A stretch of 64,000 nt of DNA from Candidatus Polarisedimenticolaceae bacterium (GTDB lineage Bacteria; Acidobacteriota; Polarisedimenticolia; Polarisedimenticolales; DASRJG01): the NCBI GenBank assembly GCA_036275915.1, contig DASUCV010000004.1, forward strand, positions 662,204 to 726,203, given 5' to 3'. The notes under the pieces are model-generated. The model ran no database searches. It saw nothing but the letters and a program-made list of their open reading frames with translations, and was not told where the DNA came from. A program made the position numbers and the translations under genes. Positions 1 through 64,000 of this stretch are shown here, one piece after another; positions within the stretch are counted from its first letter, which is position 1, and each line of letters opens with the position of its first letter.

Positions 1-1122
1 GAACGCGGTGAGCAGCGCGAGCGGGATGACGGAAGCGACGATGAGCGAGCAACGAAGGCTCCGCAGGAACAGCCAGACGACCCCTGCGACGAGCAGAGCG
101 CCGAACAGGAGGCTGTGATGGACCGTGGAGAGCGTGAGGTCGACGAGGGTGGTGCGGTCGTAGAACGGCTCGATCTTCATCCCCTTCGGGAGGATCTTGT
201 CGTTCAGCTCCCCGACCTTGGCGTGCACGCCTTCCAAGACTCGCGACGGGTTCTCGCCGCGCCGGAGGAGGACGAACCCTTCGGTGACGTCGACGGCCTC
301 GTTGTAGCCGATGTTACCTCGTCGCGGCGTGTGGGAGACGACGAGGCGCGCCACGTCGCCGACTGTCACGGGGGTGCCGTCCTCGTTCTTGAGCACCGTC
401 TGGCCGATCTCGTGAGGATCGCTCAGGTAGCCGACGCCGCGGATGACGAGCTCCTGGTCGCCGTGCCGGAGGAAGCCGCCACCGACGTTGTGGTTCGACC
501 GCTGGATCGCGTCGCAGAGATCCTGGAGCGTCAGACCGTGCGCGATGAGCGCCGGAGTGTCGACGAGGACGTGGATTTCCTTGAGGTAGCCTCCGAAGTT
601 GACGACGTCGGCGACCCCCGGCACCTGGCGCAGGATGCGCGAGACGTTCCACTCCTGCTCCGAGCGCACCTGCTCGGGCGTGTGGCGGTCGCTGACGAGC
701 CGGTACTGGTAGATCTCGCCGAGCGGCGTGTCGTCCGGGGAGAGCACGGGCGAGACGCCCTCCGGCAGGTCGGCCTCGTTGAGCTTCTCCGTCACGATCG
801 TCCGCGCCCGGTAGCCGTCGGTGCCGTCCTCGAAGGTCAGGAAGACGAGCGACAGCCCGAAGAGGCTCTCGCTGCGCATCTGGATCATCCCGGGCGTCCC
901 GTTGAGGACGCGCTCGAGCGGGATCGTCACCTGCCTCTCGATCTCCTCCGGCGCCTGGCCGGGCATCTGCGCGATGACGCGGACCGCGATGTTCGTGACG
1001 TCCGGGAAAGCTTCGATCGCTGTCTCGTTGTAGGCGAAGACGCCGTACGCGGCGATCCCGCCGATGACGGCGAGGACCGGCAGACGGCGATGGACGCAGG
1101 TCTGGATCAGAGACGAGAGCAC
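1..1122 (-). CDS. CusA/CzcA-family heavy-metal RND efflux permease (N-terminal part, runs off the window start)
   Basis: Minus-strand translation from GTG at 1122: VLSSLIQTCVHRRLPVL...AFPDVTNIAVRVIAQMPGQAPEEIERQVTIPLERVLNG...LLFGALLVAGVVWLFLRSLRCSLIVASVIPLALLTAF. Lies just downstream of the MFP gene. Not in the ORF track because it is open-ended. Confidence 0.92.
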   Translation of the reverse strand, partial: MLSSLIQTCVHRRLPVLAVIGGIAAYGVFAYNETAIEAFPDVTNIAVRVIAQMPGQAPEEIERQVTIPLERVLNGTPGMIQMRSESLFGLSLVFLTFEDGTDGYRARTIVTEKLNEADLPEGVSPVLSPDDTPLGEIYQYRLVSDRHTPEQVRSEQEWNVSRILRQVPGVADVVNFGGYLKEIHVLVDTPALIAHGLTLQDLCDAIQRSNHNVGGGFLRHGDQELVIRGVGYLSDPHEIGQTVLKNEDGTPVTVGDVARLVVSHTPRRGNIGYNEAVDVTEGFVLLRRGENPSRVLEGVHAKVGELNDKILPKGMKIEPFYDRTTLVDLTLSTVHHSLLFGALLVAGVVWLFLRSLRCSLIVASVIPLALLTAF

Positions 1123-1138
1123 GAGGGTCTCGCGAGGA

Positions 1139-2260
1139 TCAGAGGAGTTGCTCGGCCGAGCCGTCGAGGAGCAGCGCTCCTTCGACGACGACCTGGTCTC
1201 CGGGGGCGAGGCCCGAGAGGACGCGAACTCGTCCCTCCACCGGGCGCCCGACCGAGACGACGCGCCGCTCGAACAGATCGTCACCGGCGGCGACGTAGAC
1301 GATCGTTTCCTTCCCGCCCTTGATCAGGACCGCCTCGGACGGGAGGGTCGTTCCGGACACGGTGGTCGCGATGCGCGCCCGCCCGAACGTTCCGGGTCTG
1401 AGGCCGGCCGGCGGCGCGTCGAGCGCCAGCCGCACGGGCGCCGTGCGGAGCGCGTCGCTCACGACGGCACCGACCGCGACCACGCGAGCGGTCAGCGGCG
1501 CCGAGGCCGCATCCAGCTCGATGATGGCTTTGGAGCCGGGGCCCACGAATGGAAGATCGTGATCGGCGACGTCCGCCACGACCCACAGCGCGTTGGGGTC
1601 GCCGATCTCGACGAGCGGGTCGCCGCCGGGCTCGACCGAGGCGCCGGTCGATGTCTTGACGTCGATCACCATACCGGAGATCGGCGCACGGACGACGAGA
1701 TCGAGCCCACGGCCCTCGCCGATGACCCTCGCCGTCGCCTCCGCTTGGTCCGATTCGGCGCGGCAGGTCGTCAGGTGCGCCACCGCCTCCAGTCGCTCGC
1801 GCTCGATGCCTACACCCGCGTCCTTCATGCGGTCTTCCCGCTCGACCGCCGTCTGCGCTTCCTCGAGCGCGGCGCGCGCGGCCTCGCGGGCCGTGCGCGC
1901 CGCGGCCGCGTCCGGAGCCGCCACCGTCAGGAGAGGATCGCCGGCCCGCACCGGATCGCCGGTCTTGACGTTGACCGACACGACCCGACCCGAGAACGGC
2001 ACACCGACGCGCGAGCGCGCGCCGTCCCGGAACGTGACGTGCGCCGGTGCCGCCACGTCGACTGAACCCGTCGCCACGCCCACCGCCGCCACCTTCACGT
2101 AGGAGAGGGAGGCACGAGGGAGTCGAACGGTCCCAGGGGGAAGGGGTGTCGCCGCCTGCGCCGCCGGGTTTTGAACCCGATCGGTGCCCAACGAGGTCGT
2201 ACACGCCGGAGCGGCGCAGGCGGCGAACAGAACAAGGAGGAGCCTGGACTGTCGACCCAT
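1139..2260 (-). CDS. RND efflux periplasmic adaptor (membrane fusion protein, CzcB/CusB-like), probable lipoprotein
   Basis: C-terminal 373 aa of ORF 1139..3781 from ATG 2260 (MGRQSRLLLVLFAACAAPAC). Lipoyl/barrel motifs GRVVSVNVKTGDPVRAGDPLL, VRAPISGMV, LRPGTFGRARI, SGLAPGDQVVVEG. Confidence 0.9.
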   Translation of the reverse strand: MGRQSRLLLVLFAACAAPACTTSLGTDRVQNPAAQAATPLPPGTVRLPRASLSYVKVAAVGVATGSVDVAAPAHVTFRDGARSRVGVPFSGRVVSVNVKTGDPVRAGDPLLTVAAPDAAAARTAREAARAALEEAQTAVEREDRMKDAGVGIERERLEAVAHLTTCRAESDQAEATARVIGEGRGLDLVVRAPISGMVIDVKTSTGASVEPGGDPLVEIGDPNALWVVADVADHDLPFVGPGSKAIIELDAASAPLTARVVAVGAVVSDALRTAPVRLALDAPPAGLRPGTFGRARIATTVSGTTLPSEAVLIKGGKETIVYVAAGDDLFERRVVSVGRPVEGRVRVLSGLAPGDQVVVEGALLLDGSAEQLL

Positions 2261-2275
2261 CGTGAGCGGCTCTAT

Positions 2276-2291
2276 TGCAAGGGCCTTGCCT
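2276..2291 (-). promoter_or_regulatory. Putative sigma54 (-24/-12) promoter of the RND efflux operon
   Basis: Minus strand AGGCAAGGCCCTTGCA = GG-N10-GC, 15 nt upstream of the MFP start. A sigma54 activator is encoded divergently. Confidence 0.6.
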
Positions 2292-2395
2292 ACTCCGAAC
2301 GGGCGCAATCGCGCGCTGTGGGCGCGGCGGCACTGGCATCCACGCCACACTCGGTACATGCTGTCCCCACTCCCAGGGGGCCAGCGGGAGCACGG

Positions 2396-3865
2396 ATGCG
2401 GGTTTCGTCCAAGCTGACCGTGGGTATCAGCGTGGTCAGCCTCCTCATCGCCGGCGCGCACGGCTGGCGACAGATGGTGCAGGAGCGCAAAGATCTCCGC
2501 GGGGCGATCGAGCGCGACCTCCGGACCGTCGGGAACGCGGTCCAGGTGTCGCTCGAGCACGCCCTCCGCGACCGGCAGTACACCGACATCCAGGGCGCGC
2601 TCGACTCGCTCGAGGGGATCGCTCCCGACCTCGACCTCTTCGTCTTCGCGCCGGAAGGCGGTCTCCGGGCACGCTCGATCGGGAGCGTCGACGAGCCGAT
2701 CCTGCGGACGTTCGCGGCACGGGCGGCCTCGTCCCGCCAGCCGGTCCTCGAGATCGACGCGGAGCAGGCGTGGCGGGCGACGCTCGGCCTCCCGCTCGTC
2801 GACGACGAAGGCCATGACGCCGGCGCGCTCGTCCTCGTCCAGCCCCTGGTCGAGGTGCGGCGCGACCTCGTCGACACCCGGCGCGGGATCCTGGTCTCGC
2901 TCTGCATCCTTGTGATCGCGCTCACCGGCGTTCAGGCGCTGCTCGGAACGCTCTGGGTGACCCGCCCGCTCTCCGCGCTGGCGAGCGGCATGCAACGCCT
3001 GCGCGAGGGACGGCCCCCTCATGTCGCCGGCACGCGCCGGAACGACGAGGTCGGCCGACTCGGCAAGGAGTTCGACGCGCTCGTTGCCGATCTCAGGGTG
3101 GCTCGCGACCGGATCGCGCGGGAGGTCGAGTCGCGTCTCGCGCTCGAGCAAGGGCTCCAGCGCGTCGACAAGCTCGTGACGATCGGTCAGCTCTCCGCCG
3201 GGCTCGCCCACGAGATCGGCTCGCCGCTCCAGGTCATGAGCGGGCGCGCTCGCGCGCTCATGGCCCGGTCCACCCACGAGGACGAGGTCAGGAAGAATGC
3301 GGCGGTCCTCGCGGACCAATCCGACCGGATCGCGCGGATCGTCGAGCGCCTGTTGCTGTTCGGGCAGCGCCGCACGCCGCGGATGGCGGAGACCGACCTC
3401 GCCGCTCCGGTGCGAACCGTCCTCGATCTCATGGAGCCGTCGGCGCGGCGGCGCGGCATCAGCGTCGCCTTCCAATGTCCGCCGGAGCCTCCGCGCGTCG
3501 TCGCCGACGTCGATCAGATCCAGCAAGTGGCCCTGAACCTCCTGAAGAACGCCCTCGCCGCGACGCGGGACGGCGGGCACATCTCGATCCGCGTGGGCCC
3601 CGGCCGGATCGAGAGTCCCGACGGGCCGATTCCGGCCGCGCGTCTCGAGATCGAGGACGACGGGTGCGGGATGACCGAGGACGTGCGCGCCCGCCTGTTC
3701 GAGCCGTTCTTCACCACGCGCGAGAATGAAGGGGGGACCGGGCTCGGCCTCCCCGTGGTCCAGTCGATCGTGCGCGCGCACGGCGGAAGCCTCGGCGTCG
3801 TCACGTCGCCCGGATCGGGCACGAAGTTCACGATCGACCTTCCAGCGCAGGGGGCCTCTGCATGA
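2396..3865 (+). CDS. HAMP-domain sensor histidine kinase
   Basis: ATG 2396 (MRVSSKLTVGISVVSLLIAG). Two TM segments, HAMP, H-box LAHEIGSPL, N-box QVALNLLKNA, G-boxes DDGCG and GTGLGL. Confidence 0.93.
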   Translation: MRVSSKLTVGISVVSLLIAGAHGWRQMVQERKDLRGAIERDLRTVGNAVQVSLEHALRDRQYTDIQGALDSLEGIAPDLDLFVFAPEGGLRARSIGSVDEPILRTFAARAASSRQPVLEIDAEQAWRATLGLPLVDDEGHDAGALVLVQPLVEVRRDLVDTRRGILVSLCILVIALTGVQALLGTLWVTRPLSALASGMQRLREGRPPHVAGTRRNDEVGRLGKEFDALVADLRVARDRIAREVESRLALEQGLQRVDKLVTIGQLSAGLAHEIGSPLQVMSGRARALMARSTHEDEVRKNAAVLADQSDRIARIVERLLLFGQRRTPRMAETDLAAPVRTVLDLMEPSARRRGISVAFQCPPEPPRVVADVDQIQQVALNLLKNALAATRDGGHISIRVGPGRIESPDGPIPAARLEIEDDGCGMTEDVRARLFEPFFTTRENEGGTGLGLPVVQSIVRAHGGSLGVVTSPGSGTKFTIDLPAQGASA

Positions 3866-5229
3866 GCGCGCGCAAGCGCCGTCTGCTGGTGCTCGACGAC
3901 GATCCCGAGGTCGTCTCCTATCTCACCGAGGAGCTCGAGCGCGAGGCGTTCGCCGTCACCGGCGCCACCGACCCCGCCGACGCGCTGGCGCGGATCGAGC
4001 GCGACAACTTCGACCTCGTGATCTCCGACATCGAGATGCCCGGGATGCGCGGGACCGATCTGCTCGCGGCGATCCAGTCCCGGCGCCCGGACCAGCTCGT
4101 CGTCCTGATCACGGCGTTCGGGAGCATCGACCTCGCCGTGCGCTCGATCCACGCCGGCGCCGCCGACTTCGTCGCGAAGCCGTTCCGCATCGAGGCGCTC
4201 CTCCTCGTCGTCGAGCGCGCGCTCCGCGAGCGCCAGATGCGGCACGAGATCGTGCGCCTGAGGCGCCGCCTCGCCGAGGATCCGGACCCGACCGTCGTCG
4301 CCGTGAGCCCCGCGATGCGGCGCGCCGTCGATCTCGCGCGGCGCGCGGCGGGGACCGATGCCACGGTCCTCCTCACCGGCGAGAGCGGGACCGGAAAAGG
4401 CGAGCTGGCGCGGATCATTCACGAGAGCGGGCCGCGCCGCAACGGAGCGTTCGTGCGGCTGAACGCCGCGGCGCTCCCGGCGACCCTCGTCGAGTCGGAG
4501 CTCTTCGGCGTGAAGCGCGGGGCGTTCACCGACGCCAAGGAAGATCGCAAGGGTCTTTTCGTCGCGGCCTCGGCGGGCACGCTCTTCCTCGACGAGGTCG
4601 GCGAGCTGGCGCCCGAGACCCAGGCGAAGCTCCTCCACGTGCTCGAGTCGGGCCGCGTCCGCCCGGTCGGCAGCGTCGAGGAGCTCGACGCGCACGCGCG
4701 GGTCGTCGCGGCAACGAACCGGCCTCTCGAGACCCTCATGGCCGAAGGGCGCTTTCGCGCCGATCTCTACTACCGCATCAACGTCATCCGCATCGACGTG
4801 CCGCCGCTTCGAGACCGTCGCGAGGACATCCTCCCGCTCATCGACGGCCTCCTCGGCCGCGCCTGCGAGCGCCTCGGGCGGCCGGTCGCGGGGATCTCGA
4901 AAGACGCCATGCGGCTCCTCATGGCCCACGACTGGCCGGGGAACGTGCGGGAGCTGGCAAACACGCTCGAGCGCGCGGTCGCGCTCTCCGATCACGACAC
5001 GATCGTGGCGGAGGACCTCGCGGGGATCGGCGCGCGGCCGGCCGCGGCGACGGTCATATCCCCTGCCCTCGGCCTCACGCTCGCCGAGCTGTCGCGCGAT
5101 TACGCGCGGCGCGTCCTGGACGCGCACGAGGGGAACAAGGCGGCCGCCGCGCGCGCGCTCGACATCGACCGCCGCACGCTCTACCGGATGCTCGGGAACG
5201 GCGAAGGCGACGAAGCGGAAACGGGTTAA
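3862..5229 (+). CDS. Sigma54-dependent (NtrC/ZraR-type) response regulator
   Basis: REC domain, Walker A GESGTGK, ESELFG..GAFTDA, WPGNVREL, Fis-type HTH. ATGA overlap with the kinase. Confidence 0.95.
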   Translation: MSARKRRLLVLDDDPEVVSYLTEELEREAFAVTGATDPADALARIERDNFDLVISDIEMPGMRGTDLLAAIQSRRPDQLVVLITAFGSIDLAVRSIHAGAADFVAKPFRIEALLLVVERALRERQMRHEIVRLRRRLAEDPDPTVVAVSPAMRRAVDLARRAAGTDATVLLTGESGTGKGELARIIHESGPRRNGAFVRLNAAALPATLVESELFGVKRGAFTDAKEDRKGLFVAASAGTLFLDEVGELAPETQAKLLHVLESGRVRPVGSVEELDAHARVVAATNRPLETLMAEGRFRADLYYRINVIRIDVPPLRDRREDILPLIDGLLGRACERLGRPVAGISKDAMRLLMAHDWPGNVRELANTLERAVALSDHDTIVAEDLAGIGARPAAATVISPALGLTLAELSRDYARRVLDAHEGNKAAAARALDIDRRTLYRMLGNGEGDEAETG

Positions 5230-5255
5230 CAGTCGATAGTCAACAGTTCACAGTA
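5228..5255. repeat. Four degenerate tandem heptamers
   Basis: AACAGTC-GATAGTC-AACAGTT-CACAGTA, AT-rich, between convergent genes. Confidence 0.5.
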
Positions 5256-5257
5256 AG

Positions 5258-5286
5258 AAAAAAGGGCGCTCCGGAGAGCGCCCTTC
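5258..5286 (-). terminator. Rho-independent terminator of the RRM gene
   Basis: Hairpin AAGGGCGCTC-CGGA-GAGCGCCCTT with a T-run on the minus strand. Confidence 0.8.
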
Positions 5287-5310
5287 GAGTTGTCGATGTG
5301 TGTGTGTCGC

Positions 5311-5658
5311 TCAGTACCGGCGATTGCCGCCGCGACCGCCGCCGCCACCACCGCTGCGACCGCCGCCGTAGCCACCACCGCCGCCGAACCCGCCACCGCC
5401 GCCCGAGCTGCGCTCACGCGCCTCGTTGACGGTCAGCGGCCGGCCTCCGAACTCACGTCCGTTCAGATCGCGAATCGCGCTGTCGGCGTCCTCGGACGAT
5501 CCCATCTCCACGAAACCGAAACCGCGCGGGCGGCCGGTGTCGCGATCCGTGACGAGCTTGACCTCGACCACGTTGCGGCCGTTCTGACCGAAGAGCTCGC
5601 GGACTTGATCGTCGTCCGCACTGAAGGGAAGGTTGCCGACGTACAGTCTCGTACCCAT
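5311..5658 (-). CDS. RNA-binding protein (RRM) with glycine-rich tail
   Basis: MGTRLYVGNLPF (RNP2), RGFGFVEM (RNP1), LTVNEAR, Gly-rich C-terminus. Confidence 0.95.
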   Translation of the reverse strand: MGTRLYVGNLPFSADDDQVRELFGQNGRNVVEVKLVTDRDTGRPRGFGFVEMGSSEDADSAIRDLNGREFGGRPLTVNEARERSSGGGGGFGGGGGYGGGRSGGGGGGRGGNRRY

Positions 5659-5836
5659 GCTCGAACCTCTACCGCTCCCGCGGGAGCCGAAACCAGATCC
5701 TGACCCCCGAGCCGAACTTTCGGCCCAGTACGCGTGCCAAAGCGCCACGCAGGTGATGGCACGCAATTCAGTCGTTTCTGTACGATAAGAATGCCGCCAG
5801 GACCTGCCCACACGTTACGGGAGCGACTGCAGGCTG

Positions 5837-6475
5837 TCAAGCACGGCGCAGGTGACGATCGATCGCATTTTGCGCGAAAACTTCATGACTTATAAGCGCT
5901 GCGGGGTCGTAGCCGGCAGGCGCGAAGACGACCATCAAGAGCGACACCGTCGCCGCGTCGACCGCGGTACGCGCTGAGTCGGAGCTCGGGTTGCCGAACG
6001 GCCCGACACGGTCCGAGAGCACGGGCCGGCCATCGAGGTGGACATCATCCTTCCGGATGCCGGGGTACGACTCGCCGGGCGCCCCGCGGCGGAGGATGAC
6101 GGGACCGTCGATCTTCGCCGCGTCGTAGAGTCCGATCGGCAACAGGAAGGTGGCGGAGCAGAGGTTGGCGACGTCCACCGCGGCGTTCACCGCCGGGAAC
6201 GGCTTCCCCTGGAGAACCCTGCGCACGAGCGCTTCCGACGAGGGCCTCGTCGACGTCGGATCGAGGCCGAACGCACGGTACAGCGTGCGCGCCGCCGAGA
6301 GGCCGGGAATCTCCCCGGGACTCTTGCCTGAGTACGCGGCCCGCAGGGAGGCCGCCAGAGCGTCGATCTCCGCCGTCAGGTTCGGCCCCGCGGCGCCGAT
6401 GCGGAGCCCCTCCGCCGCGACAACCGCGGCCGAGACCAGCTGCCGGATGTCGGGGGCGATCGTCAATTCGGGCAT
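5837..6475 (-). CDS. B3/B4-domain (PheT-related, tRNA-editing-like) protein
   Basis: LYRAFGLDPTSTRPSSEALVRR, VNAAVDVANLCS, PIGLYD, GPFGNPSSDSART. Start placed at ATG 6475. Confidence 0.85.
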   Translation of the reverse strand: MPELTIAPDIRQLVSAAVVAAEGLRIGAAGPNLTAEIDALAASLRAAYSGKSPGEIPGLSAARTLYRAFGLDPTSTRPSSEALVRRVLQGKPFPAVNAAVDVANLCSATFLLPIGLYDAAKIDGPVILRRGAPGESYPGIRKDDVHLDGRPVLSDRVGPFGNPSSDSARTAVDAATVSLLMVVFAPAGYDPAALISHEVFAQNAIDRHLRRA

Positions 6476-6563
6476 GGACTTAGGATAGGTCAGGTCGAAT
6501 CCGGTTAATGGCCGGCCCGGTGGGTGCGTTGTGAAGGATGACGACACGACGAAGGAGGAGGCC

Positions 6564-7103
6564 GTGCACGCCTTGACCCGACCCCGCCCCGAGACCGACG
6601 GAGCCGCCCACGCCGCGGCGGCCGCGCTCTTCGAGGCCCACCACGAGCGCGTCTACCGGGTCGCGCGACGGATCACCGGTCGCGCCGAAGATGCCGAAGA
6701 CGTCCTTCAGACCGTCTTCCTCCGGATCGTGCGGCGGGAAGACGCTCCCATCCGCGCCGATGAAGCCGCGAGCTATTTCCACCGGGCCGCGACGAACGCG
6801 TCGCTCGATCTGATCCGGCGGCGGCGCGCCGCACGATCGGAATCGATCGACGATGCGGACCGCTTCTCCGATGCCGCCCCCTCTCCGGAAGCCCAAAGCC
6901 GGGGCGACGAGCTGCAAGCAAAGGTGAGGGAGGCGCTCGCTGCGCTCTCACCGCGAGCCGCGGAGATCTTCGTCCTTCGTTATTTCGACGGGTACGGGAA
7001 TCGAGAGATCGCCCGCATGCTCCGCACGTCTTGGAGCACCGTGGCGGTCACGCTCCACCGGACCCGCGCCAAGCTCCAGAAAGAACTCAAGGGAGATCTG
7101 TGA
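6564..7103 (+). CDS. ECF RNA polymerase sigma factor
   Basis: Region 2 [13 protein letters not shown], region 4 [19 protein letters not shown] 6564 follows AAGGAGGAG; alternative start 6531. Confidence 0.92.
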
Positions 7104-9673
7104 TGAGCCGACACGACGATACCAGGCCGTCCTTGGACGAGATCGTCGACACGATCCGGACGACGACGCCTTCGCGGGACGAGATCGACGGCGCGGCGGC
7201 GCGCGTGCGCACGCGCCTCGGTCTCGAAGGCGCGGCTCCCGCCGCCGAGACCACCGTTCACATCGAGAGCTGCGCCGGATTCCAGGCGCTGATCCCCGCT
7301 TACCTCGGCGGGAAGCTGCCCCGCGAGACCGCGCTCCTCCTCGAAGACCACAGCCGCGAGTGCATCCCGTGCCGTCGCGCGCTCCTCATCGCGCGGCAGC
7401 CGGCGGCGTACGCGAGATCGGCGGCGGATGTCCCCCGACGGACGTCGCGCACGCGTCTCCTCGCCGCCGCGGCGGTGGCGGCGGTGGCGATCGTCGGCGC
7501 GTACACGGCGTGGCGGGTCTTGCCCGCGCTCGGCGCCGATCCGCACCTGAAGGTCATGCGCATCGACGGCAATCTGTTCCAGGTCCGCGCCGGCGACCTC
7601 GTCGCCCTGCGGCCCGGGATGACCGTCTCGGCGAAGGAAGCGGTGCGGACGGCGAAGGACTCGGGAGCGCTCGTCATGATGGACGACGGCTCGCGCATCG
7701 AGATGCGCGACCGCACCGAGCTGGCCGTCGACCGGGGGCGCGATGGGAGCACCGTCCGCCTGGGCGCCGGCGCGATCATCGTCGAGGCCTCGCCTCAGGG
7801 CTCGGGACACCTGGACGTCCGCACCGACGATTGCCTCGTCGCGGTCAAGGGCACGATCTTCTCGGTGAACCACGGCACGCGCGGATCGCGTGTCTCCGTC
7901 GTCGAGGGCGCCGTGCGCGTCGCCGCCGACGGGCGCGAGAGCCTCCTGAAGCCGGGCGACCAGGTCACGACGACCGACGCGCTCGCGGCGGTCTCCGTCC
8001 AGGACGAGATCGCCTGGAGCAAGGACGCCGAGCGGTACGACCAGCTCCTCCGCGAGCTGGCATCCCTGCGCAAGGACCTCGACGCCCGGGTTCCCAACCC
8101 GGCGATGCGGTATCGCTCGGAGCTGCTCGACAAGATGCCCGACGGCACTGTCCTGTACGCGGCGATCCCGAACGTCACCGACGCCCTCGTCGAGTCGAAG
8201 CGGGTCTTCGAGGAGCACATCGCCCAGAGCGAGGCGCTCCAGGCGTGGTGGAACGAGCACATGCGCGGGCCCGAGCAGCAGAAGGAGATGGACGAGACGT
8301 TCGAGCGCATTCAGGCGTACGGCCATCAGCTCGGCGACGAGATCGTCGTGTCGCTGTCGATGGACGCCGCCGGTCACGTCCGCGGACCGATCGTGACGTC
8401 CGTCGTGAAGGACCCGGAGGCGCTCCGGAGGCTGATCGCGAAGGACCTCCGGTCGGCTCCCGACGGCCAGGAGATCGCCGACAAGGCGTCGCTGACGTTC
8501 GACGGCAATCTCATGCGCCTCGAGTGCAAGGAGCACGCGGCGGCCGCGGTCGCCGGCGGCCCGTGGGCCGTCGCCCCTCTCCACGAGAAGCTCCAGGCCG
8601 CATATGCCGAAGGAGCCTCGTGGCTCTTCGCCGCCGACCTCAAGACGATGCTCGGCCGCGTGATGCAAGAGGCCGAGGCGCATGGCGGCCACGCCGAGGG
8701 GCTCGAGCGGACGGGCCTCCTCGACGCCGAGTACGTCGTCTTCAAGAGGACCGAGGAGCCGGGCGGCGCCGAGCACCGCGCCGAGATCTCGTTCGATCAG
8801 CCGCGGCGCGGGATCGCCGGGTGGCTCGCGTCGCCCGCGCCCCTCGGCGCGGCCGAATTCGTCTCTCCCGACGCCTCGTTCATGGCCGCGGCGGTGATGC
8901 GCCGGCCCGAGCTGCTGCTGTCCGAAGCCCTCACCTGGGTCGGACCCGGCGTGATGGTCAAGGACGACGGGAACGTCGCCCTCTTCGAGGATCTCGCACG
9001 GACCCTCGGCGGCGACGTCGTCTTCGCGCTCGACGGTCCCGTCCTCCCGGTTCCCTCGTGGAAGCTGGCCATCGAGGTCTACGACACGGAAGCGTTCCGC
9101 CGGGCGTTCGACGCCCTGGTGGCCAAGGCGAACGATCAGCTCGCCGCGTCGGGACACGAGGGACGAATCGTCGTCGAGCCGGTTCAAGCCGGGAACCGAA
9201 CCGATTGGGTCGTGCGTTACACCGGGAACGGAGGGAGCAACACGCCGATGCGTTACACGTTCGTCGATGGCTATCTCGTCGCGGCGCCGAGCCAGGTGAT
9301 GATCGACCACGCGATCGAGCAGCGGCAGAACGGGTACACGCTCACGCGCTCGAAGGAATTCCAGGCGCTCCTGCCCACGGACGGCGAGGTCAACGTCTCG
9401 GCCGCAGTCTGGCAGAAGCTCGGCCCGGTCGTCGGGCAGCTCGCGGGTCAGTTCTCCGCGATCGTCGACTCCGAAGAGGCGCGGCGCCTCGAGGCGATGG
9501 CGGGCGAGAGCCGGCCGCGTCTCGTCACCGCTTACGCCGAGCCGCAGCGCATCGTGGTCGGCTCGCGCGGCGAGGCCGGCATCGGTTCGCTCCTCGGGTC
9601 GATCATGTCGGCGAACGAGCTGCAGATGCTCGGCCGCCTCGCGGAACGGGCCAAGGCGGACCGGACCCCGTGA
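7103..9673 (+). CDS. Large anti-sigma factor: zinc-finger (ZAS), TM helix, FecR domain, long extracytoplasmic C-domain
   Basis: TGATG overlap with the sigma gene. C..F..L.PAYL.G and HSRECIPC (HxxxCxxC), TM helix, FecR motifs [27 protein letters not shown]. Confidence 0.85.
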
Positions 9674-10605
9674 CGGGACCCGGCGCCATCGAGCTCCAGG
9701 GATTGGGCGTGCGCTTCGGCGCACGTCCGATCCTGCACGATCTTACCGCCACGATGTCCGGGCGGGCGATCGGACTTCTGGGCCCGAACGGCGCCGGGAA
9801 GACGACCCTCCTCCACACCCTGCTCGGATTTCACGCTCCCGCCTCCGGCGGCGCCCGGATGCACGGCAAGGACGTCGTCCGGGAGGCGATGGCGCTCAAG
9901 GGCATCGTCGGCTACATGCCGGAGAGCGACGCCTTCATCGCGGGGATCACCGCCGTCCGGTTCGTCCGGATGATGGCCGAGCTGTCCGGGCTCCCGCCGG
10001 GTGCCGCGCTCGAGCGGGCGCACGAGACGCTGCAGTATGTCGGGCTCGGCGAGGCGCGCTACAGGACCCTCGAGGGGTTCTCGCTCGGCATGAAGCAGAT
10101 GGCCAAGCTCGCGCAGGCGATCGTCCACGCGCCGAAGATCCTCTTCCTGGACGAGCCGACGAACGGCCTCGATCCGCCGGCGCGCGCGCGGATGATCCGC
10201 CTCGTCAAGGAGATCCGCGATTCGGGCCAGGCGCAGATCGTCCTCTCGTCGCACCTCCTGCGCGACGTCGAGGAATGCTGCGACGAAGTGCTCGTGCTCA
10301 AGGACGGCGCGATCGCGTTCCACGGCGACCTCGAAGAGGAGCGGAAGGCGAACCGGAAGTTCCTCCAGGTCGAGACGCGCGGCGACGAGCGCGCCTTCGC
10401 CGCCGCCGCCGAGGCGCTGGGATGCACGTGCGCGCTCGTGTCGCCGGGCCGGCTCAGGATGGTGCTCCCGGAGTCGGTCGCGGTGCGCGACCTTTACAAG
10501 CTCGCCGCGGCGCAGCAGCTCCAGATCCGCAAGCTCGACTACAAGCGGGATTCCTTGCAGGACATCTTCTTGAAAGCGATGGAGGGGTCCCTTGGCCGTC
10601 TATGA
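9670..10605 (+). CDS. ABC transporter ATP-binding protein
   Basis: GTG 9670. Walker [10 protein letters not shown], signature FSLGMKQ, Walker [15 protein letters not shown]. Confidence 0.93.
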
Positions 10606-11455
10606 CAGACGCTACCGCGGCTACGAGGGCCCGCTCACCCCGCTCGCGACACGCTGGCGCGTCCTGCCACGCTACGCGTGGGGCCAGGTCTTCCGCTCGC
10701 GCCTGTTCGTCGCGTTCTACACGCTGTGCTTCGGGTATCCGCTCGTCCTCTTCGGCTGGGTCTACCTGCACCACAATCTGAGCGCGCTTGCCGCGCTCCA
10801 GCTCGATGCGCTCCGGCTGGCACCCGTCGAAGCTCCCGCGTTCGCCACCTTCATGGGAGTGCAGTGCTTCTTCTTCGGAGGGATCATGACCCTCCTCGTC
10901 GGTCCCGGCCTCGTCTCGCCGGATCTCGCCAACGGCGCCCTGCCCCTCTTTCTCGGACGGCCTCTGACCCGCCGCTCCTACGCGCTCGGCAAGATGGGTG
11001 CGCTCATCGTCCTCCTCTCGTCGATCACCTGGATCCCCGGCCTGCTGCTCTTCCTGTTCCAGAGCTGGCTCGAAGGGTGGGGATGGCTGGCCGATCATCT
11101 CCACGTCGGGATCGCAATCGTGCTCGGCGCGTGGATCTGGATCGCCACGATCACCCTGCTCGCGCTCGCGACCTCTTCGGTCGCCAAGCGCAAGGTCGTT
11201 GCCCAGACGTTCCTCCTGGGTGCGGTCATCTTCGGAAGCGTCGCCGGTCAGGCGATCAACGTCATGTTCGGCACGCGCCTCGGGTTCGTCTTCAACATCC
11301 CCGAGCTCATGCACACGGTCTGGGAAGGGCTCTACCGCGTGCCGCTGCATGCTCAGCTCCCCCCGGCGGTCGCGTGGGCGGCGCTCGTCCTCCTGTGCGG
11401 CCTCTCGGTCGCGATCGTCGCGCGCCGGCTCCGCGCCTTCGAGGTCGTGCGGTGA
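10592..11455 (+). CDS. ABC-2-type permease
   Basis: Multi-TM protein with [27 protein letters not shown] start after GGAGG. Confidence 0.85.
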
Positions 11456-12384
11456 TCGTCCTCGACAACGTCTCGAAGTTCTACGGCGAGGTCCTCGGCG
11501 TGAATCGCGTGACGCTCACGGTCGGACCCGGGATCACGAGCCTCGTCGGGCCGAACGGCTCGGGAAAGACGACGCTCATGAACCTGATCGCGGGCCTCTT
11601 GCGTCCGACCCAGGGCACACTCTCGATCCTCGGCGTCCCCCCGGACCGGCCGGAGCTCCTCGGTCGACTCGTCGGCTACTGCACGCAGTACGACGCCTTC
11701 CCTCCGGGGCTCACCGGCTACGAGTTCGTCCACGCCACCCTTCGCCTGCACGGCCTGCCCGAATCACGCTGCCGCGAGCTGGCCGCGCGCGCGATCGCGC
11801 GGGTCGGCCTGACCGAGGCCGCGGGACGCCGCGTCGCGGGGTACAGCAAGGGGATGCGGCAGCGGATCCGCCTCGCGCAGTCGATCGCGCACGACCCGAA
11901 GGTCATCGTGCTCGACGAGCCGCTCAACGGCCTCGACCCGATGGCGCGCGCCGAGACGATCGCCCTCTTCCGGCAGCTCGCCGACGAGGGGCGGTTCGTC
12001 CTCCTTTCGAGTCACATCCTCCACGAGGTCGATCTCCTCTCCGACCGCGTCATCCTCGTCCATCACGGATACGTCGTCGCCGAAGGGAAGATCGCCGGCG
12101 TCCGCGACGAGATCGAGCAGCACCCGGCGCAGGTCCTCGTGCGATGCGATCGTCCGGCGCTCGTCGCGTCGCGGATCTTCGAGCTCGACAGCGCGGTCGA
12201 GATCAAGATCCACGACGACCGCCGAGGGCTCCTCGTCCACACGAGGGACGCCGACAAGTTCTATCTGCTCCTGAACCGCCTCGTGCTCGAGCACGAGCTC
12301 GACCTCGAGGCGGTCATGCCCGCCGACGAGGATGTCCAGGCGGTCTACAAGTACCTCATCGAGCAGGAGGGTCCCCCGTCGTGA
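11452..12384 (+). CDS. ABC transporter ATP-binding protein
   Basis: GTG 11452. [28 protein letters not shown]. Confidence 0.93.
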
Positions 12385-13214
12385 CCGCCGAGACGCGCTC
12401 GCTCGTCCTGCGCCAGATCATGGCCGTCCAGGCCCTCGAGCTGCGCAAGCGGTTCCTCGGCCGACGCTCGATCCTCGTGTACCTCTTGGCGCTCATTCCT
12501 CTGGGGCTCACCGGCATGCGCATGCTGGCGATCCTCTTCCTTCACATGATGGAGCACAGCATCGCGCAGGACCAGGTGGAGTACGCGGTGCTCTTCCGCA
12601 CGCTCATCCTGCGCTTCGTCGTTTATTTCGGGTGCGTCGCGGTCTTCGTACCGCTCTTCCGCGGGGACATCCTCGACCGATCGCTCCATTACTACCTGCT
12701 CGCGCCGCTCACCCGACGGACGCTGACGATCGCCAAGTACTTGTCGGGGCTCGCCGCTGCTCTCTTTCTCTTCAACGGGACCACGCTCGCCACCTGGCTG
12801 CTCTGGTACGGAGGGCACGGCCCGGCGGCGCTGATCGACCGTGCGACGTCCGGGCACGGCCTCGCCGAGCTCGGCGCCTACCTCCTCGTGACGACGCTCG
12901 CGTGCATCGGCTACGGCGCCGCGTTCCTCGCCGCCGGCGTGTACTTCCGGAATCCGATCTTCCCCGCGCTCCTCTTCCTCGGGTGGGAGCTGATCAACAT
13001 CTTCCTGCCGCCGGTGCTCAAGTCGCTCAGCCTGATCCACTACCTGGAATCGTTGTGCCCGGTCTCGGTCCCGCCCGACTCCGGGATCGCGATCCTCGCC
13101 GACCCGGCCTCTCCCTGGGTCGCGATCCCCGGCCTCCTGGCGCTCGCCGCAGTCCTCGTCGCCCTCGCAGCCGCGAAGGCACGCCGCCTCGAGGTCCTCT
13201 ACGGCATCGAGTAG
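12381..13214 (+). CDS. ABC-2-type permease
   Basis: GTG 12381. Multi-TM protein with [26 protein letters not shown]. Confidence 0.85.
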
Positions 13215-13238
13215 CGCGCCCTTGCTACGATCCCCGGC

Positions 13239-14912
13239 ATGCTGGGCGACGATCCGCACAAGAACGAAACGACCCTTTCGCTCCGCGAGCAGGCCGAGAC
13301 CGTGCTTCGCCTCGCCTCGCCGGAAGAGCGCCTCAAGCTCCTCCTCGACGCGCCGAAGCCGATGGCTCTGGTCCGAACGCTTCCCGACGCCGATTTCCAC
13401 CTGACGGTCCGCGAGATCGGACCGCAGGACGCGCTCCCCCTCCTCGCGCTGGCCTCGTCTCCGCAGATCGCCCATCTGCTCGATCTCGAGGGCTGGCGCG
13501 GGGACCGCATCGACCCGACGCGGTTCGGCGCGTGGGTCGCCCTGCTCGCCGAATCCGGGGAGGCGACGCTCCGGCGGTTCGCTCGGTCGGCCGACGACGA
13601 GACGCTGATCCTGCTCTTCCACGGCTGGCTCCATGTGCGGCCGCTCGAGATCGACCACGAGGAGCCGACACGCGGCCACGGGGTGACGGAAGCCGGTGAC
13701 GAGCGCGGGTTCGTGGCGCCCGACGGCAGCCATCTCTTCGCGCCCGAGCACACGGAGCATGCGCCGGCCGGCCGGCGGCTCGCCGAAATCCTCTTCCTCG
13801 ACGACCAGGCTCGCTATCTCGGCATCGTCCGCTCGGCCCTGTTCGAGCTTCCGTCGGAGGTCGAGGAGGAGGCGCTGCGCTGGCGCAACTCACGCCTCGA
13901 GGAGCACGGCTACCCGCCGTTCGAGGAGGCGCTCTCCGTCTACGCCGCGCCGGTGGCGAGGACCACGGCGGAGGCGGCGTCCGGCGAGCGCGAGGCGGCG
14001 GCGCCGAGGGCCGCGCTCCGGTCGTTGCGGCGGGATAACGCCGTGGTCGCCGCGATCGACCTCCTGACGCCCGGCGAGCGCGAGCGGGTGCTGGAAGGGT
14101 TGACGAACGTCGCGCACCGCGTGCTCGTCGCGGACGGGGCGGACCCGGGCTCGCTCGACGCGCAGCGCGCCGTGCTCCTTCGCGCCGGCGCCTACGTCGG
14201 CATCGGACTCGAGCGGCGCGGCGCGCGCGAGCCGGCGCCCGCCGCCGCGGTGCTCCGGACGACGTCGCCGATCGAGCTGTTTCGCGAAGGCTACGCCGAA
14301 GCCGCATCGCTCGCGGCCCGCGCGCGTGCGCTCGTCGCCGCGCTCGGGAGCGACGCTCTCCTCGACGCACCGCTCCTGGCGCGCGTCCGGGCTCTTTGCG
14401 CCCCGAGGCCCCAGTTCGTCGCCGAGGGCGACGAGCCGGCGCGCGATTTCCGCACGGTCGCCGAGATCGAGGAGACGAAGGTGACGCTCGAGCTCTGCGA
14501 GACCCTGGTCCAGGCGCTCCTGGCGCGGCGCGGCACCGACGCTCGCAGGCTCGCCGCCGAGGAGAGGCGTCCCTTCGAGGACCTCCCGCGCTTCTCGACC
14601 CTGCTCCTCACCGCGCTCGCGTGGCACGCGGTGCGCGGCGCCGTCAGGGTCGACCGGCTGCCCCAGGATGCGGTTGCCGATTTCCTGCGGATCGTCGCGT
14701 CCCGGCGAACCGCGGACCCCGAAGCGCCTTCGAGATCGATGGACCGCCTGGTCGGCGTGCTGGCGGCCGAGTCGAGCCTTTCACGCCGCGCCGCGGCCGC
14801 CCTCCGTGCCTTCGGGACGACCGCGCTCGATCGCCTCGCCGCGGACTGTGCGAACCTGGACCCCGGCCTGCCGGTGACGCCGCGCGTCGTGGGGTCCTTG
14901 AGGCTCGCCTAG
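13239..14912 (+). CDS. Conserved hypothetical protein, DUF6178-like
   Basis: 557-aa ORF with host-like codon usage. Motifs REIGPQDALPLL, LLDLEGWRGD and EVEEEALRWRNSRLEEHGYPPFEEALSVY recalled from that family. Confidence 0.65.
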   Translation: MLGDDPHKNETTLSLREQAETVLRLASPEERLKLLLDAPKPMALVRTLPDADFHLTVREIGPQDALPLLALASSPQIAHLLDLEGWRGDRIDPTRFGAWVALLAESGEATLRRFARSADDETLILLFHGWLHVRPLEIDHEEPTRGHGVTEAGDERGFVAPDGSHLFAPEHTEHAPAGRRLAEILFLDDQARYLGIVRSALFELPSEVEEEALRWRNSRLEEHGYPPFEEALSVYAAPVARTTAEAASGEREAAAPRAALRSLRRDNAVVAAIDLLTPGERERVLEGLTNVAHRVLVADGADPGSLDAQRAVLLRAGAYVGIGLERRGAREPAPAAAVLRTTSPIELFREGYAEAASLAARARALVAALGSDALLDAPLLARVRALCAPRPQFVAEGDEPARDFRTVAEIEETKVTLELCETLVQALLARRGTDARRLAAEERRPFEDLPRFSTLLLTALAWHAVRGAVRVDRLPQDAVADFLRIVASRRTADPEAPSRSMDRLVGVLAAESSLSRRAAAALRAFGTTALDRLAADCANLDPGLPVTPRVVGSLRLA

Positions 14913-16297
14913 GACTGGAGCTTGTTCGCCGCGTTGAGCGCGGCCACCTTGTAGCACTCGGCGAGGGTCGGGTAGTTGAAGACGGTCTCGAGGAAGTAAT
15001 CGAGCCCGCCGCCCAAGGCCAGCACGGCCTGACCGATGTGGACGAGCTCCGTCGCGTAGGTGCCCATGACGTGCACGCCGAGGAGCGCGCGCGTCTCCGC
15101 GTGGAAGAGCATCTTGAAGTAGCCGCTGTCGTCGCCCAGGATCTGCCCGCGCGCGATTTCGCGGTACCGCGCGACGCCGGTCTCGTAGGGCACCTTCGCC
15201 GCGGTGAGCTCGCGCTCGGTCGGCCCGACCATCGAGATCTCCGGGATCGAGTAAATCCCATAAGGGAAGTGCGACGGCATCGGCCCGGTCGAGACGCCGA
15301 ACGCCGCCCGGGCCGCAAGACGGCCCTGCTCGGCTGAGGTCGCCGCGAGCGACGGCGCGCCGATGACGTCGCCGGCCGCGAAGACGTTCGGCACCACGGT
15401 CCGGAACGCGGCATCGACGATGATCTTGCCTCGCTCGCCCACCGTGACACCGATCGCCTCGAGACCGAGGCCCTCGGTCGCGGCGGCGCGCCCGGCGGAG
15501 TAGAGCGCGATGTCGACGGCGACCCGCTTTCCGGACTCGAGCTGGATGACGGCCCGCCGGCCCTCCACCGTCACGCTGGCGACCGTCTCTCCGAGCCGGA
15601 AGCTCACCCCGCGATCGCGGAGCTGGTGCGCCAGCTCGACGACGATCTCGTTGTCGACGAACTCGAGCGGCCGGTCGCGCCGCTCGATCACGGTGACGTC
15701 GATCCCGAGCTGGCCGAACATCGACGCGTACTCGATGCCGATGACCCCCCCGCCGATCACCGCCATCGACTTCGGGATCGTCTTGAGCTTGATGACGTCG
15801 TCGCTCGTCATGACGACCTCGCCGTCGACGGTGACCCCCGGCGGGACGGCGGGATTCGTGCCGACGGCGACGAGCGCGAACTCGGTCGTGTAGGTCTGCT
15901 CCGTGCGCTCGCGATTGACGCCGATCGTGTGCGCGTCGACGAAGCGGCCCTGCCCGGAGAGGATCGTGACGCCGTTGCGGCAGAGCTGGTCCTCGACGAC
16001 CTCCTGCTCGCGCCGGACCGTCTCGTCGACGCGGCGGAGCAGCCGTTCGGCCGTGATCGGCGATTGGTCGCGGATCCCGTTCCGCTCGGCGAAAGGACCG
16101 CGCGACTCGTGCACGATTCCGATCACCGCCTCCCTGAGCGTTTTGCTCGGGATCGTCCCGGTGTCGATGCAGACGCCGCCGACCTCGCGGCGCTTCTCGA
16201 CGACCGCCGCGCGCTTCCCGAGCTTGGCCGCCTGAATCGCGGCACGCTGCCCGGCGGGCCCGCTTCCGATGCAGATCAGGTCGAAGTCGTACGGCAT
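14909..16297 (-). CDS. sthA: Soluble (Si-specific) NAD(P)+ transhydrogenase
   Basis: IGSGPAGQRAAIQAAK, GGVCIDTGTIPSK (single Cys), ELVHIGQAV, VFNYPTLAECYKVAALNAANK. Confidence 0.93.
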   Translation of the reverse strand: MPYDFDLICIGSGPAGQRAAIQAAKLGKRAAVVEKRREVGGVCIDTGTIPSKTLREAVIGIVHESRGPFAERNGIRDQSPITAERLLRRVDETVRREQEVVEDQLCRNGVTILSGQGRFVDAHTIGVNRERTEQTYTTEFALVAVGTNPAVPPGVTVDGEVVMTSDDVIKLKTIPKSMAVIGGGVIGIEYASMFGQLGIDVTVIERRDRPLEFVDNEIVVELAHQLRDRGVSFRLGETVASVTVEGRRAVIQLESGKRVAVDIALYSAGRAAATEGLGLEAIGVTVGERGKIIVDAAFRTVVPNVFAAGDVIGAPSLAATSAEQGRLAARAAFGVSTGPMPSHFPYGIYSIPEISMVGPTERELTAAKVPYETGVARYREIARGQILGDDSGYFKMLFHAETRALLGVHVMGTYATELVHIGQAVLALGGGLDYFLETVFNYPTLAECYKVAALNAANKLQS

Positions 16298-16323
16298 CGG
16301 CGAAGCCTACTACAATGGGGGGT

Positions 16324-16628
16324 ATGGCCGATTCACCGCTGAAGTCCGCGTACGAGCTGGCGATGGAGCGCCTCAAGGCGAAGGACCGGGAGGAAGGGGT
16401 CGAGGAAGACGCCCCGCTCACGAACGCCCAGAAGGAGCGCATCGCCGAGATCCGCCGCGACGCGAAGGCGAAGCTCGCGGAGATGGAGATCCTTCACCGG
16501 AAGAACATCGCCGGCGCGCGAGGCGATCCGGAGGGGACCGCGAAGATCGAAGAGGCGTACGGGATCGACCGCGGCCGTATCGAGTCGCGGATGGAGTCCG
16601 CGGTCGCGAAGGTCCGGCGGGGCGAAGG

Positions 16629-16632
<4 letters not shown>
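16324..16632 (+). CDS. Small conserved helical hypothetical protein
   Basis: MADSPLKSAYELAMERL...LTNAQKERIAEIR. Host-like codons; fills the gap between sthA and pepT. Confidence 0.75.
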
Positions 16633-21317
<4,685 letters not shown>

Positions 21318-21324
21318 TGCGCGC

Positions 21325-22281
21325 GTGTCGCGCGAGACCGCACGCCAGGTCCTGACGATCGAGTCCGAGGCGGTCGCCGCGCTCGCCGCCCGCCTCGACG
21401 ACGCGTTTGACGCGGCGGTCGACCTCATCGTCTCATGCAAGGGGCGCGTCGTCGTCACGGGGATGGGCAAGTCCGGGATCGTGTGCCAGAAGATCGCCGC
21501 GACTCTCTCCTCGACGAACACGCCGGCGTACTTCCTCCATCCCGCCGAGGCGCTCCACGGCGACATCGGCCTGCTCGTCCCGGGCGACATCGTGCTCGCC
21601 GTCTCGAACTCCGGTGAGACCGAAGAGCTCGTGCGCTGCCTCGAGCTCGTCCGGCGCCTCGGCGTGCCGATCGTGGCGCTCACCGGGAGGCCGGGCTCGA
21701 CGCTCGCCCGGTATGCGGACCTCCATCTCGACGTCTCGGTCGAGCGGGAGGCGTGCGCGCTCGACCTCGCGCCGACGGCCTCGACCACCGCGGCGCTCGC
21801 GATGGGCGATGCGCTCGCCGTCGCGTGCTACGAGAAGCGCGGCTTCACGGCCGGCGACTTCGCCCGCACCCACCCGGGGGGGCGGCTCGGCCGCAAGGTG
21901 CTCACGGTCCGCGAGCTCATGCGCACGGGCGACGCGCTGCCCCGGGTTCCCATGACCGCCGGCCTGGCCGAGGCGGTCCGCGAGATGTCGGCGAAGGGAC
22001 TCGGGATGACGTGCGTCGTCGAGACGGACGGCAGCCTCGCCGGGATCCTCACCGACGGCGACCTCAGGCGCCGCATGCTCAAGAACGAGCGCCCGCTCGA
22101 GGGCCGCGTGGCCGACGCGATGACGAAGGGACCGGTCGTCGTGTCGCCCGACGCGCTGGCGGGCGAGGCCCTGCGCCTCCTCGAAGAGCGCAAGATCACG
22201 TCGCTCGCGGTCGTCGGGCCCGGGCGTCGCCTCGAAGGCGTCGTCCAGATCCACGACCTCTGGCGGACGCAGCTGTTCTAG
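21325..22281 (+). CDS. kdsD: Arabinose-5-phosphate isomerase (KpsF/GutQ, SIS plus CBS)
   Basis: GMGKSG, HPAEALHGD, APTASTTA, HPGGRLG, CBS pair. GTG 21325. Confidence 0.95.
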   Translation: MSRETARQVLTIESEAVAALAARLDDAFDAAVDLIVSCKGRVVVTGMGKSGIVCQKIAATLSSTNTPAYFLHPAEALHGDIGLLVPGDIVLAVSNSGETEELVRCLELVRRLGVPIVALTGRPGSTLARYADLHLDVSVEREACALDLAPTASTTAALAMGDALAVACYEKRGFTAGDFARTHPGGRLGRKVLTVRELMRTGDALPRVPMTAGLAEAVREMSAKGLGMTCVVETDGSLAGILTDGDLRRRMLKNERPLEGRVADAMTKGPVVVSPDALAGEALRLLEERKITSLAVVGPGRRLEGVVQIHDLWRTQLF

Positions 22282-22290
22282 GATCGCCCC

Positions 22291-22836
22291 ATGGCTGCGA
22301 CACCCGACGAAATCCGCGAGCGGGCCCGCAAGGTCCGGCTCGTCCTGATGGACGCGGACGGCGTCCTCACGGACGGGCGCATCATCGTCTTCGCAGACGG
22401 GAACGAGGCGAGGTCGTACTTCGCGCGAGACGGCCTCGGGATCCGGATGGGCCAGCAGGGCGGCCTCGATTTCGGCGTCGTCTCCGGGAGGTCGTCGCCC
22501 GCAGTCGAGGCCAGGGCGCGCGAGCTCGACTTCGTCGAGATCCACCAGAAGGTTGCGGCCAAAGGGGGTTGCCTCGTCGAGATCGCGCGGAGGCGCGGTT
22601 TGGGCGCGGACGAGATCTGCTTCGTCGGCGACGATCTCGTCGACGTTCCGGCGTTTCGCCGCTGCGGCCTCGCCGTCGCCCCCGCCGACGCCGACCGCAG
22701 CATCCTCGAGCACGTCCACCACGTCGGGACGGCCTCGGGCGGCCGCGGTATCGTGCGCGAGGTCATCGAGCTGATCCTGCGCGCGAAGGGAGGCTGGGAG
22801 CGGGTCGCCGCGCCCTACCTTGCCGGGAAGGAGTGA
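22291..22836 (+). CDS. kdsC: KDO-8-phosphate phosphatase (HAD)
   Basis: DADGVLTDG, RDGLGI, VGDDLVD, GGRGIVREV. Confidence 0.93.
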   Translation: MAATPDEIRERARKVRLVLMDADGVLTDGRIIVFADGNEARSYFARDGLGIRMGQQGGLDFGVVSGRSSPAVEARARELDFVEIHQKVAAKGGCLVEIARRRGLGADEICFVGDDLVDVPAFRRCGLAVAPADADRSILEHVHHVGTASGGRGIVREVIELILRAKGGWERVAAPYLAGKE

Positions 22837-22839
22837 CCG

Positions 22840-23277
22840 ATGCGCATCCTCCTCATTCTGATCATCCTCGCGTTGATCCTCACGCTGTGGGGGTTCGCGA
22901 TGACGAACCTCGAGACGAGAGCGCCGGTCACCCTCTGGCAGACGACCTACCAGGATGTCCCCGTCTGGGCGATTGTGTTCCTGTCGATGCTCTCGGGAGT
23001 CGTCGGGGTCGGCATCCTGGCGGTCGCCGATGGCGCGTACATCCGGTTGAAGAACCGGCAGATCACGCGTGAGCTCCGGCGTCTCGAGACCGAGCTGAAC
23101 TTCCTCCGCACGCAGCCTGCCGGACGACGACGAGAACCGGACGTCCCGGGCGACGCCGAGCACGGCGAGCCGGGGCCGCCGCGGGAGGAGGACGAAACGG
23201 GAAGCGAGCTTGCGAGCGCGCCCGTTTATGACGAGATCGACGACGACGACCCGTACACGGGCGGCCGCGCCGTCTGA
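22840..23277 (+). CDS. LapA-family LPS assembly membrane protein
   Basis: Two TM helices with FAMTN, then a coiled coil and acidic tail. Last gene of the kds cluster. Confidence 0.7.
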   Translation: MRILLILIILALILTLWGFAMTNLETRAPVTLWQTTYQDVPVWAIVFLSMLSGVVGVGILAVADGAYIRLKNRQITRELRRLETELNFLRTQPAGRRREPDVPGDAEHGEPGPPREEDETGSELASAPVYDEIDDDDPYTGGRAV

Positions 23278-23280
23278 TCG

Positions 23281-25929
23281 CTACGGAATCGCTGCGAGCT
23301 GTCCGGCGATCGCCGTGGCGCGCTTCTCGCCCAGGTGGACCCGCAGGCGATCCATCTCGCGCTCGAGGAGCTGACGGAACGCCGATCCCGCGTCGTCGAG
23401 ACGGCGCTCGACGATCGCCTTGCGCAGAGCCTCCGGGTCCCAGGAGCCGTCGGCCCTGAGCTCGGCGGTCGCGAAGATCTCGGAGTAGCCGTTCGCGAGC
23501 GAGGCGCGGCACGACCGCACGAAGTTCGCGGCCCCCGCGCCGACCTCGGTGCGGAGGGCGCGGAACAGGATGACGTGACGCGCGTTGAAGCCGGCGATCT
23601 CCCCTTCGAGCGCGGCGGGAGGATCCCAGGCAGGCCCGGGCGGTACCGGTTCAGGCTCCGGCGCGACCGGCATCTCGACAGGAGGTGCCTCCGCCGTGAC
23701 GATGGCTGGCGCGGGAGCCGGGGTCGAGGCCGGGGCCGGAACTTGCGGCCGTAATGCGGCGTCGACTTCTTCCGGCGAGATGCGCATCGTGTGGCCCGCT
23801 TCGAGCGCCGAGGCCTGGATCTCCGCGGCCAAGTCGGCGAATGACGCCGACGGCTCTGGCTCGGGCTCGACCTCGGGAGCGGCGGCGACCGGCTCGGGCT
23901 CGGGCAGCGGTGCCGCCCCCGGAGCGTCCACCTCGAATTCGCGTGGCGCATCGGCCGGGCGCATGTCGACCTTCATGTCCTCGAGCCCGGTGCCGGGCGC
24001 GCCCAGCTCGAACCGAGGCAGGCCGTCGTCGGCCGCCACCGCCGGCTCGGGCTCGGGCTCCGGCTGCGGCTCCGACTGCGGCGCGGCCGCCTGGGGCATC
24101 TCGATCGTGGGCGGCTCGTGCATGGTCTCGTCGAGGGCGGGAGCCTCGTAGGGGATCTCTTCGACCGCGGGCGGCGGCTCGGGCTGCGTCTCGAAGACGG
24201 CCTCGCTCTCGATCTCGGGCTCCGGTTCCGGCTCCGGCATCCGCGGACGGTAGCCCTCGGGTGGCTTCTCCGCGGCGAGCCGCCACGGCTCGGAGACGAT
24301 CTCGGCCGTTTCGTCCGCGGCCGAGAGCGGGACCGGCTGCGGGTCTCCGGCGGTCTCCGAGACGGCGGCGACCTCCGGCTCTTCGATGGGCGCTTCGACC
24401 GGCGTCGCCACCGGCGCATCGGCCGGCGTGAGGATCGCGTCGACGGAGGCTTCGAGAGCCGCCTCGCCGATGGCGCCGAGGAGGCGGAGCGCCCAGAGGA
24501 TCTGACACGAGCGGAAGTCGCCGAGCACGCTCTCGCGGCAAACCTCGACGACCGACTTCGGCGTCTTGAGGAGCGAGATCAGCTCCCACTCCTCGGGACC
24601 GACGCTCATGCGGTCGAGGACCGCCAGGTACTGCGGCTTCAGGACGAGGCGGGCGCCGAGGCCGCCGCACCCGTCCCGCACGCGCGTCCACGACGTGACG
24701 CGGCGGACGCCCGCGAAGACGAGATCCTCGACGCTCCGGTGAAGGGTGATCTCCTCGATCGTCGGCAGCTCACCGGCTGCGAACGACCAGTCGCCCTCGT
24801 CCCAGCGGAACGTGTCGAACACGATCTCGGAGAGCTGCTCGCGCACGGAGGTGCGAAGGTCGCTCTCGTCGATGACGCCCATCTCGAGGAGGATCGTCCC
24901 GATGCGCTTGTTCGAGAGCCGGCGCCGCGCGGCTTCCTCACGATCGCGCAGCGAGATGACGCCGCGGCGGAGGAGGTAAGCGACGAGACCGTCGTCGATC
25001 GAGCTCGACGTGGAGAAGATGCACATCCCCTCCTTGATGTGGAGGGTGCGCTCGAGCGTTCCGCGCGTGACGCGGAGGACGCCCGTGACGCCTTCGCCGC
25101 TCAGCCTGACGAGCAGCTCCGGAAGACCGACGCGATCGAGCCGTCCGTCGGTCGCCTGGCGCGAGGGCGCATCCGCCGGGCGGTCGACCTCGTGAACGAT
25201 GCCGAGGATGCGGAACGCCCAGAGCGCCTGGTACAGCTCGTAGTTCGAGAGGAAGACCTCGCGGCAGAGGCCGTCGATCGAGATGCCGGCGGCGGGCGCC
25301 GCCTCGAGGTGCTGGAGGAGCACACGCTCGCCGTCCCTGATCTCGAGACCATCGAGCTGCGAGGCCCAGCCCGCGTCGAGACGGTAACGGGTCTGGAGCG
25401 AGCCGACGCTCTTGCGGATCCGGCTGAAGGACCGGATCTGACGGATGCCTTGGAGGAGGACCTCGGCGGTCCTCATGTTCAGGGTGACGACTTCTTCCGT
25501 CGGCAACGGCCCTTCGGCGAAGGCGTAGTCGCCGTCCTCCAACGGAAAGAGACCGAGGACGATCGCCTTGACCTGGTTGAGGACCCCGCGGACGAGGTTC
25601 TCCGGCGAGAGATGGCCCGACTCGACGAGGATCGCTCCCAACCGCTTCCCGCCCGACAGGCGCATGATCGCGCGCTCGAGCTGGTCGAGCGTCACCACCC
25701 CTTCGCGGAGGAGCAGCTCACCCAACCGGTCGTTGGGGTCCGAGGACGCCGCGAAGACGATCCGTCCGGCGTCGATGTAGACCTTCCTCGTGATCCCTCG
25801 CGTGCCGATGTGCAGCACCCCGGTCGAACGATGGCGGCAGAGGTCCCAGAGGAGATCGGGAACACTGATCCCCTGCAGCCGCCCGCTGAGCAGGCTCGAA
25901 GGGAGCCGAGATCCGTTGCTTCCATCCAT
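23281..25929 (-). CDS. Tandem DUF4388-domain protein with Pro/Glu-rich linker
   Basis: Two copies of G.L....PDLL..L.....TGVL...G..(V/I)F..S...(D/L)G..L. EPEP-rich linker and helical C-domain. ATG 25929. Confidence 0.8.
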   Translation of the reverse strand: MDGSNGSRLPSSLLSGRLQGISVPDLLWDLCRHRSTGVLHIGTRGITRKVYIDAGRIVFAASSDPNDRLGELLLREGVVTLDQLERAIMRLSGGKRLGAILVESGHLSPENLVRGVLNQVKAIVLGLFPLEDGDYAFAEGPLPTEEVVTLNMRTAEVLLQGIRQIRSFSRIRKSVGSLQTRYRLDAGWASQLDGLEIRDGERVLLQHLEAAPAAGISIDGLCREVFLSNYELYQALWAFRILGIVHEVDRPADAPSRQATDGRLDRVGLPELLVRLSGEGVTGVLRVTRGTLERTLHIKEGMCIFSTSSSIDDGLVAYLLRRGVISLRDREEAARRRLSNKRIGTILLEMGVIDESDLRTSVREQLSEIVFDTFRWDEGDWSFAAGELPTIEEITLHRSVEDLVFAGVRRVTSWTRVRDGCGGLGARLVLKPQYLAVLDRMSVGPEEWELISLLKTPKSVVEVCRESVLGDFRSCQILWALRLLGAIGEAALEASVDAILTPADAPVATPVEAPIEEPEVAAVSETAGDPQPVPLSAADETAEIVSEPWRLAAEKPPEGYRPRMPEPEPEPEIESEAVFETQPEPPPAVEEIPYEAPALDETMHEPPTIEMPQAAAPQSEPQPEPEPEPAVAADDGLPRFELGAPGTGLEDMKVDMRPADAPREFEVDAPGAAPLPEPEPVAAAPEVEPEPEPSASFADLAAEIQASALEAGHTMRISPEEVDAALRPQVPAPASTPAPAPAIVTAEAPPVEMPVAPEPEPVPPGPAWDPPAALEGEIAGFNARHVILFRALRTEVGAGAANFVRSCRASLANGYSEIFATAELRADGSWDPEALRKAIVERRLDDAGSAFRQLLEREMDRLRVHLGEKRATAIAGQLAAIP

Positions 25930-26073
25930 GCGCGTCCCGCCGGCGGAACACCCGATCAGCGGACCCCGACCCGTGCCTGGGAATCCCGGACCGCTGGGGA
26001 GTCCTACCCCGCTTCGTAAACTTAGTCCGATTACGAAAGCGGTCAAGGAAAGCCCGGAAAGGGCTGAGGACGG

Positions 26074-26244
26074 CTAGCGGGACGGCCGCGCGTTCTCGAC
26101 GATCATGTCCGGAATCCCGTCCTCGATCGCGTAGAGGCGGGCGCACGCATCGCAGACCAGCCCGTCTTCCGCCGGCAGCAGGCGGAGCGTCCCCTTGCAG
26201 GCCGGACAACGGAGCATCTCCTTGAGCCGAGCGTCGAGTGTCAT
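26074..26244 (-). CDS. Trm112/YcaR-family protein
   Basis: MTLDARLKEMLRCPACKGTL...LVCDACARLYAIEDGIPDM. Confidence 0.92.
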   Translation of the reverse strand: MTLDARLKEMLRCPACKGTLRLLPAEDGLVCDACARLYAIEDGIPDMIVENARPSR

Positions 26245-26303
26245 GAGCGCTGTATACAACGAACGACGGCCGCGACGCAAAACCCCCAACCTATACTGCG
26301 CCG

Positions 26304-27407
26304 ATGCTCGGCATCCGCGCGTTGGACGAGCGCCTCCGCGAAGGCGGCCGCGGGCTGACGGTCCTCGTCATCCGGCTCGGGGCGATGGGCGACATCGTGC
26401 GCACGCTCCCCGCGGTCCGGCTCGTGCGCTTCGCGCTCCCCGACGCCAGGATCTGCTGGGTCGCCTGGGAGCCCTGGACCGAGATCATCGAAGCGAACGA
26501 GGAGATCGACGAGGTCGTCCACCTTCCTCGCGGCCGCCTGCGCCGCCTGGTCCGTTCCCCGGGAGGCTGGCCCGGCGCCGCGAACCTCACGCGCGAGCTC
26601 TTGGGGCGCGTGCGCGGCCTCCACGCCGACCTGGTCCTCGATTTTCACGGCGACTTGCGGGCCGGTCTCATCGGCCGCTGGTCGGGGGCGGACGTGCGGC
26701 TGGGGTACGCGGGCCACCAGCAGAAGGAGGGCAACAGGCTGTTCACGACCCATCGCGTCCCGCCGGGCGACCGGCGCACGCCGCGGATGGAGCGGAACCT
26801 CGACCTCGTGCGCGCGCTCGGCTTCCCCGTCCGTCCGGTTCCCGACGCAGGTCTCTCGATCCCTCGTTCCGATGCGCGTGCGGCCGCCGACATCGCGGCC
26901 GCTTTACCGGGCGCGCCGCGCCCTTACGCGGTTCTCGGTCCCGGCGCGAGTGTGCGCCAGGCGTACAAGAAGCCGCCCGCGGCGCTCTTCGCGGCCGCCG
27001 CCGCGGCGCTCGAGCGGAGCGGCGTGGTGCCGGTCGTCGCGGCCGGGCCGGGCGAGGAAGACGACGCGCGCGCGGTCGCCGCGGCGGCCGGCGGGCGCGT
27101 ATCGATCGCGCCCGCGACGTCGCTCCTCACGCTCGCCGCGCTGCTACGCGGTGCGAAGCTCTTCGTGGGCGGCGACACCGGACCCCTCCACCTCGCGTGC
27201 GGGGTCGGCTGCCCAGTCGTCGGCCTGTACGGGCCGACCGATCCGCTCGTGAACTCGCCTTGGAACGTCCCGTTCGCGGCGCTCTCCCCGCCGGGCAGGA
27301 CCTACACCGGCATCAAGGCGAAGGATCGTGTCGCCGGCGGCTTCGATGGACTCGCTCCGGAAGTGGTCGGACCGGCCGTCGGCGAAGTCCTCGCCGTCCG
27401 TGCCTAG
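26304..27407 (+). CDS. Glycosyltransferase family 9 (LPS heptosyltransferase-like)
   Basis: IRLGAMGDIVRTLP, DFHG, FVGGDTGPLHLA, LYGPTDP. Confidence 0.92.
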   Translation: MLGIRALDERLREGGRGLTVLVIRLGAMGDIVRTLPAVRLVRFALPDARICWVAWEPWTEIIEANEEIDEVVHLPRGRLRRLVRSPGGWPGAANLTRELLGRVRGLHADLVLDFHGDLRAGLIGRWSGADVRLGYAGHQQKEGNRLFTTHRVPPGDRRTPRMERNLDLVRALGFPVRPVPDAGLSIPRSDARAAADIAAALPGAPRPYAVLGPGASVRQAYKKPPAALFAAAAAALERSGVVPVVAAGPGEEDDARAVAAAAGGRVSIAPATSLLTLAALLRGAKLFVGGDTGPLHLACGVGCPVVGLYGPTDPLVNSPWNVPFAALSPPGRTYTGIKAKDRVAGGFDGLAPEVVGPAVGEVLAVRA

Positions 27408-27727
27408 TCGTCGAGCGCGTCGAGGAGGAACCGGATCTCGGCGGCGAGACCGTCGTGCCCGTTCGCGAGCGCGACGTCGATCCCACGCCGGTAGGCGTCG
27501 GCCGCTGCCGCACGCTCGCCGGTCCGCTCGCGGCAAAGACCCAGGCTCTTGAGCGCCGCTCCTTCGTCGCCCGGGGCGAGTGCCACGTAAGCCTCGTACT
27601 GGGCCGCAGCTTCCGGGAACGCCTCGATTCGGAACAGCTCGTGCGCGAGGAAGTAACGGGCGCGCGGGTCGTCCGGCATCTTGGCCACCATCGCCTTCAG
27701 TGCCTCGAGGCGGGATCCCTTCGTCAT
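27404..27727 (-). CDS. Small TPR protein
   Basis: MTKGSRLEALKAMVAKMPDDPRARYFLAHE...AADAYRRGI. Confidence 0.8.
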   Translation of the reverse strand: MTKGSRLEALKAMVAKMPDDPRARYFLAHELFRIEAFPEAAAQYEAYVALAPGDEGAALKSLGLCRERTGERAAAADAYRRGIDVALANGHDGLAAEIRFLLDALDD

Positions 27728-28536
27728 GTTCCGGTGATCCTCCAGCGCGCACGGTGAGCGGCGAGCGCGAGCCGCCCGACGGCGCGCCCGCGCTCGAGCC
27801 TGGCGCGCAAGCTCGCGTCGTCCCCGGCATAGAGCTCGTACCAGAGGGGCTCGGAGCCGGGGCCGAGCGCTCCGGCGCACCCCGTGATCTTCGCGCACGA
27901 GCGCTCGAGCCGGCGAATCGCCGCCTGCCGCTCCGCGAACGGCGCCCCTCCGTCGAGGAAGCGCGCGCGATCGAAGTCGATGATCGCGACCGCAGTCTCG
28001 CGGACGAGCACGTTGCCGAGATTGAGGTCCGGGTGGATGACGCCGTGGTCGTGCATCGCGCGCACCGCGGCGAGCGCCGCCGCGAGCGCGTGCTCGTCGA
28101 GCGTCCCGCGGCGGGCGCGCGACCCCATGTCCTCGAACCCGTCGAGCTCGCGTACGGCGAAGAATCCGCGCGCCATGCGTCCGGGGCCGAGGGTGACGAG
28201 GAGCGCGACCGCCGCCGCCGTCGGCACGCCGCGGGCGGCGGCCTCGACGGTCGCGCGCAAGATCGAGACCGGTCGTGAAACGCCCGGGTACCGGTCACGC
28301 CACATCGCTCCCAGAACGCCTCCGCGTCCGAGCGCTTTGAGGCGCCAATCCCCGAGGATGGCTGTTCCGCGGCGCCCTCCCGCGACGGGAGCGGAAAGCG
28401 CACGCTCCCACGTCTCTTCGCGGTCGAGACCGGCGCCGAGGACGGCGGTCAGCGCTGCCGAGTCCGCGTAGAGCGCCCGTCTCTCGTCGTCACGTCGCGT
28501 GAAGCCGGCGGGCGGCTCGGGCCACCCGCCGCTCAC
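27724..28536 (-). CDS. Kdo/WaaP/InaA-family lipopolysaccharide kinase
   Basis: GGRRG, MHDHGVIHPDLNLGNVL, IIDFDRA, RLERSCAK. GTG 28536 overlaps the tatC stop. Confidence 0.85.
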   Translation of the reverse strand: MSGGWPEPPAGFTRRDDERRALYADSAALTAVLGAGLDREETWERALSAPVAGGRRGTAILGDWRLKALGRGGVLGAMWRDRYPGVSRPVSILRATVEAAARGVPTAAAVALLVTLGPGRMARGFFAVRELDGFEDMGSRARRGTLDEHALAAALAAVRAMHDHGVIHPDLNLGNVLVRETAVAIIDFDRARFLDGGAPFAERQAAIRRLERSCAKITGCAGALGPGSEPLWYELYAGDDASLRARLERGRAVGRLALAAHRARWRITGT

Positions 28537-29285
28537 CGCGCCTTCTCCGGTTTGTTCCGCGACGCGAGCCAGGCGAACGCGATGCCCAGGAGGTAGAGCA
28601 CGATCATCGGCGCGGCGAAGATCGACATCGTGAGCGCGTCGCCCGAGGGGGTGACGACCGCCGCGACGATCGCGATGACCATGATGGCGATGCGGAAGTG
28701 CCGCCAGAGGAAGCCCGGCGTGATGATGCCGAACCGGGCGAGGATGAGGATGACGACCGGCATCTCGAACACGGCGCCGGCCCCGAGCAGCATCTTGTTC
28801 TCGAACTCGAACGCCGATTCCAGCGTGAGCTGCGCCTTGAACTGTCCGCCGAGCGAGAGGAGCCAGCTCGCGCACGCCGGCAGCGCGACGTAGTAGCCGA
28901 ACGCGCCGCCCGCCAGGAAGAACGCCGTGCCGAGCACGATGAAGACGACGCCTGCGCGCCGCTCCCCCCGGTAGAGCCCCGGCGCGACGAACCCCCAGAG
29001 CTGCCAGAGGATGATCGGCGCCGCGAGGAAGAGCGCCCCGATCGCCGAGGCCTTCATGTAGACCATGAACGGCTCGGTGAGCGAGATGAAGATGATGTCA
29101 CCTCCCGCGAACATGTGCTGCTTGATCGGCCGCATGAGGAACTCGAGGATGCGGTCGGAGACGAACCAGCAGAGCGCCATGAGCGCGAGGTAGACGATGG
29201 CGATGCGGAACAGCCTCGACCTCAGCTCGTCGAGGTGCTCCAGGAACCCCATCGATTTCTCAGTGGACGGTGTCGGGTCCGCCAT
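28533..29285 (-). CDS. tatC: Twin-arginine translocase subunit TatC
   Basis: MGFLEHLDELRSRL, WQLWGFVAPGLY, FEMPV, AAVVTPSGD. Confidence 0.97.
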   Translation of the reverse strand: MADPTPSTEKSMGFLEHLDELRSRLFRIAIVYLALMALCWFVSDRILEFLMRPIKQHMFAGGDIIFISLTEPFMVYMKASAIGALFLAAPIILWQLWGFVAPGLYRGERRAGVVFIVLGTAFFLAGGAFGYYVALPACASWLLSLGGQFKAQLTLESAFEFENKMLLGAGAVFEMPVVILILARFGIITPGFLWRHFRIAIMVIAIVAAVVTPSGDALTMSIFAAPMIVLYLLGIAFAWLASRNKPEKAR

Positions 29286-29640
29286 CGCTCGCCGCCGGAG
29301 AGGCTTCGGGTTTGGCTCCGGTTTCCGGAGCCTCCGTCGTTTCCGGCGCTTTCCGGGAATCCTCGGGAGTAAGGGTCGTCGCGGCGACGACGTCGGCGAT
29401 CATTCCGCGCGCGAGCGTGTCGGGCCGCGCCGTGCTCTCGATCGCGCGCTTGGTCTCCTTGAGCGAGTCGAGCTCGACCTCGCGCTCGAGGCTCGTCTTG
29501 AACTCGTTCGTCGCGCGGCGGAAATCGGCCATCGCTTTGCCCAGAGTCCGGCCGATTTCGGGGAGCCTTCGCGGTCCGAAGAGGAGGAGCGCGATGACGA
29601 AAAGGAGGATGACCTCGGAGCCGCCCAGAGAGCCGAACAC
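29260..29640 (-). CDS. TatA/TatB-family translocase subunit
   Basis: VFGSLGGSEVILLFVIALLLFGPRRLPEIGRTLGKAMADFRR. Directly upstream of tatC. Confidence 0.93.
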   Translation of the reverse strand: MFGSLGGSEVILLFVIALLLFGPRRLPEIGRTLGKAMADFRRATNEFKTSLEREVELDSLKETKRAIESTARPDTLARGMIADVVAATTLTPEDSRKAPETTEAPETGAKPEASPAASDGGPDTVH

Positions 29641-29779
29641 GATCCGGAGGCTATCCTCGGGCAAGGAGGGTGTCAAGAAACGTCGGTGCGAAGCGGATTG
29701 ACTCGAAGTCATTGCCGCGGGTAGGACGTCACCCTATACTTTTGTGGCTCCCAACCTAAGGAGTGATGGAGTAAACCAG

Positions 29780-31429
29780 ATGAGCCGATCGACGCGCGGT
29801 ACAGTCGGATGGACCGTCCTCTTTCTCGGTGGAGGTTGCCTGCTGGGCGGGCTGCTCTCCGGCCGTGCGGTGGCCGACGCGGACAAGGCCGCCGCCCCCG
29901 TGCGAACGTTCGGACACATCCTCGCCCTCGTCGAGGACGACTCGGTGGCGAAGGCCAAGCCCGAGGAGCTCGTCGAGGACGCGATCCAGGGGATGCTGCA
30001 CACGCTCGATCCCCACAGCAATTACCTGAACCGCGAGGCCTATTCGGAGATGCGCGACGAGCAGCGCGGCATGTTCTACGGCCTCGGTATCCAGATCAGC
30101 AAGCGCGGCCCCGACAAGCCGCTCACGATCATCGCGCCGATCGACGGAACCCCCGCCGCGAAGGCCGGTCTCCAGCCGGGCGACGTCATCGCCAAGATCG
30201 AAGGCCAGGACACGAGCGGCCTCACCGTGCAAGACGCGGTGCGCAAGCTCAAGGGCGAGAAGGGCACGAAGGTCACGATCACGATCCAGCGCCCCGGCGA
30301 AGACGCCGCGTTCGACGTGTCGCTCATGCGCGACGAGATCCCGACGCACAGCATCGCGCACGCGTTCATGGTGAAGCCGAATGTCGGATTGATCCGCATC
30401 TCGAACTTCACGAGCACGACGACCGCCGAGCTCGACGACGCGATCGGCAAGCTCAAGACGCAGGGGATGACGCGGCTGATCATCGACCTCCGCAGCAACC
30501 CCGGCGGCCTGCTCGATCAGGCGGTGGGCGTCGCGAGCCGGTTCATCCCCGAGGGCAAGCTCGTCGTCTACACGCGCGGGCGCATCGCCGGGTCCGATCA
30601 GGACTACACGGCGAAGGGCGACCACCGCACGGAGGCCCCGCTCGTCGTGCTCGTCGATCACAGCTCGGCCTCCGCGAGCGAGATCGTCTCGGGCTGCATC
30701 CAGGATCACGACCGCGGCCTCGTCGTCGGCGAGACGACGTTCGGCAAGGGCCTCGTCCAGCGTGTCTACCCGCTGCGCGACGGCGGGGCGCTCGCGCTCA
30801 CGACGGCGAAGTACTACACGCCGTCGGGCCGCCTCATCCAGCGCGATTACTCCGCCGATCTCGACGACTACTTCCTCGAAGGCGAGCTGGGCGACGACAA
30901 CGCGCCCGCTCCCAACCCCGAGACGACGAGCCGCGAGGTGCGGCGCACCGACTCCGGCCGCACGGTCTTCGGCGGCGGCGGGATCACGCCCGACTACACG
31001 GTCCACGGCGAGAAGGAGCCGCTCGTCCTCTCGAAGATGCGCCGGGACAATCTCTTCTTCGACTACGCGGTCAAGTACGTCGCCGCGCACCCGGATCTCA
31101 AGCCCGGATTCGCCGCCGACGACACTATCGTGAACGACTTCCGCACGTTCCTCGGAGCGCACCAGTTCAAGTACGAGCCGGCGCAGCTCGAGGCCGCGCG
31201 CGCTCCGATGGAGCTTCGCCTGCGCTCGCAGATCGCCCGCGTGAAGTGGGGCGCCGAGGCGGAGAGCAAGGTCCTGGCGGAAGGCGACTCGCAGATCCAG
31301 AAGGCGCTCACCGTCTTCGACGAGGCGGCGAAGCTCGCCCAGGCCGGCGAGCTCGGCCGCCGCGAGAAGGAAGAGAAGGGCCAGGACAAGCCGCCGGTCG
31401 AGCTGAAGGCGTCGTCTCCGTCGAGCTAG
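29780..31429 (+). CDS. S41 carboxy-terminal processing protease (CtpA/Prc-like, PDZ)
   Basis: TLDPHSNY, FYGLGI, DLRSNPGGLL, SASASEIV, TFGKGLVQ, AKYYTPSGR. Confidence 0.95.
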   Translation: MSRSTRGTVGWTVLFLGGGCLLGGLLSGRAVADADKAAAPVRTFGHILALVEDDSVAKAKPEELVEDAIQGMLHTLDPHSNYLNREAYSEMRDEQRGMFYGLGIQISKRGPDKPLTIIAPIDGTPAAKAGLQPGDVIAKIEGQDTSGLTVQDAVRKLKGEKGTKVTITIQRPGEDAAFDVSLMRDEIPTHSIAHAFMVKPNVGLIRISNFTSTTTAELDDAIGKLKTQGMTRLIIDLRSNPGGLLDQAVGVASRFIPEGKLVVYTRGRIAGSDQDYTAKGDHRTEAPLVVLVDHSSASASEIVSGCIQDHDRGLVVGETTFGKGLVQRVYPLRDGGALALTTAKYYTPSGRLIQRDYSADLDDYFLEGELGDDNAPAPNPETTSREVRRTDSGRTVFGGGGITPDYTVHGEKEPLVLSKMRRDNLFFDYAVKYVAAHPDLKPGFAADDTIVNDFRTFLGAHQFKYEPAQLEAARAPMELRLRSQIARVKWGAEAESKVLAEGDSQIQKALTVFDEAAKLAQAGELGRREKEEKGQDKPPVELKASSPSS

Positions 31430-32088
31430 TCCTCGATCATCGCGAGCTTCGCCGAGAGAGGCGCTCGATGGAAGCGTCTCAGCGTCTCGAGCCGTCTTCC
31501 GGCGGGCTCGCGCTCCAGGCCCCGGAGGAAGCGGATCGCGAAGCGCGCGGCGTCGTCGTAGCGCGCCTTCGTACCCGGGCTCTCGTGCTCCTCACGGTAT
31601 TCCCGCTTGTGGAAGAGGTGGTGGCGGAGCCAGACGCGGCGTCCGGCGCCCGCGTCCGGCCGCTGCCGCGCCAGGACGTGCGACAGCACGAGGTCCTTGC
31701 TCACGTTGGCCTGCAGCTCCAGCTCGAGGAGCGTGACGGGTCGGCCTTCGTGGAATCTCTCCGCGGCGACGAGCAGGTGATCGATCTCCTCGACGAGCAC
31801 CGCGAAGGCGTCGACGTTCCGGTCGGTGAGAGCCCGCTGTGGCGGATGCGCCTCGAGGTGGCGGATCATCGCGTCGGGAAAGTAGATGCACGCGCGCAGG
31901 CCCGGCCCCGACTCGCGGAGGAGGAGCCGCCCTCCCTCCCCTTCGGAGCGCGCGACGGCGAGGTGCTCGCCGTAGAGCGTCTTGAAGCCGGCGTCGCCGA
32001 TGACATAGCGGCCGACCGGCAAGAGCGGGGCGCGAAGCGCGTAGGTCCGCCTCAGGCTCCCCGCGATCGCGTCGACGAGCGTCGTCAT
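31426..32088 (-). CDS. Conserved hypothetical protein with a zincin-like EExxH...ELELQAN motif
   Basis: C-terminal 220 aa of ORF 31426..33417 from ATG 32088 (MTTLVDAIAGSL). ATGA-coupled to the AAA gene. Confidence 0.75.
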   Translation of the reverse strand: MTTLVDAIAGSLRRTYALRAPLLPVGRYVIGDAGFKTLYGEHLAVARSEGEGGRLLLRESGPGLRACIYFPDAMIRHLEAHPPQRALTDRNVDAFAVLVEEIDHLLVAAERFHEGRPVTLLELELQANVSKDLVLSHVLARQRPDAGAGRRVWLRHHLFHKREYREEHESPGTKARYDDAARFAIRFLRGLEREPAGRRLETLRRFHRAPLSAKLAMIED

Positions 32089-33938
32089 CCGCGGCGGTCC
32101 TCCGGCTCGTAGACGAACGCCCCGTCCCTGAAGGCGATCCTCAGGCTCGCGTAGTCGAGGCGCGCGCGGACGTGCGCCAGAACCTCGCGGCGCACCTCGT
32201 TCGGGTCGAACGGGCGCGCGTGCTCGCGCAGGCCGCGGAGCCACTGGACGAGCGAATCGCGGTCCCCCGCACGGCGGCGGTCGTCCTGGCGGATCCGCTG
32301 CGAGATCGCGACGTTGCAGACGCTCTCGAGCGTCGCCGCGAGGCGGCGCGCACCCGAGACCGGCGAGAAGCCGCGGTCGAGAAGCTCCCGGCGGGCGGAT
32401 CCGTCGAGGTGGAGGGTGAGGTCGTGGACGTCGCGGTAGCGCCGCGCGATCCGCTCGAACTCGAGATCCAGGATGCGCTCGGCGCTCGCTTCGGTGAGAC
32501 GGCCGAAGTGGATGAGCCGCACGCGATTCACGAACTCCGGCGAGAGCGCGCGCCTCAGGTCCGAACGGACATCGGCGTCCGCGGAGGCCTGCCGGCTCCC
32601 GTCGTCGGCGTAGCCGATCGGGTTCCCACGCTGCTGCTGCTCGCTGTAGCCGAGGTTCGACGTGAAGAAGATGAGCGCGTTCGCGAAGTTGAGGACACGG
32701 CCTTTGTTGTCGGTCGTCGTTCCGCGGTCCAGGATCGAGAGGAAGAACGTCCGGAGCTGCGGGTGCGCCTTCTCGACCTCGTCCACGAGGATGATCGCGA
32801 CCGGCGACTTCGACGCCCGCTCGTGGAACGCCGCGAGCAAGCCTTCCTCGTCCGAGCGGATGAATCCGCGGGTCGCCCCGCGCAGCTCGTTGATGTCCGA
32901 CGGGTAGGTGTAGTTCGGTCCCTCGATCGTGAGCGTCGGGACGTCGACCCGCCACGCGCCCTCGAGGACGCGCCCCAGGCACTCGACGAGGTGGTTCTTC
33001 CCGACACCGGTCGGACCGACGAGGAAGTAACCGGGAGGCTTCCGCAGGTCGCGCGTACCGGACGCGGCGAGCGTGAACTCGTCGGCGAGCGCCGACACCG
33101 CCGCCTCCTGGTCGACGATCATCGCGTTCAGGGCGTCCCGCAGCTTGTCGATGTCGAGCGCCGCGAAGAGCAGCATCCGCTCGTAGGCCGAAAGCAGCTC
33201 GTCCCGCGTGAAGAGCGCGCCGTCCTCGGCGCCGCCGCGCGCCGAGGCGGCGTAGTCGACGATCGGAGACTCGGGAGCCGTCTCCCGGACGGCATCGGCG
33301 ACCGCGGCCATGAGCGGCACGTTCGTCTTGAGATCGATCGTCGGCGCCGGACGCTCGGGCGCCTCGCCGTGGAGGGTACGCAGGATCTCGGCGTAGAGCG
33401 GGAACCGGTCGGCACACTGGTGGAGGAAGCCGACCTCGTCCTCGAGCGGGAGCATGAGGAGCTTGTTCTGCTTGAAGAAGTCACGCAGGCGGCGGTCTTC
33501 CGCGAGGAGCTCCAGCGCCTCGCCGGCGGCACGATAGGCTCGAGAGCCCAGCTCGCCGAGCTCGTAGCCTTTGACGCGCCGCAAGCCGAGGAATCCGAAA
33601 TCGAACAGGGCCTTGTCACCGACGACGCGAACGTCCTCGGGGAGGCGGCGGATGCGATAGAGAACCTCGCCGCTCCCGCGCCGCTGCTCCTCGATGAGCT
33701 GCCCGACGAGCGACGAGAGCAGCGCCCGGTCCGGCTGCATGATCCTCGCGATCCGGTCCTCCGAGTAGACGTCGGTCAGAAGGAGCGAGCACCCGGTGAG
33801 AACGCGGACGAGGTGCTTGAGCTCGAGCCCGTCGACGCCTCGTGCTCCCGTCGCGAGGCGGGCCACTTCGCGCAGCCGCTCCTCGAGCGTCTCGGCGTCG
33901 AGCGCCTCGATCGTTCGCTTACGAGCGCCTTCGTCCAT
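32085..33938 (-). CDS. Single-module ClpA/B D2-type AAA+ ATPase with an uncharacterised N-terminal domain
   Basis: Walker A GPTGVGKN, Walker B ILVDEVEKAH, TDNKGR, sensor-1 TSN, NPIGY loop, PEFVNR, sensor-2 GARRL. ATG 33938 after GGGAGGGAG. Confidence 0.85.
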   Translation of the reverse strand: MDEGARKRTIEALDAETLEERLREVARLATGARGVDGLELKHLVRVLTGCSLLLTDVYSEDRIARIMQPDRALLSSLVGQLIEEQRRGSGEVLYRIRRLPEDVRVVGDKALFDFGFLGLRRVKGYELGELGSRAYRAAGEALELLAEDRRLRDFFKQNKLLMLPLEDEVGFLHQCADRFPLYAEILRTLHGEAPERPAPTIDLKTNVPLMAAVADAVRETAPESPIVDYAASARGGAEDGALFTRDELLSAYERMLLFAALDIDKLRDALNAMIVDQEAAVSALADEFTLAASGTRDLRKPPGYFLVGPTGVGKNHLVECLGRVLEGAWRVDVPTLTIEGPNYTYPSDINELRGATRGFIRSDEEGLLAAFHERASKSPVAIILVDEVEKAHPQLRTFFLSILDRGTTTDNKGRVLNFANALIFFTSNLGYSEQQQRGNPIGYADDGSRQASADADVRSDLRRALSPEFVNRVRLIHFGRLTEASAERILDLEFERIARRYRDVHDLTLHLDGSARRELLDRGFSPVSGARRLAATLESVCNVAISQRIRQDDRRRAGDRDSLVQWLRGLREHARPFDPNEVRREVLAHVRARLDYASLRIAFRDGAFVYEPEDRRG

Positions 33939-33976
33939 CGGCTCCCTCCCGGGATCGGCTGCCCTCTCGGGTCGCA

Positions 33977-33992
33977 TTCAATGTAGGTGCCA
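33977..33992 (-). promoter_or_regulatory. Putative sigma54-like promoter for the AAA+ gene pair
   Basis: Minus strand TGGCAC-CTACA-TTGAA: consensus -24 element, -12 GA instead of GC. 38 nt upstream of the ATG. Confidence 0.4.
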
Positions 33993-34080
33993 CGACCCTC
34001 GCGTGGGCGCAATGCCGAATAGAAGGCCGATCACCCCCACTGACTCGGTGGGATTTTTCGCAGGGCGCGTTCCGGCTGCC

Positions 34081-34109
34081 TTGACACCCTTCTGGGGCGA
34101 TCCTAAGAT
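34081..34109 (+). promoter_or_regulatory. Sigma70 promoter of groES-groEL
   Basis: TTGACA (34081-86), 17-nt spacer, TAAGAT (34104-09). Confidence 0.85.
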
Positions 34110-34110
34110 G

Positions 34111-34137
34111 CTGGCACTCGCGGGCAACGAGTGCTAA
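34111..34137. promoter_or_regulatory. CIRCE element (HrcA operator)
   Basis: CTGGCACTC-GCGGGCAAC-GAGTGCTAA versus consensus TTAGCACTC-N9-GAGTGCTAA, directly after the -10 box. Confidence 0.92.
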
Positions 34138-34198
34138 CGAGCGTCCCTAATATATGTATTTTAAGTAAGTTAACGGTCATTCGGAGGTTCTGAGAGCC

Positions 34199-34486
34199 AT
34201 GAAGATGAAGCCGCTGTACGACCGGATTCTCGTCAAGAGGATCGAAGAGAAGGAACAGAAGAAGGGTTCGATCATCATCCCCGACACCGCGAAGGAAAAG
34301 CCGATGGAAGGCAAGGTCATCGCGGTGGGCGCCGGCGCCGTGAACAAGGAAGGCAAGCGGACTCCGCTCGAGGTCAAGGTCGGCGACCGGGTGCTCTTCG
34401 GCAAGTACGCGGGCACCGAGATCAAGATCGACGACGACGAGCACGTCATCCTCCGTGAGGACGAAGTCCTCGGCATCCTCGAGTAA
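34199..34486 (+). CDS. groES: Co-chaperonin GroES
   Basis: [40 protein letters not shown]. Confidence 0.98.
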
Positions 34487-36208
<1,722 letters not shown>

Positions 36209-36248
36209 TCGCGAGCGGGTGCGATGAGCGCCCGTTGACATAGACTCC

Positions 36249-36281
36249 ACGCCCGGCCCTTCGGGGCCGGGCGTTTTTTTT
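36249..36281 (+). terminator. Rho-independent terminator of groESL
   Basis: ACGCCCGGCCC-TTCG-GGGCCGGGCGT followed by a T-run. Confidence 0.92.
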
Positions 36282-36290
36282 GGAGCCTGC

Positions 36291-37211
36291 TTGGTCCCCT
36301 CGCACGATCGCGCCCGCGTCCTCGCCGCGCTGACCCTCATCCAGATCTTCTTCGGGGTCCACTACCTGGCCGGCAAGTACGTCCTCCGCGAGATCACGCC
36401 GCGTGCCTGGGTCGTCCTCCGGATCGTCGGCGCGGCGATCGTCCTGCTCGCCGTCGTACGCCTCCTCGGCCGGCGACTGCCGAGAGCGCCGCGCGACCTC
36501 GCCCTGCTCGCCGTCTTTTCGATCTTCGGCGTCGCCGTCAACCAGGTCTGCTTCGTCGAGGGGCTCGCGCGCACGACGGTGACCCACTCGGCGATCATGA
36601 ACACGTTGATCCCGGCGTGGACTCTGCTCTTCGCCGTGCTCCTCGGCCGCGAGCGCATGACGACGCCCAAAGCGCTCTCCCTCGTCCTCGCAATCGGCGG
36701 CGTCTTCCTCGTCATCCGGCCCGAGCGCGCCTCGTTCTCGTCGGAAACGTTCGTCGGCGATCTCCTGACGATGACGAACTCGCTGTCGTACTCCTTCTTC
36801 CTCGTCATCTCGAAGCGGACCATGCACCGCGTCGACGCCGTCGGCGCGACCGCGCTGATGTTCGTGTTCGGGGCGGTCCCGATCGCTCTCTACGGCGCCG
36901 GCGCGCTCGTTACGACACCGTTCGCGACGATCTCATGGACGGCGTGGGCCTGGGCCGCGTTCATCGTCCTCTTCCCGACTGCCGGCGCGTACGTCCTGAT
37001 CTCCTGGACGCTCGCCCGCGCCGAGGCGTCGCTCGTCGCCCTCTTCGTCTATCTCCAGCCGCTCATCGCCGCGTTCCTCGGCGTCGTCTTCCAGAACGAG
37101 ATCCTGACGCTCCGCACGGTCATGGGCGCGGCGCTGATCTTCGCAGGCGTCTATCTCGCTCTGGGCACACCGCGTTTGTCCGGTCTACGCCGGGCCGCGC
37201 CCGCGAACTAA
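36291..37211 (+). CDS. DMT/EamA-family transporter
   Basis: About 10 TM helices in two EamA repeats; FVYLQPLIAA..G. Confidence 0.9.
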   Translation: MVPSHDRARVLAALTLIQIFFGVHYLAGKYVLREITPRAWVVLRIVGAAIVLLAVVRLLGRRLPRAPRDLALLAVFSIFGVAVNQVCFVEGLARTTVTHSAIMNTLIPAWTLLFAVLLGRERMTTPKALSLVLAIGGVFLVIRPERASFSSETFVGDLLTMTNSLSYSFFLVISKRTMHRVDAVGATALMFVFGAVPIALYGAGALVTTPFATISWTAWAWAAFIVLFPTAGAYVLISWTLARAEASLVALFVYLQPLIAAFLGVVFQNEILTLRTVMGAALIFAGVYLALGTPRLSGLRRAAPAN

Positions 37212-37273
37212 CCAGAGGGGACAGCTTCCGAAACTCGAAGTGCTCGAGTTTCGGAAGCTGTCCCCTCTGGTTA
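37209..37273. repeat. Perfect 30-bp inverted repeat (REP/MITE-like)
   Basis: TAACCAGAGGGGACAGCTTCCGAAACTCGA-AGTGC-TCGAGTTTCGGAAGCTGTCCCCTCTGGTTA. Confidence 0.9.
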
Positions 37274-38443
37274 TTCCCCTAGAGCGATGCGGGCGAGGAG
37301 CTCGGTGCCGATCGGGAGCGCCGCCTCGTCGATGTCGAAGCGCGGCGAGTGGTGCGGTGCCGTGATTCCCGCCTCCGCGTTTCCCGCGCCGATGAACGTG
37401 AAGGCGCCGGGCACGCGCTCGAGGAAGTAGGCGAAATCCTCGGCGGCGGCCATGGGGTCGGGCTCGATGACCTTTCCGTGTCCGACGACGGCAGACGCGT
37501 GGCGGCGCACGCGCTCGACCGCCGCCGGATCGTTGACGACCGCCGGGTAACCCTCGTGGAGCGTGTACTCGAGCGTGCAGCCCCCCGCACGCGCGGCGCC
37601 CTCGAGGATTTCCTTCACGCGCCGCCGCAGCGTCTCGCGGACGCCGCTCTCGAAGCTGCGCAGCGTTCCGTTCATGCTCGCTGTGTCCGGGATGACGTTG
37701 GCGGCGGTCCCCGCGTGCAGCGCGCCCACGGTCACGACGGCGGGCTGCACCGGATCGACCGACCGCGAGACCACCGTCTGGAGCGAGAGGATCGCCGACG
37801 CCGCGGCGACGATCGGATCGATCGCCTTGTGCGGAAGGGCGCCATGGCCGCCGTGACCGCGGAGGGTCGCCTCGAACTCGTCCTGGGCCGCCATCGTGGG
37901 ACCGGGACGGACCTGGATCGTCCCGACGGGGAATTGGGACCAGAGGTGGAGGCCGTACGCCTCCGCGACCCCGTGCTCGTCGAGGATCCCCTCCCGGATC
38001 ATCGCTTCGGCGCCACCGAACCCTTCCTCGCCGGGCTGGAAACAGAAGACGACGTCGCGCGTCAGGCGCTCGCGCTCGGCGGCGAGGACCGCCGCCGCGC
38101 CGAGAAGCATCGCCATGTGACCGTCGTGCCCGCAGGCGTGCATCTTTCCCGGCTGTGAGGAGCCGTAGGGACGCCCGGCCGTCTCCTCGATCGGGAGCGC
38201 GTCCATGTCGGCCCGCAGGAGGACCGGACGTGCCGAGGGCGCCTTCGCCTTCAAGACCGCGACGATCCCAGTCTTGGCGACACCCGTCCGGACCGCCAGG
38301 TCGAATCCTCGGAGGCACCGTGCGACGTAGCGCCCGGTCTCGTGCTCCTCGAACCCCAGCTCGGGGCACCTGTGGAGATCCCGTCGCCAGCCGACGATCG
38401 CCGGCTCCAACTCCCCCACGCGGCGCTTCAACGCGTCGGTCAT
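37271..38443 (-). CDS. M20D-family amidohydrolase
   Basis: RRDLHRCPELGFEE, LRADMDALP, MHACGHDGH, FQPGEEG, AEDFA, HHSPRF. Confidence 0.94.
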   Translation of the reverse strand: MTDALKRRVGELEPAIVGWRRDLHRCPELGFEEHETGRYVARCLRGFDLAVRTGVAKTGIVAVLKAKAPSARPVLLRADMDALPIEETAGRPYGSSQPGKMHACGHDGHMAMLLGAAAVLAAERERLTRDVVFCFQPGEEGFGGAEAMIREGILDEHGVAEAYGLHLWSQFPVGTIQVRPGPTMAAQDEFEATLRGHGGHGALPHKAIDPIVAAASAILSLQTVVSRSVDPVQPAVVTVGALHAGTAANVIPDTASMNGTLRSFESGVRETLRRRVKEILEGAARAGGCTLEYTLHEGYPAVVNDPAAVERVRRHASAVVGHGKVIEPDPMAAAEDFAYFLERVPGAFTFIGAGNAEAGITAPHHSPRFDIDEAALPIGTELLARIALGE

Positions 38444-38495
38444 CGCGGCCCTCCCGCCGCGCATTCTATAATTCGTCGTCCCCCTGGAGAGAAAC

Positions 38496-39344
38496 GTGAG
38501 CGTCCTGACACGCCGGATTCGCATCGGTCACAGCCCCGACCCCGACGACGCGTTCATGTATTACGCGATCGCTCGGTCGCTCGTCGATACCGGCGGCCAC
38601 GCGATCGAGCAGGTGCTCGAGGACATCGAGAGCCTGAACCGGCGGGCGCTCGTGGGCGAGCTCGAGGTGACCGCGGTCTCGATCCACGCTTACGCTCACC
38701 TCGCCGATCGGTACGCGCTCATGTCGTGCGGCGCCTCGATGGGTGACGGCTACGGGCCGATCGTCGTCGCGAAGGAACCGCTCGATCCGGCGGGCCTCGC
38801 CGGGGTCACGGTCGCGATCCCGGGAACGCTCACCTCGGCGTACCTTGCGCTGCGCCTGTTCACGGGGCGCGAGTTCCCCTTCGTCGTCGTTCCATTCGAC
38901 CAGATCCTCGACGCCGTGACGTCCGGACAGGCGGGTGCCGGGCTCGTGATCCACGAGGGGCAGCTCACCTACGCCGCCGCCGGCCTGAAAAAGGTCCTCG
39001 ACCTCGGAGCCTGGTGGAAGGAAACGCACGACGGACTCCCCCTCCCGCTCGGCGGGAACGCGGTGCGCAAGGATCTCGGCGCCGGCACGATGCGCTCGCT
39101 GACGGCGATGTACCGCGGCTCGATCGCCTACGCGCTCGCACACCGCGGAGAGGCGCTGGCTTACGCGAAGGATTTCGGCCGCGGCCTGAGCGATCCGCTC
39201 AACGATCGGTTCGTCGGGATGTACGTGAACGATCTCACCCTCGACTACGGCGAGCGCGGGCGCCGTGCGATCCGCGCGTTCCTCGACGAGGGGGCCGCGG
39301 CCGGTCTCGTCCCCTCTCTCCCGGCCGTCGACTTCGTCGGGTGA
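38496..39344 (+). CDS. mqnD: MqnD-like menaquinone (futalosine pathway) protein, MqnA/MqnD family
   Basis: GHSPDPDDAFM, DIESLN, GDGYGP, IHEGQLTY, LPLPLGGN, MYVND. Confidence 0.82.
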   Translation: MSVLTRRIRIGHSPDPDDAFMYYAIARSLVDTGGHAIEQVLEDIESLNRRALVGELEVTAVSIHAYAHLADRYALMSCGASMGDGYGPIVVAKEPLDPAGLAGVTVAIPGTLTSAYLALRLFTGREFPFVVVPFDQILDAVTSGQAGAGLVIHEGQLTYAAAGLKKVLDLGAWWKETHDGLPLPLGGNAVRKDLGAGTMRSLTAMYRGSIAYALAHRGEALAYAKDFGRGLSDPLNDRFVGMYVNDLTLDYGERGRRAIRAFLDEGAAAGLVPSLPAVDFVG

Positions 39345-39352
39345 GCGAGCCG

Positions 39353-40322
39353 ATGGATCCATACGATCGCCTCGGTGCCGCCCTCACCCGCTGCGGGGTC
39401 GTCGACGACACGCCGCTGGCGCGCCTCGTCGCGACGGGGCCCGACATTCTCGACCTCCTCCACCGGCTCGGCACGGGGGACGTGAAGGCGCTCGCCCCCG
39501 GTGACGGGCGGCTCACCGTCCTCACGAGCGCCAAGGGACGGATCGTCGAGCGTCTCTTCGTCCATCATCTCGGGCCCGAAGGCGTCCTCATCGTGGGCAG
39601 CCCCGGCGCCGCGGAGCGGATCCTCGGTCACCTCCGCAAGTTCACCTTCGCGGAGCGCCTCGATGTCGTCGACCGTACGCCGTCGACCTGTGCGTTCACC
39701 GTCGTCGGACCCGAGTGGCGCGCGGCGGCGCTCGCCGCCAATCTTCCCGAGATCGTCCCCTACGGCGCCGCGCCGTTCACGATCGGCGCGGCCGCCGTCC
39801 ACGTCATCCGGACGAACGGGTTCGACGCGAACGGCGTGATGATCGTCGGCACGCGGGACGACGCCGGGACGATCCTGGCGCTCGTGCGCGAGGCCGCGGA
39901 GTCCGTGGGCGGCGCGGTGCTCGACCCGTCCTCGTACGAGGCGTGGCGCATCATCAACGGCCTTCCCGCGATGGGCGCCGAGTTGACGGAAGAGCGGAAC
40001 CCGCTCGAGGCCGGCCTTCGCGACGCCGTGAGCTTCACGAAGGGGTGCTACGTCGGACAGGAAGTCATCGCCCGCCTGAACACCTACGACAAGGTCTCCC
40101 GCGAGCTCCTCCGCCTCGAGCTGCCGCCAGGCGCACCGATGCCGGCCCGGGGAGCGATCGTGCGGTGGGACGGGAGGGACGTGGGGGCGATTACGAGCGC
40201 CGCCCAGGTCCCCGGCCGCGACTTCGTCGTCGCGATCGCCTATGTGAAGTCGCGCGAGCTGCCGCCCGGGACCGGCGTGGTGACCGTCGATGCCGGACAG
40301 AGCGAGCCCACTCTCGCCCGGA

Positions 40323-40333
<11 letters not shown>
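39353..40333 (+). CDS. ygfZ: YgfZ/GcvT-family folate-binding Fe-S assembly factor
   Basis: SFTKGCYVGQEVIAR signature. ATG 39353. Confidence 0.88.
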
Positions 40334-41267
<934 letters not shown>

Positions 41268-41284
41268 CCCCGGCTCGCCGGCGG

Positions 41285-42022
41285 TCAGTGGGTGCGGGAC
41301 TGGACGTCGAAGCCGCTGAAACCTTCCGTGACCGGGACGTCCGAGGGGATGTCGACCTTGTACATCCCCGCGGCCAGCTCGGGGTTCAACCGCGTGTTGA
41401 CGAAACGGATCTCTCGCTCGTTCCCGTCCTTCCCCATGTAGTCGATCCTCTGGGGCAGGAGCGTGGCCGTGTCGACCCAGAGCTTGACCTCGTCGACGCT
41501 CTTCTTGACCCGGCGCTTCTTCGGGGTGAGCACGAGGAGATACGAGCCCTTCATCTCGGGATCCGGGGCGCCGAGGGCGATCCCGTAGAACTTGCCGAGG
41601 TCCTTCGAGCCCTGACCGAGACCGAAGAACCGGAAGAGCTGCTCGCTCCAGCGCTTGATGTCGCGCTTCTCGGCGCGCTTACGCTCCGGGAAGTAGCCGG
41701 TGTACTGCCCCTCGGAGACGACGAACCGCATCGGCTCGGGGGACGTGTACTCCCACCGGACCGAGTCGGGCTTGGTCAGATAGAACGCGCCGCGCGCCAC
41801 CATCGGCTGCTTGAGGAGAGAGTTCCGCGTGGTCTGGACGAACTCGGCCGACAGGGTGTGGATCTGAGCCTGAACGGCGTCGAAACGGTTCAGGACGGCG
41901 TCGAGATCTTCCTGGGGCGCCGTGGCCGAAGCCGGCGGCGGCGCATGAGGCTTTTCCTTCGCCCACGCGGTTCCGAGAGAGAGACCGAGGGCCAGCACCC
42001 CCGCCGTCACACGCTGATTCAT
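41285..42022 (-). CDS. lolA: Outer-membrane lipoprotein carrier, LolA family
   Basis: Signal peptide, LSAEFVQT, GAFYLTKPDSVRWEYTSP. ATG 42022. Confidence 0.8.
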   Translation of the reverse strand: MNQRVTAGVLALGLSLGTAWAKEKPHAPPPASATAPQEDLDAVLNRFDAVQAQIHTLSAEFVQTTRNSLLKQPMVARGAFYLTKPDSVRWEYTSPEPMRFVVSEGQYTGYFPERKRAEKRDIKRWSEQLFRFFGLGQGSKDLGKFYGIALGAPDPEMKGSYLLVLTPKKRRVKKSVDEVKLWVDTATLLPQRIDYMGKDGNEREIRFVNTRLNPELAAGMYKVDIPSDVPVTEGFSGFDVQSRTH

Positions 42023-42120
42023 CCGCGTCTCCTGACTCGCTGCGAAACTACCAGCGTGCTCAGCGGGCGTCAAGAATCCTGCCGAAGCCTATAATTTCGC
42101 CTTCCTTCGAGGGGTCTCGC

Positions 42121-44415
42121 ATGCGAGTTTCGGCTTTGACGTGGTTCGTCGCCTGTTGCACCGCGCTGTTGTTCGCCTGTCCCAAGGCCCCGCCATCCGG
42201 CACCGCGGCCGCATCGGCGTCCACGTCGGCAGCCGCGCCCGCGGCCCCGACACCGCCGGCACCGCCGGCAGCGCCCGCCGAGCCGTTGCCGCCACCGGAT
42301 GCCGCGACGCTGACGCGCGCGAAGATCCTGCGCGCCGCCGACCGCCGCGTGGTGGACGACGACCTGCGCGCGGCCCTCGGCGACGACGATCCAGCTCTTC
42401 GCGCCGCGGCGGTCCTGGCACTCGGCCAGATCGGGTTGCCGGCCTCCGCAGCGGACGCCGCGCACGCCGCGGCCGATCCGGTGCCGCACGTGCGCGCCGT
42501 CGCCGCCTTCTCCCTGGGACTCATCGCGCAACCGTCGAGCGTCGCCGACCTCACACGGCTCGCCGCCGACTCCGACACCGGCGTGCGCGCGGCCGCGGCG
42601 GAAGCGCTCGGCCGCCTCCACGACGCGTCGAGCACGGCGACGGTCCGCACCCTCCTCGGCGACCCCGCTTCCGACGTCCGCGCCGCCGCCGCGCTCGCCG
42701 CCTGGAAGCTCCCCGATGCGGAGCCGGTCCTGGACCCGCTTCTCACGGCACTGACGTCGGACGACATCGGGTTCCGCCGCAACGCCGCCTACGCGCTCGC
42801 CCGGCTCGCGTCATCGGGGATCGTGCCGGCGTCGTCGGGCGCCGCGGTCGGACACATCACCGACGCCTCCCGGGCACGGATCCGCAAGGAGCTCGGCATT
42901 CACGTCAGCGACCCCGATGCCGAGGTGCGCATGCAGGCCGCACGCGGCCTCTCGTTCCCGCAGACCCCCGAGGAGCTCGCGATCGTCGGGGCCCTCTCCG
43001 GCGACGGCGAGCCGCGGGTCCGCGTCAACGCGGTGCGGGCTCTCGGATTCCCCGGCGTGCCGGTCATGCCGTACCTCAACCGCGCGGCCACCGACAAGGA
43101 CTTCCACGTCTCTCGAGCGGCGCTCGAGTCGTTCGGGAAGGTCGGAGGCGCCCAGGCCGCCGAACGGCTCAACGAGATCGTGATGAAGCTCAACGGGAGC
43201 TGGCTCCGGCAGGCGGCGCTGACCTCCTTGACTCAGGCCGACCCTCGATCGGCGGAGACCATCGTGAAGGGCATGCTCGACAACCCCGATCCGCTCATGC
43301 GCGCCACCGCGGCGGCGATCCTCGTCGGGCATCACGATCCGTGGGCGATTCACGACGTCGCCGCGCTCATGGGCGATCCCGCGCCCCAGGTTGCCGCGGC
43401 GGCGATCCCGCTCATCGCTGCGACCGAGGGACCGCTCAAGAAGCAGATCGCATCGTTCTTCACCGCTCCCGATCCGGTCGTGCGGGCCGCCGCGGCGGAA
43501 GCGGTCGGGACACGCTTCGAGAAGATCGCGAAGGAGCCTCCGCCCGAGGTCAAGCCACCGGCCGAGGTCAAGCCGCCGAAGCCGACGGTGCCGTCGAAGA
43601 CGTCCCTGCCGCCCAAGAGAGAGGTCGCCCCACCCGCACCGCCGAAAGAGAAGGAGCCCGCGGAGACGCGGGCCGACCTCTTCGCCGACCTCGAGACACT
43701 GTGGGGGACTTCGGCGAAGGACTCGATCCCGGACGCGAAGCTCGCGGTCCTCGACGCCGCGGCGAAAGCGGGAAAGGACGACGCCACGCGCGCCGCGCTC
43801 GCCCGCGGCCTCGGCGACCCCGACGTCCTCGTCCGGCGCCGCGCGGCGGAGCGGATCAAGGACGTCTACGGCGAGGACCATACGTCCGACATCGGGCCGT
43901 ACACCGAAAAGCCGCTCGAGGACTACGTCAAGGTCGTGCAGTGGTCGAAGAAGCCGCACGCGGCCGTCTTCACGATGCAGCGGATCGACTCCCTCCCGGG
44001 TCGATTCGTGGTCGCGCTCGACGCCGACGCCGCACCGATGACGGCGTTCAATTTCGCGCAGCTCGCGAACCGCAAGTTCTTCGATGGCCGCATCGTTCAC
44101 CGCGTCGTTCCCAACTTCGTCGTCCAGGACGGCGATCCGCGCGGCGACGGCTTCGGCGGGCCAGGCTATGCGATCCGCGACGAGTGGAACCCCCTCGCCT
44201 ACACGGAGGGTGTCGTCGGAATGGCGTCGGACGGGAAGGACACTGCGGGGAGCCAGTGGTTCGTCACGCTGTCGGCGCAGCCGCACCTCGACGGGCGCTA
44301 CACCTCGTTCGGCCTCGTGACCCAGGGGATGAAGCAGATCGTCGCGCAGATCATGCCGGCGGACGTCGTGGTCTCGGTACGGATCGTCGAGGGGGACGGA
44401 ACCGCGGCACCCTAG
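42121..44415 (+). CDS. Lipoprotein with HEAT repeats and C-terminal cyclophilin-type PPIase
   Basis: Lipobox LFAC, many D...VRAAAA.ALG repeats, HRVVPNFVVQDGDP, GSQWFVT, HLDGRYTSFG. Confidence 0.88.
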   Translation: MRVSALTWFVACCTALLFACPKAPPSGTAAASASTSAAAPAAPTPPAPPAAPAEPLPPPDAATLTRAKILRAADRRVVDDDLRAALGDDDPALRAAAVLALGQIGLPASAADAAHAAADPVPHVRAVAAFSLGLIAQPSSVADLTRLAADSDTGVRAAAAEALGRLHDASSTATVRTLLGDPASDVRAAAALAAWKLPDAEPVLDPLLTALTSDDIGFRRNAAYALARLASSGIVPASSGAAVGHITDASRARIRKELGIHVSDPDAEVRMQAARGLSFPQTPEELAIVGALSGDGEPRVRVNAVRALGFPGVPVMPYLNRAATDKDFHVSRAALESFGKVGGAQAAERLNEIVMKLNGSWLRQAALTSLTQADPRSAETIVKGMLDNPDPLMRATAAAILVGHHDPWAIHDVAALMGDPAPQVAAAAIPLIAATEGPLKKQIASFFTAPDPVVRAAAAEAVGTRFEKIAKEPPPEVKPPAEVKPPKPTVPSKTSLPPKREVAPPAPPKEKEPAETRADLFADLETLWGTSAKDSIPDAKLAVLDAAAKAGKDDATRAALARGLGDPDVLVRRRAAERIKDVYGEDHTSDIGPYTEKPLEDYVKVVQWSKKPHAAVFTMQRIDSLPGRFVVALDADAAPMTAFNFAQLANRKFFDGRIVHRVVPNFVVQDGDPRGDGFGGPGYAIRDEWNPLAYTEGVVGMASDGKDTAGSQWFVTLSAQPHLDGRYTSFGLVTQGMKQIVAQIMPADVVVSVRIVEGDGTAAP

Positions 44416-45485
44416 GAGTGCGACGCGCGGGCGGCCTCGGCTTCCTCGATGGCGTCGCGGTGCACGCGATTCCTGATCTCGAGCCAGACCGCCTCGTCGA
44501 TCGAGAGGAACGCCGACGCGACCTCGGGGTCGAACTGCGTGCCGGAGAACTTTCGGATCTCGTCGCGCGCGGCCTGGATCGACAGCGCCGCACGGTACGG
44601 CCGGTCGGAGGTCATCGCGTCGAAGGTGTCGACGGCGGCGAAGATCCGCGCTCCGAGCGGGATCGCGTCCCCGCGAAGACTCCTCGGGTAGCCCGTGCCG
44701 TCGAAGCGCTCCTGGTGGCAGTGGACGATGTCGAGAGCCGGGGCGAGGAAGCGGATGTGCTTGAGCATCCGGTAGCCCATCTCGGGATGGCGCTTCATCT
44801 CCTCCCACTCCGCCGCGTCGAGCTTCCCCGGCTTCAGCAGGATGGCGTCCGAGACGCCGATCTTCCCGACGTCGTGCAGGATCGCGCCGCGGCGGATCCA
44901 GGTCAGCTCGGGCTCGCCGACCCCCATCGTGCGCGCGACGATCACCGCGTACTCGACGACGCGCCGTGAGTGGCCCATCGTCTCGTTGTCCCGGAAGTCG
45001 AGGGCGGTGATCATCGCTTCGAGGGTGCTCTCGTACGATTCCTCGAGCTCGCGCGTCCGCTCCTCGACCTTGCGCTCGAGGGTCTGCTGGTACTCGCGGT
45101 TCTCCTTGATGAGGCGACGCTTCTCGAGCGTGCGCTCGACGACGATCTGCACCTCCTCGAGGTTGAACGGTTTTCCGACGTAGTCGGCGGCGCCCTGCCG
45201 GATCGCGCCGATCGCGACGTCGAGGTCGACGACGCCCGTCACCATGACGACGTCGACGTCGGGGTCCCGCTCCTTGATGCGCTTCAGGAGGGAGAGGCCG
45301 CTTTCGCCCGGCATGTCGATGTCCGAGAGGACGAGGTCGACGCCGCCTGCGCGCACGAGCTCGAAAGCCTCGCCCGCGGAGCCGGCCTGCCGGACCTCGT
45401 AGCCGAACGACGTCAGCCCCTCCGCGAGCACGTCGCGGATCGAAGGCTCGTCGTCGGTGACGACGATGTGGGCGGGCCGGGTCAC
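44412..45485 (-). CDS. Response regulator with HD-GYP (c-di-GMP phosphodiesterase) domain
   Basis: REC (SDIDMPG), HSRRV, LHDVGKIG, HQERFDGTGYP, DAMTSDRPYR. GTG 45485. Confidence 0.93.
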   Translation of the reverse strand: MTRPAHIVVTDDEPSIRDVLAEGLTSFGYEVRQAGSAGEAFELVRAGGVDLVLSDIDMPGESGLSLLKRIKERDPDVDVVMVTGVVDLDVAIGAIRQGAADYVGKPFNLEEVQIVVERTLEKRRLIKENREYQQTLERKVEERTRELEESYESTLEAMITALDFRDNETMGHSRRVVEYAVIVARTMGVGEPELTWIRRGAILHDVGKIGVSDAILLKPGKLDAAEWEEMKRHPEMGYRMLKHIRFLAPALDIVHCHQERFDGTGYPRSLRGDAIPLGARIFAAVDTFDAMTSDRPYRAALSIQAARDEIRKFSGTQFDPEVASAFLSIDEAVWLEIRNRVHRDAIEEAEAARASHS

Positions 45486-45525
45486 GGCGCGTAGTGTAAG
45501 TATTGAAGGGGAGCCGGGCAACCGC

Positions 45526-48471
45526 TCAGGTGACCTCGCGCCAGTCCCCTCCGGTCTTCTGATCGACCGCGAGCGGGACCCGCAGCGGGTGGACGTTCTC
45601 CATGGCCTCGCGCACGAGGGCCCGGGCCGTGTCGATCTCGTCCTCGGGCACCTCGAGCAGGAGCTCGTCGTGCACCTGGAGGAGCATGCGGGACCGGAGC
45701 CCGTTCTCGGCGAGCGCGCGGTCGACCCGCTGCATCGCCAGCTTCATGAGATCCGCCGCGGTCCCTTGGATCGTCGTGTTGACCGCCGCCCGAAGGGCCT
45801 GCTCGACCTCGCCGCGGTGGCCGCGGTTCCGGAGCGCCGGAAACGCCCGGAGACGCCCGAACAGTGTCCGGACCTGGCCCTCGCGCATCGCCTCGGTGCG
45901 GACCCCCTCGATGTACGCCTTGATGTTCTTGAAGCGGTCGAAGTAGGCCGCGATGAAGGCGCGCGCCTCGGGGCGCGTCATCCCCTGGTCGCGCGCGAGA
46001 CGGGTCTCGGACATTCCATAGAGGATCCCGAAGTTGACCGCCTTGGCGCGCCGGCGCATGTCGTCGGTGACGGCGTCGGGCGCGACGCCGAACACCTTCG
46101 CCGCGGTGACGCGGTGGATGTCCTCCCCGGCCTGGAACGCGGCGGTGAGCCCCTCGTCCCCGCAGAGGTGGGCGAGGACGCGCAGCTCGACCTGAGAGTA
46201 GTCCGAAGCCAGGAACGTCCAGCCCGGCTCGGGGACGAACGCCGACCGGATCCGGAGACCGACCGGCGAGCGCGCCGGGATGTTCTGCAGGTTCGGATCG
46301 GACGACGACAGGCGCCCGGTCGCCGCTCCGGTCGGGTGGTACGACGTGTGGACGCGGCCGGTCTCGCGGTTGACGAGGCCCGGAAGGGTATCGACGTAGG
46401 TGCCCTTCAGCTTCGACAGCTCGCGGTACGCGAGGAGGCGCCGGGCGATCTCGTGCTCCTCGGCGAGCGCTTCCAGGGTCGACGCGTCCGTCGAGAACTC
46501 TCCGCTCTTCGCTGTCTTCTTGCCGGTCGCGAGCCCCAGGGAGCCGAACAGCACCTCGCGGAGCTGCTTGGGCGAGTCGACGTTGAACGGTCGGCCGGCG
46601 AGAGCGTGGATGCCGCGGCGCTCCTGGTCGAGCGCGACGTCCATCTCGCGGGACAGGGAGCGCAGCGCCTCGACGTCGATGCGGATCCCCGCTGCCTCCA
46701 TCCGGATGAGGATCGGGAGGATCGGCCCGTCGATCGCCTTCCAGACCTCCTCGACGCCGGCCGACACGAGCTTGGGCGCAAGCACGTCGGCGAGACGCCG
46801 CGTGACGTCGGCGTCCTCGGCGGCGTACTGCGCGACGTGCTCGACCGAAACCTGGTCGAGCGTGATCTGCTTGGCCCCCGTGCCGACGAGCGACGTGTAC
46901 TTGATCGTCTCGTGGCCGAGGTAGTACGCGGCGAGCGCATCCATGTTGAACGTTTGCCGGTCGGGCTCGAGGAGGAACGCCGCGACCATCGTATCGAGCA
47001 CCCACCCTGCGACCTGCATCCCGTGGCGGCGTAGGACATGGCTGTCGTACTTGAGGTTCTGCCCCACCTTCTGGATCGACGGATCCGCGAGCAGCGGTGC
47101 GAGACGCAGTCGCACGTCGTCGAGGTCGAGCTGGTCGGGCACGCCGAGATAGGCGTGCCCGATCGGAATGTAGACCCCCTGGCGCGGTGCCCACGACAGC
47201 GACATCCCGACGAGCTTCGCCTGCATCGGATCGGTCGAGTTCGTCTCGGTGTCGACCGCGATCCGGCCAGCCGCGCGGCACGCGGCGACCGCGCGATCGA
47301 GATCGGCGAGGGTCATGATCGCGGTGTAGTCGGCCGCTCCCTCCGCGGCAGCGACCACCGCCGCTTCGACGGCTGCTTTCGGCGCGACATCGGAGAACTC
47401 CGCGGTGAGCGACCGGAACCCGAGCGTCTTGAACAGCGTCGCGAGATGCTCACGGTCGGGGGCGCCGACGCGCATCGTCTCCGGATCGAAGCTCACCGGA
47501 ACGTTCCGATCGACGGTCGCCAGCTCGCGCGAGAGGAGCGCCTGCGGGGCGTTCTCCGAGATCGCCTGCCACGTCCGCCGCTGCGAGCCCTTGTCGAGAT
47601 CCTTCAAGACCTTGACGAGCACCTTGCGGTCCTTGCCGGTGAGCTCCCCCGGAAACGACGCACGCTCGATCGCTTCACGCAGGCGCTTCGGGAGATCCGG
47701 ATCGCGGTCGATCTCGAGGAGCGCCTTCGCAGCGTCGACGAAAGCGCCGCGCGGCGCATCGAGGGGGACCCCCTCGGCTTCGAGCGCCAGGAGCAGCGTG
47801 TCCCTCGCCGCGAACGCCGCAACGAACCGCTTCGCTCGCTCGAGGATCGCCTCCATGCCGCCGTGCGCTGCGATCAGGGAGAGCGCCGTCTTCTCCCCGA
47901 CGCCGGGAACGCCGGGGATGTTGTCGACGGCGTCCCCCATCAGGCCCAGCACGTCGATCACGCGATCCGGCGGCGCGCCGAACTGCGCCGCCACGCCCGC
48001 CGCGTCGAGCCTCAGGTCCTTCGACGGGTTGAGCACCGTGATCCCGTCGCCGACGAGCTGGAGCAGGTCCTTGTCGGACGCCACGACGACGACCGGAAAC
48101 CCAGCCTCGCTCGCGAGCCGAGCGTAGGTCGCGATGAGGTCGTCGGCCTCGTACCCCGGAAGCTCGAGCGCCGGGATGCGGAAGCCGTTGCAGACCTCCT
48201 TCGCGTAGTCGAACTGCGGCAGGAGATCGGCGGGGAGCGGCGGCCTCTGCGCCTTGTAGTCGGCAAAGCGATCGTGCCGGAAGGTCGGCCCCTCGAGATC
48301 CCACGCGACGCCGACGAACGCCGGCCTCTCTTCGTTGAGCAGCTTTCGCAGCATCGACGTGAAGCCGAAGACCGCGTTCGTCGGCAGCCCCTCGGCGTTC
48401 GAGAGGTTCCGGATGGCGAAGAACGCGCGGAAGAGCTGCGACGTCCCGTCGATGAGATAGACCGTGTCCAC
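45526..48471 (-). CDS. polA: DNA polymerase I
   Basis: 5'-exo (EADD, SDKDL, GDAVDNIPG), 3'-exo (DTET, NLKYD, YAAED), polymerase motifs DYSQVELR, KAVNFGILYG, QVHDE. Confidence 0.98.
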   Translation of the reverse strand: MDTVYLIDGTSQLFRAFFAIRNLSNAEGLPTNAVFGFTSMLRKLLNEERPAFVGVAWDLEGPTFRHDRFADYKAQRPPLPADLLPQFDYAKEVCNGFRIPALELPGYEADDLIATYARLASEAGFPVVVVASDKDLLQLVGDGITVLNPSKDLRLDAAGVAAQFGAPPDRVIDVLGLMGDAVDNIPGVPGVGEKTALSLIAAHGGMEAILERAKRFVAAFAARDTLLLALEAEGVPLDAPRGAFVDAAKALLEIDRDPDLPKRLREAIERASFPGELTGKDRKVLVKVLKDLDKGSQRRTWQAISENAPQALLSRELATVDRNVPVSFDPETMRVGAPDREHLATLFKTLGFRSLTAEFSDVAPKAAVEAAVVAAAEGAADYTAIMTLADLDRAVAACRAAGRIAVDTETNSTDPMQAKLVGMSLSWAPRQGVYIPIGHAYLGVPDQLDLDDVRLRLAPLLADPSIQKVGQNLKYDSHVLRRHGMQVAGWVLDTMVAAFLLEPDRQTFNMDALAAYYLGHETIKYTSLVGTGAKQITLDQVSVEHVAQYAAEDADVTRRLADVLAPKLVSAGVEEVWKAIDGPILPILIRMEAAGIRIDVEALRSLSREMDVALDQERRGIHALAGRPFNVDSPKQLREVLFGSLGLATGKKTAKSGEFSTDASTLEALAEEHEIARRLLAYRELSKLKGTYVDTLPGLVNRETGRVHTSYHPTGAATGRLSSSDPNLQNIPARSPVGLRIRSAFVPEPGWTFLASDYSQVELRVLAHLCGDEGLTAAFQAGEDIHRVTAAKVFGVAPDAVTDDMRRRAKAVNFGILYGMSETRLARDQGMTRPEARAFIAAYFDRFKNIKAYIEGVRTEAMREGQVRTLFGRLRAFPALRNRGHRGEVEQALRAAVNTTIQGTAADLMKLAMQRVDRALAENGLRSRMLLQVHDELLLEVPEDEIDTARALVREAMENVHPLRVPLAVDQKTGGDWREVT

Positions 48472-48483
48472 GGACCGGACAGT

Positions 48484-50484
48484 CTAGCGGAGGTCAGCCT
48501 CCGACCCGAGGACGAAGCGCTTGACGCCCGGGTGGTCGATGTCTTCGAAGGCGAGAAACCCGGGCCCGATCCGGGCAAGGGTTCTCTCACTCGCCCAAGT
48601 GGTTGTGCACTCCTCGGCCTCACTGCACGCCGGATTGATGGAGAACCACTTTCCTTCCGCCACCCTCAGAATGCCGTGTTCGGGGACGGTCCCTTCAGGA
48701 TCGCCCGGATCGAGCGCCTTGCCGTGCCCGGGGGCCAGCTCGTGAGCGCTGAGATAGACGGCCTCGCCGAGAGGTGACACCTGAATGCGCACAGCCGCGT
48801 TGCGCCAAGCTCGGAGCGTGACGATCTTTCCATCGCTCCCCATCGATCGGAGACGTACGCGACTGCCCCCCGCACCCTCGTTCTCCAGCCAAACCAGGCG
48901 GTCTCCCGAAAGCCACTGCTCATCGTTCACCGATGAATCGACGACCCGGACCGATCCGGTCGCTAGGTCCGTCACGGCGATTCCACTTCGATCGGAGTGA
49001 AGATCCACCGTGGTCGCGGTGGTTCCGAGCTTCCCGCTGGGAGACAGCCCAGCCAACCAGCTCGCGAACTCGATCGGCTTTCCTGACGCATCGCTGATCG
49101 GTTCCCCGATTCGACGGAGGCCGGCCTCGATCGGGCGCAGGTGGTAACCGCGAATTCTTCGAACGCCCCCCGCATCGATGAGGTCGCCGCTCGTGCGCAG
49201 GAACAACCGGCCATCGTGCCGCGGCGCCGTGAAGGCCGCCCATTCGGATTGGACCAAGCCGAGTGACCGCCAGGAGTCATTGCTCAAGGGATTCGCCGCC
49301 AGGACCTCATAGGTGTGGCCGTTCGGCGTCGTGTTACGGGTGATGAGGACCACTACAGCCCGATCGACCCAGCCGACCGCCATCACGGGCTCGTCGCCCG
49401 GAGTGCCGATGGAACGTTCGAGCCGTCCCGTCGAAGCCTGTCGCAGCTCGATCCTATCGCGCTTCGTCTCTCCTCCGAGCGGTGCGGACCAGGTGAGAAT
49501 CGCGACGAGGTCTCCTTCGGGTTGGAACGCGACGTCACGGAATGGAGGCGGCACGAACCCCGTTTTTCGCGAGGACGCGAGATCGACGAGCCATCCGCCG
49601 CCGCCGCCGTACTCTGACGACGAGCCGACGAACGCAGATCGTCCTTGTCGATCGAGCTCGATGGCATGCCAACCCCGAGCCGCTCGCGCCCTTACTGAGA
49701 CCGGCGCGACAACGACGAAGAGACCACCGATCAAGGCCAATGTTGATCCCGTCGTGAGGAGGCCGCGCTTTACCCGACCTCGTCCTGCCGGCTCTCCTCG
49801 GCAAGAGGCCGTCCACGAGGCGACGACGTAGGCCGGCAGAAGCAGCACGGGCAACACGAGGCCCAGAGGGACGGGGCCGATCGTCGCGTGGGGAAACCCC
49901 GCGATGAGTTGAGCCGCGAGGAGTGCCGGCAGTGCGCCGAGAACGGCCCCGCCGAGGACCGCGGCCATCGGCGAGGCGATGAGAGATGCCGCGATCAATC
50001 CACCGAGCATCGCGAGCGCGGCAACCGCGGGACCGGCGAGAATCGATTGGGTCCAGCGCTCCCAACCTTGGGACGGCGCGGCGGACACTTTGGCGATGAG
50101 AGAACCTAGACCCGCGGTCACAACGATGACGAAGACAAGGTTCACGGCCGCGGAGGCGATCCTTGCGCGCCACACGCTCGAGCGGGTGATCGGACGCTCG
50201 AGGAGGAACGACTCGGTCCCGGCGCTGCGGTCGCCGGCGATTGCCTGGGCCGCGCTCATAAGAGCGATGAGCGGCCACAGTGCGATGGCCATGGCGGTTG
50301 GAACGATTTCATAGAGCACATCGGCGGGTTGGTACCGGTCGATGCTCCCCGTCGGCAGCACGCCGCGCTTCGCCATCTCCGCGCCGGCGAGGAACGCAAG
50401 GGGTAACAAGACGCCGATCGCGATCCCACCCCAGCGCACCAGCGCGAGCTGACGCCATTCCTTCCAGAAGAGCGCTCTAAACAT
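48484..50484 (-). CDS. ABC-2-like membrane subunit with a large extracytoplasmic, possibly beta-propeller, domain
   Basis: MFRALFWKEWRQ, DRSAGTESFLLERPITRSSVW, several TMs, then a beta-rich domain. Overlaps the ABC ATPase gene. Confidence 0.75.
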   Translation of the reverse strand: MFRALFWKEWRQLALVRWGGIAIGVLLPLAFLAGAEMAKRGVLPTGSIDRYQPADVLYEIVPTAMAIALWPLIALMSAAQAIAGDRSAGTESFLLERPITRSSVWRARIASAAVNLVFVIVVTAGLGSLIAKVSAAPSQGWERWTQSILAGPAVAALAMLGGLIAASLIASPMAAVLGGAVLGALPALLAAQLIAGFPHATIGPVPLGLVLPVLLLPAYVVASWTASCRGEPAGRGRVKRGLLTTGSTLALIGGLFVVVAPVSVRARAARGWHAIELDRQGRSAFVGSSSEYGGGGGWLVDLASSRKTGFVPPPFRDVAFQPEGDLVAILTWSAPLGGETKRDRIELRQASTGRLERSIGTPGDEPVMAVGWVDRAVVVLITRNTTPNGHTYEVLAANPLSNDSWRSLGLVQSEWAAFTAPRHDGRLFLRTSGDLIDAGGVRRIRGYHLRPIEAGLRRIGEPISDASGKPIEFASWLAGLSPSGKLGTTATTVDLHSDRSGIAVTDLATGSVRVVDSSVNDEQWLSGDRLVWLENEGAGGSRVRLRSMGSDGKIVTLRAWRNAAVRIQVSPLGEAVYLSAHELAPGHGKALDPGDPEGTVPEHGILRVAEGKWFSINPACSEAEECTTTWASERTLARIGPGFLAFEDIDHPGVKRFVLGSEADLR

Positions 50485-51382
50485 GGGCGGCCTCCGGCGC
50501 GCGCTCGCCGCGCAGGAGCGCGACGAGGATTTCTTCGAGAGGAAGGGGCTCGACGGTGATGTCGCGCGCGCCGAGCCTTCGTAATGAGGCTTCCAGCTCC
50601 CCGTCGGTCGCCTCCGCGGTCACGGTGAGAACGCGCCCGTCGGCCTGGACGTCGAGCCATCCGCCTTGCGTGGTCCGCGGCGCGTCGTCGTCAAAGACGG
50701 CGCGGGCGCGCTTGATCCCGGCTTTCAGCGTCTCGAGCTCGCCCGCGAGCCGGATCTTTCCGCCGTCGAGGACGACGATGCGATCGGCGACGCGCTCGAC
50801 GTCGTGGACGAGATGCGAGGCGTAGATGACGGAGCCGCCGGCGTCGGCGACCGACTGAAGGATGTTGTCGAGAACTTCGCGGCGGACGAGCGGATCGAGT
50901 CCCGCCGTCGGATCGTCGAGGAGAAGCAGCTCAGGCCGAGCCGCGACGGCGAGAAGAAGCGCGACCTTCGCGCGCGTTCCACGTGAAAGGGTCTTGATCT
51001 TCTTCGTGGGATCGAGGTCGAGATCATTCGACAACCGTGAGGCGATCGAAGGATCCCAGCGCGGATGGAGGCGCGACGCGAACGCGACGATCTCGGCGAT
51101 CGTCATCCACGGATAGAGCGCGGACTCTTCTGAGAGAAGCGCGGCACGCGTTCTCACTTCCAGACCTTGCGTGACCGGGTCGAGCCCGAGCGTTCGAACG
51201 CGGCCGGTGTCGGGCCAGAGCGTGCCGAGGGCGAGGCGGAGCGCCGTCGTCTTGCCGGCGCCGTTCCTTCCGATGAGGCCGAGGACGGCGCCGGGCGGCA
51301 CGTCGAAGACGACGCCGTCGAGCGCCGTGGTCTTGCCGAAGCGGCGCGTGACCTTCTCGAAGACGACGGCCGGGTCGCTCAT
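50477..51382 (-). CDS. ABC transporter ATP-binding protein (YtrB-like)
   Basis: [30 protein letters not shown]. Confidence 0.92.
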   Translation of the reverse strand: MSDPAVVFEKVTRRFGKTTALDGVVFDVPPGAVLGLIGRNGAGKTTALRLALGTLWPDTGRVRTLGLDPVTQGLEVRTRAALLSEESALYPWMTIAEIVAFASRLHPRWDPSIASRLSNDLDLDPTKKIKTLSRGTRAKVALLLAVAARPELLLLDDPTAGLDPLVRREVLDNILQSVADAGGSVIYASHLVHDVERVADRIVVLDGGKIRLAGELETLKAGIKRARAVFDDDAPRTTQGGWLDVQADGRVLTVTAEATDGELEASLRRLGARDITVEPLPLEEILVALLRGERAPEAAHV

Positions 51383-51789
51383 GCGGACTCCTTCCCCGCC
51401 TCTCGTCGCGAGCGGGCGAAGTGCTCGATCTTCCGATGGAGACGCCAGCCGAGCTCCTCGTCGGGAATGCCGAGCGCGTGGGCCTCGACGAGGAGCGTGT
51501 CGAGCGCGGCGTCGATCGCGGCGTCACGCTCCTTCTTGCCCATCGACGGCGCGCCGTCGGCGATGAACGTCCCCTGCCCCACGCGCGTCCTCACCACGCC
51601 GTCCCGCTCGAGCTCGGCGATCGCACGTGCCGCGGTGTTCCGGTTGACGCGCGCCCGCGTCCCGAGCTCGCGCACGGTGAGGAAGCGGTCGCCGGGCTTG
51701 AGGGCGCCCAGGGCGACGAGACGCCTCACCTGCTCCACGATCTGCAGGTAGAGCGGAACGGGACTCTGGGGGTCGAGGTCGGGAATCAT
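51379..51789 (-). CDS. GntR-family (YtrA subfamily) transcriptional regulator
   Basis: PVPLYLQIVEQ, GALKPGD...VRELG, VN.NT.ARA, GQGTFI, short C-terminal helix. Confidence 0.92.
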   Translation of the reverse strand: MIPDLDPQSPVPLYLQIVEQVRRLVALGALKPGDRFLTVRELGTRARVNRNTAARAIAELERDGVVRTRVGQGTFIADGAPSMGKKERDAAIDAALDTLLVEAHALGIPDEELGWRLHRKIEHFARSRREAGKESA

Positions 51790-51801
51790 GCGCGTGGCGC
51801 C

Positions 51802-52206
51802 TCAGCGATACGCCCAGGAACGATCCATCTTGCCGGACGTGAGGACCGCGTCTTCGGTGAACGCGTCGAGCTTTGCAGGGCGGGACCAGCTTGCCGGATC
51901 GGCGACGCCGTCGGCGCCGGTGCTGACGATCGTGTAGGCCTGACCGTCCTTGCAGGTGTAGAGGAAGTCGTGGCCCCACGCGTCGCGCGTCGGCGCTTTG
52001 CTCACGTAGATCGGTTCGATCGTGGCGACGATCGCGGCGAGCGAGCTGCCGACCGGGTAGGTCTTGTGGTCGACCGCGTAGGCCTCGATCGCGGTGGCGA
52101 GAGTGCGCATGTCGTCCATCGTCCATCGGGCGCGCTCGGCATCGGTTGGAATGGATGGTTGCGGGACTGCCGCCAGAAGAAGGCCGAGGATCAGGGCAGC
52201 TTTCAT
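51802..52206 (-). CDS. Exported GspG/pseudopilin C-terminal-domain-like protein
   Basis: Signal-peptide-like N-terminus; DMRTLATAIEAYAVDH..YP, DAWGHDFLY, YTIVSTGADG. Confidence 0.75.
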   Translation of the reverse strand: MKAALILGLLLAAVPQPSIPTDAERARWTMDDMRTLATAIEAYAVDHKTYPVGSSLAAIVATIEPIYVSKAPTRDAWGHDFLYTCKDGQAYTIVSTGADGVADPASWSRPAKLDAFTEDAVLTSGKMDRSWAYR

Positions 52207-52218
52207 GACCGGCTCCCT

Positions 52219-52244
52219 TATTGTCCTAATGTCCTAGGACAATA
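52219..52244. promoter_or_regulatory. Putative YtrA-type GntR operator overlapping the operon promoter
   Basis: Perfect IR TATTGTCCTA-N6-TAGGACAATA. Overlaps minus-strand -10 TATATT (52241-46); -35 TTGACC at 52263-68. Confidence 0.8.
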
Positions 52245-52264
52245 TACAAGCCTTTTGCAGCCGG

Positions 52265-54157
52265 TCAAGCGGTCTTGAAGAAATTTTCGGCGGCAGTCAG
52301 TTCCCGAACGACGGGGAAGGGCGGAAGGGACTTGAGGAAGGTCTTCCCGTAGGACTTCGTGAGCAGGCGAGGGTCGAGGACGGCGAGGATTCCCCGGTCG
52401 CCGCGGCTGCGGAGCAAACGGCCGAGACCCTGCTTCAGGTCGAGGACCGCCATCGGCGTCTGGTACTCGGCGAAGGGGTTCCCCTCGTTCTCGCGGATGC
52501 GCTCGATGCGCGCGGCGACGAGCGGGTCGGTCGGCACGTCGAACGGCAGCTTGTCGATGACGACGAGCGAGAGCGCCTCGCCCGGGACGTCGACGCCGTG
52601 CCAGAAGGAGCTCGTGCCGAGGAGGACGGCGCGCGGCGTCGCCTTGAAGCGCTCGACGAGGGCGACCTTGCTCCCCTCCCCCTGGACGAGGAGGGGCCAC
52701 CGGCCGGAACGCTGGAGGTGCTCGGTCGCGCGCGCGAGCGCCTGGTGGCTCGTGAAGAGGAGGAACGCGCGTCCGTCGGTGAGGGCGAGCAGCGATTCGA
52801 TCTCGGCCATCGCGCGTGCGAAGAACGCGGGCTCGCGCGGCTCCGGCATCGCCTTCGGCAGGTAGAGCACCGCCTGGCGCGCATGGTCGAACGGCGACTC
52901 GACCACCATGGTTTCCACGTCGCTCAAGCCGAGCCGCTTCTTGAAGAAGTCGAACGAGCCGCCGACGGAGAGCGTCGCCGACGTGAGCACGCAGGCGTGG
53001 AGACGATCGAAGAGCGATGTCTCGAGAAGGTTGCCGACCTCGATCGGCGCCGCCGAGAGGATCACGTTGCCGCGCCCCCTCGCCTCCATGCCGTAGACGT
53101 AGCCGGGCGCGTCGCGCTTGATCACGCCGGCGATCGTGTCCTTGAGGTCGCGGGCGCGCTGCTCGACCGCCTCGAACTTCGGATCGGCGACGTCGTCGAG
53201 CGCCCGAGAGAGCGTGAGCCACTCCTCGTCGAGATCGACGCCGCCGCGGCTCGGCGGCTCGAAGCGCTGGCGCCCCGAGGCGCTTCTCAGCGCATCCTTG
53301 ACCGGCGCGAAGAAGGTCCGCGCCGCGTCGCGGAGAACCGACGCTCCGCCTCCGCCCTTCGCCGGCCCGCCTGACTTCGCCGCCGCCCGTTCGACGTCGC
53401 GCGCCAGCTCCTCGATCTGGTTCGCCGACACGGTCGTGCCGAAGTAGAGCGTGGCGATCTCCTCGAGCTGATGCGCCTCGTCGAAGATGACCGTGTCGTA
53501 GTCGGGGAGCACCGCGCCGTACGCGCTCCGCACGGCGAGATCGGCGAAGAAGAGATGGTGGTTGACGACGACGATCTGCGCCTGCTGCGCGCGGCGCTTC
53601 ACCTTCGTCAGCCAGCACATCTCGTATTCGGGGCACTTCGAGCCGGTGCAGGTGTCCGCGCGCGCGTTGATGTCGCGCCAGAAGCGGAGATCGTCGGGAA
53701 GCTCGGCGACCTCCGCCCGGTCGCCGCTGTCGGTCGTCCGGCTCCACGCCGCGAGCACCGGCAGGAAGCGGCGCTCGTCCCGGACCTCGAGGAGGGGCTC
53801 GTGCGCGAACGCGTCGAAGCGCGTCCGGCAAAGGTAGTTGTCGCGGCCCTTCATGAGGCACGCGGAGACCTTGAGCCCCGCGCGTTCGCTCAGGAACGGC
53901 AAATCCTTCCGGAAGATCTGGTCCTGGAGGTTCCGCGTCCCGGTCGAGACGACGATCCGCCGCCCCGACGCGATCGCCGGGATGAGATACGCGAACGTCT
54001 TCCCCGTACCGGTTCCCGCCTCGACCATGAGACGGCCGCCGTCCTCGAGGATGCGGGCGACCGCCTGGGCCATCTTCGACTGGCCTTCCCGGTGCTCGTA
54101 CGTCGGGTGCACGGAGGCGAGGCCGCCTCCGGGCGCGAAGAAGTCGGACGACGCCAT
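52265..54157 (-). CDS. DinG/YoaA-family ATP-dependent DNA helicase
   Basis: EAGTGTGKT, KGRDNYLC and further Fe-S Cys, VVVNHHL, FDEAH, SATL, QGLGRLLR. Confidence 0.94.
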   Translation of the reverse strand: MASSDFFAPGGGLASVHPTYEHREGQSKMAQAVARILEDGGRLMVEAGTGTGKTFAYLIPAIASGRRIVVSTGTRNLQDQIFRKDLPFLSERAGLKVSACLMKGRDNYLCRTRFDAFAHEPLLEVRDERRFLPVLAAWSRTTDSGDRAEVAELPDDLRFWRDINARADTCTGSKCPEYEMCWLTKVKRRAQQAQIVVVNHHLFFADLAVRSAYGAVLPDYDTVIFDEAHQLEEIATLYFGTTVSANQIEELARDVERAAAKSGGPAKGGGGASVLRDAARTFFAPVKDALRSASGRQRFEPPSRGGVDLDEEWLTLSRALDDVADPKFEAVEQRARDLKDTIAGVIKRDAPGYVYGMEARGRGNVILSAAPIEVGNLLETSLFDRLHACVLTSATLSVGGSFDFFKKRLGLSDVETMVVESPFDHARQAVLYLPKAMPEPREPAFFARAMAEIESLLALTDGRAFLLFTSHQALARATEHLQRSGRWPLLVQGEGSKVALVERFKATPRAVLLGTSSFWHGVDVPGEALSLVVIDKLPFDVPTDPLVAARIERIRENEGNPFAEYQTPMAVLDLKQGLGRLLRSRGDRGILAVLDPRLLTKSYGKTFLKSLPPFPVVRELTAAENFFKTA

Positions 54158-55425
54158 CAGGCCCGCGCGGGAAGCCGCGACGCGTAGAGCGGGAACCGGG
54201 CGGTGAGCGCCTCGACCTCGCCGGCGAGATGTTTGAGCGCCGCCTCGTCGTCCCTCGCGTCGAGCGCTCGGGCGATCAACGCGGCAATCTGGTCCATCTC
54301 GGGCTCGCCCATCCCGCGTGTCGTCACGGCGGCGGTCCCGATCCGGATCCCGCTCGCGACCATCGGCGAGTTCGTGTCGAACGGGATCGTGTTCTTGTTG
54401 ACGGTGATCGCGGCCTTCTCGAGCGCCTTCTCGGCGACCTTGCCGGTGATCGACCTCGAGAAGACGTCCATCAGGAAGAGGTGGTTGTCGGTGCCGCCGG
54501 AGACGAGTCGGTAACCGTGCGAGGCGACTGCCGCGGCGAGACGCGCAGCGTTCGCGACGACGCGCCCGATGTAGACCTTGAACGACGGATCGAGCGCCTC
54601 GCCGAAGGCGACCGCCTTCGCGGCGACGATGTGGACGAGCGGGCCGCCCTGGATGCCGGGGAAGACGACCTTGTCCAGCTCCTTGGCGTGCTCCGCTTTG
54701 CAGAGGACGAGGCCGGCGCGCGGTCCGCGCAGAGTCTTATGCGTCGTCGTGGTGACGAAGTCGCAGTGCGGGACCGGGCTCGGGTGGTGGCCCGTCGCGA
54801 CGAGCCCCGCGATGTGCGCCATGTCGGCCATGACCTTGGCGCCGTGCGCGTGCGCGATCGCGGCGATCTTGTCGAAGTGGATCGTCCGCGGGTACGCGGA
54901 GGCGCCGCAGACGATCAGCTTCGGCTTGTGCTCCTTGGCAAGCTCATCGAGCCGGTCGTAGTCGAGCCGTTCGTCCTCCTTGCGGACGCCGTAGGCGACG
55001 AACTTGTAGAGCTTTCCCGAGAGGTTGAGCGGATGGCCGTGCGTCAGGTGGCCGCCGTGGGAGAGGTCCATGCCGAGCACCGTGTCCCCCGGCTGGAGCG
55101 CCGTCATGTAAACCGCCTGGTTCGCCTGGCTGCCGGAGTGCGGTTGTACGTTCGCGTGCTCCGCGCCGAAGAGCTGCTTCGCGCGATCGATCGCGAGCCG
55201 CTCGACGACGTCGGTGAACTCGCAGCCGCCGTAGTAGCGCCGCCCGGGATATCCCTCGGCGTACTTGTTCGTGAAGACCGAGCCCGCGGCCTCGAGCACC
55301 GCTTCGCTCACGAAGTTCTCGGAGGCGATGAGCTCGAGCCCCTTCGACTGGCGCTCGGTCTCGTGGAGGATCGCGTCGGCGACGGCGGGGTCTTGCGCGC
55401 GGAGGCTCTTCGTCGGGTCGCTCAT
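54157..55425 (-). CDS. glyA: Serine hydroxymethyltransferase
   Basis: [40 protein letters not shown] 55425. Confidence 0.98.
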
Positions 55426-55865
55426 GGGGTCTCCTGAAGCTGGGCGATCTTCTCCGTTCGACGAGCGTGCCGGCCGCCCTCGAAGGTGTGGGTGAGGAAC
55501 GCCTCGAGCGTGTCTTCCATGACGCCCATCCCCGAGACGCGTCCGCCGAGGCAGATGATGTTGGCGTCGTTGTGCTGGCGCGCGACGCGGCCTTGATAAG
55601 GGTCGGTGCAGTGCGCGGCGCGGATCCCGCGGACTTTGTTCGCGGCGATCGACATGCCGATGCCCGTGCCGCAGATGAGGAGGCCGAGCTCCGCGCGGCC
55701 CTGGACGACCGCGCGCGCCACGCGTGCCGCGAAGTCCGGGTAATCGACCGACGCGAGCCCGTCGGTGCCGTGATCGTCGACCTCGTGACCGTGCGCCACG
55801 AGCCACTTCTTGAGCTGCTCTTTCGCTTCGAACCCCGCGTGATCGGCCCCCGCCGCGATCTTCAT
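55422..55865 (-). CDS. rpiB: Ribose-5-phosphate isomerase B
   Basis: [34 protein letters not shown]. Confidence 0.97.
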
Positions 55866-57211
55866 GGCTGGTCCTCCCTCCGGAGCTGCTCCAGGCTCGG
55901 GATCGGCACGGCTCCCATCTCGGCGAGCCGTGCGTGCTCCGCCAGAGCGTAACCGTCGGTCATCGCGGCGAGGTGATCGGCCAGAAGCCGCGTGTAACGG
56001 TGGTCCGCTCGATATGCCTTGGCCTCCCGCTCCCGGTGCTCGCGGGACAGGTCCCTAAAGTACCTCACGCCGGCGGTTTCCTTCATCCGGAAGAGGACGT
56101 GGTCGTCCAGGAGCGCAGGGTCGGCGAAGTAGGCGGCGAAGAGGCCGAGGACGACGCGGCGGCCCCGGGCCTCGACCCGTTCGGCTTCCCCGCGGTGGAG
56201 GCGCGCGGTGAGGAACCGTTCGAGCTCCGAGACGAGCGACTCGCCTCCCGCCGGAAGGGCGATCTCCTCGCCCGTCACCGCCTCGTCCCGCTTCTCGCGA
56301 AACGCCTTCGGGCTCGAGATCTTGTGCGCGGTCTTCCACTTGGCGAGGCTCGCCTGCGAGGCCAGGATCGCGCCGGTCACGAGGAGGTGCGTGAGGCCGC
56401 GGTGGATCGCGTTCGCCGCCGCGAATCGGCCGCCGCCGCGCGGGTAGCGCGCACCGAGCTTCCGCTTCAGCTCGCGGATGGCGCCGAGCTTCTCGACCTC
56501 GGCGAGGCCGGCGGTCCCCGCCTGGAGCGCGTCGTCGAGATCGTGGAGCGCCGACGCGAGACGCACCGCGAGGGCGACCACTTGCGCCTCGAAGAGCGGC
56601 GGCATCCCCCAGCGCAATCCCTCGGGAGCGGGCTCTTCCGCGAGCGGAGCGCCCCCCGCCTTCACGATCCCCTCGCGGGTCGCGTCGGTGAGGTTCAGGC
56701 CCGGGTGGCCGTAGCGCTTCTCGAGGAGGTCGACGACGCGTAGCCCCTGCCACGCCGGCGAGAAGCCGCCGCGATCTCCGAGCCCGGGCCCGCCGCGCCC
56801 GTCGCGTCTCCCGGCGAGGAGATCGTCGATCGCCTGGACACCGGCGGGGCCGAACGGAGGCTGGCCGAGATCGTGGCCGAGCGCCGTCGCCTCGACGAGG
56901 TCCTCGTTCAAGCGGAGCGCGCGGCCGATCGTGCGGGCGACCTGCGTGACCTCGAGCGTGTGCGTCAGCCGGTTCCTGCGGTGGTCTTCGTAGGCGGGGA
57001 GGATGCCGGCGATCGCCTTGTGCCGCAGGCGGCGGAAAGCGCGCGAGTAGACGATCCGGTCGCGGTCGCGCTGGTAGGCCGTCCGGTAGTCGAAGGCGCG
57101 CCCGTCGTCCTCGAGAGGGTGGCGGCGCACGCCCTCGGACGACCGGAGCGCATAGGGCGCCAGACGCGCGTCCTCCTCGCGTTCCATCGTCTGACGCATG
57201 CTTTCGGCCAT
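55862..57211 (-). CDS. dgt: dGTP triphosphohydrolase homologue with a degenerate active site
   Basis: [44 protein letters not shown]. Several catalytic positions substituted. Confidence 0.8.
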
Positions 57212-57282
57212 GAAGAGCGGATGCTACACCCCGGCTTGAAAGGGCTCCAAACGGACCCTACGTTTGCAGCGACGGAGGGACC

Positions 57283-57459
57283 ATGCCGATCGTCATCGAC
57301 ACCGATCAGTGCGAGAGCTCGGGCGCGTGCGAGCTGGTCTGTCCCGAGAACGTCATCGAGATCCACGAGGGGCGGCCCGTCATCGTGAACAACCTGGCCT
57401 GCACCTCGTGCTGGAAGTGCGCCGAAGTCTGCATCGCGGGGGCGATCGACGTCGATTGA
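57283..57459 (+). CDS. 58-aa dicluster ferredoxin (CxxSxxCxxxCP plus CxxCxxCxxxC)
   Basis: Manual translation MPIVIDTDQCESSGACELVCPENVIEIHEGRPVIVNNLACTSCWKCAEVCIAGAIDVD*, SD GGAGG. Below the ORF-track size cutoff. Confidence 0.92.
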   Translation: MPIVIDTDQCESSGACELVCPENVIEIHEGRPVIVNNLACTSCWKCAEVCIAGAIDVD

Positions 57460-57475
57460 CTAGAATGCGGTCCTC

Positions 57476-58981
57476 ATGGCCGGCCCCGCCTCCACGATCG
57501 TCACCGAGCTCGAAGCCCAGACCGACCTCGCCAAGGCGCTGATCGCGCGCGCGCAGGCCCGCGGCGCGTTCCTCATCTGGCGCGCGCAGGCCACGAGGGC
57601 GGCGCGCCTTCTCGTGCGCTCCGGGCGCGTCGAGGAAGCGGTCGTCGCCCAGGGCTCCGGCCACGGAGTCCACGCCGTCCTGGACGACGGCCGCAGCGCA
57701 TTCGGAAGCCGCGACGACTTCGGTCCCGAGCCTTCCGCGGCGCTCCTCGACGCGACGATCGACGCCGCCTCCTCCGGCGGCGCGCTCGGGGTCGCCGGCG
57801 GCTCCTTCGCGCCCGACGCCCCGTCGACCGCGCGCGACCTCCCCGCCGGCATCGCCGCCTTCGACGCGCTCGACCTCGACGCCGCGTCGGCGCGTCTCGT
57901 CGCGCTCGAGCGCGAGCTGACGTCGGATCTTCCGGGCGTCACGACGACGCTCGCCTTCCAGGCGGTCCTCGAGGTGTGGCGCATCCTGCGGTCCGACGGC
58001 GCCGACGTGCTCTTCGCGGTCCCGCGCTGCGTCCTGCGGGCGTCGCTGAGCTCCTCGGGCGACGCGCGCCACACCGTCGGCGCCTCGCTCGCCGACCCGA
58101 GCCCACGGATGTTCGACGATCCGGCCGCCGTCGCGACGTTCCTCGCCCGCGCGCGCGCCGCGGGCAGCCTCGCCGCGGCGCTGCCCGACGCGCCGACCCA
58201 TCCCGCGGGCTCGTTCCCGCTCGTCATCGACTACGCGCTCGCCAAGGGGCTGGCGCACGAGGCGTTCGGACACGCATCCGAAGCCGACGGGTTCCGTTCT
58301 TCGGTCCTCGCGCGCGACGGTCGGTTCCGCTCCGGCGACACCGTCGGCCCGGCGCACGTCTCGGTGATCGACGAGCCGGTGCAGGGCGACTTCGCGTGGC
58401 AGCCGTACTCGGCGACCGGGTCACCCCGCCGCCGCGCGACGATCGTCGATCATGGACGCTTGAGGGACGCGCTCACCGACGCGTGGTCCGCGCGCGGCGC
58501 CGGAACGGCGCTCACCGGCGCCGACCGCGCCGAGTCGTTCCGCTCCGCACCGCTTCCCCGCATGTCGAACATCCGGATCGAGCTCGACGATCCGCTTCCC
58601 GCCCCGGGGGCCTTCGAGGATTACTCCGCCGAGCGCGTGCGCGATCTCCTCGGGGACGCGGGAATCTTCTCGCGCCATCGCCGCGTCGCGTTCCTCTCCG
58701 GCTACGGCGGCGGTCAGGTCAACCCGCCGACCGGCGACTTCGTCTTCAACTGCAAGGCGATCTACGCGCTCGGCCCGGACGAGGTCGTCCTGCACAAGCC
58801 CGCCATCTTCTCCGGGTCGATGTTCGGTGCTCTCGGCGCGGTCCGCGAAGGCTTCGGCCCGCTCAAGCTCGACGCGATCGGGAGCTGCGGCAAGTGGGGC
58901 CAGAGCGTCCCCTCCTCCGGGGGCAGCCACTACTTCCTCGTTCTCGATCCCGATCCGGGCGTGCGCCTCGGCGGACGGTGA
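57476..58981 (+). CDS. tldD: TldD-family metalloprotease
   Basis: HEAFGHASEAD, RAESF..PLPRMSN, GGQV, CGKWGQ. Confidence 0.88.
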   Translation: MAGPASTIVTELEAQTDLAKALIARAQARGAFLIWRAQATRAARLLVRSGRVEEAVVAQGSGHGVHAVLDDGRSAFGSRDDFGPEPSAALLDATIDAASSGGALGVAGGSFAPDAPSTARDLPAGIAAFDALDLDAASARLVALERELTSDLPGVTTTLAFQAVLEVWRILRSDGADVLFAVPRCVLRASLSSSGDARHTVGASLADPSPRMFDDPAAVATFLARARAAGSLAAALPDAPTHPAGSFPLVIDYALAKGLAHEAFGHASEADGFRSSVLARDGRFRSGDTVGPAHVSVIDEPVQGDFAWQPYSATGSPRRRATIVDHGRLRDALTDAWSARGAGTALTGADRAESFRSAPLPRMSNIRIELDDPLPAPGAFEDYSAERVRDLLGDAGIFSRHRRVAFLSGYGGGQVNPPTGDFVFNCKAIYALGPDEVVLHKPAIFSGSMFGALGAVREGFGPLKLDAIGSCGKWGQSVPSSGGSHYFLVLDPDPGVRLGGR

Positions 58982-58982
58982 C

Positions 58983-60293
58983 ATGGAGGTCGCGGCGCTC
59001 CTCACGGCCCTCCGCACGGCGCGCCCTCAGGGCCGCGCGATTGCCGGCTTCAACTTCGACATCACGACGATTCGCCGGCTCGTCATCGGCACGAAGGACC
59101 GGGAGACCGGCGGGCCGCACGCGCCCGTGAGCCTCTCCGACTCGCTTAACGCCCGCTTCAAGCTCGTGTGGGACGACGGCCGCGTGAGCCGCGGCGTCAT
59201 GGAGCGCCGCGCGATCGAGTCCGACCCGCATCCGGTCCTTGCATCGGCGCTGGCTGCCGCCTACGACGACCCCGACGCGCGGACCATCCTCGGACCGTCG
59301 GCGTTTCCCGACGTGCCGACCCTCGACCCCGGCACGGTGAAGCTCGCCGAGGGTGCGATCGACCCGTTCGTCCCTCGGCTCGAGGCCATCCGCGCGCGCC
59401 TCGCGGATCATGGCCTCAAGACGTGGAGCGGCTCGATGCAGGCCGCGCACGGGAATACGCGCCTCCTCACCTCCGCCGGGCTCGACGTCGAGGCGGAGGG
59501 AACGTCGACCTCGTGGAGCGTGAGCTTCGACGGCGAGAGCGTCGGCGCGGGGAAATCGGGGCGACGCCTCGAGCCGTTCGAGGAGTTCGCCCTGCGCCTC
59601 GATCGCCTCGTCACGCTCGTCCTCGCCCTGCGCGGCACCGCACCGGCGCGGCCGGGGGGCGTCGTTCCGGTTCTGTTCCATCCCGGCGTCGTCGAGGACT
59701 ACGTGCTCGCCGTCCTCCTCCACAACTTGGACGGCGAGCAGGTCGCGCACGGCACCGGCGCGTTCACGCGCGCGCAGTTCGGCTCCGGCTTCGCGTCGTT
59801 ACGACCGGACCTCACGCTGCGGACCGACCCGCTCGTCCCGTTCGCCAGCGGCGCCTACCGGTTCACGCGCGAAGGCGTGCCCGCAGCACCGGTCACGCTG
59901 ATCGACCGCGGCCGTCTCGCGACCCCGATGCTCGACCTCAAGTACGCGCGCCGCCTCGGCCTTCCGCCGAACGCACCTCCCGCGGCGATGGACACGCTCT
60001 TCTTCGAGGGCGCGTTGGCGATCGACGAGCCGGCGGCGCTCGGCGCCGCGGCCGGCGGCGTGCTCGTCCTCGGCGTCCTCGGCGTGCACACGCAGGACTT
60101 CACGAGCGGCGACTTCTCGCTCTCGGCCCCGCAGTCGCTCGCGATCGGGGCGAACGGTTTCGAAGGCCGCCTCCGCGGCACCGTCTCCGGGAATCTCTTC
60201 GAGCTGCTCCGCTCCGACGATCTCGCCTTCGTCCGCTTCCCCGGGGAGACGACCCCGGGGCTCCTCGTGCGGTGCCGCTTCGACGCTCAGTGA
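58983..60293 (+). CDS. TldE/PmbA-family protein
   Basis: ATG 58983. DPL...GAYRFTREG, LGVHTQDFTSGDFSL, SGNLFELL. No HExxH; follows tldD. Confidence 0.85.
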   Translation: MEVAALLTALRTARPQGRAIAGFNFDITTIRRLVIGTKDRETGGPHAPVSLSDSLNARFKLVWDDGRVSRGVMERRAIESDPHPVLASALAAAYDDPDARTILGPSAFPDVPTLDPGTVKLAEGAIDPFVPRLEAIRARLADHGLKTWSGSMQAAHGNTRLLTSAGLDVEAEGTSTSWSVSFDGESVGAGKSGRRLEPFEEFALRLDRLVTLVLALRGTAPARPGGVVPVLFHPGVVEDYVLAVLLHNLDGEQVAHGTGAFTRAQFGSGFASLRPDLTLRTDPLVPFASGAYRFTREGVPAAPVTLIDRGRLATPMLDLKYARRLGLPPNAPPAAMDTLFFEGALAIDEPAALGAAAGGVLVLGVLGVHTQDFTSGDFSLSAPQSLAIGANGFEGRLRGTVSGNLFELLRSDDLAFVRFPGETTPGLLVRCRFDAQ

Positions 60294-61996
60294 TTCGGGC
60301 AGACGCGCTGCTCGCCGGTGCAGCCGAAGGCCAAGGTCAACACCGCGAGGTCGTCGCCGTCGAGGCACTTGTCGCCGTTGTAATCGAGGCGCCCCCACGG
60401 CTCGCCGGCCGGGTCCTGCGAGCATGCGCCGAACGAGCGGCCCATCGTCGCCAAGGTGATGCCGTCGACGCGGGACTGCCCGGCGAGGGCGAATCGGGAG
60501 CACACCGCGTCGTCCTTCACGCCGTTGCAGTCGTCGTCGACGCCGTCGCAGAGGTCGAGCGCGCCGGGGTGGATCGCCGGGTTGGTGTCGTTGCAGTCGA
60601 GCGGGCATCCTGTTGCGGGAGCTCGGCCGGCGCCGTCGCCGTCGACGTCGATGCAGCTGTCGCACGCGTCGCCATAACCGTCGTGATCGATGTCGGTCTG
60701 GGCCGGGTTCGGTGTCCCCGGGCAGTTGTCGCAGGCGCTGCCGAGCCCGTCGCCGTCGTCGTCGATCTGATCGTTGTTCTGGACCCCCGGACAGTCGTCG
60801 ATCCGGTCGACGACGCCGTCCTGATCGACATCGGCGCAGACGCCGGTATCGATCTCGGCCGCGCGCGAGGCGGCCGGCGGGTTGTGGAATCGGAGGCATT
60901 CGAACGCTTGGAGCCCGAGGTTGTCCCCCGTGAGGTACGGATACATGACGTAGTTCGAGAGCGAGGCGTGCTCGAGCCCGATATTGTGACCGAACTCGTG
61001 CAGCCAGAGCATCGACTCGTGCTCGGGGATCCGCACGAGGATCATGCCGAAGCCGTTGACGAGCGAGCAGCCGATGACGTTCGTCCCCCCGACACCGTCG
61101 CACCAGTTGATGATCCGCACGATCTTGATGCGCTGCGTGCCGGCTTTCAGAACCGCCTCGAGCTGGCTCTCGTCGTTGATGATGTCGTTGCCGTCGGTGA
61201 GCGTCCCGAACGTTCCGCCCGGGGCGCCCAGGTGCAGCTCGCTGCAGCAGGCGACGTCGTTGTAGAAATCGGCCCTGCCGGAGATGAGCGCCGCCTCGCC
61301 GAGGAGCTGCTTCGCGACGGCGTCGCGCATCCCATACTGCGGGCTGATCGCGACCGCCGCGTGGTTGGCGTAGGTCAGGTTCGCGGCGACGCCGCGGGGC
61401 GACGTGTCCTCGACATAGGCGACCGCCGCCGGGTTCGCCGGCGCCGGCGAGGCGAGCGCCTTCCCGTCGAGCGGTGCCGGGAACGACGAGGGCTTCAAGG
61501 TGGCACCCGGCGCGAGCGCGGCCAGGCTGCGCTCGGCTTCACGGCCGAGCAGCTCCCGGGTCTCGTCGTCGTACGCGCCGGTCACCGCCGGGTCGCCGCC
61601 GGCGATCGCCGCGAGCGCGGACGCGGCCGCCGGATCCCCCGCCTCGGCGATGAGGCCCAGGGCGCGCGGCACGAGGAGGACCGCCCGGTCGTCGGGGGGA
61701 GCGGCGGGATCGCCGACGGGCTGGGCCAGAAAGCCCGCGAGTCCGGAGGTCGCCGTCTTCGAGCGGAGGTGGCCGAGGAACGCCACGACGTTGTCCCGCC
61801 TTGGAAAACCGGGATCTTGAAGGAGCTCGAGGAGCTCCGGAACTCCCTCGGGCCCGACCTCCCGAGCGGCGATCTCATCGGTCATCCCGTGGATGTAGGT
61901 CACGAGCGCGGCGGCGCGGACGCGGTCCCCGGCGGCGGCCGGCGGAGCGGTCACGAGAGCCGTCAAGAGCACGGCGGCCGGAACGAGCTTGCCCAC
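60287..61996 (-). CDS. Secreted metzincin metalloprotease with TSP3-type Ca repeats and a dockerin-like tail
   Basis: Signal peptide from GTG 61996; HEFGHNIGLEH...VMYP; DNCP...NP.Q.D.D.DG.GDACD; DCND...IHPGA...CDGVDDDCNG; DYNGD..LDGDDL...FG. Confidence 0.82.
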   Translation of the reverse strand: MGKLVPAAVLLTALVTAPPAAAGDRVRAAALVTYIHGMTDEIAAREVGPEGVPELLELLQDPGFPRRDNVVAFLGHLRSKTATSGLAGFLAQPVGDPAAPPDDRAVLLVPRALGLIAEAGDPAAASALAAIAGGDPAVTGAYDDETRELLGREAERSLAALAPGATLKPSSFPAPLDGKALASPAPANPAAVAYVEDTSPRGVAANLTYANHAAVAISPQYGMRDAVAKQLLGEAALISGRADFYNDVACCSELHLGAPGGTFGTLTDGNDIINDESQLEAVLKAGTQRIKIVRIINWCDGVGGTNVIGCSLVNGFGMILVRIPEHESMLWLHEFGHNIGLEHASLSNYVMYPYLTGDNLGLQAFECLRFHNPPAASRAAEIDTGVCADVDQDGVVDRIDDCPGVQNNDQIDDDGDGLGSACDNCPGTPNPAQTDIDHDGYGDACDSCIDVDGDGAGRAPATGCPLDCNDTNPAIHPGALDLCDGVDDDCNGVKDDAVCSRFALAGQSRVDGITLATMGRSFGACSQDPAGEPWGRLDYNGDKCLDGDDLAVLTLAFGCTGEQRVCPNH

Positions 61997-62078
61997 GGGT
62001 CCCCCACGATGATTGCCGAAAGGGTACGCGGCAACGCGCCTGCCGTCGATACCGGAATGGTGGGTTATCGTGGCGCCC

Positions 62079-62216
62079 ATGGACGAAAAGACGCGCGCCG
62101 AGGCCAGCGTCCGGACCTGCCCCAACTGCGGGGCGGAGCTTCAGGAGAAAAAGTGCAAGCTCGTCTGCCCGCAGCCGGCCTGCGGGTACTACGTGAGCTG
62201 CGCGGACTTCTACTGA
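62079..62216 (+). CDS. 45-aa Cys-rich CPxCG zinc-finger microprotein
   Basis: MDEKTRAEASVRTCPNCGAELQEKKCKLVCPQPACGYYVSCADFY. Confidence 0.78.
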   Translation: MDEKTRAEASVRTCPNCGAELQEKKCKLVCPQPACGYYVSCADFY

Positions 62217-62281
62217 CTTGACACCGCCGTCCGGCCATCGCAACACACCTGTGTCGAAACACTCGTTCGAGGTGTGAACCC

Positions 62282-64000
62282 ATGCGAATGGACCGGCTCA
62301 CCATCAAGGCCCAGGAGGCCCTTCAGGAAGCGAGCGCCGCGGCCCAGAGCCACGGCCATCCGGAGATCGGGCCGCTTCACCTGCTGCTCGCGCTGACGTC
62401 CCAGCAGGACGGGATCGTCGCGCCGATCCTGGAGAAGCTCGGCGCCGATCCGCGCGCCGTCACCGCCCGTACCGAGGAGCGCCTCGGCTCGATCCCCCGC
62501 GTCAGCGGCGGCTCGGAGCTGGGGATGTCCCGCGGCGTCGTCGAGATCCTCCAGTCCGCCGAGAAGGCGGCGAAGGAGTTCCAGGACGAGTACGTCTCGA
62601 CCGAGCACCTGCTCCTCGCGATCGTCCGCGGCAAGTCCGAGGCGGCCGAGATCCTGCGACAGCTCGGCGCGACGCCCGACAACATCCTCCACGCGCTTCG
62701 CGAGGTCCGGGGCGCGTCCCGCGTCACCGACCAGAATCCCGAGGCGAAGTATCAGGCGCTCCAGCGATACGCGAAGGACCTCACCGATCTCGCGCGGCGC
62801 GGCAAGCTGGATCCGGTGATCGGCCGCGACGAGGAGATCCGCCGCGCGATCCAGATCCTGGGACGCCGCACCAAGAACAATCCGGTGCTCATCGGCGACC
62901 CCGGCGTCGGCAAGACCGCGATCGTCGAGGGGATCGCCCGCCGCATCGCCGACGGCGACGTGCCCGAGACGCTGCGCGACCGGCGCGTCGTCGCGCTCGA
63001 TCTCGGCGCGCTCATCGCGGGCTCGAAGTACCGCGGCGAGTTCGAGGACCGTCTGAAGGCCGTCCTCAAGGAGATCCAGGAGTCCGAGGGTCGGGTCATC
63101 CTCTTCATCGACGAGCTGCACACGCTTGTCGGCGCCGGGGCCGCGGAGGGCGCCGTCGACGCGGCGAACCTCCTGAAGCCCGCGCTCGCCCGCGGCGAGC
63201 TGCGCTGCATCGGCGCGACGACCCTGAACGAGTACCGCAAGTACATCGAGCGCGACGCCGCGCTCGAGCGCCGCTTCCAGCCGGTGATGGTCGGCGAGCC
63301 GTCGGTCGAGGACACGATCTCGATCCTCCGCGGTCTCAAGGAGCGCTACGAGACCCACCACCGCGTCCGCATCCAGGACGGCGCGATCGTCGCCGCGGCG
63401 ACCCTCTCGCACCGCTACATCGCCGACCGCTTCCTCCCCGACAAGGCGATCGACCTCGTCGACGAGGCGGCCGCGAAGCTCAAGATGGAGATCGACTCGG
63501 TCCCGGCCGAGGTCGACGAGATCCAGAGGCGCGTGACCCAGCTCGAGATCGAGCGCCAGGCGCTCAAGCGCGAGCGCGACCTCGTCTCGAAGGAGCGCCT
63601 CGGCAAGCTCGAGCGCGAGCTGGCGGACCGGAAGGAAACGCTCGCCGCCGCGAAGTCGCGCTGGCAGGCCGAGAAGGACTCGATCGTCAAGATCGCGTCG
63701 CTCAAGGAGAAGCTCGAGCAGACGAAGACCGACGCCGAGCGCGCGCAGCGCGAGGCGGCGTACGAGCGCGCCTCGATGCTCCAGTACGACGTCATGCCCA
63801 AGCTCCAGAGAGACCTCGAGGCCGAGAACGCGCGCCTCGCCCTGATCCAGAAGGACGGGGCGATGCTCAAGGAAGAGGTCTCGGAGGAGGACATCGCCGA
63901 GATCGTCTCCAAGTGGACCGGGATCCCGGTCTCGAAGATGCTCGAGGGCGAAGTGCAGAAGCTCGTCCATCTCGACGAGCAGCTCCGAGCACGGGTCGTC
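62282..64000 (+). CDS. clpB: Disaggregase ClpB (runs off the window end)
   Basis: [65 protein letters not shown], coiled-coil M-domain, SKWTGIPV. Confidence 0.96.

Follow-up and report, generated by a model that had tools for sequence, protein, structure and literature searches.

We found that the gene dgt2, in a window of 64,000 nucleotides (the whole stretch of DNA that was analysed), encodes a Dgt-fold protein, P0001, whose active site has degenerated while the protein itself has stayed under selection. An enzyme fold with its essential residues replaced is thus combined with selection on the protein, as in a pseudoenzyme, and P0001 very likely lacks dNTP triphosphohydrolase activity, judging from its residues. 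We tentatively propose, as a reading whose chances are close to balanced but fall slightly short of even, that Dgt proteins carry an old, separable non-catalytic function. This function may have been isolated at least twice, perhaps six times, in Acidobacteriota through death of the Dgt2 active site beside another dNTPase, which would have yielded a dedicated nucleotide-sensing subunit for control of the dNTP pool. The gene and its surroundings were as follows.

52265..54157, minus strand: yoaA, DinG-family helicase (NF053712, 722.8 versus 680)
54157..55425, minus strand: glyA, serine hydroxymethyltransferase (NF000586, 626 versus 335)
55422..55865, minus strand: rpiB, in ATGA overlap with dgt2 at 55862-55865 (TIGR01120, 184.1 versus a cut-off of 138.65)
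55862..57211, minus strand: dgt2 (P0001), Dgt-fold protein with a degenerate active site, assigned by profile match, AlphaFold2 model and structural match
57221..57250, minus strand: putative promoter-like element, with TAGCAT 9 nt ahead of the ATG and TTGGAG 18 nt further upstream
57283..57459, plus strand: divergent 4Fe-4S ferredoxin of 58 aa, followed by tldD/pmbA-like genes; upstream boundary of the operon

The translated window gave an unbroken dgt2 frame of 449 aa. dgt2 is the first gene of an overlapping run with rpiB, glyA and yoaA, in which rpiB and glyA, and glyA and yoaA, overlap as well. The initial annotation had described the gene as ATGA-coupled to rpiB, and the dgt2 stop indeed overlaps the rpiB start; it had also placed the gene at the head of an rpiB-glyA-dinG operon, which was right for the leading position, rpiB and glyA, but not for dinG, as the last gene scored 446.9 against 789 for the DinG equivalog and passed that of YoaA (722.8 against 680). 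TAGCAT occurred at most 75 nt upstream of dgt2 in 21 of 34 order-level loci, and a scan for consensus promoters made no call on the TAGCAT/TTGGAG element. A pattern resembling the NrdR box, allowing up to three mismatches, had no match in G000. Within the order, glyA lay downstream of dgt2 in 31 of 33 loci; the figures were 17 of 24 for the rest of the class and 12 of 16 beyond it. The least constant neighbour was rpiB (full-length in 19 of 33 order-level loci), and of the 16 loci from outside the class, just one had yoaA adjoining dgt2. In genomes outside the class, a dCMP deaminase gene lay 3' of dgt2 in three and a Mur-ligase-fold gene, apparently folC-like, lay 5' of it in three, suggesting that the theme of the operon is nucleotide precursor supply. 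The neighbourhood picks out no single partner. No CloB-like gene was present among the neighbours examined, and the genes around dgt2 (rpiB, glyA, yoaA, ferredoxin, tldD/pmbA) did not form a defence-island context.

P0001 passed TIGR01353, the model of the Dgt subfamily (177.9 versus a cut-off of 152.35), and scored above the gathering thresholds of PF01966 (HD) and PF13286 (HD_assoc), but it failed every Dgt equivalog cut-off. The best of these was NF002326 (228.3 versus 390), which the active paralogue passed at 495.6 and the intact-looking Dgt2 P0123 failed as well at 301.7. The score for the anti-phage dGTPase model NF041026 was 129.8 versus 400. The PADLOC dGTPase model matched each of the three Dgt types compared, with the best score for the canonical type. 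An AlphaFold2 model built from a 100-sequence alignment reached pLDDT 89 and pTM 0.91, and its best structural match was the Thermus thermophilus dNTPase 2DQB (Z 43.8, rmsd 2.1, 361 residues aligned, 37% identity; Foldseek TM 0.74/0.90). Searches of the atlas returned Dgt/HD_assoc clusters only. Together, the 449-aa frame, the TIGR01353 pass and the whole-chain match to 2DQB agreed with the description of the gene as a full-length dGTPase homologue. With 2DQB and TIGR01353, P0001 has in common the whole-chain fold and the RDRDR, RLTH and HD motifs; it differs in having three of four metal ligands and neither the His-Glu dyad nor the Tyr gate, and in the addition of a (Y/F)xRD insert, an N-terminal EGRxFDY loop and a C-terminal tail. 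P0001 is therefore a Dgt homologue by profile and fold and stands outside the active family, of which it lacks three defining features that were tested.

In Escherichia coli Dgt, the metal ligands are H69, H117, D118 and D268, and H126A, E129A and Y272A each abolish hydrolysis (PMC6511015). The altered stretches of P0001, with E. coli numbering checked by alignment with E. coli dgt, are listed here.

57005..57019, minus strand: KAIAG in place of KTQVF, an altered deoxyribose-reading loop (E. coli Q53/V54)
56837..56875, minus strand: H113-V125, HD pair retained and His-Glu dyad replaced by P122 and V125
56744..56764, minus strand: FSPAWQG, in which His/Asn (E. coli N186 region) are replaced
56540..56566, minus strand: V216-D224, with Val at the D268 position, Arg at D/E269 and Ser at Y272; D276 retained

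In the alignment to E. coli Dgt, H126 is replaced by P122, E129 by V125, D268 by V216 and Y272 by S220. Further replacements are Q53 by I67, V54 by A68, N121 by Q117, N186 by A153, Y212 by A185 and D269 by R217, and the E. coli substrate contacts Q53, V54, N186, Y212/His and Y272 are thus not conserved (I67, A68, A153, A185, S220). Retained are H84, H113 and D114 (H69, H117 and D118), R81, K184 (K211) and D224 (D276); three of the four metal ligands are present, with Val at the D268 position.

We then compared an order-level set of 121 sequences, composed of P0001 and the best 120 database clusters, 65-91% identical and named Acidobacteriota by their sources. The His126-Glu129 dyad was present in none of the 121 (P122/V125 in P0001), and the catalytic His126 was found in 0/121 versus 42/42 canonical dgt copies of the class. 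Tyr272 and N186 were likewise absent from all, position 121 was Gln in 121 and position 269 was Arg in 120. The losses common to all or nearly all were therefore H126, N121/His, N186, His/Tyr212, Y272 and the change of E/D269 to Arg. D268, E129 and Q53 were retained in 54, 72 and 42 sequences, respectively, and all four metal ligands in 54, whereas H84, H113 and D114 were kept in 121, 120 and 120, R81 in 121 and K184 in 118. Every motif substitution quoted in the initial annotation was found in the P0001 translation, and the catalytic and metal-binding roles that it gave for D268, H126, E129 and Y272 of E. coli are correct according to PMC6511015. Some of its details need refinement. DHLAAMTD, which it had listed among the departures from the family consensus, is a subfamily trait and no sign of decay, as His is found there in 99% of 120 intact-looking Dgt2. 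The Tyr is indeed lost (Ser in P0001), but not as a step of inactivation, as Gln already stands there in 120/120 intact-looking Dgt2. The losses of Asp268, Glu129 and Gln53 are real in P0001 and only partial across the order.

When all 119 class genomes were searched, an orthologue turned up in 37 of the 39 that belong to the order; the remaining two are 57% and 83% complete. dgt2 frames were open all through the order. The dN/dS of dgt2 was 0.056-0.252 in 15/15 pairs versus 0.045-0.195 in 8 canonical pairs, by the NG86 method only, as ML and YN00 were saturated or failed. Its dN between G000 and G078 was 0.175 versus 0.132-0.189 for glyA, yoaA, rpiB and dgt1. Across the 121 sequences, 88 of 449 positions were invariant and the median position changed 8 times by parsimony on the tree. 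The former substrate and catalytic positions A68, V125, P152, A153, A185, V216, S220 and H339 changed 24-44 times each, and the positions lining the old pocket ranked high in rate of change (75th-94th percentile of the protein). Meanwhile, Q117, R217 and A66 were fixed as new residues and H84, H113 and D114 changed 0-1 times. A conserved, order-specific C-terminal tail was also found.

55874..55915, minus strand: C-terminal tail GAVPIPSxEQLRRE

The initial annotation had regarded the gene as maintained rather than decaying and proposed checking orthologues for common substitutions and dN/dS below 1; its presence in 37/39 genomes, the absence of His126 from 121/121, the low dN/dS in 15/15 pairs and a dN like that of neighbour genes bear this out. 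A pseudogene or frameshift was rejected given the unbroken frame, the open frames in the order and the low dN/dS. A decaying gene might be kept only for the operon promoter and translational coupling, and dgt2 does head the operon, with a promoter-like element just upstream and an overlap with rpiB. However, dN/dS at or below 0.252 in all pairs, a dN like that of glyA, yoaA, rpiB and dgt1, invariance at 88/449 positions in sequences 65-91% identical and open frames throughout the order refute this reading, which we regard as scarcely credible.

The intact dgt paralogue that the initial annotation had suggested looking for was found on another contig (G000:C17). It is 36% identical to P0001, has all catalytic residues and passes NF002326 (495.6 versus 390). 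In the second copies from 31 order genomes, the catalytic motifs are intact over the motif stretches displayed. The dgt2 and active dgt genes are unlinked. In the tree, Dgt2 forms its own clade of divergent copies apart from canonical dgt; a recent duplication of the genome's own dgt was rejected given the separate clades and 36% identity. From these sequences, Dgt2 is an old Acidobacteriota subfamily, marked by the N-terminal EGRxFDY loop, the (Y/F)xRD insert and a Gln where E. coli has Tyr272. Among 120 clusters akin to P0123, the four metal ligands were present in 120, the His-Glu dyad in 119 and Gln for Tyr in 120; for several of these clusters the sources give the name Thermoanaerobaculia. 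None of the five solved sequences with alignments shown has Gln at this position, so that intact-looking Dgt2, with Gln for an essential Tyr, represents an unstudied active-site type.

In a phylum sample of 401 genomes, Dgt2 was found in further families outside the class (G139 enters the 401-genome tally only, and neither the trees nor the Dgt2 counts include it). We assembled 60 representative Dgt2 rows, picked to cover families and not every locus. Dgt2 was degenerate beside a second, intact Tyr-type dgt in 35 rows, intact and alone in 20 and intact with a second copy in 3 (G114, G116, G160). Degenerate Dgt2 with no second dgt found occurred in G065 (81% complete) and G201 (96% complete, 500 contigs). 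In other words, 35 of the 38 genomes that carry a second dgt had a degenerate Dgt2, and 20 of the 22 in which none was found had an intact one. G145, whose second dgt is cut by a contig end, was counted as degenerate with a second copy. The status of 'alone' was rechecked by a further search in 10 of the 20 genomes and rests on the 401-genome sample for the others. The co-occurrence was not significant once kinship was allowed for (3 independent well-supported pairs, p=1), and the argument from it assumes that the intact-looking Gln-type Dgt2 is a working dNTPase. Family f10 showed neither copy (0/29 in the class search; 0/5 over the TIGR01353 cut-off), and no closed sampled genome had a dead copy alone. 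The live partner was a short 'type B' Dgt in G001, G002, G073, G129, G138 and G145.

Parsimony on a tree with the active-site columns removed gave 6 changes of state between intact and dead Dgt2. A single origin of all dead copies was rejected by the AU test on 32 representative rows with the active-site columns removed (p=6e-5; p=1.3e-4 with a faster search). The arrangement in which all dead copies except f19 form one clade, a group picked after the tree was seen, gave p=0.087 with the long f11 row and p=0.012 without it, and one dead clade made of the main clade and f20/f38 was not rejected (AU p=0.25). From these tests, two independent origins of dead Dgt2 are firm; parsimony suggests six, and any number above two hinges on one long branch.

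What survives in Dgt2 may be the effector pocket at the dimer interface. In the Dgt of L. blandensis this pocket consists of R28, R37, F40, V74, S78 and R307, and R28A/R37A loses activation only (PMC9257424); in CloA it consists of R29, R34, D37, R38, F41, N75 and R314, and R29A/R34A/R38A is still active (PMC12265719). By alignments and the list of modelled interface residues, the pocket maps to R43, R48, D51, R52, Y55, Q90, T94 and R271 of P0001, the last by helix register. The pocket and the region specific to Dgt2 are placed as follows.

57047..57085, minus strand: R43-Y55, first half of the pocket; R43, R48, D51, R52 and Y55 each invariant in 121/121
56930..56944, minus strand: Q90 and T94, the half of the pocket that reads the base (E. 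coli Q75/Y79; L. blandensis V74/S78; CloA N75)
56387..56401, minus strand: R271-H275; by helix register, R271 is the likely equivalent of L. blandensis R307 and CloA R314
56003..56122, minus strand: Dgt2-specific region with L373, R375 and (Y/F)xRD (R386, D387), absent from canonical Dgt

The first half corresponds to R28, R37 and F40 of L. blandensis and to R29, R34, D37, R38 and F41 of CloA. All 8 pocket positions changed 0-1 times versus a median of 8 (parsimony, 121 sequences). For comparison across lineages, we used 36 degenerate Dgt2 from 10 lineage groups, in which R43, R48, D51 and R52 were kept in 36, 35, 36 and 36, the Y55 position (His or Tyr) in 36, Q90 in 30, T94 in 32, R271 in 36 and H275 in 36; catalytic-site residues that do not define the group were present in 2 (H117), 2 (H152), 6 (H185), 7 (N153) and 11 (T66). 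The invariance of the pocket Args argues for a ligand, since homologues need these Args neither for fold nor for catalysis. The same pocket residues are conserved in active Dgts also, and some of them may be structural in Dgt2. On this sequence evidence, the pocket of R43/R48/D51/R52/Y55 and Q90/T94/R271 probably binds a deoxynucleotide. A pyrimidine dNTP would be the most likely ligand because of the Arg at the L. blandensis R28 position, the E. coli-like Gln and an operon supplying ribose and thymidylate (rpiB, glyA and, in some lineages, dCMP deaminase). R29, R38, L373, R375, R386 and D387 were present in 36/36 degenerate Dgt2 and conserved equally or more than in 23 intact ones. In a loose alignment, this Dgt2-specific set lies near the place where R433/R442 of E. 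coli Dgt reach into the neighbouring subunit (PMC6511015). The net charge of Dgt2 was a median of +1.6 per 100 aa versus -2.6 in other Dgts.

We modelled Dgt2 together with the active paralogue. The pair scored 0.85, whereas the best of 3 controls scored 0.00; 116 of 157 solved complexes attain the pairing mark, as against 2 of 215 mismatched pairs. The pairing runs agreed in at least 87% of contacts, with a partner pLDDT of at least 82. The modelled interface is the usual dimer face of the family and contains R43, D51, Y55, Q90, T94 and R271; invariant residues made up 25 of its 43 positions versus 63 of 406 elsewhere. Of 41 interface residues, 24 are identical in the two paralogues. The resemblance to Dgt homodimers of solved structure can explain the score, and a Dgt2 homodimer would use the same face; therefore, the model indicates feasibility, not binding. 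No clear co-adapted surface was found on Dgt1 when 52 sequences from Dgt2-bearing genomes were compared with 13 from class genomes with no Dgt2 found, as 158 of 166 conserved positions also hold without Dgt2; these 13 genomes carry Dgt1 and do without Dgt2.

Because His, Glu, Tyr and the fourth ligand are lost and yet the protein is selected, P0001 is likely a dead enzyme with an effector role, in which the dimer-interface pocket would still bind an effector nucleotide while purifying selection persists. In a mixed dimer of Dgt2 and active dGTPase, each pocket would be built half from each subunit. With a pocket divided in this way between the subunits, the nucleotide to which the live enzyme responds would be reset by its dead partner. 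The number of active sites would also be halved, setting a ceiling on dNTP breakdown. That dead Dgt2 binds an effector and tunes the active dGTPase in mixed oligomers is the proposal that we prefer, and we consider it plausible but somewhat doubtful. The initial annotation had suggested a nucleotide sensor or a regulatory subunit of an active paralogue, a candidate role to which the invariant pocket and the modelled heterodimer lend indirect support. It is favoured by the lack of both copies in f10 and of any closed genome with the dead copy alone; against it count G065 and G201, which carry the dead copy with no second dgt found, the short 'type B' live partners and the lack of a clear Dgt1 surface.

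Alternatively, ancestral Dgt2 may have combined hydrolysis with non-catalytic binding of a nucleotide, an ssDNA end or a protein, for instance YoaA or GlyA. Once another dNTPase covers hydrolysis, catalysis would decay and a homo-oligomer would keep the binding role, leaving the paralogue untouched. The decay recurs beside unrelated Dgt types, and the more positive net charge points in the same direction. So do R29, R38, L373, R375, R386 and D387, all fixed in the 36 degenerate copies and off the modelled heterodimer face; the position of R29, R38 and the (Y/F)xRD insert outside the modelled interface indicates another contact. However, dgt2 has no constant neighbour as a partner (glyA, rpiB and yoaA are each absent somewhere, with yoaA adjoining in 1/16 outside loci), the genomes again show no closed case of a dead copy alone and neither copy in f10, and, judged by the criterion of PMC9257424, the pocket resembles a dNTP site more closely than an ssDNA site. 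We consider a stand-alone role of this kind possible, and only a little less likely than the mixed-oligomer proposal. Another chemistry in the old site is improbable. The retention of H84, H113, D114, R81 and K184 (121, 120, 120, 121 and 118 of 121), with D224 and the fixed new residues Q117 (121) and R217 (120), Gln117 and Arg217 also occurring in f20/f38, could suit a different metal-dependent phosphohydrolase; yet the fourth-ligand position drifts among A, S, V, E, N and I (24 changes) and the pocket-lining positions evolve fast. Moreover, the HD Asp is lost in 7/36 and His69 in 2/36 degenerate Dgt2, so that no common catalytic set is left across lineages.

The fast evolution of the old active-site rim would also suit a decoy, a dead copy that absorbs a phage Dgt inhibitor like T7 Gp1.2 and so shields the live enzyme, since Gp1.2 binds the Dgt active site (PMC9478638). 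A fixed housekeeping operon, a mostly vertical tree, near-universal retention in the order, a dN like that of glyA and the low NF041026 score (129.8 versus 400) do not fit such a role. We know of no phage Dgt inhibitor for these bacteria. Taken together, these points make the decoy reading very improbable.

Among known systems, the effector pockets of L. blandensis Dgt and CloA match P0001 at R43, R48, D51, R52, Y55, Q90 and R271 (PMC9257424, PMC12265719). In these proteins the pocket controls their own active site, whereas the active site of P0001 is gone; the base-reading residues also differ (Q90/T94 in P0001 versus V74/S78 in L. blandensis). In the literature searched, the nearest published ideas are the pseudo-hydrolase domain of RelA and the recurrent subfunctionalisation of SPS1. 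The HD domain of RelA is an inactive hydrolase kept as a switch in bacterial nucleotide metabolism, like our reading of P0001, but it acts in cis on a fused synthetase (PMC8012599), whereas P0001 belongs to the Dgt branch and is a complete, unfused protein. SPS1/SPS2 resembles Dgt2 in repeated loss of catalysis once a second gene covers it, with the older function kept (PMC4561486). It is an unrelated animal enzyme whose second function was shown by complementation, whereas that of Dgt2 is deduced, and the covering gene is a fresh duplicate there and an old paralogue in the case of Dgt2. SAMHD1, whose dNTPase fold places it in the superfamily of P0001 (Z about 17), reportedly has a dNTPase-independent role and stays catalytically competent, whereas P0001 has shed its catalytic half.

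Pseudoenzymes are a known kind; for the Dgt family, a natural dead form is new as far as we could find, as the open-access literature searched contained no description of a naturally dead Dgt and the main text of a 2026 dGTPase survey has no passage with 'inactive', 'degenerate' or 'Acidobacter' (PMC13519002). What bacterial Dgts are for 'remains debated' (PMC12186491). A single subfamily with both intact and dead members amounts to a natural separation of function, and a non-hydrolytic Dgt role is therefore directly testable with three recombinant proteins. If our proposal is true, Dgt2 would be a natural separation-of-function allele of the Dgt/SAMHD1 family. For annotation, degenerate Dgt2 passes TIGR01353, is labelled dGTPase by its sources and matches the PADLOC dGTPase model.

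The essential Tyr272 (E. coli Dgt numbering) was replaced by Gln in 120/120 intact-looking Dgt2 proteins (P0123, encoded at L005:4977-6332, and P0124-P0242). Intact-looking Dgt2 also has Ile in place of the base-stacking aromatic residue. Yet the intact-looking protein was often the sole Dgt of its genome, and with Gln in place of Tyr272 it is an unstudied active-site type. Related proteins carrying DEIAQ, the intact Dgt2 motif with Gln at the Tyr272 site, were common among 50%-identity representatives, and many of them were 600-740 aa long, with the match beginning 150-260 residues in. In one genome (G160; loci L199, L226, L248 and L252), an intact Dgt2 occurred together with another Gln-type Dgt, which sits on a long branch, and with a short Tyr-type Dgt and a distant HD protein.

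We then considered the degenerate copies at position 369 (P0001 numbering), which lies in the following segment.

56099-56107, within dgt2: D369-H371

Asp or Glu occupied position 369 in 36/36 degenerate Dgt2 proteins, compared with 7/23 intact ones. This position aligned with S418 of CloA, an anti-phage Dgt relative (PMC12265719), which is the phosphate-binding residue of the second (dTTP) site of CloA. Because of this alignment, an acidic residue 369 could block a CloA-type dTTP site or mimic its occupancy.

The active-site replacements themselves recurred (L209, L211, L214, L215, L220, L206 and the window's order). GHTPFGH was changed to GQPPFGx in both the window's order and families f20 and f38, as was DEIAQ to DRxA in most of the order and the f20/f38 copies; GQPPFG was also present in families f30 and f11. 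Convergence of these replacements is not proven, because shared origin was not rejected.

In family f10 (e.g., G020 and G021), a Dgt search found none in 29/29 genomes; in the five genomes checked (loci L317-L321), the sole match was a distant HD protein under the TIGR01353 cut-off. As separate observations, canonical dgt of genome G111 (L309) was split across two frames, and rpiB of genome G083 (L085/L146) was reduced to a 34-residue remnant.

At the downstream end of the dgt2 operon, the helicase at 52265-54157 scored over the YoaA equivalog cut-off. HolC (chi) is the partner of YoaA in E. coli; HolC was looked for in the window's genome, which is 98% complete, and was not found. The features flanking the operon were as follows.

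52239-52268, minus strand: sigma-70-like promoter TTGACC-16-TATATT, at the end of yoaA
57283-60293, divergent from dgt2: ferredoxin, tldD-like and pmbA-like genes
60287-62125: protein of 612 aa that weakly matches a zinc metallopeptidase and carries a metal-binding motif of the MopE type

The promoter is followed by a T2SSG-like gene, a gene for a GntR regulator and a pair of ABC transporter genes, and the ferredoxin/tldD-like/pmbA-like set adjoined dgt2 across much of the order.
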